A stretch of DNA of 7,777 bases, taken from a virus. Taxonomy: Duplodnaviria; Heunggongvirae; Uroviricota; Caudoviricetes. The stretch lies in IMG/VR virus record IMGVR_UViG_2667527998_000003, positions 1 through 7,777 of that record; one strand, 5' to 3'. Below, one piece after another: positions 1-7,777 of the stretch. Below the pieces are notes generated by a model. It had not been told where the DNA came from and did no database searches. It saw nothing but the letters and a program-made list of their open reading frames with translations. Numbering within the stretch: the first letter of the stretch is position 1; the number at the start of each line of letters is the position of its first letter. Both the position numbers and the translations under genes were made by a program.

Positions 1-44
1 TCCTTCTGATGCCATTCTATTTCAGGAAGGAGTGTCCGTTAAAC

Positions 45-239
45 TCAGGCTACCTCACCCGTCCCGGATACCGAGAACGTTTCGTCCAGCAACTGGAGAG
101 AGTTCGACGGTGGCATCATTGCCCATGCCGGAGGCGCTGGAGGTTTCGGCTGAGGATGGCACAGGGCATTTTCCTTTGACGAGCACCCGACCACCATTAT
201 CAAGCTTGCGCCGAAGAGCATCATTTTCAGCTTTCGCAT
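45..239 (-). CDS. Rz1: Rz1-like o-spanin (outer-membrane lipoprotein), embedded in the +1 frame of Rz and extending about 10 nt past the Rz stop
   Basis: 64-aa translation [21 protein letters not shown]... has a lipoprotein signal with lipobox Cys near residue 19 and a proline-rich mature part ([11 protein letters not shown]), resembling lambda Rz1 as I remember it. ATG at 239..237 is preceded by an AAGGAG Shine-Dalgarno about 8 nt upstream. Confidence 0.85.
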
Positions 240-459
240 CAGCTAACTCCTTCGTGTATTTAGCATCGAGTGCATCAGCATCACGCTGGCGCTGCTGCAT
301 GTCAGTAATGGTTGCGTTCGCCAGCTTCAGTTCTCCGGCGTTTTTGTCGCGCTGCTCTTTGTAGGTAATGGCGTTATCACGGTAATGATTAACAGCCCAT
401 GACAGGCAGACGATGATGCAGATAACCAGAGCGGAGATAATCGCGGTGACTCTGCTCAT
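55..459 (-). CDS. Rz: Rz-like i-spanin (inner-membrane spanin subunit)
   Basis: From ATG 459..457 the protein begins [34 protein letters not shown]..., which matches the lambda Rz N-terminus as I recall it, with an N-terminal TM segment and coiled-coil middle. The start overlaps the endolysin stop (ATGA) and a GGGGGA RBS lies upstream. The track ORF start at 474 is a TTG and less likely. Confidence 0.85.
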
Positions 460-989
460 TGATCTATCCCCCAACAGGCTAATGCGCTTTCCTGGTCACG
501 ACGAATAACCTGTCCATAGCAGTTATTTGAACGTATGCGGCAATCGCGCCCAACATCTTTTATCCACCAGCGAATCGCCTCGCATGCGCCCTTACGATCA
601 CCGGCATTCAGCCGCTTATAAAACGTCGACGGGAAACACTTACCGGGGCCAATGTTATAGGGGCAAAATGACGCTATACCCGCTTTCTGGGGTTCGGTCA
701 GAGGTACTTTAATATTGCGCTCCACCCATGCCAGCGCCTTATCACGTTCAATAGCGTTAACCTGGTCACATTTTTCCTTCGACAGCTTCATTCCCGGTAT
801 GACAGGCTTACCATCCACCATTGTGGCACCACGACAGATGGTCCATATGCCAGAACCATCACGGTATGCCGTTGTGTGATTACCCTCTTTTTCGTTCAGA
901 AACTGGTCAAGTATCTGGGGAGCAGACGCGCCTGCGGCAATCAGCGCCAGAACAGCAGCCGACAGGCCGTATTTGATTTTTGCGCTCAT
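456..989 (-). CDS. R: SAR endolysin, T4-lysozyme-like (GH24) muramidase with N-terminal signal-anchor-release domain
   Basis: 177 aa with a Gly/Ala-rich weakly hydrophobic N-terminus ([18 protein letters not shown]), a catalytic E-x8-D-x5-T triad ([16 protein letters not shown]) and a C-terminal CWG motif, resembling phage-21-type R21/RrrD endolysins. It sits between the holin region and Rz. No obvious Shine-Dalgarno precedes the ATG. Confidence 0.9.
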
Positions 990-1054
990 GGATATTTATC
1001 AGGATTTATCGGCAACAAATAACGAGCCAACTTATATACGCCTTTTAAGATAAG

Positions 1055-1684
1055 TCAGCCCCGGCTGGATCCAGTCATCAGGCTCTTTCTTAAAGGGGGA
1101 GTATTGAAATCACGAAGAAGAGCCTCCCGCACCGCAGCATCCATGTCTGCACCACTGGCAAGTGCTTCAATCTCTGCCGCCACCTGCAAATACCCCATGC
1201 AACGGCCAATGCGTTTCATAACTCTGGTGTTTTCGTCTTTCAGGCATCTGATAGCGAGATTAATAATTTTCAGGCAGTGATGATGCGATGCCCGGACAGG
1301 TTTTCCGTTCTCATAAACGACGAACTCACCCTCTTCACAGGAAACCCTGAAAGGCCGATGGGGTTCCTGGTCTTTATCCGGTGCAGACGCAATAAAATCA
1401 CTTTTATGCTCTTCCTCTCCGGCACTGTTAACCGTAATGACGTACTCAGGCCGCAGGTAAGCCGCCTCTTTTTCTGACAATGCGGCCGGTAAAAACTTTT
1501 CCTGCAAAAACTTCATAAAAGTCTCGTGAGCGACTTTGTGGCAGTAATCGTAAATCGCCGCATAATGCTCATCGCGGCGTTTGTTTTCATCTTCAGAACT
1601 CACCAACGCCGACAATTTTTTATTAAGCTCAGTGATTTCATTTTCCAGGTGATTGAATCGCTGATTCATTTCTTCATGCTTCAT
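1055..1684 (-). CDS. hypothetical 209-aa soluble protein inserted between pinholin and endolysin; function unknown
   Basis: Intact ORF whose ATG (1684..1682) lies 3 nt after the holin stop and is preceded by a GGGGAGAG RBS. The N-terminus is a predicted coiled coil (MKHEEMNQRFNHLENEITELNKKLSAL); there is no signal peptide, no TM segment and no motif I recognise. Confidence 0.6.
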   Translation of the reverse strand: MKHEEMNQRFNHLENEITELNKKLSALVSSEDENKRRDEHYAAIYDYCHKVAHETFMKFLQEKFLPAALSEKEAAYLRPEYVITVNSAGEEEHKSDFIASAPDKDQEPHRPFRVSCEEGEFVVYENGKPVRASHHHCLKIINLAIRCLKDENTRVMKRIGRCMGYLQVAAEIEALASGADMDAAVREALLRDFNTPPLRKSLMTGSSRG

Positions 1685-1687
1685 TAT

Positions 1688-1873
1688 TTACTCTCCCCGT
1701 GCAGCCTTACGCTTGTCTTCTCTTATTTTGAAATACAGATTCGTCAGATAAGTCAGAAGCCCCAGAAGCAGACTTCCCAGCACACCAATCGCAGCCCACT
1801 GTGATGGCCTGACCTGATCCAACCACTGCAAAAACCAGTAGCCGGCACTGCCGGCGGAGGTGCCGTAGGCAAT
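1688..1873 (-). CDS. S: class II pinholin, phage-21 S21-like, 5'-truncated by the N-run (start codon not present)
   Basis: My own translation of the minus strand gives [61 protein letters not shown] followed by TAA at 1690..1688, near-identical to the S21 pinholin sequence as I remember it. About 7-10 N-terminal codons are lost in the N-run at 1874-1883. It is absent from the ORF track because it has no start codon. Confidence 0.8.
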
Positions 1874-1883
1874 NNNNNNNNNN
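1874..1883. other. run of 10 N (assembly gap or masked bases) interrupting the holin 5' end
   Basis: Literal n characters in the sequence; the flanking sequence on the high-coordinate side does not encode the expected holin N-terminus. Confidence 0.95.
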
Positions 1884-1945
1884 CCGCAAATAACGGATGG
1901 CGTAGTTTTACACTGAGAAATGAAAGGGATTTGAAAAGAAAAAAC

Positions 1946-2152
1946 CGCAAAAGCGGGCGAAACGATATATACAATAAGGAAAGCACTCTATCCAACAAAC
2001 CACTCACAGTTAATCGGAATAAAAGCAGAGTGCTTATGAATGATCGCCTGCCCGAAGGTTAGTATTTCTGCACAGCAATTTTGCAAAAAAAAGCGATCAT
2101 TCATAACTTAAACGTCTTTCAGTCACTCCGGGATTTCCCATCATCGCAGACT
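1946..2152. repeat. copy 1 of a ~207-bp non-coding direct repeat unit with internal inverted repeats
   Basis: 1946-2152 aligns without gaps to 2164-2370 with 5 mismatches. It contains 14-bp inverted-repeat arms TTATGAATGATCGC (2034-2047) and GCGATCATTCATAA (2093-2106) around a 45-nt loop, plus an outer 7-bp inverted repeat GCACTCT/AGAGTGC. No credible ORF. Confidence 0.8.
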
Positions 2153-2162
2153 NNNNNNNNNN
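2153..2162. other. run of 10 N exactly at the junction between the two repeat copies
   Basis: Literal n characters; the position coincides with the repeat boundary. Confidence 0.95.
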
Positions 2163-2163
2163 A

Positions 2164-2370
2164 CGCAAAAGCGGGCGAAACGATATATACAGTAAGGAAA
2201 GCACTCTATCCAACAAACCACCCACAGTTAATCGGAATAAAAGCAGAGTGCTTATGAATGATCGCACGCCCGAAGGTTAGTATTTCTGCACAGCAATTTT
2301 GCAAAAAAAGGCGATCATTCATAACTTAAACGTCTTTCAGTCACTCCGGGATTTCCCATCATCGCAGACT
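2164..2370. repeat. copy 2 of the ~207-bp non-coding direct repeat unit
   Basis: Gapless alignment to 1946-2152 at about 97.6% identity; same inverted-repeat arms at 2252-2265 and 2311-2324; ends 13 nt before the 3' end of the Gly tRNA gene. Confidence 0.8.
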
Positions 2371-2383
2371 GAAAGACTCTGAC

Positions 2384-2458
<75 letters not shown>

Positions 2459-2461
2459 ATA

Positions 2462-2537
<76 letters not shown>

Positions 2538-2539
2538 AC

Positions 2540-2616
2540 TGGACCGCCACCGGGGACTCGAACCTCGCACACTCAACTTAAAGGGTTGACGCTCTTTCCT
2601 GATGAGCTAGTGGCGG
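2540..2616 (-). tRNA. atypical tRNA-like gene; anticodon loop reads UUU but with C at position 33 and one T-stem mismatch; possibly a degenerate or variant phage tRNA
   Basis: Reverse complement CCGCCACTAGCTCATCAGGAAAGAGCGTCAACCCTTTAAGTTGAGTGTGCGAGGTTCGAGTCCCCGGTGGCGGTCCA has a perfect 7-bp acceptor stem (CCGCCAC/GTGGCGG), TTCGAGT T-loop, anticodon stem TCAAC/GTTGA, loop CCTTTAA and encoded CCA. The D-loop is non-canonical and the T-stem has an A-C mismatch. Confidence 0.5.
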
Positions 2617-2617
2617 T

Positions 2618-2693
2618 TGGTGGCCCTTGCTGGATTTGAACCAGCGACCTGGCGATTATGAGTCGCTCGCTCTCACCACTGAGCTAAAGGGCC
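2618..2693 (-). tRNA. tRNA with CAU anticodon, most similar to tRNA-Ile2 (lysidine type, ileX/ileZ-like); elongator Met not excluded
   Basis: Reverse complement GGCCCTTTAGCTCAGTGGTGAGAGCGAGCGACTCATAATCGCCAGGTCGCTGGTTCAAATCCAGCAAGGGCCACCA has perfect acceptor and T stems and anticodon loop CTCATAA. It is close to the E. coli ileX sequence as I remember it. Phage ileZ genes occupy this position downstream of Q. Confidence 0.8.
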
Positions 2694-2702
2694 GGGCGCA
2701 GG

Positions 2703-2731
2703 ATAATAACGTTACGAAATCAATGTTGCAA
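2703..2731 (-). promoter_or_regulatory. sigma70-type promoter for the tRNA cluster
   Basis: On the minus strand: -35 TTGCAA (2731..2726), 17-bp spacer, -10 TATTAT (2708..2703), then GC-rich discriminator CCTGCGCCC running into the tRNA 5' end at 2693, as is typical of stable-RNA promoters. Confidence 0.5.
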
Positions 2732-2795
2732 GCATTCAAAAATCACCCTTATCTCCTCCACCAGCGCATTCACCATGTCTATCCGAGATAAGTGG

Positions 2796-2828
2796 CACAA
2801 AAAACCCGCTTGTGGGCGGGTTTTGTTT
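2796..2828. terminator. intrinsic terminator hairpin with U-tracts on both sides; tR'-like for the minus-strand late leader
   Basis: Stem AAAACCCGC (2801-2809) pairs with GCGGGTTTT (2816-2824) around a 6-nt loop. The minus strand reads GCGGGTTTTTTGTG after the stem and the plus strand reads TTTTGTTTG. It is near-identical in architecture to the hairpin at 4398-4424. Confidence 0.65.
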
Positions 2829-2874
2829 GCTTTTGCCATCACGTACAAAATCGGCAAAGTATCAGATTTGCATG

Positions 2875-2903
2875 AATATATGCCTTTCAATCTACTTTTG
2901 CAA
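2875..2903 (-). promoter_or_regulatory. candidate late promoter (pR'-like) overlapping the 3' end of the 229-aa gene
   Basis: Minus strand: -35 TTGCAA (2903..2898), 17-bp spacer, -10 TATATT (2880..2875), with an A-tract upstream. The predicted start near 2868 gives a 45-65-nt leader ending at the 2801-2824 terminator, the classic pR'-tR' arrangement. A -10-like GATACT in the early transcribed region could be a pause element. Confidence 0.45.
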
Positions 2904-3575
2904 CACTTTGCTTTGAAAATGCCGTCTTTTTTTTGAACGTGTTCTCATTACAAACAATAAAGCCTCACTATCCAGTCGGTGAAAAATGTGTTTCATTGCA
3001 ACCCAGTGACGAGTAAATGTTTTGGACCAGTTTTTAGTTGTCACTCCCGCCAGTAATGCCAGCTCCTGGTATTCATAACCTTCCCCACCAAAAAGTTCTG
3101 CTTTTACTGCCTGCGCCGCCAGCCAGATTAATTTTTTCAGGCGTTCCTGCGTTTTCCCTGCAATTTTTCTGGTACCGGATTGAGCATTAAATTCATTCCA
3201 CGCCCACTGTGTTATCGCGATCTGATATTCCCAACAAATACTCCCGCTGTAACACCACAACAACCAGGCTTTATAGTGCTCTTCAAGAGACAGAACAGCC
3301 CGCCGCCACGATGATGTCGAAAACTCAACCGGACTGACCAGAGGAATTGACGTCCCCTTCGCCAGCGATTGCTTTCCCGGGATTGGTGGATTATCCCGCG
3401 TTATCATTTTTCCAGTCACTTCATCGCGGTACCGGATTTTTTTACGCCTGTAACGCCCTGTATCGAACATGGCATTCTCTTGCCAGGCTTCAAGCTGACC
3501 TTTTGTTGCCCCACTCAAATCAGCGGTGGCGATAATGAGCTGCTCACGCACAAACTGTAAATACTGGTTATTCAT
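2892..3575 (-). CDS. putative late-gene antitermination protein (Q-like), 227-229 aa; assignment mainly positional
   Basis: Intact ORF directly downstream of rusA (start overlaps the RusA stop; ATG at 3575..3573, alternative GTG at 3581) and directly upstream of the promoter, terminator, tRNAs and lysis genes, which is the canonical Q position. I do not recognise the sequence itself with certainty. Confidence 0.45.
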   Translation of the reverse strand: MNNQYLQFVREQLIIATADLSGATKGQLEAWQENAMFDTGRYRRKKIRYRDEVTGKMITRDNPPIPGKQSLAKGTSIPLVSPVEFSTSSWRRAVLSLEEHYKAWLLWCYSGSICWEYQIAITQWAWNEFNAQSGTRKIAGKTQERLKKLIWLAAQAVKAELFGGEGYEYQELALLAGVTTKNWSKTFTRHWVAMKHIFHRLDSEALLFVMRTRSKKRRHFQSKVLQK

Positions 3576-3937
3576 GCGCACCCCAGTTCTGTGATTTTTA
3601 TCCCCAGCCGCCCACCAGGAACGAGCTGACCGCGCACAATATTGATTTCATCAAACTGCTCGTCGTCTATAAGTAGTCCAGCATGCGTCAGCGCATCCAG
3701 CGGTGCCTTCAGGATATTGTCCAGGTCACGACGGCGCTTATCCGGTGGCTCTGCAATAATCTTTATCGCCAGCCTTCCGGACAGGTTTAATTTCAGTCGC
3801 TGCTGGCGAACAATTAGCGCCACATCACGGCGATAACGCTCACCGGCTTTTGATACAAAATATGTGCTGCCACGACGTCGCCAGTAGGTGTTCACCGTTG
3901 GCGGGTAAGGCAAAACAAATTCTATGCGTTCGGTCAT
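3572..3937 (-). CDS. rusA: RusA-family Holliday junction resolvase
   Basis: 121 aa MTERIEFVLPYPPTVNTYWRRRG...PPDKRRRDLDNILKAPLDALTHAGLLIDDEQ... aligns by eye with E. coli RusA (conserved DRRRRDLDN and DALT.AG..DD.Q blocks). Typical nin-region location. Confidence 0.85.
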   Translation of the reverse strand: MTERIEFVLPYPPTVNTYWRRRGSTYFVSKAGERYRRDVALIVRQQRLKLNLSGRLAIKIIAEPPDKRRRDLDNILKAPLDALTHAGLLIDDEQFDEINIVRGQLVPGGRLGIKITELGCA

Positions 3938-4207
3938 TTATGCTTTCCACTTCAGAACACCCGAATTTCTCGCGTGCATTAAAAAACGAATCAGCAACAA
4001 CAACTGACTACCGTGTTTTTCTTCAAAATCTTTTACCCCGGCGTGTAGTTCGTTATGGCATTTACGACACAGCGGAATAACAAACAAATCGTCAGCCTTT
4101 GTTCCCATCCCTCCCAGTCCATGACCAATGATGTGGTGCGGATCATCTGCCTGATTGCCACACGTCATGCATTTCTGCGTTTTTACCCAGCGCGTGTATA
4201 CAGGCAT
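3938..4207 (-). CDS. YbcO-like (DUF1364) zinc-binding protein with HNH-type motif arrangement, putative nuclease
   Basis: From MPVYTRW the 89-aa protein carries CMTC...DPHH...GTK...LCRKCHNELH (two CxxC pairs, HH dyad, CH-N-x2-H). Its stop abuts the rusA ATG. The true start is uncertain: the frame stays open upstream to the N-run, and a GTG about 24 codons upstream with an AGGAAG RBS is an alternative. Confidence 0.6.
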   Translation of the reverse strand: MPVYTRWVKTQKCMTCGNQADDPHHIIGHGLGGMGTKADDLFVIPLCRKCHNELHAGVKDFEEKHGSQLLLLIRFLMHARNSGVLKWKA

Positions 4208-4358
4208 CTCTTCCCGTTGTGGTTTCTGGCGCTGGAGATACTGAGCCGGAGATTCCGGATCAACGGCAATGCTGACCACCGTCTCTTCCTGTGGTGGATT
4301 CTGTTGCTGGTGGGCGTGAGGCAGCGGCGCAAGATTTTTTGTGCGCTGCTTCAGTATG

Positions 4359-4368
4359 NNNNNNNNNN
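4359..4368. other. run of 10 N between the terminator after the Q gene and the nin-type genes
   Basis: Literal n characters. Confidence 0.95.
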
Positions 4369-4397
4369 TGTTTAACGTCCTGTACCGTTTTTCAGGC

Positions 4398-4424
4398 ATA
4401 AAAAACCCGCCCGGAGGCGGGTTT
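4398..4424 (-). terminator. intrinsic terminator (tR'-like) about 90 nt downstream of the QuuD-type Q gene
   Basis: Stem AAACCCGCC (4403-4411) pairs with GGCGGGTTT (4416-4424) around loop CGGA. The minus strand reads GGCGGGTTTTTTATGCC; the plus-strand side lacks a U-tract. Confidence 0.65.
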
Positions 4425-4467
4425 AAGCTGTGTGGCGAAGCAACCACTCTTAACAGAATATCCCGTT

Positions 4468-4496
4468 TTTTACGTACGTAAAATATTTTCTAGAAA
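4468..4496. promoter_or_regulatory. pair of perfect palindromes in the interval between the Q stop and the terminator; candidate protein-binding or late-promoter region
   Basis: TTTTACGTACGTAAAA (4468-4483, 16 bp perfect) and TTTCTAGAAA (4487-4496, 10 bp perfect) lie 3 nt apart. No convincing -35/-10 pair could be assigned by eye. Confidence 0.35.
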
Positions 4497-4510
4497 GTCG
4501 CCCCTTACCA

Positions 4511-4891
4511 TCAGGGATGTTCAATATATTTGTCCATTTCTAACCGGACACCCAACATCATCAACATTCCTTCCACCACCCCCTCGGCTTTTTGTAGCTT
4601 CTTTCCTATATAACCATCTGAGCATCCATGCTTCCGCGCCAGCGTCATGAATGTCATCCCAAACACGTAGTAGTCAACCAGCAAGTCATGTAGATCGTTG
4701 TTGTTCCGGTTAAGGCGGGCCATACACCCACATATAACCATCGCGTCATCGTCACAGCATTGCGGGCGGGATTTTACTTTTGAAGGGATTAATCCCTTAA
4801 AACCGGCAGCAATGGACGACCAGGTCACATCCTCATGATTATTAGCCACCCACGCGCCCCAGCGCTCAAGAACCTGCTGAATATCACGCAT
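4511..4891 (-). CDS. Q: antitermination protein Q, QuuD/phage-21 type (about 126 aa)
   Basis: From ATG 4891..4889 the protein [60 protein letters not shown]... is strongly similar to DLP12 QuuD as I recall it. It sits immediately after ninH with an 8-nt overlap. The track ORF start at 4927 is a TTG inside ninH. Confidence 0.8.
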
Positions 4892-5084
4892 CACTGTCTT
4901 TACCCCTGTCCCATCCACGATGAACAATCAGAACACCATCAACAATGGCGTGCCCTTTGCCCTCTTTATCTTCAGCATATTTTCTTACCGTGGCGCGATT
5001 ACAGTTCAGCATTCGTGAAACTTCGGTCATATTACCTCGTGTCTGGATAAGCAGTTCCGGTATCGTTTGAATTTTGACGCTCAT
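4884..5084 (-). CDS. ninH: NinH-like small DNA-binding protein
   Basis: 66 aa [58 protein letters not shown]... aligns along its length with lambda NinH from memory. ATG at 5084..5082 is preceded by a GGAGAG RBS. Confidence 0.85.
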
Positions 5085-5179
5085 CAAATACTCTCCGGTT
5101 CGGTGATTTTTATCCCGGGCTTTCCACCAGGGACATAATGATCGCGCACAAGCCAGGGCAAAACAAACTCATGGCGCAT
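5084..5179 (-). pseudogene. rusA remnant: 31-codon in-frame fusion of RusA N- and C-terminal segments (internal deletion of roughly 90 codons)
   Basis: My translation of the minus strand is MRHEFVLPWLVRDHYVPGGKPGIKITEPESI followed by TGA. EFVLP matches the N-terminus and VPGGKPGIKITE the C-terminus of the intact RusA at 3572-3937 (RIEFVLPYPP... and ...LVPGGRLGIKITELGCA). The DNA at 5101-5150 is visibly similar to 3590-3640. Start and stop overlap the neighbouring genes. Confidence 0.5.
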
Positions 5180-5436
5180 CAGCGCAGCGCCTCCTGCACC
5201 AGTTTTTCAAACTTTCCGACTCTGGTTTCCAGCTCTGCCACACAGTCCACCAGCTCATCTACTGCTTTCTGTGCGCGATGCTTCGCCTGCATCAGTTCCC
5301 GAAGCGCGGGTACCATATCTTTACGGATAGCATCTTTTGTTATGCCCGTTTTTTCGAGTTGTTCAGCATGACGCAGCATTTCCTGCGCGTGTTTACGCAA
5401 TTGTTCAGGGGTAAAAGTCATTGTCTGGTTGTTCAA
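5179..5436 (-). CDS. hypothetical 80-85-aa helical protein, function unknown
   Basis: ORF begins at the helicase stop (TTG overlapping TGA at 5436; first ATG at 5421) and ends in an overlap with the rusA remnant start. Charged, helix-prone sequence with no motif I recognise. Confidence 0.5.
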   Translation of the reverse strand: MNNQTMTFTPEQLRKHAQEMLRHAEQLEKTGITKDAIRKDMVPALRELMQAKHRAQKAVDELVDCVAELETRVGKFEKLVQEALR

Positions 5437-6824
5437 AAGAAACGCTCCATCTTACTGCTGTCAGTTCGTTTATTACTGTATCTGCGCGGATTGCCGGGCT
5501 TCATGGGAGTGGAAAGCACCCGTGCACTTTCCTGGTCCACAGGCAGAAAATGTCCGTTATAAAAACGCCGGTAAATCGTTCCCAGAGAACCGTTACGTTG
5601 TTTCGTGATATTGATTTCTGCGATGCCCCTGGCCTGCGTATCCGGGTTGTACACTTCATCCCTGTAAAGCATCAGAATGATGTCTGCATCCGCCTCTATT
5701 TCTCCGGAATTTTTCAGGTCTGAGTTCATGGGACGTTTATTGGGTCTGGACTCCACACCGCGGGAGAGCTGGCTCAGCGCAATCAACGGAAAACCACCGG
5801 ATTTTGCCAGGCCTTTAAGCCCCTTTGAGATTTCACCCACGGCAAGGTCATGACGCCCCGTGGTTCGGGTTTTTATCAGCCCGAGATAATCAACCACCAC
5901 CAGCGCCGTTTCCGGATATTTAATCAGGTGGTGTTTCGTTGTTGCGCATATCTCATCAATGGCCAGGTTCGCCTGGTCCACCATCCAGATATTGCGCCCG
6001 GTCATCCGCCCCACCCCTTGTGAGAAACGCGTCCAGTCTTCATCTTCAAAGTGAGCCACAGATTTCAGGCGTGATACTGGCATCCCTCCAGCCGCAGACA
6101 CCATACGTTCACCAATCTGGATGTTCGCCATCTCCATGGTGAACAGAAGCACACCATGCCCCTGCTCAGTCACCTTGTCGATGATGTCCAGCGCAAGTTC
6201 GGTTTTCCCCATCGAAGGACGGGCGGCAATGAATACCAGGTCTCCGGGCTCCATACCGCCTGTTTTTGCGTCCAGTTCATCAATACCGGTCATCAACGTC
6301 CTGGATTTCTCCAGCCCCTGATTCCGGCATTCAACACGCTCAACCACTTCCGGAAGCACATCATCAATATGTACCGGCTGAATGACGCCCTTTCCTGTCG
6401 ACAGTGTGACCATCATGTTCTGCGCATCCTTCAGGGCATCTTCAGCTGCTTCACAGGTATGCGCATCACGTAATTTCTGCAGCGCCTCATTCAGTGTTTT
6501 TTCTGCATCGCGCAGTGCGGCATTGCGCCGCAACGCTGCAACATAGTGCTCCAGTGAAGACTTCACCCAGGTTTTACGCCCGGTATCAGTAATCACCGGG
6601 GCAAGTTCCGGCATCTCATTACACAACAGCACGGGGTCAATCACTCCTGAAACACGGGCCTGTCTGCAGATGCCTGTATAGATATCCTGATACGCTCGTA
6701 CAGAAAAAACGTCCGCTGGCAGTGTGGCCAGAATATCCATCACTTCAGGATCTGCTCCGCGCAGAAAGAACGCGCCGATGACAGCGCCTTCAAGGTCATC
6801 GTTACGCCATACTGGAGTTGTCAT
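5433..6824 (-). CDS. DnaB-family replicative DNA helicase (phage-encoded)
   Basis: 463 aa with Walker A AARPSMGKTELAL, Walker B LVVVDYLGLI and the conserved block ALSQLSRGVESRPNKRPMNSDLKNSGEIEADADIILMLYRDEVY, which parallels E. coli DnaB. The ATG overlaps the upstream gene stop (ATGA). Confidence 0.9.
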   Translation of the reverse strand: MTTPVWRNDDLEGAVIGAFFLRGADPEVMDILATLPADVFSVRAYQDIYTGICRQARVSGVIDPVLLCNEMPELAPVITDTGRKTWVKSSLEHYVAALRRNAALRDAEKTLNEALQKLRDAHTCEAAEDALKDAQNMMVTLSTGKGVIQPVHIDDVLPEVVERVECRNQGLEKSRTLMTGIDELDAKTGGMEPGDLVFIAARPSMGKTELALDIIDKVTEQGHGVLLFTMEMANIQIGERMVSAAGGMPVSRLKSVAHFEDEDWTRFSQGVGRMTGRNIWMVDQANLAIDEICATTKHHLIKYPETALVVVDYLGLIKTRTTGRHDLAVGEISKGLKGLAKSGGFPLIALSQLSRGVESRPNKRPMNSDLKNSGEIEADADIILMLYRDEVYNPDTQARGIAEINITKQRNGSLGTIYRRFYNGHFLPVDQESARVLSTPMKPGNPRRYSNKRTDSSKMERFF

Positions 6825-7699
6825 GCAGCCACACCTCTGATACGAGAACGGTAACTGGGCCAGTTAAACGACAACCAGTTGCGTCCCCCGTCTGTGATCC
6901 TGTCGGCAATTCGGGGACTGATGAACGCCCACAACTCTTCCGGTGAGAGGTTACTGATCAGAATGGTGGGCAAGATACTTTCGTACCTGGCGTTGATAAT
7001 TTCCTGCAAAATAGCCATTTCAGCCGCGCTGCCAAACTGAACGCCAACTTCGTCGATGATCAGCAAATCCATTGACGCATAACGCTCAATAACTTCATCC
7101 GCTGTTTTTTCGCTGTCATTCCGCCAGCAATTTTTCACAGCACGGGTAAGGCGCATCACGTCGGTGATCTCCACACTGGCCAGATAGTTACGGATGATGT
7201 GTTTTGCCATAGCCACAGCCAGATGATTTTTTCCGGTACCACAACTGCCGGTCATAACAAGACTGGTACCGTTCTCCAGCATATCTGGCCAGTTCTCCGC
7301 ATAGCGGCGACAGGCCGCAAGATTTCTGGCTGCGCCAGGATTAACCTCCAGATAATTATCAAACTCGCAGTCCCGAAAACGCAGGGCAATTCCGGCGTTA
7401 TCAGTCAGCTCTTCCGCCTTGATGGACGACAGCTCCATGGTCAAATCGTTGGCCTCAGCGATTAAGCAGTCAGGGCAGCATGAAATTTCTTCTCTGTCCT
7501 CGCCATTACGATCGCTCCACACCAGTATATGCGTGTGATATTCGCCATGTTTTTCGCAATATCCGCGACCTTCACGCATCAGGCAGGAACGATAAGGCCA
7601 TGGCTTTTCGCCCTTCTGAGCAAATGCAATCTCTGCCCGTAACTCATCCATTCGCGCCTGTAGTCTTTTTTGTTGTTCACGCAGGTTAAACGTCATCAT
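6821..7699 (-). CDS. DnaC-like helicase loader (AAA+ ATPase) with an N-terminal Cys/His-rich extension
   Basis: Walker A GSCGTGKNHLAVA (the GTGKNHLA signature of DnaC), Walker B DLLIIDEVG and C-terminal WLSFNWPSYRSRIRG (compare DnaC WVIFNWDSYRSRVTG). The N-terminal part has C-x3-H-x3-H-x-H and CC-x2-C. Start taken as ATG 7699..7697 with a GAGGTGA RBS; the frame also remains open upstream to the window edge. Confidence 0.85.
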   Translation of the reverse strand: MMTFNLREQQKRLQARMDELRAEIAFAQKGEKPWPYRSCLMREGRGYCEKHGEYHTHILVWSDRNGEDREEISCCPDCLIAEANDLTMELSSIKAEELTDNAGIALRFRDCEFDNYLEVNPGAARNLAACRRYAENWPDMLENGTSLVMTGSCGTGKNHLAVAMAKHIIRNYLASVEITDVMRLTRAVKNCWRNDSEKTADEVIERYASMDLLIIDEVGVQFGSAAEMAILQEIINARYESILPTILISNLSPEELWAFISPRIADRITDGGRNWLSFNWPSYRSRIRGVAA

Positions 7700-7777
7700 C
7701 GCTGTCACCTCAGAATGTCTGAAGTGGCACACTGAATTTGGCCACCTGAACAGAGGTGATATGCTCACCTCAGAACA

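Follow-up and report, generated by a model that had tools for sequence, protein, structure and literature searches.

How is translation of a phage endolysin gene initiated when no Shine-Dalgarno (SD) sequence precedes its start codon? This question is raised by the lysis cassette in a stretch of 7,777 nucleotides from a virus of the Caudoviricetes (positions 1 to 7,777 of IMG/VR record IMGVR_UViG_2667527998_000003), which was analyzed at its full length and is called the window in the following. The feature under study is the 65-nt spacer between the endolysin gene and the gene upstream of it.

The endolysin start within the lysis cassette

The lysis cassette is encoded on the minus strand of the window in the order holin, gene X, endolysin, Rz and Rz1. 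The S21-type class II holin (pinholin family, PF04971) is represented by its 3' part only (1688-1873, with the stop at 1688). The window is a scaffold with three linkers of 10 N each (1874-1883, 2153-2162 and 4359-4368), and the first approximately 38 nt of the holin gene fall together with its ribosome-binding site into the assembly gap at 1874-1883. Gene X (1055-1684), located between holin and endolysin, encodes a protein of 209 aa which matched phrog_1085; no Pfam family was found for this protein. The endolysin gene (456-989) is intact and encodes an RrrQ-like protein of 177 aa with a match to Phage_lysozyme (PF00959, residues 33-167, E = 5.4e-24). Its translation contains the E-X8-D-X5-T catalytic triad in the definition quoted in PMC9239132. 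The N-terminus, as read from the sequence, has basic residues ahead of a membrane segment that is weakly hydrophobic and rich in Ala, Gly and Ser. Judged by these features the protein is a SAR endolysin, i.e., a T4-lysozyme-like muramidase with a predicted signal-anchor-release domain.

Downstream of the endolysin the gene for the i-spanin Rz (55-459, minus strand) starts with an ATG which overlaps the endolysin stop codon (ATGA at 456-459) and which is preceded by a good SD, GGGGGA. The gene for the o-spanin Rz1 (45-239, minus strand) is embedded in Rz and has the SD AAGGAG. By its sequence the endolysin-Rz junction is classically coupled, unlike the junction between gene X and the endolysin, where no stop/start overlap was found and the stop codon lies 65 nt (ancestrally 42 nt) upstream of the start.

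The region 990-1054 coincides with the interval that separates the gene X stop codon TGA (1055-1057) from the endolysin start codon ATG (987-989), as the preliminary description of the window had placed it. On the minus strand the spacer reads CTTATCTTAAAAGGCGTATATAAGTTGGCTCGTTATTTGTTGCCGATAAATCCTGATAAATATCC from 1054 to 990, ends in GATAAATCCTGATAAATATCC and is followed by the ATG. The preliminary description had also stated that this spacer lacks a GGAG-like element, and this was confirmed. None of the motifs GGAG, GAGG, AGGA and GGA occurs anywhere in the 65 nt, and no GGA, GAG or AGG was found within 50 nt upstream of the ATG; the sole AGG/AAGG of the spacer is located at −54/−55. The best duplex between the endolysin leader (−22 to −4) and the 3' end of 16S rRNA had an energy of +0.3 kcal/mol.

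Clear ribosome-binding sites had been claimed for all neighbouring genes. For gene X, Rz and Rz1 this holds true, with anti-SD duplex energies of −8.5, −8.4 and −8.3 kcal/mol, respectively (approximately −8.4 kcal/mol throughout). The ribosome-binding site of the holin is lost in the N gap of the window; it is visible in the complete genome L001 (99.7% identical), where it reads GGAGGTGAGGCTATG. The SD of gene X, GGGGAGAG, is embedded in the 3' end of the holin gene, GCACGGGGAGAGTAAATAATG, which precedes and serves gene X in the window.

The ATG at 989 is the first possible start codon of the endolysin reading frame. Alternative start codons are present neither in frame upstream nor downstream ahead of the membrane segment. 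The SD is absent, yet the evidence supports this ATG, and it is consequently kept as the annotated start.

Opening of the mRNA at the true endolysin AUG requires a calculated 6.3 kcal/mol versus 11.2-20.2 kcal/mol at the eleven internal ATG triplets of the gene. For the starts of Rz and Rz1 values of 12.2 and 11.4 kcal/mol were calculated.

The leader in related cassettes

The present length of the spacer is due to a 1-nt deletion in gene X. In the alignment with related genes this deletion corresponds to a run of five C (1095-1099, minus strand), and it shifts the frame of the last approximately 14 codons. Relatives of gene X with 213 aa end in ...WIQPGLTYLKGRI at a TAA which matches 1034-1032 of the window. 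This TAA (1032-1034, minus strand) is the gene X stop in the ancestral frame, 42 nt before the endolysin ATG, which leaves 990-1031 as the ancestral intergenic spacer. The other 23 nt are former coding sequence exposed by the deletion. Compared with the 213-aa relatives, the C-terminus ...PPFKKEPDDWIQPGLTYLKGRI is replaced by ...PPLRKSLMTGSSRG in the 209-aa form, which stops at the TGA at 1055-1057. The deletion was found in the window, in six near-identical E. coli genomes and in one Shigella flexneri genome; L001 and L084 are among its carriers. Its occurrence in all these genomes shows that it is genuine and no sequencing artefact. For a related copy (L158) the annotation gives a frameshift.

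A protein-based search of IMG/VR yielded 80 loci with endolysins of at least 94% identity. Their upstream sequences belong to several unrelated classes which converge on one start-proximal sequence; the leaders end in ...AACCGATAAATCCTGATAAATATCC-ATG, in ...GGTAGCATCCTGATAAATATCC-ATG or, in the Qin type, in ...CATCATAAATATCT-ATG. Among 50 unique relatives the majority-base fraction was 0.56 at positions −60 to −25, 0.67 at −24 to −17 and 0.97 at −16 to −1. Within the coding region of the same relatives it amounted to 0.973 at codon positions 1 and 2 and to 0.84 at third positions. Thus, the last approximately 16 nt are near-invariant compared with the sequence upstream, appear to be under constraint and are part of the endolysin module. 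In the window this SD-less core of the translation-initiation region is ATCCTGATAAATATCC (990-1005, minus strand), and it is followed by ATGA. The ATGA is likewise kept, since all members of the SD-less lineage have AGC or AAC as their second codon.

The core is found behind at least five unrelated upstream contexts. These include variants of YdfR/DUF1327 whose ends lie 50-65 nt ahead of the endolysin ATG, gene X with its end at a distance of 42 or 65 nt, inserts with an opposite-strand ORF that leave 450-670 nt to the end of the nearest co-directional gene, and the Qin prophage of K-12 where the ydfR stop codon overlaps the rrrQ start (ATGA).

The preliminary description had proposed separate regulation of the endolysin and had named homologous endolysins with the same A/T-rich leader and efficient, unregulated translation as the observation that would speak against it. 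The first half of this, the same leader before homologous endolysins, was observed. The segment from −24 to +40 is present at a coverage of at least 80% in at least 790 of 5,426 complete E. coli genomes, an exact 20-mer of the leader occurs in at least 119 IMG/VR contigs, and the leader is also carried by phages deposited with their propagation hosts (mEp460, 2H10, the PhiR series and Stx1a phages).

A homologue search with one genome per species resulted in 74 loci. Homologues with 68-89% identity, from Citrobacter, Enterobacter, Klebsiella, Mangrovibacter, Kluyvera and others, have clear SDs such as GGGAGGA, AAGGAAGGTGA, AAGGAGA and GGGGTGA. In about half of these loci, where the ORF filter resolved it, the upstream gene either adjoins the endolysin start or overlaps it by 1-4 nt, and the SD is located in the 3' end of this gene. 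The overlapping genes of approximately 100 aa were considered as YdfR-like; this was rejected, since in our reading their sequences are those of two-TMD holin-like proteins. Within the 74 loci the SD-less state is limited to the Escherichia/Shigella lineage, whose endolysins start with M[SN]xKI[KR]YGLS.

The two groups differ clearly at their starts. For 41 SD-less unique start regions the median SD energy was +0.6 kcal/mol at 65-75% A/U, and the median energy required to open −18 to +13 was 5.6 kcal/mol. The medians for 31 SD-bearing start regions were −8.7 kcal/mol, 50% A/U and 12.3 kcal/mol, respectively. The contrast over these 72 unique start regions is significant (Mann-Whitney p = 8e-13), and since the SD-less set is essentially one clade, it compares two lineages and not many independent events.

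Three known systems were compared with the window. One is ydfR-rrrQ of the cryptic prophage Qin (K-12, b1555/b1554), which belongs to the same endolysin lineage, has an extra gene between an S21-type holin and the endolysin and shares the SD-less core just before the start (CATCATAAATATCT-ATGA versus CCTGATAAATATCC-ATGA). In contrast to the window the Qin leader is coding sequence, and the distal copy of GATAAAT is missing there; the upstream gene of the window is the unrelated gene X domain with its stop 65 nt (ancestrally 42 nt) away.

In phage mEp460, deposited with an E. coli host, gp55 (YdfR family) is followed by gp56 (lysozyme) with the identical core ATCCTGATAAATATCC-ATG, a spacer of 55 nt and no SD. 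It differs in its upstream gene, which is a YdfR variant, and in the lack of the distal GATAAAT (GGTAGCATCCTGATAAATATCC). Finally, the essD-rrrD region of DLP12, which is of the phage 21 S21-R21 type, likewise encodes a pinholin-type holin followed by SAR endolysin, Rz and Rz1. The preliminary description had recommended a comparison with rrrD, and this comparison bore out the difference between the two starts. The rrrD gene of K-12 starts at a TAATG overlapping the essD stop and uses the SD GAGGTGA within the last codons of the holin, whereas the endolysin of the window is without SD and the holin-embedded SD serves gene X.

Probable SD-independent initiation and other readings of the start

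The region is best explained as the ordinary junction of the accessory gene X (phrog_1085) and an RrrQ-type SAR endolysin in the lysis cassette of a lambdoid prophage, in which the last approximately 16-24 nt would be the endolysin's own translation-initiation region. Sequence and predicted structure taken together, initiation is probably constitutive and SD-independent on an unstructured A/U-rich site, and this would be the ordinary, lineage-wide start of RrrQ-type endolysins. A/U-rich leaders are bound by ribosomal protein S1. We propose that initiation by 30S subunits takes place de novo, with no need for anti-SD pairing, at the A/U-rich, weakly structured stretch around the AUG, probably with the help of S1, and that its rate is probably below that of the SD-led neighbours. 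The comparison with related cassettes suggests a general arrangement in which the holin directly precedes the endolysin and the SD lies inside the 3' codons of the holin. An extra gene (YdfR/DUF1327 or gene X) would then have been placed after the holin and would now use the holin-embedded SD, while the endolysin would have kept only the A/U-rich leader, which in Qin is the 3' coding end of ydfR.

Such starts have been described before. According to Scharff et al. (2011, PMC3121790), mRNAs that lack an SD show less structure around the start, and a local absence of folding is both required and enough for SD-independent start selection. The site in the window resembles this class in having no anti-SD pairing, a high A/U content and a predicted structure minimum at the true AUG; the class is defined functionally, and the window site was assigned to it from sequence and predicted structure. 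SD-less A/U-rich starts are thus already a known kind, and the endolysin junction is a new and well-populated example. Literature searches on ydfR/holin/endolysin, on DUF1327 and on SAR endolysins together with Shine-Dalgarno returned nothing on the gene X/YdfR-endolysin junction, and for mEp460 only prophage-annotation papers were retrieved.

The assignment clarifies that a lysis cassette of a well-studied type contains a gene with a non-SD start and that this is a trait of the lineage rather than a local oddity. It also provides a compact natural comparison for SD-independent initiation: within one protein family the starts of several genera are structured and have an SD, whereas those of Escherichia are unstructured and have none.

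SD-independent initiation could be extended by the assumption that the weak start is an adaptive dosage set-point, i.e., that a low synthesis of the SAR endolysin avoids early, holin-independent lysis. We regard this extension as possible but rather doubtful. SAR endolysins can be released spontaneously at a low rate and then lyse cells without holin (PMC9239132), which agrees with a benefit of low dosage. Moreover, the core at −16 to −1 is conserved like non-synonymous sites (0.97 versus 0.84 at third positions), and the whole lineage stays SD-less though one or two point mutations could create an SD. However, R21/RrrD and the homologues from Citrobacter, Enterobacter and Klebsiella are also of the SAR type (N-terminal segment of the KLSAAVLGL type) and have strong SDs. 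Consequently, low translation is no general requirement of SAR endolysins. If the weak start is adaptive, it bears on the interplay of SAR-endolysin dosage with pinholin timing.

Translational coupling appears unlikely. According to this explanation ribosomes that terminate at gene X would scan the spacer and restart at the endolysin AUG, for which no SD is needed. It is favoured by Qin, where the overlapping stop and start codons are combined with the same SD-less core ATAAATATCT, by the TGA overlapping the endolysin ATG, which is kept throughout the lineage, and by the spacer of the window, which contains no AUG or GUG ahead of the endolysin AUG. However, spacers of 42-65 nt are long for re-initiation, and in Stx-phage-type cassettes the identical start region is 450-670 nt away from the nearest co-directional ORF, with the opposite-strand ORF in between. 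Coupling to a short upstream frame was considered as well. In the window the frame after the gene X TGA runs for 22 codons without a stop, up to the TGA overlapping the endolysin ATG. The corresponding frame comprises 6-30 codons without a conserved start in the other leader classes, and in 27 of the 80 loci it consists of only 6 codons and has no start at all. An upstream mini-ORF was therefore rejected: its start codon is not conserved, and in the window the frame stays open as a consequence of the frameshift.

The constraint on −16 to −1 exceeds that on synonymous sites and would also fit a specific binding site. It is improbable, though, that selection has made the near-invariant core ATCCTGATAAATATCC-AUGA a translational attenuator, or a binding site, that is peculiar to SAR endolysins of the RrrQ type. 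If it were, endolysin synthesis would be held below that of holin and spanins or would depend on a phage or host factor, e.g., the YdfR or gene X product, and a translational layer would be added to lysis timing.

The broader proposal of a dedicated regulatory element, with the GATAAAT repeat or the core as the target of a protein or small RNA or with a hairpin that occludes the start, so that endolysin translation is controlled separately, is very unlikely. The preliminary description had pointed to a direct repeat of GATAAAT at the initiation site. Both copies are present, a distal one at 1004-1010 (−21 to −15) and a start-proximal one at 994-1000 (−11 to −5), both on the minus strand, but the repeat is neither beyond chance nor conserved. 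A direct repeat of at least 7 nt occurred in 861 of 5000 dinucleotide shuffles of the spacer (17%), and the count of GATAAAT in the whole window is unremarkable, as 53 of 200 shuffles reached 2 or more. The start-proximal copy was found in 92 of 100 related loci and both copies in 59; the distal copy, which lies at the edge of the shared module, is missing in 41. A cis-regulatory direct repeat is expected to be above chance and conserved, and neither was observed in the spacer shuffles and the 100 loci. Thus, the GATAAAT repeat is incidental and without demonstrable role.

The strong conservation of −16 to −1 would suit a regulatory element, and so would the minimum free energy (MFE) fold of the start region in the window, in which the repeat and the AUG are paired with the upstream sequence GCUCGUUAUUUGUUG. 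The same fold pairs AUGAGC with an upstream GCUCGU, and on the basis of this model some occlusion of the start is possible in the window variant. However, the fold of −71 to +60 is no better than that of shuffled sequences (z = −0.32), the upstream arm of the hairpin is class-specific and not found in the other leader classes, and the predicted opening energy is low, not high. A conserved start-occluding hairpin was rejected on the basis of the z-score and the missing conservation of the upstream arm. A search of Rfam gave no match at E ≤ 1 in positions 800-1300 of the window. No promoter or terminator matches were obtained in the spacer and no promoter-like site near it, and its position is inside the late operon. 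The sequence TAAATA at −9 to −4, as read by eye, agrees with TATAAT at 3 of 6 positions and lacks the final T. With no matches, an internal promoter, a leaderless mRNA or a terminator in the spacer is unlikely. Taken together, repeat shuffles, conservation, Rfam, promoter and terminator searches and fold tests gave no support for a dedicated regulatory element. What stands of the suggested separate control is that the start of the endolysin is of another kind than the starts of its neighbours, of R21/RrrD-type endolysins and of other enterobacterial homologues, and in this respect its translation is determined independently of the other cassette genes; a regulatory device is not supported.

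Decay of a defective prophage with loss of endolysin expression, for which the frameshift in gene X and the frameshift annotations of neighbouring genes in the near-identical L001 could be quoted, is extremely improbable, given the same leader in phages deposited with propagation hosts and an intact endolysin reading frame with E-X8-D-X5-T residues and a full PF00959 match.

Further observations on the window and on related cassettes

In the RrrQ-type lineage the interval between pinholin and SAR endolysin always holds a variable set of genes. Of the 296 positions of the profile phrog_1085, 1-79 match YdfR and 117-296 match gene X, and the IMG/VR locus L030 contains an ORF of 243 aa in which a YdfR domain comes first and which runs on past the end of YdfR. 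Several STEC-type cassettes of related E. coli loci carry an opposite-strand ORF of approximately 100 aa between gene X and endolysin (L160, 1361-1648; L161, 1077-1391; L163, 1111-1467). The insertion is at the same junction, CCG|ATAAATCC, and the ORF is followed by a perfect 7-bp hairpin, GCCAGTG-CCCAC-CACTGGC. It looks like a moron in a late operon.

Near-identical Escherichia-type endolysin loci were also found in assemblies and MAGs labelled Bacillota, Veillonella parvula, Vagococcus and Geobacteraceae (L087, L090, L109 and L129). These labels are most likely binning or contamination artefacts.

Upstream of the holin four tandem tRNA genes are located on the minus strand (2384-2693). ARAGORN called them as Met(CAT), Lys(TTT), Thr(TGT) and Gly(TCC), and the tRNA with the CAT anticodon is probably Ile2. 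The equivalent array in L001, whose lysis region is 99.7% identical, is annotated as Ile, Arg, Thr and Gly, which points to a possible difference between the two prophages at the second tRNA. A segment of approximately 220 bp occurs twice between tRNA-Gly and holin (1926-2152 and 2163-2380) with 4 mismatches; it is probably a small contig of a paralogous prophage that was placed in tandem. An ORF of 169 aa (3938-4447) is also broken by an assembly gap.

What the first reader, a model, noticed from the sequence alone, without database searches (positions are those of the whole stretch)
1055..1684. Unknown 209-aa gene wedged between pinholin and SAR endolysin
In phage-21-type lysis cassettes the pinholin gene is normally followed directly by the SAR endolysin gene. 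Here an intact 209-aa ORF sits between them, translationally coupled to the holin (3-nt gap, strong RBS inside the holin 3' end) and followed by a 65-nt spacer before an endolysin with no Shine-Dalgarno. The protein is soluble with an N-terminal coiled coil and no motif I can place. Anything encoded here is expressed exactly when the cell is committed to lysis, so it could be a lysis-timing regulator, a superinfection-exclusion or abortive-infection factor, or an anti-defence moron.
Basis: partly seen in the sequence, partly recalled or inferred. Interest (0 to 1): 0.62.

Follow-up and report, generated by a model that had tools for sequence, protein, structure and literature searches.

The report
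Frameshifted accessory gene in lysis cassette
The ORF is a real gene, but it is the usual and still uncharacterised passenger that many E. coli/Shigella lambdoid prophages carry between holin and endolysin, here in a short form that has lost its conserved tail to a one-base deletion.

Summary
The 209-aa ORF exists on the minus strand at 1684->1055. The 3-nt gap after a phage-21-type holin, the SD inside the holin 3' end, the 65-nt spacer and the SD-less SAR endolysin are all as described.

It is not an unusual insertion. It belongs to PHROG 1085 (function unknown). NCBI names the long members of this family "YdfR family protein". The layout is an optional N-terminal DUF1327/YdfR domain, an optional coiled coil and a conserved C-module.

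- In 80 of 80 IMG/VR loci that carry the C-module, the gene lies between this holin and this endolysin.
- In 47 of 47 close holin relatives that have this endolysin, a YdfR-type gene lies in between.
- 933W-type phages have S directly followed by R.
- Salmonella relatives sit upstream of the holin.

The window copy lacks the YdfR domain. A 1-nt deletion (CCACCC->CCCCC, 1095-1099) replaces the near-invariant C-terminal 20 residues. The lost tail still reads intact in the -1 frame down to 1032. The exact protein is on at least 1000 mostly Shigella flexneri contigs.

No family, structure or defence-system match gives a function. AlphaFold confidence was too low to use. My best reading is an accessory late-operon cytoplasmic protein, probably lysis-associated, that is attenuated here. 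Interest is modest.

The parts
1055..1684 (-). The 209-aa ORF ('X'). It is the short architecture (coiled coil plus C-module) of the PHROG 1085 / long 'YdfR family' proteins, and it has no DUF1327 domain.
   Evidence: ORF list. phrog_1085 E 1.2e-73, matching profile positions 117-288 of 296. Homologues of 185-333 aa, the long ones carrying PF07041. Alignment A1. The exact sequence is on at least 1000 contigs, named Shigella flexneri 'bacteriophage protein' or hypothetical.
1622..1681 (-). Short N-terminal leucine-zipper-like coiled coil (about residues 2-21 and onward; a/d positions F10 L13 I17 L20 L24 L27).
   Evidence: Sequence read directly. AlphaFold helix 3-28 with pLDDT 73-81. The same module recurs with other N-termini (P0133 and phrog_2091/36381/15975).
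1091..1099 (-). Frameshift site. The run C5 (1099-1095) stands where intact alleles have CCACCC, a 1-nt deletion. The deletion incidentally creates a C_CCT_TTA heptamer (1097-1091).
   Evidence: tblastn of an intact C-module gives two HSPs in two frames: 1387-1085 and 1109-1035.
1032..1094 (-). Out-of-frame remnant of the ancestral C-terminal tail, FKKEPDDWIQPGLTYLKRRI plus TAA. It has no further damage.
   Evidence: Three-frame translation. It is identical to the tail of P0004. Tail residues P197 K199 W205 P208 Y212 are invariant across the E. coli and Salmonella clades.
1691..1698 (-). Shine-Dalgarno GGGGAGAG inside the holin 3' end. It serves X here and serves R in 933W-type cassettes.
   Evidence: Junction comparison of the window, 933W, YYZ-2008 and Stx2_12E129.
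1688..1873 (-). Phage-21-type class II holin (pinholin), 3' 61 codons. The start is lost in the N run 1874-1883.
   Evidence: PF04971 E 1.7e-21. 98% identity to residues 11-71 of the L001 holin MKSMDK.... The N run replaces about 40 nt.
990..1054 (-). 65-nt spacer before the endolysin. It would be 42 nt without the frameshift. It is AU-rich with no SD, and the last roughly 25 nt are conserved among cassettes that carry X.
   Evidence: (36- or 42-nt spacers in most loci).
456..989 (-). R21-like SAR endolysin, 177 aa.
   Evidence: PF00959 E 5e-24 and phrog_7. The SAR-like N-terminus and E-x8-D-x5-T triad were read from the translation.
45..474 (-). Rz / Rz1 spanin pair (Rz 474->55; embedded Rz1 239->45).
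   Evidence: PF03245 E 2e-23 and phrog_13.

Best explanation
The ORF is a genuine protein-coding gene. It belongs to a recurrent, catalogued but functionally uncharacterised family of lambdoid-prophage proteins: PHROG 1085, whose long members NCBI labels 'YdfR family protein'.

The family is modular. It has an optional N-terminal DUF1327/YdfR domain, an optional short coiled coil, and a conserved C-module. The C-module is a beta-hairpin, then helices carrying the motif GRCMGYLQVAAEIEA, then the tail NPPFKxxPxxWxxPGxxYLKxR. In E. coli and Shigella the gene sits between the phage-21-type holin and the R21-like SAR endolysin. In Salmonella it sits just upstream of the holin.

The window carries the short form, coiled coil plus C-module. 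A 1-nt deletion has replaced the most conserved 20 C-terminal residues. I therefore read it as an attenuated or inactive allele, fixed in a Shigella flexneri / E. coli prophage lineage.

Expression is shown by sequence for the signals and inferred for function. The gene has no promoter of its own. It is read from the Q-dependent late transcript and starts 3 nt after the holin stop, using the SD that serves the endolysin in 933W-type cassettes. The endolysin is thereby left with an SD-less start 36-65 nt downstream.

Function is inferred with low confidence. I take it to be a non-essential, soluble, probably oligomeric cytoplasmic protein made together with the holin. It would tune the lysis programme, either its timing or the endolysin dosage, rather than being a structural lysis component.
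For: Identity:
- phrog_1085 E 1.2e-73.
- 132 homologues, the long ones fused to PF07041.
- A Salmonella clade retains the C-module and tail.

Synteny:
- In 80 of 80 C-module loci the gene follows the holin at a 0-4 nt gap in nearly all, and the R21-like lysozyme follows at 36 or 42 nt, or 452 nt in a subset.
- 47 of 47 holin-anchored loci with this lysozyme have a YdfR-type gene in between.
- In Salmonella the order is X, then holin, then lysozyme.

Real gene:
- C-module dN/dS is 0.21, against 0.083 for S and 0.062 for R, at similar dS.

Non-essential:
- 933W-type phages have S and R separated by 4 nt with no X.
- Many prophages keep only truncated or pseudogenised copies.

Frameshift:
-.
- The same allele occurs in independent complete genomes and on at least 1000 contigs.

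Expression mode:
- The SD is shared with 933W R, and R lacks an SD in cassettes that carry X.
- No sigma-70-like promoter or terminator lies on the coding strand within or upstream of X.
- Base composition matches the flanks.

Solubility and coiled coil.
Against: No direct evidence links the family to lysis beyond gene position.
- The Q-to-lysis region is also a known cargo hot-spot. In Salmonella the neighbours are HicAB and ParE modules, so adjacency could reflect insertion preference rather than function.
- The only experimental data for the family concern the DUF1327 domain of K-12 YdfR, which binds the RNase E N-terminal half and may bind RNA (PMC13232886). The window protein lacks that domain.
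- AlphaFold models were poor (pLDDT 48.8 and 47.4) and Foldseek found nothing significant, so there is no structural support for any mechanism.
- The frameshifted allele is widespread and otherwise undamaged. That is compatible with residual function.
Confidence: 0.55

Rival explanations
1. The window allele is fully functional. Either the short protein without the conserved tail is sufficient, or a fraction of ribosomes slips -1 at the C_CCU_UUA heptamer created by the deletion. Slippage would produce a full-length protein with the ancestral tail, changed only at F198L.
For: The ORF is otherwise undamaged, and the out-of-frame tail is 100% intact down to its TAA. The allele is fixed on at least 1000 contigs and in several complete genomes. 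The heptamer fits the X_XXY_YYZ rule, and a -1 slip enters exactly the tail frame (sequence read directly).
Against: The tail residues are invariant across two genera, which argues that they matter. There is no stimulatory structure downstream (MFE z-score -0.23). Intact alleles need no slippage. S. flexneri is, from general knowledge, a lineage rich in recent pseudogenes, so wide distribution may only reflect clonal inheritance.
Confidence: 0.15
2. The family is cargo (a defence, superinfection-exclusion or anti-defence factor) that merely uses the Q-to-lysis hot-spot. It has nothing to do with lysis.
For: - The architecture is mosaic and modular, and the protein evolves faster than S and R.
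- Salmonella members lie among toxin-antitoxin cargo, with a terminator-like hairpin after the gene.
- A strictly associated convergent partner gene Y (phrog_1853) suggests a two-gene module.
Against: - There is no PADLOC match.
- In E. coli and Shigella the gene has no promoter of its own and is coupled to the holin, so it should be silent in lysogens, where a defence function would be needed.
- Anti-defence genes are usually early genes (general knowledge).
- The window lacks Y.
Confidence: 0.15
3. The family acts on host RNA metabolism, modulating RNase E or the degradosome late in infection. The C-module would be the effector or oligomerisation part.
For: K-12 YdfR (DUF1327 only) binds the RNase E N-terminal half in two-hybrid and pull-down assays and co-purifies RNA (PMC13232886). 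Long family members fuse that domain to the module present in the window.
Against: The window protein has no DUF1327 domain. Short forms without the domain are common, so the C-module must work without RNase E targeting. YdfR overproduction changed few transcripts.
Confidence: 0.1

Closest known systems
Long 'YdfR family proteins' / PHROG 1085 of E. coli lambdoid and Stx prophages (e.g. P0004 333 aa, P0090 296 aa; Stx2 phage 86 orf5; Stx2_12E129 BCI50505)
   Same: The coiled coil and C-module are homologous (45-89% identity). The position between class II holin and R21-like lysozyme is the same, as are the start context 3-4 nt after the holin stop and the spacer to R.
   Different: The window copy has no N-terminal DUF1327 domain. 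Many 185-213-aa members share that short form. Unlike all 42 aligned members, it has lost the conserved C-terminal 20 residues by frameshift.
YdfR of the E. coli K-12 Qin prophage (103 aa, Pfam PF07041/DUF1327) and phage YYZ-2008 gp44
   Same: It occupies the same slot between the essQ-type holin and the lysozyme. It is the N-terminal module of the same composite family.
   Different: It shares no sequence with the window protein. PF07041 does not hit the window protein, and tblastn with the domain finds nothing in the window. The RNase E and RNA binding reported for YdfR (PMC13232886) therefore cannot be transferred.
933W / phage-21-type minimal cassette (S directly followed by R)
   Same: The holin and endolysin are about 82% identical at the DNA level. 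The same SD lies in the S 3' end.
   Different: There is no intervening gene, and R itself uses the S-embedded SD. This shows that X is dispensable for lysis as such.
Soluble cytoplasmic lysis regulators such as T4 RIII or P1 LydB (functional analogy only, from general knowledge)
   Same: They are small soluble proteins co-expressed with a holin that modulate lysis timing. This is the kind of role proposed here.
   Different: No sequence or structural similarity was detected. No lysis-category PHROG or Pfam family hits X. No experimental link exists.

Membership tests
PHROG 1085 (unknown function) | Significant match to the family HMM | tested here: met
   E 1.2e-73, 249 bits, protein residues 1-209 on profile positions 117-288 of 296.
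PHROG 1085 / NCBI 'YdfR family protein' (long form) | N-terminal DUF1327 (PF07041) domain | tested here: not met
   There is no PF07041 hit at E<=1 and no tblastn hit of the domain anywhere in the window. Long homologues do carry it.
PHROG 1085 / family C-module | Conserved C-terminal tail NPPFKxxPxxWxxPGxxYLKxR (P197 K199 W205 P208 Y212 invariant) | tested here: not met
   It is replaced by LRKSLMTGSSRG after a 1-nt deletion. The tail is present only in the -1 frame.
PHROG 1085 / family C-module | Core motif G-R-C-M-G-Y-L-Q-x-A-A-E-I-E and the preceding beta-hairpin / H-x-H segment | tested here: met
   Invariant columns F112 V114 K128 I145 M156 G160 R161 C162 M163 G164 Y165 L166 Q167 A169 E171 are all present in the window protein.
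Holin-adjacent late-operon gene of lambdoid prophages (family synteny) | Located next to a class II (PF04971) holin within the Q-dependent late region | tested here: met
   Window order is Q, tRNAs, S, X, R, Rz. 80 of 80 IMG/VR loci show S-X-R. Salmonella shows X-S-R.
Moron (autonomous cargo gene) | Own promoter and terminator, allowing expression in the lysogen | tested here: not met
   The consensus scan found no promoter-like site on the coding strand in 400-2400 and no terminator after X. The only hits are a +-strand promoter-like site at 1538-1566 and a hairpin inside the holin gene. A consensus scan cannot exclude weak promoters.
Known anti-phage defence systems (PADLOC-DB v2) | Match to any defence-protein HMM | tested here: not met
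   The window protein matched 0 families. Long homologues gave only one non-significant hit (E 0.018).
Known lysis regulators (antiholins, releasins, RIII/LydB-like) | Sequence or structure membership in a described lysis-regulator family; measurable effect on lysis timing | tested here: inconclusive
   There is no Pfam, PHROG 'lysis', NCBIfam or PDB match. The models were too poor for fold comparison. An effect on lysis cannot be tested with these tools.
Phage-21-type pinholin / SAR-endolysin cassette (context) | PF04971 holin with dual-start MKSM..., and a lysozyme with an N-terminal SAR segment and E-x8-D-x5-T triad | tested here: met
   PF04971 E 1.7e-21 and PF00959 E 5e-24. The holin N-terminus MKSMDK was read in the near-identical L001. 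The SAR-like [24 protein letters not shown] and the triad were read.

The most novel reading that the evidence does not exclude
The C-module family, present in about 15% of complete E. coli genomes and in many Salmonella prophages, may be a previously unrecognised class of cytoplasmic partner or regulator of pinholin / SAR-endolysin lysis. It is always holin-adjacent and is sometimes paired with a convergent partner gene Y. In some versions it would be targeted to RNase E through the fused YdfR domain. The Shigella allele would then be a natural C-tail truncation, possibly rescued at low level by -1 slippage at C_CCU_UUA, and useful for dissecting the mechanism.
Probability: 0.2. Interest if true: 0.65.

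Novelty: new member of a known kind. Interest (0 to 1): 0.33.

Why it matters
Pinholin / SAR-endolysin cassettes of lambdoid and Stx prophages are treated as S-R-Rz/Rz1 units. A large fraction in fact carry an extra late gene coupled to the holin, and nobody has tested its function. The C-module occurs in 787 of 5426 complete E. coli genomes.

If the family tunes lysis timing or endolysin dosage, it would affect burst size and, in Stx phages, toxin release. If it is cargo, it marks another hot-spot inside an operon thought to be purely lytic.

For this window the practical message is more sober. The gene is a known, catalogued hypothetical and probably a crippled allele. It is not a unique insertion.

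Tried and rejected
- **Family libraries.** Pfam, NCBIfam and PADLOC scans of the window protein and of long or distant homologues gave only sub-threshold coiled-coil noise.
- **PDB sequence profiles.** Two profiles (E. coli and Salmonella clades) gave nothing below E 0.1.
- **Structure prediction.** AlphaFold2 on the window protein with 43 sequences gave pLDDT 48.8. On the 333-aa long form it gave pLDDT 47.4, and only the DUF1327 domain was confident.
- **Fold search.** Foldseek against PDB gave no hit at E<=0.001. The afdb50 library was unavailable.
- **Exhaustive HMM search.** Against 1.84 billion representatives there were only 40 hits, all family fragments or Salmonella members.
- **Genome-contig scan.** Only 3 loci were confirmed, because confirmation used an E. 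coli sequence.
- **Literature.** DUF1327, ydfR+holin, the WP accession and phrog_1085 returned nothing on this gene apart from the RNase E interactome paper on K-12 YdfR.
- **Programmed frameshifting.** There is no downstream structure beyond shuffled controls, so I kept it only as a low-probability rival.
- **C-terminal tail as an amphipathic membrane-targeting helix.** The hydrophobic-moment comparison with the MinD and FtsA tails was ambiguous, so I make no such claim.
- **Autonomous promoter or terminator.** None was found on the coding strand.
- **Compositional anomaly.** None. GC is 0.45-0.51, like the flanks.

Full report
**1. What is in the window**

All genes of interest lie on the minus strand.
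- The order is a DnaC-like loader (7768->6821), DnaB (6824->5433), NinH, a PF06530 Q protein (4927->4511), RusA (3937->3572) and a PF06323 Q protein (3581->2892).
- Four tRNAs follow (2693->2384), then a phage-21-type holin ending at 1688 and the 209-aa ORF (1684->1055).
- Last come a lysozyme (989->456) and Rz/Rz1 (474->45).
The holin stop TAA is at 1690-1688, a 3-nt gap follows, and the ATG is at 1684. The SD GGGGAGAG is at 1698-1691.
- The ORF stop is at 1057-1055. A 65-nt AU-rich spacer without an SD precedes the endolysin ATG at 989.
- The protein is soluble (GRAVY -0.63, no TM-grade hydrophobic window). It begins with a heptad-patterned helix.
- The holin start codon cannot be read in the window, because an N run (1874-1883) replaces about 40 nt. 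It is present (MKSMDK...) in near-identical complete genomes.

**2. It is a member of a catalogued family**

- Pfam, NCBIfam and PADLOC give nothing.
- PHROG 1085 (unknown function) matches at E 1.2e-73, but only over profile positions 117-288 of 296.
- A search of 5.8 billion proteins returned 132 homologues, all from Escherichia or Shigella. Short forms are 185-217 aa. Long forms are 268-333 aa, and their extra N-terminus is Pfam PF07041 (DUF1327). NCBI calls these 'YdfR family protein'.
- The alignment shows a modular protein: [DUF1327 domain + linker], [short coiled coil + EDEKKRRDEQFAAFYDYC], [variable middle] and [C-module].
- The C-module has a beta-hairpin, an S-H-x-H segment, the invariant block G-R-C-M-G-Y-L-Q-V-A-A-E-I-E-A, and a tail F-K-K-x-P-x-x-W-x-x-P-G-L-T-Y-L-K-x-R-I.
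- An exhaustive HMM search of 1.84 billion cluster representatives found only 40 hits. These include a divergent clade that a further search showed to be Salmonella enterica prophage proteins.
- The Salmonella clade keeps the C-module. Tail residues P197, K199, W205, P208 and Y212 are invariant across both genera.

**3. The window copy is frameshifted**

- Its last 12 residues (LRKSLMTGSSRG) align with nothing. All 42 other aligned sequences carry the conserved tail.
- Translating the -1 frame from 1094 gives FKKEPDDWIQPGLTYLKRRI followed by TAA at 1034-1032. This is identical to the tail of P0004.
- Intact alleles read ...AAT ACN CCA CCC TTT AAR AA... The window reads AAT ACT CCC CC- TTT AAG AA, one base short.
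- tblastn of an intact C-module gives the classic two-frame signature: residues 1-101 at 1387-1085, and residues 94-118 at 1109-1035.
- The deletion is not an error of this assembly. It is identical in E. coli CFSAN029787, in Shigella flexneri SFBU1023 and in E. coli ECMA0423, and in five further complete genomes at 99.8% identity.
- The exact 209-aa protein is on at least 1000 contigs, mostly named Shigella flexneri.
- Without the deletion, the spacer to the endolysin would be 42 nt, one of the two family-typical values.
- The deletion happens to create a C_CCT_TTA heptamer, from which a -1 slip would enter the tail frame. No stimulatory structure follows (z = -0.23), so I treat this as a curiosity.

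**4. How unusual is a gene between S and R?**

*Holin-anchored survey.* I took the 80 IMG/VR loci whose holin is at least 89% identical to the near-identical L001 copy of the window's holin.
- 27 have a different lysozyme abutting S.
- 6 end before any lysozyme.
- 47 have the R21-like lysozyme (at least 85% identical). All 47 have an intervening gene that starts with the DUF1327 domain. Most are N-domain-only or truncated forms of 103-116 aa.

*C-module-anchored survey.* I took the best 80 of 179 IMG/VR loci.
- In 80 of 80 the gene lies downstream of the class II holin where that end of the contig is present. The gap is 0-4 nt in nearly all.
- It lies upstream of the R21-like lysozyme, with a gap of 36 or 42 nt in most and 452 nt in a subset.
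- Architectures are DUF1327+coiled coil+C-module (296/297 aa), DUF1327+C-module (268/328/329 aa), and coiled coil+C-module (185/186/213 aa, the window's type).

*Sequenced phages*.
- 933W-type Stx phages have S and R 4 nt apart with nothing between.
- YYZ-2008 and many Stx1 phages have a 114-aa 'YdfR family protein'.
- Stx2_12E129 has a 213-aa short form.

*Complete genomes.* The 3' 190 nt of the C-module occurs in 787 of 5426 complete E. coli genomes. It is often unannotated or flagged by PGAP as a YdfR-family pseudogene, as in ATCC 25922.

**5. Expression logic**

- In 933W the endolysin starts 4 nt after the S stop and uses the SD GGGGAGAG embedded in S.
- In every cassette carrying X that I examined, X starts at that same place and uses that SD. 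R is moved 36-50 nt beyond the X stop and is preceded by AU-rich sequence (...GATAAATATCC ATG) without an SD.
- No sigma-70-like promoter or terminator lies on the coding strand around X, and composition matches the flanks.
- Shown: X is positioned to be translated with, and at the level of, the holin-coupled gene.
- Inferred: R translation becomes weaker or dependent on ribosomes finishing X, and in the window the earlier stop lengthens that gap to 65 nt.

**6. Is position the function?**

- In Salmonella the homologues (216-338 aa, all 'hypothetical') lie upstream of the holin, between Q and S beside HicAB or ParE cargo. S and R overlap directly there, and a terminator-like hairpin lies between X and S.
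- The conserved feature is therefore proximity to the holin and the start of the late region, not the S-R junction. An R-dosage effect cannot be the family's primary role.
- A convergent 104-aa gene (Y, phrog_1853, no Pfam) abuts the 3' end of X in both genera: 50% identity, E 5e-36.
- In IMG/VR, 31 of 31 Y loci have the X C-module 13-18 nt from the Y stop.
- Most X genes lack Y, and so does the window.

**7. Selection**

- Pairwise Nei-Gojobori estimates across the surveyed loci give median dN/dS of 0.083 for S, 0.209 for the X C-module and 0.062 for R. dS is similar for all three (0.28-0.33).
- X is thus a translated, constrained protein, but two to three times less constrained than the essential lysis genes.
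- The frequent truncations fit this. So does the absence of X from viable phages. Together they mark it as accessory.

**8. Function**

- Nothing gives a fold or a family. PDB profile searches, AlphaFold models (pLDDT 48.8 and 47.4) and Foldseek were all uninformative.
- The only experimental data in the searchable literature concern K-12 YdfR, which is the DUF1327 domain alone. It binds the N-terminal half of RNase E in two-hybrid and pull-down assays and co-purifies RNA, with little transcriptome effect when overproduced (PMC13232886). The window protein lacks this domain.
- My committed reading is an accessory, soluble, probably oligomeric late protein that acts at or around the holin-controlled lysis step. 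I put the lysis-associated role at about 35-40%, and the identity and allele status near 90%.
- The Shigella allele is probably attenuated, because it has lost the most conserved element of the family.
- Rivals are a still-functional allele, cargo such as defence or anti-defence, and an RNA/RNase E-directed role.

**9. Verdict**

It is an uncharacterised protein in the lysis operon, but it is a routine, catalogued occupant of this site rather than an anomaly, and it is not an autonomous moron. Novelty is 'new member of a known kind'. Interest is modest (0.33). It lies in the family, which is common in E. coli, Shigella and Salmonella prophages and untested, rather than in this copy.

Noticed in passing
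window 1874-1883, 2153-2162, 4359-4368; 1946-2152 vs 2164-2370; 2711-4358: Three 10-N runs split the window into blocks. A 207-nt direct repeat (98% identical) straddles the second N run. The first N run replaces about 40 nt that include the holin start. The block 2711-4358 is absent from the closest complete genomes (L001, L083), which otherwise match at 99-100%. The window looks like scaffolded contigs, possibly from two prophages, rather than one contiguous locus.
   Followed up: partly
window 2892-3581 (-) and 4511-4927 (-): Two unrelated Q antiterminators lie in one 7.8-kb window: PF06323, 229 aa, and PF06530, 138 aa. They are separated by an N run. This is consistent with the chimeric-scaffold reading, or with a mosaic nin/Q region.
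   Followed up: partly
L168 2313-2627 (-), L174 4307-4624 (-), L176-L206: A convergent gene of about 104 aa (phrog_1853, unknown function, no Pfam) abuts the 3' end of the X gene in both E. coli and Salmonella prophages (50% identity). In IMG/VR, 31 of 31 copies lie 13-18 nt from the X stop. It may be a functional partner of the family. It is absent from the window.
   Followed up: partly
L170-L175 (Salmonella enterica contigs): Salmonella homologues of the family sit upstream of the holin, between Q and S next to HicAB or ParE/HTH modules. A terminator-like hairpin (GCCGC...GCGGC plus a T-run) lies between the gene and the holin. L174 also has a separate 80-aa ORF next to the holin that looks like a YdfR N-domain.
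   Followed up: partly
window 1091-1097 (-): The 1-nt deletion creates a C_CCT_TTA heptamer that fits the X_XXY_YYZ -1 slippery-site rule. A slip there would restore the ancestral tail frame. No downstream structure beyond shuffled controls was found.
   Followed up: yes
window 2384-2693 (-): A four-tRNA cluster lies between Q and the holin: Gly-TCC, Thr-TGT, Lys-TTT and a CAT anticodon called Met. The corresponding cluster in L001 is 96% identical and is annotated Ile, Arg, Thr, Gly. At least one anticodon therefore seems to differ between the near-identical prophages.
   Followed up: no
L001 8834-9368: In the closest complete genome, a ParD-like / RelE-ParE toxin-antitoxin pair and a KilA-N protein follow Rz, downstream of the lysis cassette. 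This is beyond the window's end.
   Followed up: no
E. coli complete genomes, e.g. L169 799-1725: Many genomes keep only a truncated N-terminal 'YdfR family' pseudogene plus an unannotated 3' remnant of the C-module between holin and lysozyme. The locus decays often.
   Followed up: partly

Follow-up and report, generated by a model that had tools for sequence, protein, structure and literature searches.

A probable structured RNA gene in the 3' trailer of a prophage tRNA operon, duplicated in one scaffold by mis-assembly

The 7,777-nt stretch of Caudoviricetes DNA analysed here (positions 1 to 7,777 of IMG/VR record IMGVR_UViG_2667527998_000003; hereafter, the window) carries, between a tRNA cluster and a holin gene, a unit that is a conserved, strongly folded RNA element. 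It is probably a gene, present once per locus, for a structured non-coding RNA some 225 nt long that makes up the 3' trailer of the tRNA operon. Its tandem duplication in the window is a scaffolding artefact, and the two copies are alleles of two lambdoid prophages of one genome. An earlier, sequence-only reading had proposed a structured RNA or protein-binding element rather than spacer DNA; covariation, a strand bias of G-U pairs and conservation bear out the RNA half of that proposal and disfavour a protein-binding DNA site.

Read on the minus strand, the window spans the replication-to-lysis part of lambdoid prophage DNA (Table 1). The promoter of the tRNA operon ends about 9 nt ahead of the first tRNA. 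RefSeq annotators call this first tRNA (CAU) Ile. The late promoter pR' and the terminator tR' together specify a short isrK/isrJ-like transcript; the isrK model scored 22.5 bits on this region (E = 0.024), which is below the gathering score of the family. Q-modified RNA polymerase coming from pR' would traverse the tRNAs and the unit and then enter the lysis genes.

Table 1 Features of the window in minus-strand order, with the basis of each assignment where given.
Feature	Position	Strand	Basis or remark
DnaC-like and DnaB-like genes, then NinH		minus	
Q antiterminator, family PF06530	4511-4927	minus	terminator next
N-run	4359-4368		joins prophage-2 fragment to prophage-1 DNA; identity and two Q families
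C-terminal part of DUF968 gene, then RusA			past the N-run that follows the PF06530 Q
Second Q, different family, PF06323	2892-3581	minus	
Late promoter pR', TTGCAA-17-TATATT	2903-2875	minus	promoter scan; downstream of Q
Terminator tR'	2830-2795	minus	inverted-repeat listing
Sigma-70 promoter of tRNA operon, TTGCAA-17 nt-TATTAT with GC-rich discriminator	2731-2703	minus	promoter scan
tRNA cluster Met/Ile2(CAU)-Lys(UUU)-Thr(UGU)-Gly(UCC)	2693-2384	minus	ARAGORN and Rfam tRNA matches
Copy B of unit, prophage-1 allele	2163-2383	minus	sequence, fold, variable sites; directly 3' of tRNA-Gly
Copy B layout: 6-nt linker, HP1, HP2, HP3, spacer	HP1 2377-2332; HP2 2324-2252; HP3 2251-2201	minus	
Copy B terminator, first half only	2177-2163	minus	rest lost at N-run
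N-run, 10-N placeholder between overlapping assembly pieces	2153-2162		junction making the apparent duplication
Scaffold piece with copy A, 269 nt, prophage-2 allele	1884-2152	minus	100% match to prophage 2
Copy A hairpins: truncated HP1, HP2, HP3	HP1 2152-2114 only; HP2 2106-2034; HP3 2033-1983	minus	
Copy A weak terminator, stem CCGC/GCGG and U-tract	1959-1934	minus	
Copy A tail, 50 nt	1933-1884	minus	continues to the holin ribosome-binding site in complete genomes
N-run, placeholder for ~40 nt	1874-1883		alignment to L002, L001 and prophage 1/2 sequences
Class II (S21-type) holin, 5' end lost in gap	1688-1873	minus	first gene 3' of unit
209-aa ORF without Pfam match, lysozyme, Rz			beyond holin

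Alignment of the two copies confirmed gapless 207-nt stretches at 1946-2152 and 2164-2370 with 5 mismatches, and each copy holds perfect inverted arms of 14 nt with 45 nt between them (2034-2047/2093-2106 and 2252-2265/2311-2324). The inverted repeats had been described as nested; the fold gave instead three hairpins side by side on the minus strand (HP1, HP2 and HP3), followed in the single-copy sequence by a weak terminator. The T-rich tract noted beside the repeats does exist and is the tail of this weak intrinsic terminator. The minimum free energy was -92.5 kcal/mol compared with -70.0 ± 4.7 in shuffled sequences (z = -4.8), and 0 of 200 shuffles were as stable. HP1 extends 7 nt past the repeat, and thus copy A is without most of the HP1 5' arm. 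A covariance model (R1) built from 50 sequences matched copy B with 149 bits at 2189-2330 and copy A with 148.7 bits at 1971-2112, both on the minus strand.

RNAalifold recovered HP2 and HP3 from 47 representatives. With HP1 added, the structure has 53 pairs in 7 helices, and 95.0% of pairs are kept across the 47 sequences versus 90.2% in column shuffles. The observed pairing/covariation score was reached by none of 500 column shuffles, and pairing fell to 36-48% when partners were slid by 1-3 columns. A total of 18 pairs changed on both sides (145 cells versus 58.5 expected), although most of these double changes split two clades and the independent events are therefore few. All five differences between copies A and B sit at unpaired positions. 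As many as 221 pair cells are G-U, so that 97.8% of cells are paired on the strand of the tRNAs and late transcript versus 86.3% on the opposite strand; since every G-U would read as a C-A mismatch in the opposite sense, the tRNA-sense strand is the RNA strand. The best-conserved residues are unpaired or apical, i.e., UUUUGCAAAAUUGCUGU in HP2 and GGU..UGUU in HP3; part of this loop invariance stems from the patterns with which the loci were collected, and it also holds in loci gathered by the other pattern.

The unit was rightly said to be without coding capacity, as no ORF inside it is conserved among relatives. The only ORFs present (43-84 codons) cross N-runs or start in the lineage-specific terminator, substitutions follow base-pairing and not codon patterns, and the 76%-identical copy in phage HK639 has indels and a different 3' part. 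Folding and an Rfam search had been suggested as checks: the fold is well beyond chance, and there was no Rfam match (Rfam 15, gathering thresholds) inside 1884-2383. At E ≤ 10 the sole Rfam match to the unit was to a snoRNA model at chance level (E = 6.9), and the HK639 homologue had only terminator-driven matches of 21-26 bits, far under the gathering scores.

To profile the distribution of the unit, we searched 5,426 complete E. coli genomes, 526-536 of which (~10%) contain it, always on the chromosome and at 1-3 places each. A pattern scan with one genome per species detected it in E. coli, Shigella flexneri, Enterobacter hormaechei, Citrobacter sedlakii, Yokenella regensburgei and Phytobacter ursingii, and the handful of matches outside Enterobacteriaceae were all due to chance. 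The comparison with other Enterobacteriaceae proposed earlier has thus shown conservation in five genera besides Escherichia. The homologue in phage HK639 is preceded by a 3' fragment of tRNA-Gly and followed by a strong terminator annotated by the depositors. The unit itself is unannotated in HK639, where the record has only terminators in this region, and in the other RefSeq and phage records inspected. A conserved structured RNA found in about one in ten complete E. coli genomes is absent from Rfam and from these annotations. The unit, which is well supported by comparison, may be regarded as a credible new family within a known general class of RNAs (prophage small RNA or tRNA-operon trailer RNA).

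The genomic context of the unit was profiled in IMG/VR, where 157 loci were fetched by two conserved patterns and 131 of them carry the core. HP1 begins 6 nt after the end of tRNA-Gly in the window; it is present in 117 of the 131 loci, at 76-78 nt from the last tRNA in most. Where HP1 is present, only a few nucleotides separate the unit from the tRNA cluster ahead of it, which almost always ends in tRNA-Gly(UCC), the commonest being Met-Lys-Thr-Gly (n = 61). In a few loci HP2 directly follows tRNA-Gly, and a few have no tRNA upstream of the unit. A promoter of the form TTGCAN-17-TAT(T/C)AT, followed by a GC-rich discriminator, is conserved with the same layout and spacing across 50 otherwise different upstream contexts, indicating that the tRNAs and the unit are an autonomous transcription unit within the late operon.

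At the other end, a canonical terminator (GC-rich stem of at least 5 bp, then a U-tract) follows HP3 in 81 of 127 loci, with two in tandem in 10 of these. Its position is fixed (stem end ~145 nt from the HP2 anchor), and its sequences are unrelated between lineages. The remaining 46 loci, both window alleles among them, fail the 5-bp test. The stem has eroded to 3-4 bp (GCGGGC to GCGGTT to GCGTTT) in the E. coli/Shigella lineage to which the window belongs: copy A keeps a 4-bp stem with U6CU4, and the allele of copy B, cut by the gap in the window, has GCG/CGC in full. Neither was called by the terminator scan, and relatives have GCCCGC/GCGGGC or unrelated strong stems. Lying between an intrinsic terminator and the last tRNA of an operon that has its own promoter, the unit has the position of a 3'ETS-type tRNA-operon trailer.

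The next gene downstream, at a distance of 160-970 nt, encodes an S21-type holin in 77 of 111 loci; elsewhere it encodes a holin of another family. In HK639, the holin is separated from the unit by a bona fide STnc100 gene (52.6 bits; gathering score 47) and by a further segment that ends in a terminator. Given that this STnc100 gene follows the unit and its terminator, and that the downstream holin family varies between loci, we conclude that the unit and terminator are a self-contained RNA cassette.

The product is most likely a stable RNA of ~225 nt released from the 3' trailer of the tRNA operon. Transcription would start at the sigma-70 promoter and pass through tRNA-Ile2/Met, -Lys, -Thr and -Gly, with the RNA beginning six nt past the CCA of tRNA-Gly and ending at the intrinsic terminator ~70 nt before the holin start. 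Q-modified polymerase from pR' would be a second source of this same RNA during lytic growth. We infer that the 5' end most likely arises by processing during 3' maturation of tRNA-Gly and the 3' end by termination, which would yield a free and very stable RNA of three hairpins. The terminator of the unit would keep the constitutive tRNA promoter off the lysis genes. The invariant unpaired segments, AAAUUGCUG in HP2 and GUGGGU and GGUUUGUUGG in HP3, are the likely contacts for partner RNAs or proteins.

A further step, which we put forward tentatively and regard as possible rather than probable, is that the unit represents an undescribed phage RNA family that travels with tRNA clusters of variable anticodons and acts in trans via its invariant loops. 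Such an RNA could be a sponge for a host small RNA, or it could serve as a decoy for, or inhibit, a host factor by which tRNAs are attacked or processed; in this second role, it would make the tRNA cluster and the RNA a single counter-defence or translation-reprogramming module. If it acted on host RNAs or tRNA-directed defences, prophage tRNA clusters would be linked to regulation, beyond codon supply.

The best-surviving alternative, which we consider unlikely, is a cis role, in which the unit forms a structured 5' leader on the lysis mRNA once the tRNAs are excised from the late transcript. It would then shield the holin-lysozyme message from 5'-end-dependent decay by RNase E, or tune holin translation and the timing of lysis. 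The unit is indeed immediately upstream of the holin in the majority of loci (77/111), HP1 at 6 nt from the tRNA end would suit the blocking of a 5'-monophosphate sensor, and the intervening terminator is weak in the window lineage, where the RNA may therefore mostly remain joined to the lysis mRNA. However, the family at large has a canonical terminator, sometimes two in tandem, before the next gene; HK639 and others have 400-900 nt with other small RNA cassettes between the unit and the holin; and the linkage to tRNA-Gly is kept across changes of the holin family downstream. The invariant loop sequences would also be left unexplained by a hairpin with a protective function alone.

Less probable still is that the region serves to insulate the lysis genes from the tRNA promoter, as a terminator with a neutral, hairpin-rich spacer whose RNA product has no function. 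The conserved upstream promoter implies a need for insulation, and the terminator is kept at its position despite several replacements of its sequence. Yet this terminator has itself decayed in many E. coli copies, HP1-HP3 have no U-tracts and are not terminators, and a spacer would have no need of stems that covary and loops that are invariant across six genera. We give very little weight to a DNA site, i.e., an operator or recombination site for a phage or host protein: the 14-nt arms are perfect and the TTGCAA motif is its own reverse complement, but the stems tolerate G-U and not C-A (the strand bias above), the arms change by compensatory substitution where a protein site would keep its sequence, and the most conserved part is the loops of at least 45 nt between the arms. 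The trailer RNA released from the tRNA operon is the reading that we retain.

Several known RNAs resemble the unit in part. RtT RNA (RF00391) is a structured RNA of ~170 nt whose function is unclear and whose source is the distal part of the tyrT operon of E. coli, from which it is processed. It shares with the unit an origin at the distal end of a tRNA operon, but it comes from genuine tandem 178-bp repeats, each with a tRNA 3' end, whereas the repeat of the unit is an artefact. T4 RNAC and RNAD (species 1 and 2 RNAs) belong to the tRNA cluster of that phage, with which they are encoded and processed. They are stable small RNAs, as the product of the unit would be; T4 is a virulent myovirus and not a lambdoid prophage, and the sizes differ. 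With these and RtT RNA, the nearest functional analogues include 3'ETS-leuZ, the 3' external-transcribed-spacer RNA of the glyW-cysT-leuZ tRNA operon. Like it, the unit lies between the last tRNA of an operon and an intrinsic terminator, would be a by-product of tRNA 3' processing and is a candidate trans-acting or sponge RNA; unlike it, the unit is ~225 rather than ~50 nt long, highly structured and prophage-borne, and there is no sequence similarity. The term 3'ETS-leuZ appears in PMC6191717 and in the EPEC tables of PMC8550237, and RNAC and RNAD are described as RNAs "of yet unknown functions" (PMC9697503).

The niche between Q and the holin is also occupied by Pas RNAs (10.64898/2026.05.13.724894; PMC8550237), and the convergent EcOnc small RNAs lie at the moron site (PMC4104026). 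PasA, PasC, PasD/STnc100, EcOnc and the StxS/IsrK-type pR' transcripts all share this Q-to-holin "moron" niche with the unit. They are likewise terminator-ended cassettes, and HK639 has the unit and STnc100 in series. However, PasA and EcOnc are convergent to pR', whereas the unit is co-oriented and tied to the tRNA cluster, and it is 2-3 times longer. The unit thus adds a tRNA-linked, co-oriented member to the small RNAs between the phage antiterminator Q and the lysis genes. The put RNAs of HK022 and HK639 consist of two adjacent long stem-loops with one unpaired base between them (PMC9378689). They resemble the unit in having adjacent long stem-loops upstream of terminators, and HK639 carries both, but put RNAs are ~70 nt long and lie just downstream of pL or pR. 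A put-like read-through at the unit would let the constitutive tRNA promoter express the lysis genes, which counts as a further difference.

Known candidates were also searched for directly. The RF00391 model gave no match at E ≤ 10. The probe sequences of PasA, B, C and D (PMC8550237 table S6) were absent from the unit with up to 7 substitutions allowed; the sole match, with 7 substitutions, lies outside the unit at 7314-7338 and is due to chance. Neither the STnc100/AgvB nor the isrK model matched the unit, and STnc100 matches a different segment of HK639. R1 found nothing at the putL-like RNA of HK639 (L174, 4188-4313; filters off, E ≤ 10), and the position of the unit, in the late region after a tRNA cluster, is not the put-type one just downstream of an early promoter. 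MAFFT aligned HP1 with tRNA-Gly, but 461 of 2000 shuffles (23%) scored as well, so HP1 was rejected as a degenerate tRNA-Gly fragment. An internal promoter found no support: no conserved -10 accompanies the TTGCAA of the HP2 loop on either strand, the promoter scan detected none, and a start there would remove the covarying 5' arm of HP2. Against a riboswitch or attenuator, the spacer and terminator after HP3 are replaced in their entirety from lineage to lineage, and no alternative pairing is conserved. A role as a CsrA sponge is unlikely, with three GGA motifs in ~230 nt matching the chance expectation and a terminator-driven rsmX match of 21.7 bits. No target in cis was found, the rest of the window being free of sequences complementary to the conserved loops, and a full-text search of the searchable literature with six conserved sequence strings of the unit matched only an unrelated primer.

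To determine how often the unit occurs per locus, we compared the window with its relatives. The tRNA-Gly-to-holin spacer is 292 nt long with one copy in the complete genomes inspected, including, at the inspected locus, two genomes that have the unit at 2-3 places. A pattern search revealed a second copy of the core in 0 of the 131 IMG/VR loci, and adjacent copies in ungapped sequence were found in none of the loci or genomes inspected. In 902 kb of sequence, R1 matched 99 of 100 viral contigs once each and the remaining contig not at all; in the window it has exactly two matches. A longer array or true tandem duplication, which the sequence-only reading had thought possible, was seen in no related locus examined.

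The other explanation offered at the time, that each copy belongs to a different prophage, proved correct. Separate prophages ~1.24-1.29 Mb apart carry the two alleles in both S. flexneri SFBU1023 and E. coli ECMA0423 (prophage 1, loci L162/L160; prophage 2, L166 in S. flexneri SFBU1023 and L161 in E. coli ECMA0423). The scaffold piece with copy A is 100% identical over 269 nt to prophage 2 of both genomes, and at each of the five variable sites copy B has the base of prophage 1. Prophage 1 is also the source of pieces 1-1873 (99.3% identity) and 4369-7777 (100% identity, to L162). The piece between them that holds copy B (2163-4358) is 99.6% identical to prophage 2 (L161); it has prophage-1 bases up to 2310 and prophage-2 bases at ~25 sites from 2518 on, the switch lying inside a stretch that is identical in both prophages. 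The prophage-1 tRNA cluster, Met-Arg(UCU)-Thr-Gly, is located ~57 nt past the end of the 4369-7777 piece and is absent from the window.

The N-runs agree with this picture. N-runs had been reported at both junctions of the repeat; they are present there, each of ten Ns, and there is a third at 4359-4368. The pieces flanking the run that separates the copies overlap by 207 nt with 5 mismatches, where single-copy references are continuous. At the third run, the prophage-2 side holds the DUF968 C-terminus, RusA and the PF06323 Q, and the prophage-1 side holds the PF06530 Q, NinH and the DnaB-like and DnaC-like genes; the serial arrangement of two Q genes from different families fits a mosaic of two prophages, as does the truncated DUF968. 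A genuine tandem duplication or longer array in the source strain deserves hardly any credence: the deposited scaffold does show the duplicate, with N-runs as its junctions, but no tandem copy occurs in the complete genomes inspected or in the 131 and 99 related loci, each copy is the allele of another prophage, and the two prophages are demonstrably mixed in the scaffold. The duplicate flanked by N-runs is accordingly due no biological reading and marks a mis-scaffolded mosaic of two prophages, which makes the gene order of the whole window unreliable, including the two Q genes in series, the truncated DUF968 and the missing second tRNA cluster. When the complete E. coli genome CP048934 and phage vB_EcoS-689R5 are aligned to the window, each shows a single copy, and the second copy and its N-run show up as an insertion. 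At 1874-1883, the missing sequence comprises the holin Shine-Dalgarno and the dual start ATGAAATCCATGG; as ten Ns replace ~40 nt there, the 10-N runs are placeholders and not measured gaps.

The promoter of the prophage tRNA cluster consists of −35 and −10 hexamers and a GC-rich discriminator. The promoter, together with the discriminator, was kept across 50 differing upstream contexts, and this conservation in sequence implies that the prophage tRNAs and the trailer RNA would be expressed without need of the late promoter pR' and the antiterminator Q. The short transcript from pR' to its terminator tR' was likened to StxS, as a by-product RNA of the same kind. Its resemblance to the Salmonella sRNAs isrK and isrJ was weak in the window (22.5-23 bits), and the counterpart in phage HK639 scored 34.6 bits (gathering score 37).

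Features of the window and of related loci (L003, phage HK639; L162, prophage 1)
Feature	Position	Strand
209-aa ORF between holin and lysozyme	window 1055-1684	minus
Terminator region 3' of the unit, copy A	window 1934-1959
Terminator region 3' of the unit, copy B	window 2163-2177
Second tRNA of the cluster, Lys(UUU)	window 2540-2616
Second tRNA of the cluster in prophage 1, Arg(UCU)	L162 5132-5208
tRNA-operon promoter, TTGCAA-17-TATTAT plus GC-rich discriminator	window 2703-2731	minus
Short pR'-to-tR' transcript	window 2795-2903	minus
HK639 counterpart of the short transcript	L003 2750-2822
Q antiterminator gene, PF06323	window 2892-3581	minus
Q antiterminator gene, PF06530	window 4511-4927	minus
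HK639 segments in the Q-to-holin spacer	L003 3249-3454 and 3460-3633

The two Q genes belong to different Pfam families, each is followed by a terminator, and they stand in series because the scaffold combines two prophages; the gene order of the window across its N-runs is therefore unreliable. A direct repeat of 57 nt (77% identity) was detected at 3583-3639 and 5095-5151. One copy corresponds to the junction of the RusA 3' end and the Q start in prophage 2 and the other lies directly upstream of ninH in prophage 1, and the repeat looks like a rusA 3'-end relic from modular recombination. The ORF between holin and lysozyme had no match in Pfam, and relatives carry a YdfR-family gene at its position.

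The identity of the second tRNA varied among otherwise similar clusters, including those of the window, prophage 1 and many IMG/VR loci. Prophage 2 shares the lysine tRNA of the window. In further loci the place was taken by a tRNA for Phe, Leu or Asn, by one with a UUA suppressor-like anticodon, or by one whose anticodon loop is irregular. This position is a possible hotspot for switching of the anticodon.

Downstream of the unit (the non-coding RNA element between tRNA-Gly and holin), the terminator stem showed stepwise erosion via G-to-T changes that lengthened the T-run: relatives have GCGGGC, copy A has GCGGTT and the full allele of copy B has GCGTTT. The contig break in copy B coincides exactly with this T homopolymer.

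In HK639, the 950-nt spacer from Q to holin is a series of RNA cassettes, each ended by a terminator, in the order unit, STnc100 (above its Rfam gathering score) and a third, unassigned segment with a strong terminator at its end. Within the unit, the third hairpin (HP3) was swapped for unrelated sequence in six related loci (L005, L006, L007, L014, L050 and L103), with covariance-model scores of ~92 bits versus the usual ~150. Given that HP1 and HP2 were retained in these loci, the hairpins behave as separable modules.

Follow-up and report, generated by a model that had tools for sequence, protein, structure and literature searches.

An argN-derived tRNA gene with a UUU anticodon and C33 in the late region of a lambdoid Escherichia coli prophage

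The closest described counterpart of the gene reported here is argN, which encodes tRNA-Arg(UCG) in the ileZ-argN-argO cluster of Stx2 and other lambdoid phages, and in Stx phages these three genes occupy the same place in the late transcript as the tRNA cluster analysed below. A second point of comparison is phage T5, whose tRNA-Lys escapes the PARIS defence and rescues infection (PMC11464382; PMC12409363), and phage tRNA-Lys genes also overcome a PrrC system, PrrC170 (PMC11555353). Phage tRNAs have recently been recast as a counter-defence against tRNA-cutting immunity, with the tested cases all coming from large virulent phages such as T5. The third is yeast tRNA-Leu(GAG), which carries a natural C33 and in which a C33U swap had minimal effect (PMC13492127).

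The window, by which we mean the whole stretch of 7,777 nt that was analysed, is the late-gene control region of a lambdoid E. coli prophage. Its minus strand carries four tRNA genes in the order Ile2(CAU), a gene with the anticodon UUU, Thr(UGU) and Gly(UCC), and the second of these, hereafter the UUU gene, is the subject of this analysis. The window allele is already labelled tRNA-Lys in RefSeq and the gene as such is not new; no published description of its peculiarities was found in the literature searched, which is not proof of novelty.

The UUU gene and its late-region setting

The gene has exact boundaries (Table 1) and encodes an RNA of 77 nt that reads CCGCCAC UA GCUC AUCAGGAAA GAGC G UCAAC CCUUUAA GUUGA GUGUG CGAGG UUCGAGU CCCCG GUGGCGG U CCA. 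It can be drawn as a cloverleaf with stems of 7, 4, 5 and 5 bp in which 20 of the 21 pairs are standard, the acceptor stem being Watson-Crick in all seven pairs, the T-loop reading UUCGAGU and the 3' CCA being encoded. The anticodon loop is C32-C33-U34-U35-U36-A37-A38. The universally conserved tRNA nucleotides U8, A14, G18-G19, A21, U54-U55-C56, A58, purine 37 and the 3' CCA are all present, and the one departure is at the U-turn nucleotide U33, where the gene has C33. Further irregularities are a D-loop of 9 nt with U15, which gives U15·G48, and an extra A at 20a, together with the mismatch A51·C63 in the T stem.

ARAGORN called the gene tRNA-Lys(ttt), and the Rfam tRNA model (RF00005) matched it at 44.4 bits (E = 4e-7; gathering score 29), which is far beyond chance although the lowest score in the cluster, where the three neighbours reached 65–73 bits. 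The window allele shows none of the marks by which a pseudogene would be recognised (loss of the fold or of core nucleotides, a sub-threshold score) and is a genuine tRNA gene. Minimum free energy (MFE) folding did not recover the cloverleaf, but it also failed for the canonical Ile2 and Thr neighbours and was therefore uninformative; the energy of the cloverleaf was evaluated in its place and proved iso-energetic with the MFE structure. Among 156 unique tRNA sequences from 1.97 Mb of phage and prophage DNA, a base other than U at position 33 was confined to the clade of the UUU gene, one dubious Ser call aside.

The original prediction, made by reading the letters of the window, had described a gene with C33 and an apparent UUU anticodon in a four-tRNA cluster, with a perfect acceptor stem, a proper T-loop, an encoded CCA, neighbours 1–2 nt away, an A-C mismatch in the T stem and an odd D-loop, and each of these features was recovered here. 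Scoring placed the gene between a normal high-scoring tRNA and a sub-threshold match, the two outcomes that the prediction had set against itself.

Table 1. Features discussed in the text, with positions in the window unless another locus is named
Feature	Position	Strand	Evidence or source
tRNA gene, argN-derived, anticodon UUU and C33 (RefSeq: tRNA-Lys)	2540..2616	-	ARAGORN, Rfam, argN alignment, covariation
C33 of the UUU gene	2583	-	direct reading
UUU anticodon	2582-2580	-	direct reading
A37 and A38	2579 and 2578	-	direct reading
A51·C63 mismatch (T stem)	2565/2553	-	direct reading
U73	2543	-	direct reading
Encoded CCA	2542-2540	-	direct reading
ileZ-like tRNA-Ile2, anticodon CAU, first gene of cluster	2618..2693	-	ARAGORN, Rfam
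tRNA-Thr(UGU), copy of host thrU with one difference (A9G)	2462..2537	-	ARAGORN, Rfam, thrU comparison
tRNA-Gly(UCC), identical to host glyT (75/75)	2384..2458	-	ARAGORN, Rfam, glyT comparison
Late antiterminator Q (PF06323), directly upstream of tRNA cluster	2892..3581	-	E = 3.7e-91; RefSeq annotation of homologous locus
pR'-like sigma-70 promoter match, TTGCAA-17-TATATT, at end of Q	2875..2903	-	consensus match only
GC-rich hairpin with T-runs on both strands, tR'-like terminator	2801..2824		direct reading
Second promoter-like site, TTGCAA-17-TATTAT, about 10 nt upstream of Ile2 gene	2703..2731	-	consensus match only
Lysis genes downstream of cluster (lysozyme 456-989, Rz 55-474)	55..989	-	gene annotation
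STnc100 copies in related prophages	L108 2265-3380, L219 3703-4818, L002 792-1003, L114 2841-3049
8-nt-loop alleles (E. coli M18 and PG20180057; also M1, M3 and CI5)	L217 1201-1278, L218 1201-1278

The four tRNA genes are packed 1–3 nt apart, so that the UUU gene, separated by 1 nt (2617) from Ile2 and by 2 nt (2538-2539) from Thr, stands among three canonical tRNA genes. The minus strand of the window reads, in order, a DnaC-like loader, DnaB helicase, a Q-type antiterminator of family PF06530, a DUF968 fragment, RusA, the PF06323 Q, the tRNA cluster, lysozyme and Rz. From the lambda-type organisation of late regions, late transcription presumably starts at the pR'-like match where Q ends, and polymerase modified by Q would pass through the terminator-like hairpin into the tRNA genes. 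As a member of the late operon, set between Q and the lysis genes and packed with three tRNAs, the UUU gene is expected to be co-transcribed with them after Q antitermination; judged by its match to the consensus, the second promoter-like site could be a Q-independent promoter for the tRNAs. A role as the prophage integration site was ruled out, since with Q on one side and the lysis genes on the other the gene is not at an end of the prophage.

Several observations concern the neighbourhood itself. The CAU tRNA, called "Met" by ARAGORN and in several GenBank phage records and "Ile" by PGAP, is a recurrent annotation inconsistency; it is presumably of the lysidine-modified ileZ/ileX type. In K-12 the corresponding host genes lie in thrU-tyrU-glyT-thrT (L220), whereas in the prophage Thr and Gly (2384-2537) stand 3 nt apart, with tyrU and the spacers of the host absent, and they look like host tRNA genes captured and re-packed by the phage. 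Weak sub-threshold matches (22–23 bits) to isrK/isrJ, sRNAs of Salmonella prophages, were found on the minus strand at 2799-2872, between the pR'-like promoter and the terminator hairpin, where the RNA is probably a 6S-like pR' leader RNA. Between the tRNA cluster and lysozyme, the minus-strand open reading frames 1055-1684 (209 aa) and 1753-2007 (84 aa) had no Pfam match; at locus L001 a class II holin and a YdfR-family gene fill this space, and the lysis cassette of the window therefore differs. Two unrelated Q-type antiterminators, PF06530 (4511-4927) and PF06323, lie about 1 kb apart with rusA and a truncated DUF968 gene (169 aa versus 349 aa in L001) between them, which suggests a mosaic junction of two late-control modules. 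In related prophages the STnc100 sRNA family is represented by one to four copies in tandem just downstream of the tRNA clusters (Table 1), and an AgvB (anti-GcvB) match was found at L114 3051-3110; the window itself contained neither STnc100 nor AgvB matches.

Descent from argN and the change at position 33

Alignment of the UUU gene with Stx2-phage argN extended over the acceptor, D and T arms and included A51·C63 and U73. The two genes share A20 and U15 in the D arm, their length of 77 nt, the encoded CCA and the slot 1 nt after an ileZ-like gene downstream of Q; A20 is retained because the D loop AUCAGGAAA is of the same length as that of Stx argN. A homologous scaffold in the post-ileZ slot is thus present in the window, although the Arg anticodon with C35 is not, as U35 stands in its place. 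The loop CUUCGAA of argN is CCUUUAA in the UUU gene (U33C, C35U, G36U), pair 30-40 is G-C in argN and A-U here, pair 27-43 is U-A here, and pairs 3-70 and 7-66 are wobble pairs in argN but Watson-Crick in the UUU gene. Downstream, argN is followed by argO and stx, whereas the UUU gene is followed by the host-derived Thr and Gly genes. The earlier suggestion of a diverged phage argN-like tRNA is upheld by this alignment and by the shared slot. Its reading of the anticodon arm as one of Arg(UCU) type with two changed positions in the loop was approximate, since the relative is UCG and three loop positions differ (33, 35 and 36); in comparison to the common UCG relative there is also a compensated change at pair 30-40 and a change of 27-43 from U·G to U-A.

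Descent from the host lysT family found no comparable support. E. coli lysT-family tRNA-Lys(UUU) shares the anticodon, C32 and A37-A38 with the UUU gene, and differs from it in the acceptor stem, the D loop, the anticodon stem, A73 (here U73) and U33 (here C33). Alignment revealed no specific kinship with host lysT beyond universal tRNA positions, and the closest relatives of the gene are argN genes.

The history of the family was read from an alignment of 43 unique members from public viral contigs, in which 96.3% of cells agreed with cloverleaf pairing as compared with 29–53% in controls with slid partners. Relative to the argN majority, the whole Lys clade carries compensated changes at 7-66 (U-A to C-G), 27-43 (C-G to U-A) and 30-40 (G-C to A-U). 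Since these six substitutions amount to three pairs in which Watson-Crick pairing is preserved, the anticodon changed from Arg to Lys under selection for the fold, and the pattern cannot be put down to a dead gene that drifted. The existence of a rare argN variant whose anticodon is UCU makes a stepwise route from UCG through UCU to UUU plausible; the anticodon probably passed along this route from Arg to Lys while the cloverleaf was kept by compensatory substitutions.

A sister lineage with the same scaffold has the loop CUUUUAU (U33), a perfect T stem, a compensated 4-69 pair and an Rfam score of 53 bits. It occurs in L108 and in about 20 E. coli genomes, many from rodents, and is rarer than the C33 type; in the dominant Lys sub-lineage U33 has been replaced by C. 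With argN as outgroup U33 is ancestral, and U33C, and perhaps G51A, arose on the branch to the window type. No other derived changes can be assigned to that branch, and both of these weaken canonical features.

Five genomes of the sister lineage have an anticodon loop of 8 nt, CUUUUUAU, with one extra U in the U-run, and these alleles (45–47 bits in Rfam) are still annotated tRNA-Lys. The scaffold thus combines a constant anticodon stem and U-run with variation at positions 32/33, at position 38 and in loop length. An 8-nt anticodon loop is the architecture of classical +1 frameshift-suppressor tRNAs. It is conceivable that an odd anticodon loop on a UUU tRNA alters slippage at A-rich sites, for example the G GGA AAG-type tail-chaperone sites of lambdoid phages, and both the natural 8-nt loops of the sister lineage and the perturbation of the U-turn by C33 would fit such a role. 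The loop of the window allele is of the normal 7 nt and the proposal is purely speculative; we consider it highly improbable.

Distribution, alleles and decay

Among 5,426 complete E. coli genomes, 798 (about 15%) carry the UUU gene or a close variant of it, and 514 carry the complete four-gene cluster. In a survey of representative genomes, one per species, its anticodon arm was not found outside E. coli and Shigella flexneri. Exact copies of the window allele account for 35% of E. coli carrier genomes, as against 91% for the adjacent Ile2 gene; of the 3,057 E. coli genomes with Ile2, 2,776 match it at 99% identity or more. E. coli strain 4/4 is among the carriers of the exact allele, and PhiR47_1 of ECOR13 is about 97% identical over the cluster.

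About half of the E. coli copies, as estimated from an evenly spaced listing, are alleles without PGAP annotation that bear damaging mutations (U8C, a D-stem deletion, G18A or G52A). One such allele, found in PPompW prophages of EHEC, combines a 1-nt deletion in the D stem (U12) with C70U, and another carries C4U, U8C and C11U, to which rarer alleles add either G52A or the set U15C, G18A, C25U, C28U and C63U. Two common alleles are thus hit at universally conserved features (U8C; deletion of U12) while their neighbours stay annotated. The unannotated alleles fall below the Rfam threshold, the two most mutated are lost by ARAGORN and their cloverleaf energies are worse, so that common variants in other genomes do bear the marks of pseudogenes. 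The most diverged allele, at L103 1501-1577 (E. coli ETEC1749), has lost U8 and G18, yet each of the four substitutions in its stems leaves pairing intact or re-establishes it, C63U turning the A51·C63 mismatch of the family into A-U.

An unbiased sample of the slot was obtained from 108 IMG/VR loci anchored on the Ile2 gene, in which Ile2 was followed by Arg(UCG) in 63, by Lys(UUU) in 8 and by no recognisable tRNA in 35 (32%). As dead remnants hold 35 of these slots, the slot genes appear to be dispensable. The remnants (L114, L163, L171 and about 25 others) include the scrambled form CCGCCATTAGCTTATCAGGAAGAGCAGACGACACGATAACAGGG..., deletions in the anticodon arm and chimeras of argN 5' and argO 3' sequence, the last of which look like products of recombination between the two Arg genes.

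These patterns can be interpreted as the mark of a relic under relaxed constraint, in which a former phage tRNA, first Arg and then Lys, was left with little or no role in translation after U33C (and A51·C63) and is now carried along by the useful tRNA genes on either side, in a late-region module that is itself successful, while slowly decaying. We regard this as a serious possibility, though one that stops short of being probable. The low frequency of exact copies beside Ile2, the common alleles damaged at U8 or U12 and the rarer ones with G18A or G52A beside annotated neighbours, and the unrecognisable argN remnants in the unbiased slots are all in keeping with it, as are the lowest Rfam score in the cluster, the combination of C33, the A·C mismatch, U15·G48 and U73, and the presence of at least five lysT-family genes in the host. 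The window allele itself is harder to reconcile with a relic, as it keeps 20 of 21 stem pairs and every universally conserved nucleotide but U33, and a functional tRNA with natural C33 exists in yeast.

The record of polymorphism is divided. About half of the stem polymorphisms within the clade keep pairing and about half break it, as neutral transitions would, but the variants that break pairing are singletons. In the unbiased four-tRNA set 7 of the 77 sites of the UUU gene were polymorphic, which is no higher than Thr (8/76) and below the flank (27/200); Thr and Gly are poor comparators in this respect because they are copies of host genes and may be homogenised by recombination with them. 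UUU and A37 were unchanged in 97 IMG/VR copies (16 slot sequences), and the intact allele is present in sequenced phage records, from inducible or isolated phages, both of which speak against a relic. Paired mutation counts from L102-L104 and L003, in which the Lys-type gene exceeded its neighbours, were discounted, as these loci had been picked for its divergence and the unbiased IMG/VR set showed no excess over Thr.

Should the gene be decaying, the slot of argN still provides a well-sampled series that starts with a working tRNA, passes through an anticodon switch and variants of the loop and ends in dead remnants. Such a series would be useful to calibrate calls of tRNA pseudogenes, as RefSeq labels some alleles tRNA-Lys and silently omits others.

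Charging, decoding and tRNA-cutting defences

Judged by analogy with the yeast tRNA, C33 does not preclude decoding. Formation of t6A37 in bacteria needs 36-UAA-38 and not U33 (PMC13276492), and this motif (U36-A37-A38) is present in the UUU gene. Its anticodon is that of tRNA-Lys (U34-U35-U36), and U35, together with U34 and U36, makes up a strong signal for LysRS, one by which many tRNAs are redirected to Lys (PMC9976931). The discriminator A73 is also a LysRS determinant, whereas A20 is the strongest ArgRS determinant of E. coli, C35 is a major one and U73 is among the Arg determinants of bacteria (PMC9976931); the gene has U73 and not A73. Its aminoacylation identity would accordingly be mixed, combining a LysRS anticodon without A73 with retention of A20, U36 and U73 and loss of C35. 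ArgRS might then charge the tRNA at least partly and put Arg at AAA and AAG during late phage expression, as the presence of A20, U36 and U73 and the absence of the A73 required by LysRS would allow. We hold such a hybrid to be very unlikely, given the loss of C35, the strength of U34-U35-U36 as a LysRS signal and the probability that proteome-wide replacement of Lys by Arg is selected against; if true, a tRNA of split identity would be a natural phage-encoded recoding tRNA that also sustains translation when host tRNA-Lys is destroyed.

Codon supply offers a partial account of the cluster. AUA, ACA and GGA occur at 11–16 per 1,000 codons in the open reading frames of the window, and a codon-supply role therefore fits the Ile2, Thr and Gly genes; it explains the Lys gene poorly, because Lys codons are common in these frames and the host has its own set of lysT-family genes.

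The PARIS effector AriB acts foremost on host tRNA-Lys(UUU), in which it cuts C40|A41 (PMC12409363; PMC11464382), and the PrrC cut in tRNA-Lys falls on the 5' side of the wobble base, separating nucleotides 33 and 34 (PMC1950546). The UUU gene thus shares its anticodon with a host tRNA that both nucleases attack, and its C33 flanks the scissile bond of PrrC. Cleavage by AriB is lost with U39A and impaired by either A41C or U16C (PMC12409363). In comparison to host tRNA-Lys the gene has G39-U40-U41 for U39-C40-A41 and C16 for U16, and it differs at every mapped AriB determinant, although this is weak evidence because any non-Lys scaffold would differ there.

We tentatively favour, without considering it probable, the reading that the gene supplies an auxiliary decoder of lysine codons that nucleases directed at tRNA-Lys (PARIS AriB, PrrC) would not recognise. 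RNase P and 3' trimming would release the 77-nt tRNA, t6A37 would be added, as the 36-UAA-38 motif leads one to expect, and LysRS would charge the product through its UUU anticodon, less efficiently owing to U73 in place of A73. The charged tRNA would decode AAA and AAG. Escape from AriB and PrrC would be expected because the body and anticodon stem are foreign to host tRNA-Lys and C33 lies at the bond that PrrC cuts, and this would keep late phage translation running once PARIS or PrrC fire. The frequent loss of the gene would follow from its being auxiliary and dispensable. Of the fates proposed by the original prediction, a decaying pseudogene and a tRNA with altered decoding both stay in play, whereas a regulatory RNA found no support. 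The host origin of the Thr and Gly genes, the sister lineage with U33 and the connection to nucleases that cleave tRNA-Lys went beyond that prediction.

An RNA of tRNA shape with a Lys-type anticodon could also act without the ribosome, titrating tRNA-Lys nucleases or other tRNA-binding defence proteins as an uncut decoy. That overexpressed viral tRNAs might inhibit AriB by competition has been raised as a possibility (PMC12409363), and in a decoy C33 and U73, which are harmful to decoding or charging, would not matter and the invariant UUU would be explained. We think a decoy unlikely, as U39, A41 and U16, which AriB needs, are all absent and binding is not expected, and a single-copy gene in the late transcript would hardly out-compete the products of six host genes.

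The same slot after Q in other lambdoid phages holds Thr(UGU) and Asn(GUU), the remaining AriB targets. The authors who described the Asn(GUU) gene of phage SfI could not account for it by codon bias (PMC3636060). The Thr(UGU) gene of SfI (L221 819-894), downstream of Q, departs from host thrU at the positions that decide AriB cleavage, with G39 for U39 and G41 for A41, and the Thr of T5 likewise has G39. The Thr(UGU) of the window, A9G aside, is identical to that of the host and is presumably nuclease-sensitive, which weakens the proposal that the cluster as a whole serves against PARIS. The prophage anticodon nuclease HepS, for which lambda J is the trigger, attacks the tRNAs for Thr, Ile and Ser (PMC13043305); as Lys tRNA is not among its targets, it was ruled out as relevant to the UUU gene.

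If the UUU gene works as an auxiliary lysine decoder, the evasion strategy would reach temperate lambdoid prophages as well, which about 15% of E. coli genomes contain, and by another evolutionary route, in which the body of an arginine tRNA was re-tooled rather than a lysine tRNA mutated. The gene would also provide a case of C33 occurring naturally in a bacterial elongator tRNA, exactly where PrrC makes its cut.

Compared with the known evader, the tRNA-Lys(UUU) of T5, the gene is alike in being phage-encoded and in having the UUU anticodon, 36-UAA-38, C16 for U16 and non-host bases at 39–41. The T5 tRNA is a recognisable relative of lysT with U33 and A73, whereas the gene described here has an Arg-type body with C33 and U73 and belongs to a temperate phage. 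As U33 and A73 are kept in this proven evader, C33 and U73 lie outside the known solution and should reduce performance. Yeast tRNA-Leu(GAG), a natural elongator with C33, differs in being eukaryotic, of another isotype and not phage-borne, and in having undergone no anticodon switch.

Follow-up and report, generated by a model that had tools for sequence, protein, structure and literature searches.

Two unrelated Q antiterminator modules stand side by side in a scaffold that very probably mixes two lambdoid prophages

The window, by which we mean the whole stretch of 7,777 nt that was analysed, contains three runs of exactly 10 N (1874-1883, 2153-2162 and 4359-4368), which split it into contigs A (1-1873), B (1884-2152), C (2163-4358) and D (4369-7777). 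Two prophages of closed genomes match these contigs, one with a Q antiterminator of the Q82 family (P1) and one with a Q antiterminator of the Q21/933W family (P2), and numbers such as L012 denote related loci around either Q. The features are as follows.

1..1873, minus strand: contig A, lysis cassette of P2, 1873/1873 identical to L012, L013, L014, L017 and L019
about 55-459, minus strand: Rz-like lysis protein (contig A)
456-989, minus strand: lysozyme (contig A; Pfam)
1055-1684, minus strand: 209-aa ORF (contig A)
1688-1873, minus strand: class II holin, 3' part (contig A)
1874..1883: 10-N spacer from contig A (P2) to contig B (P1 allele)
1884..2152: contig B, tRNA-to-holin intergenic region, P1 allele, 100% identical to L004, L005, L007, L008 and L009
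2153..2162: 10-N spacer from contig B to contig C, with an overlap of the two of about 207 nt on the reference
2163..2310: left end of contig C, tRNA-to-holin intergenic region, P2 allele
2311..2517: exact repeat of 207 nt common to P1 and P2, tRNA-Gly/Thr
2384..2693, minus strand: tRNA array as assembled, Met/Ile2(CAT), Lys(UUU), Thr(UGU), Gly(UCC) (ARAGORN, Rfam)
2799..2824, minus strand: tR' intrinsic terminator of P1, AAAACCCGC CCACAA GCGGGTTTT TT
2858..2903, minus strand: putative PR' of P1, -35 TTGCAA (2903-2898), 17-nt spacer, -10 TATATT (2880-2875)
2892..3575, minus strand: Q antiterminator of the Q82 family, P1 (PF06323), 227 aa from an ATG overlapping the rusA stop
3572..3937, minus strand: RusA Holliday-junction resolvase, P1 (PF05866), gene order the same in closed loci
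3938..4358, minus strand: 3' fragment of a DUF968/HNH (YdfU-family) gene, P1 (PF06147), C-terminal 139 aa, cut at the contig end
4359..4368: 10-N spacer from P1 (left, mid-DUF968) to P2 (right, 30 nt downstream of tR'), very probably a false adjacency
4369..7777, minus strand: contig D, replication and nin region of P2, 3409/3409 identical to L012 and L013 (genes by Pfam)
4398..4424, minus strand: tR' intrinsic terminator of P2, AAACCCGCC TCCG GGCGGG TTTTTT, aligned with the terminator annotated in 933W
4455..4482, minus strand: putative PR' of P2, -35 TTTACG (4482-4477), 16-nt spacer, -10 TATTCT (4460-4455)
4511..4891, minus strand: Q antiterminator of the Q21/933W (QuuD-type) family, 126 aa, P2 (PF06530)
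4884-5087, minus strand: NinH (contig D), followed by Q, PR' and tR'
5179-5436, minus strand: 85-aa ORF (contig D)
5433-6824, minus strand: DnaB-like helicase (contig D)
6821-7699/7768, minus strand: DnaC-like ATPase (contig D)

The protein at 4511-4891, which the initial annotation had read as a QuuD-type Q followed by palindromes and a terminator, matched the Pfam family PF06530 (Phage_antitermQ) over the full length of the profile (positions 1-118/118, E 4e-54, 182 bits against a cutoff of 26), and the PDB sequence search matched it to the solved Q21 protein (6P18/6JNX, E 3.9e-8). The Q of phage 933W is 85% identical to it. The exact protein occurs in 8 closed loci, where it adjoins NinH and lies upstream of the tRNAs, holin, 209-aa ORF and lysozyme, and its gene has the position of a Q21-family antiterminator, directly upstream of a putative promoter, a putative qut, a terminator and then the late genes; in the closed genomes tRNAs, holin and lysozyme come after the Q21-type Q, PR' and tR'. 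The putative PR' of P2 scored below threshold in a generic promoter scan and aligned base for base with the annotated pR' (TTTACG-16-TATCAT) and qut of 933W (NC_000924.1), with 4441-4434 as the stretch aligned to the annotated qut site; by this homology, 4455-4482 would be the late promoter PR' of P2. A perfect palindrome of 16 nt, TTTTACGTACGTAAAA, overlaps this promoter at 4483-4468. The terminator reads AAACCCGCC-TCCG-GGCGGGTTTTTT on the coding (minus) strand and is an intrinsic terminator with a 9-bp stem and U6 (4424-4398, dG -18.5 kcal/mol, z -3.5 vs shuffled sequences). Several different terminators were found behind relatives of the Q21-type PR'.

The second gene, at 2892-3575, also has a GTG start at 3581, which gives a 229-aa version (2892-3581), and its product was placed in PF06323 (Phage_antiter_Q) with E 4e-91, 305 bits against a cutoff of 25 and profile positions 1-214/220; moreover, it is 74% identical over residues 2-229 to the Q of phage 82 (X92588.1). 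The PDB sequence search with this protein returned no match. Eight closed loci hold the exact protein in the order DUF968-RusA-Q-tRNAs-holin. Its promoter-like sequence, TTGCAA-17-TATATT at 2903-2875, scored 9/12 in the promoter scan, and a -10-like GATACT (2863-2858) lies about 6-11 nt past the likely start, in the initial transcribed region, as a candidate sigma-dependent pause element. This PR' block is kept in 90 relatives, including PhiR47_2 (Q 72% identical), and the terminator varies among them. The terminator at 2824-2799 is again intrinsic, with a 9-bp stem and U6 (dG -16.8 kcal/mol, z -3.8 vs shuffled sequences), and it is bidirectional, as the terminator scan also found it on the plus strand. 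The initial annotation had proposed that the 229-aa protein is a second Q, unrelated to the first, with its own promoter and with a terminator at 2801-2824, and these points were borne out, with the promoter as a promoter-like sequence; the families of the two proteins, PF06530 and PF06323, lack obvious similarity in sequence according to PMC9388147.

Upstream of the Q82-type gene, 3572-3937 (minus strand) encodes RusA (PF05866), as had been noted before. The label of YbcO-like gene given to 3938-4358 has to be dropped, since this fragment had no YbcO/DUF1364 match in Pfam and matched only DUF968 (PF06147, E 4e-47, profile positions 59-169/171) and HNHc_6. RefSeq and other annotators call the full gene, whose protein has 352 aa in closed genomes, DUF968/YdfU. 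The 169-aa ORF at 3938-4447 was rejected as an artefact that reads through the N-run. An NCBIfam scan of both Qs, the DUF968 fragment, the 209-aa ORF and the 85-aa ORF gave no matches.

The two Q modules are separated by the N-run at 4359-4368 (exactly 10 N), where a gap had already been noted, and the sequences on its two sides match two different prophages exactly or at >=99.5% identity. The distance between these flanks is 247 kb in NZ_CP065613.1 and 1.34 Mb in LR213455.1, and the latter chromosome carries the exact Q82-type protein at 1.905-1.918 Mb and the exact Q21-type protein at 3.261-3.273 Mb. The two sides lie at 651-653 kb and 900-903 kb in E. coli FDAARGOS_944 (247 kb apart), and at 1.586 Mb and 0.284-0.287 Mb in FDAARGOS_943. 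The gap was spanned in 0 of 5,426 complete E. coli genomes with both a 2.5-kb query and a 721-nt query, the two flanks with 0-30 nt between them had 0 matches in a species-representative genome collection, and none of 182 loci around either Q carried the other Q family as well.

The other contigs tell of the same two prophages. Contig A matches the region downstream of the Q21-type Q in L012, L013, L014, L017 and L019, and contigs D and A are both 100% identical to the closed loci L012 and L013, in which they are 690 nt apart. Contig B is 97.8% identical to the P2 loci (6 mismatches), and together with 2163-2370 it forms a false tandem duplication, in which two alleles of one region were placed one after the other. 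In L001 contig B maps to 8403-8671 and contig C already starts at 8465. The facing ends of contigs A and B both lie inside a 121-nt run identical in P1 and P2, and, with the left end of C included, each of these breaks lies within or bordering on a run that P1 and P2 have in identical form. Along L012 the contigs align in the order A, B, C, D, just as in the scaffold. The three 10-N runs would be the fixed placeholder of a scaffolding program, as general assembly practice suggests. The Q82-type gene lies on a contig of less than 5 kb in 1,533/1,972 blocks of public assemblies, which fits repeat-limited assembly.

No repeat coinciding with the right end of contig C (4358) or the left end of contig D (4369) was found; FDAARGOS_944 has a single copy of the 5' part of DUF968, and a 141-nt query from the left end of D hit 6 places in that genome but consisted mostly of tRNA sequence. 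One speculation is that a repeat peculiar to the strain, or an IS element, broke contig C at 4358. For the contig ends, contig B hints at a de Bruijn bubble with k of about 61, since it extends 61 nt past its first and 60 nt past its last allele-specific base, but this simple model was rejected as a poor fit, because contig A reaches just 20 nt into the 121-nt identical run.

When characterizing contig C, we observed that it changes prophage within itself. Positions 2163-2517 match exactly only the Q21-type prophage loci L012, L013, L016, L017 and L019, and positions 2311-4358 are 100% identical to the closed P1 loci L004, L005, L007 and L008, as is contig B. The segment 2311-2517 is exact in both sets of loci, with 2310-2517 exact in P2 loci only and 2311-2518 exact in P1 loci only, and the full junction of contig C across 2311-2517 was found in none of the loci. 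Judged by these matches, contig C is chimeric, with the P2 allele to the left of 2311-2517, the P1 allele to its right and the switch inside it. The tRNA array is mixed in the same manner: P1-specific bases occur from 2518 upward, in Met/Ile2, in Lys and in the 5' end of Thr, and the sequence up to 2517, with the remainder of Thr and the whole of Gly, belongs to the exact repeat common to P1 and P2. In closed genomes the P2 array is Met/Ile2-Arg(UCU)-Thr-Gly, and P2's own tRNA-Arg and tRNA-Met/Ile2 are absent from the window, where the Rfam scan found nothing beyond the four tRNAs.

The initial annotation had offered two alternatives for the neighbouring Qs, a prophage with two late-control modules or a scaffold that joins two lambdoid prophages at the gap. 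The second is supported by flanks that lie 247 kb-1.34 Mb apart in closed chromosomes and with a gap that none of the 5,426 genomes span, and the first finds no parallel among the 182 related loci; the two Qs are very probably not contiguous on one molecule, as their join is an N-run with flanks 0.25-1.34 Mb apart in closed genomes. The proposed place of the mis-join, 4359-4368, is supported, but it is not the only one, as contig C also switches prophage in 2311-2517; the scaffold picture was incomplete too, since contig B is an orphan allele of the other prophage and all three N-runs are non-collinear joins. On these comparisons we consider that the window is very probably a scaffold mixing two lambdoid prophages and that the side-by-side arrangement of the Qs is an assembly artefact; we infer contiguity in the source strain from other genomes.

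A real adjacency, that is, one hybrid prophage with the Q21-type Q-PR'-tR', a 5'-truncated DUF968, rusA and the Q82-type Q-PR'-tR' in tandem, one of the two modules being a remnant of illegitimate recombination, would agree with the scaffold order itself and with two Q modules that both look intact. If it were true, two unrelated antiterminators with their own promoters could fire the same late operon, as tandem switches upstream of one lysis cassette. We regard both this arrangement and its consequence as very unlikely, because the junction was missing from all 5,426 complete E. coli genomes, from all 182 loci and (with gaps of 0-30 nt) from the species-representative collection, exact matches to two separate prophages account completely for the four contigs, the same scaffold includes a chimeric contig and, formed by B and the left end of C, a demonstrably false tandem duplication, and P2's own tRNA-Arg and tRNA-Met/Ile2 are not in the window. 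Even harder to credit is that the N-runs mask 10 real bases each of contiguous sequence: the equal length of all three runs would suit such masks, but in no reference are the flanks of any of the three collinear with a 10-nt gap, as the first run leaves out about 40 nt, the contigs overlap by about 207 nt at the second and the flanks of the third lie 0.25-1.3 Mb apart.

Contig C could also be genuine, if P1 and P2 had recombined in the 207-nt tRNA-Gly/Thr stretch so that the Q82 module now drives the P2-type holin and lysis genes. The reciprocal product would then be a Q21-type module with P1-type lysis genes, and the chromosome between the two would be inverted or deleted; even so, B and D would have been misplaced in scaffolding, and the Qs would not stand in tandem. 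An uninterrupted contig does run through the 207-nt repeat, both intergenic alleles are in the assembly, as a reciprocal exchange needs, and prophage recombination at common modules is established for Shigella and E. coli O157. Nevertheless, the parental allele combinations are kept in 8/8 closed P1 and 8/8 closed P2 loci shown, the chimeric combination had 0 matches in IMG/VR, where the two parental ones had 5 and 15, and an exact repeat of 207 nt is longer than the usual short-read k-mers, so the assembler's path through it is unreliable. We therefore think this exchange improbable, if somewhat less so than the two readings above.

With regard to the terminators, the initial annotation had remarked that those of the two Qs are nearly the same, and indeed the P1 and P2 cores are identical at 25/30 positions. 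The flanks upstream of the two hairpins are unrelated (z -0.3), whereas those downstream are related (z 3.9, 1/2,000 shuffles), and in L113 and L114 a Q82-type PR' is fused to a P2-type terminator allele. Convergence of G+C-rich hairpins as the sole cause of the likeness was rejected, since the similarity runs past the U-tract (z 3.9) and alleles have been swapped between Q cassettes. The two terminators look homologous, as the upstream edge of a common tR'-tRNA-holin module that is fused to unrelated Q/PR' cassettes; the terminators would then be alike and the promoter and Q-site regions not, because tR' belongs to the common downstream module and not to the Q cassette. The exchange point between prophages is immediately upstream of the terminator hairpin, which is an already-known kind of biology.

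In the mixed scaffold that we favour, four short-read contigs from two lambdoid prophages of one Shigella/E. coli-type genome would have been joined by fixed 10-N spacers. P2 would give contig D (replication, NinH, the Q21/933W-family Q, PR'/qut and tR') and contig A (holin, 209-aa ORF, lysozyme and Rz), and in the real genome the four-tRNA array and the intergenic region alone would lie between D and A. P1 would give DUF968, RusA, the Q82-family Q, PR', tR' and tRNAs (2311-4358) as well as contig B. The tR'-tRNA-holin module is near-identical in the two prophages, and exactly so over stretches of 207 and 121 nt, and because of this near identity the assembler probably broke or crossed over inside these runs. 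The contigs would then have been ordered by where they align on the P2 locus, which would have pulled P1's Q82 module between D and A. From what is known of the two families, each Q would be the single late switch of its own prophage, binding its own site at its own PR' and loading onto RNA polymerase paused just past initiation; the Q-loaded polymerase could then transcribe past tR', through the tRNA genes and on to the lysis genes.

A literal reading of the window gives a prophage whose two late-gene switches are unrelated, and the analysis is useful mainly as a correction. Both Q families are real and well known, their juxtaposition is ordinary and everything here is already known. The mis-join produces false features, namely the 169-aa ORF through the N-run, the tandem intergenic duplication and a tRNA array that mixes two prophages, and spotting it keeps them from being annotated or counted as biology. 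A small point, which is not new biology, is that prophages with unrelated Q families have one tR'-tRNA-holin module in common.

The Q cassette of phage 82 is among the closest known counterparts of that of P1, in which Q follows rusA and precedes a putative sigma-70-type promoter, a -10-like early element and a terminator about 70 nt past the likely start, and the promoter and early transcribed block of P1 are conserved together with the Q gene across relatives. Unlike phage 82, the P1 cassette is in a degraded prophage (int-hok-DUF968-RusA-Q-tRNAs-holin-IS elements) and has four tRNA genes between tR' and holin. Phage 933W and P2 have the order NinH, Q, pR', qut, terminator and tRNA array in common, their Qs are 85% identical over residues 1-125 of the P2 protein (QuuD of DLP12 belongs to the same family, PF06530), and window positions 4482-4398 align base for base with the annotated pR', qut and terminator of 933W. 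However, the 933W Q as annotated has a longer C-terminus than the P2 Q, the palindrome centre is GT/AC in P2 and GA/TC in 933W, and downstream 933W has ileZ-argN-argO and stx2, whereas P2 has Met/Ile2-Arg-Thr-Gly and then holin, without toxin genes. The Q of phage 21 (6P18, 6JNX) is in the Pfam family of the P2 Q and matches it with E 3.9e-8 over residues 8-85, but it is a distant relative, with 162 aa vs 126 aa for the P2 protein. The P2 Q would act by the 'nozzle' mechanism as described for Q21 (PMC9388147, bioRxiv 10.1101/651190). Q21 binds two 8-bp subsites arranged as a direct repeat (bioRxiv 10.1101/651190); at the P2 promoter it is a palindrome that stands out. Finally, in repeat-induced mis-scaffolding of short-read assemblies with several lambdoid prophages, contigs break inside stretches identical between prophages, as they do here, and an orphan allele contig, a crossover in an exact repeat and N spacers of fixed length are all present in the window, which in this respect is nothing unusual.

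Three runs of exactly ten Ns (1874-1883, 2153-2162 and 4359-4368), which we take to be scaffolder placeholders, divide the window into four pieces, and all genes of interest are on the minus strand.

Pieces of the window and their genes
1-1873, piece A: class II holin 3' part, 209-aa ORF without family, lysozyme and Rz-type lysis protein (minus)
1884-2152, piece B
2163-4358, piece C
2384-2693, minus, piece C: four tRNAs
2892-3575/3581, minus, piece C: 227/229-aa Q
3572-3937, minus, piece C: RusA
3938-4358, minus, piece C: last 139 aa of a DUF968/HNH protein
4369-7777, piece D: in transcription order, DnaC/IstB-like ATPase, DnaB-like helicase, 85-aa ORF, NinH and 126-aa Q (minus)
4511-4891, minus, piece D: 126-aa Q

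In the mechanical ORF list, the 169-aa ORF 3938-4447 was rejected as an artefact whose reading passes through the N-run. The Q ORF listed at 4511-4927 (TTG at 4927) is longer than the gene, for which the Pfam match and the RefSeq start indicate ATG 4891, overlapping the ninH stop, and the DnaC-like ORF 6821-7768 (minus) reaches GTG 7768, RefSeq annotating 292 aa. The 209-aa ORF (1055-1684, minus) had no match in Pfam or NCBIfam; it lies between holin and lysozyme, a position kept in 8/8 closed Q21-type prophage loci, and E. coli FDAARGOS_944 has a frameshifted copy.

The 126-aa Q matched PF06530 across the whole profile (E 4e-54), showed a relationship to the solved Q21 protein (E 3.9e-8) and shared 85% identity with Q from Shiga-toxin phage 933W, which confirmed it as a Q antiterminator. 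The 227/229-aa protein, a putative second Q in the initial annotation, matched PF06323 in an HMM search (E 4e-91) and was 74% identical to phage 82 Q. PF06530 is the Q21 family and PF06323 the Q82 family, with no obvious sequence similarity between them (PMC9388147), and the description of two unrelated Q-type antiterminators was therefore correct. The YbcO label on the gene upstream of rusA was wrong, the family being DUF968 (YdfU). In FDAARGOS_944 (NZ_CP065613.1; 9188-9876 of the fetched locus L001) the annotation gives the Q82-type gene a frameshift, but the window and closed Shigella-like chromosomes have it intact. In those chromosomes IS elements have heavily degraded the prophage around it; an intact Q inside a remnant prophage may still work in trans.

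Side-by-side placement of the two Qs was supported by no complete genome. Querying 5,426 complete E. coli genomes with 2.5 kb across the gap (2700-5200) gave matches in 3,303, none with one place covering 80%, and the best matches ended exactly at the N-run; a 721-nt gap-centred query likewise found no single spanning place in complete E. coli genomes. In FDAARGOS_944 the left side mapped to 651.7-653.3 kb (99.7%) and the right to 899.9-903.3 kb (99.6%), in two different annotated prophages, both sides were 1.3 Mb apart in FDAARGOS_943, and both exact Q proteins were 1.34 Mb apart on one chromosome (LR213455.1). No locus had both Q families among 91 Q21-type and 91 Q82-type loci, the latter including 3 kb upstream wherever the contig reached that far. 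The closed chromosomes with the exact Q proteins, found by protein look-up, were of 4.4-4.7 Mb and rich in IS elements, with an ipaH-like (LRR_TTSS + NEL) gene near one of the loci, which suggests a Shigella-like source. Gene order was int-hok-DUF968 (352 aa)-RusA-Q-tRNAs-holin-IS elements in 8 closed Q82-type loci, and DnaC-like, DnaB, 85 aa, NinH, Q, tRNAs, holin, 209 aa and lysozyme in 8 other closed loci of Q21 type.

Exact matching assigned the pieces to two prophages, P1 (Q82-type Q) and P2 (Q21/933W-type Q). Pieces A (1873/1873) and D (3409/3409) were identical to one P2 locus (L012, L013), where only 690 nt separate them, comprising the holin gene start, the intergenic region, tRNA-Gly, -Thr, -Arg(UCU) and -Met/Ile2(CAT), and a 57-nt spacer. 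Piece B and 2311-4358 were identical to P1 (L004, L005, L007, L008), and 2163-2517 was identical to P2 only. The overlap, 2311-2517, is a 207-nt exact stretch common to both prophages that holds tRNA-Gly and most of tRNA-Thr; piece C carries P2 alleles to its left and P1 alleles to its right. An apparent tandem duplication (1910-2152 / 2163-2370) was false, because piece B is the P1 allele of the intergenic region whose P2 allele makes the left end of piece C. Runs identical between P1 and P2 contain or border the ends of A and B and C's left end, and the order A, B, C, D is that of the alignment positions on the P2 locus. Neither contig end at the third gap (4358, 4369) was tied to a demonstrable repeat when one was looked for, and the closest complete E. 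coli genome has only one copy of the DUF968 5' part. In one closed P1 locus (L008) DUF968 is called as two pieces, with the break at 5080-5180, at least 38 nt from the match to window 4358 (L008 5218).

Thus the individual parts are genuine and known already, and their juxtaposition is very probably an assembly artefact: this contig pattern is what one gets when short reads from a genome carrying several similar prophages are assembled and the contigs are then ordered with fixed spacers between them. The initial annotation had offered either a scaffold joining two prophages, which agrees with flanks lying in different prophages, or a prophage with two late-control modules, which 0 of 182 loci with both Qs argues against; a true tandem arrangement in the source strain is extremely improbable. 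Real P1/P2 recombination within the 207-nt repeat would also account for the alleles of piece C, and is unlikely: the junction was absent from 182/182 fetched loci and the allele combination had 0 IMG/VR matches, while the two parental ones had 5 and 15. Even such recombination would leave the two Qs out of tandem. With the artefact as the preferred reading, each Q would be the sole late switch of its own prophage, as family knowledge suggests.

Putative late promoters (PR') and associated elements, from a promoter scan (P1 PR') and alignment to the 933W annotation (P2)
2903-2898, minus: P1 PR' -35, TTGCAA
2880-2875, minus: P1 PR' -10, TATATT
2863-2858, minus: P1 -10-like GATACT, putative pause element
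4482-4477, minus: P2 PR' -35, TTTACG
4460-4455, minus: P2 PR' -10, TATTCT
4441-4434, minus: P2 stretch aligned to the 933W Q-utilisation site (qut)
4424-4398, minus: P2 terminator downstream of PR' (tR')

The most likely mechanism of both modules is the one expected from family knowledge. In P1, transcription would start about 7 nt past TATATT, and sigma-holding RNA polymerase would pause at GATACT (2863-2858). Termination at 2824-2799 in the absence of Q would yield an RNA of about 70 nt, whereas a Q bound nearby and loaded on the polymerase would carry transcription past the terminator into the tRNAs and lysis genes.

By their thermodynamics both terminators are real, 2824-2799 (-16.8 kcal/mol, z -3.8) and 4424-4398 (-18.5 kcal/mol, z -3.5), with six U following each, and their likeness was borne out, the cores agreeing at 25/30 positions. 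Between the two modules, the region from the Q stop to the hairpin (promoter and Q site) was no more alike than shuffles (z -0.3), whereas that from the U-tract to the first tRNA was significantly alike (z 3.9, 1/2,000 shuffles), and P1-P2 identity climbed to 96-100% further downstream, through the tRNAs and intergenic region. In two IMG/VR loci (L113, L114), a Q82-type promoter region is fused, about 100 nt past the end of the Q82-type gene, to the P2-type terminator allele (...AAAACCCGCCTCCGAGCGGGTTTTTTTATGCCCGAAAAGCGGTA), and the downstream sequence is also that accompanying the window's Q21-type Q; these are natural recombinants whose modules meet just upstream of the hairpin. Several unrelated terminators lie downstream of Q21-type promoter regions in relatives, and the PhiR47_2 Q82 relative (72% identical) keeps the promoter block with a different hairpin. 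Therefore, given the downstream likeness, the unrelated upstream regions and the exchanged modules in relatives, the terminators are best read as alleles of one tR' in a shared downstream tRNA-holin module, with the mosaic junction just upstream of the hairpin.

Within this module, the P1 tRNA called as Lys(UUU) (2540-2616, minus) is the allelic counterpart, 93% identical, of P2 tRNA-Arg(UCU) (L012 6659-6735), differing in the middle anticodon base, several stem positions and the base before CCA (T vs G). Its Rfam score was only 44 bits, versus 65-72 for its neighbours, and it may be a prophage tRNA with a shifted anticodon.

A 16-nt perfect palindrome, TTTTACGTACGTAAAA (4468-4483, minus), overlaps the -35 of the putative Q21/933W-type late promoter. 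The aligned place in 933W (L021 1923-1936) and most relatives reads TTTACGATCGTAAA, likewise a perfect palindrome, with two central bases different (TA in the window, AT in 933W); about 60 loci showed no third variant, so the change is one symmetric double change. The palindrome may be a dyad-symmetric protein site and is possibly the Q-binding site, in which case it would be unlike the direct repeat bound by Q21.
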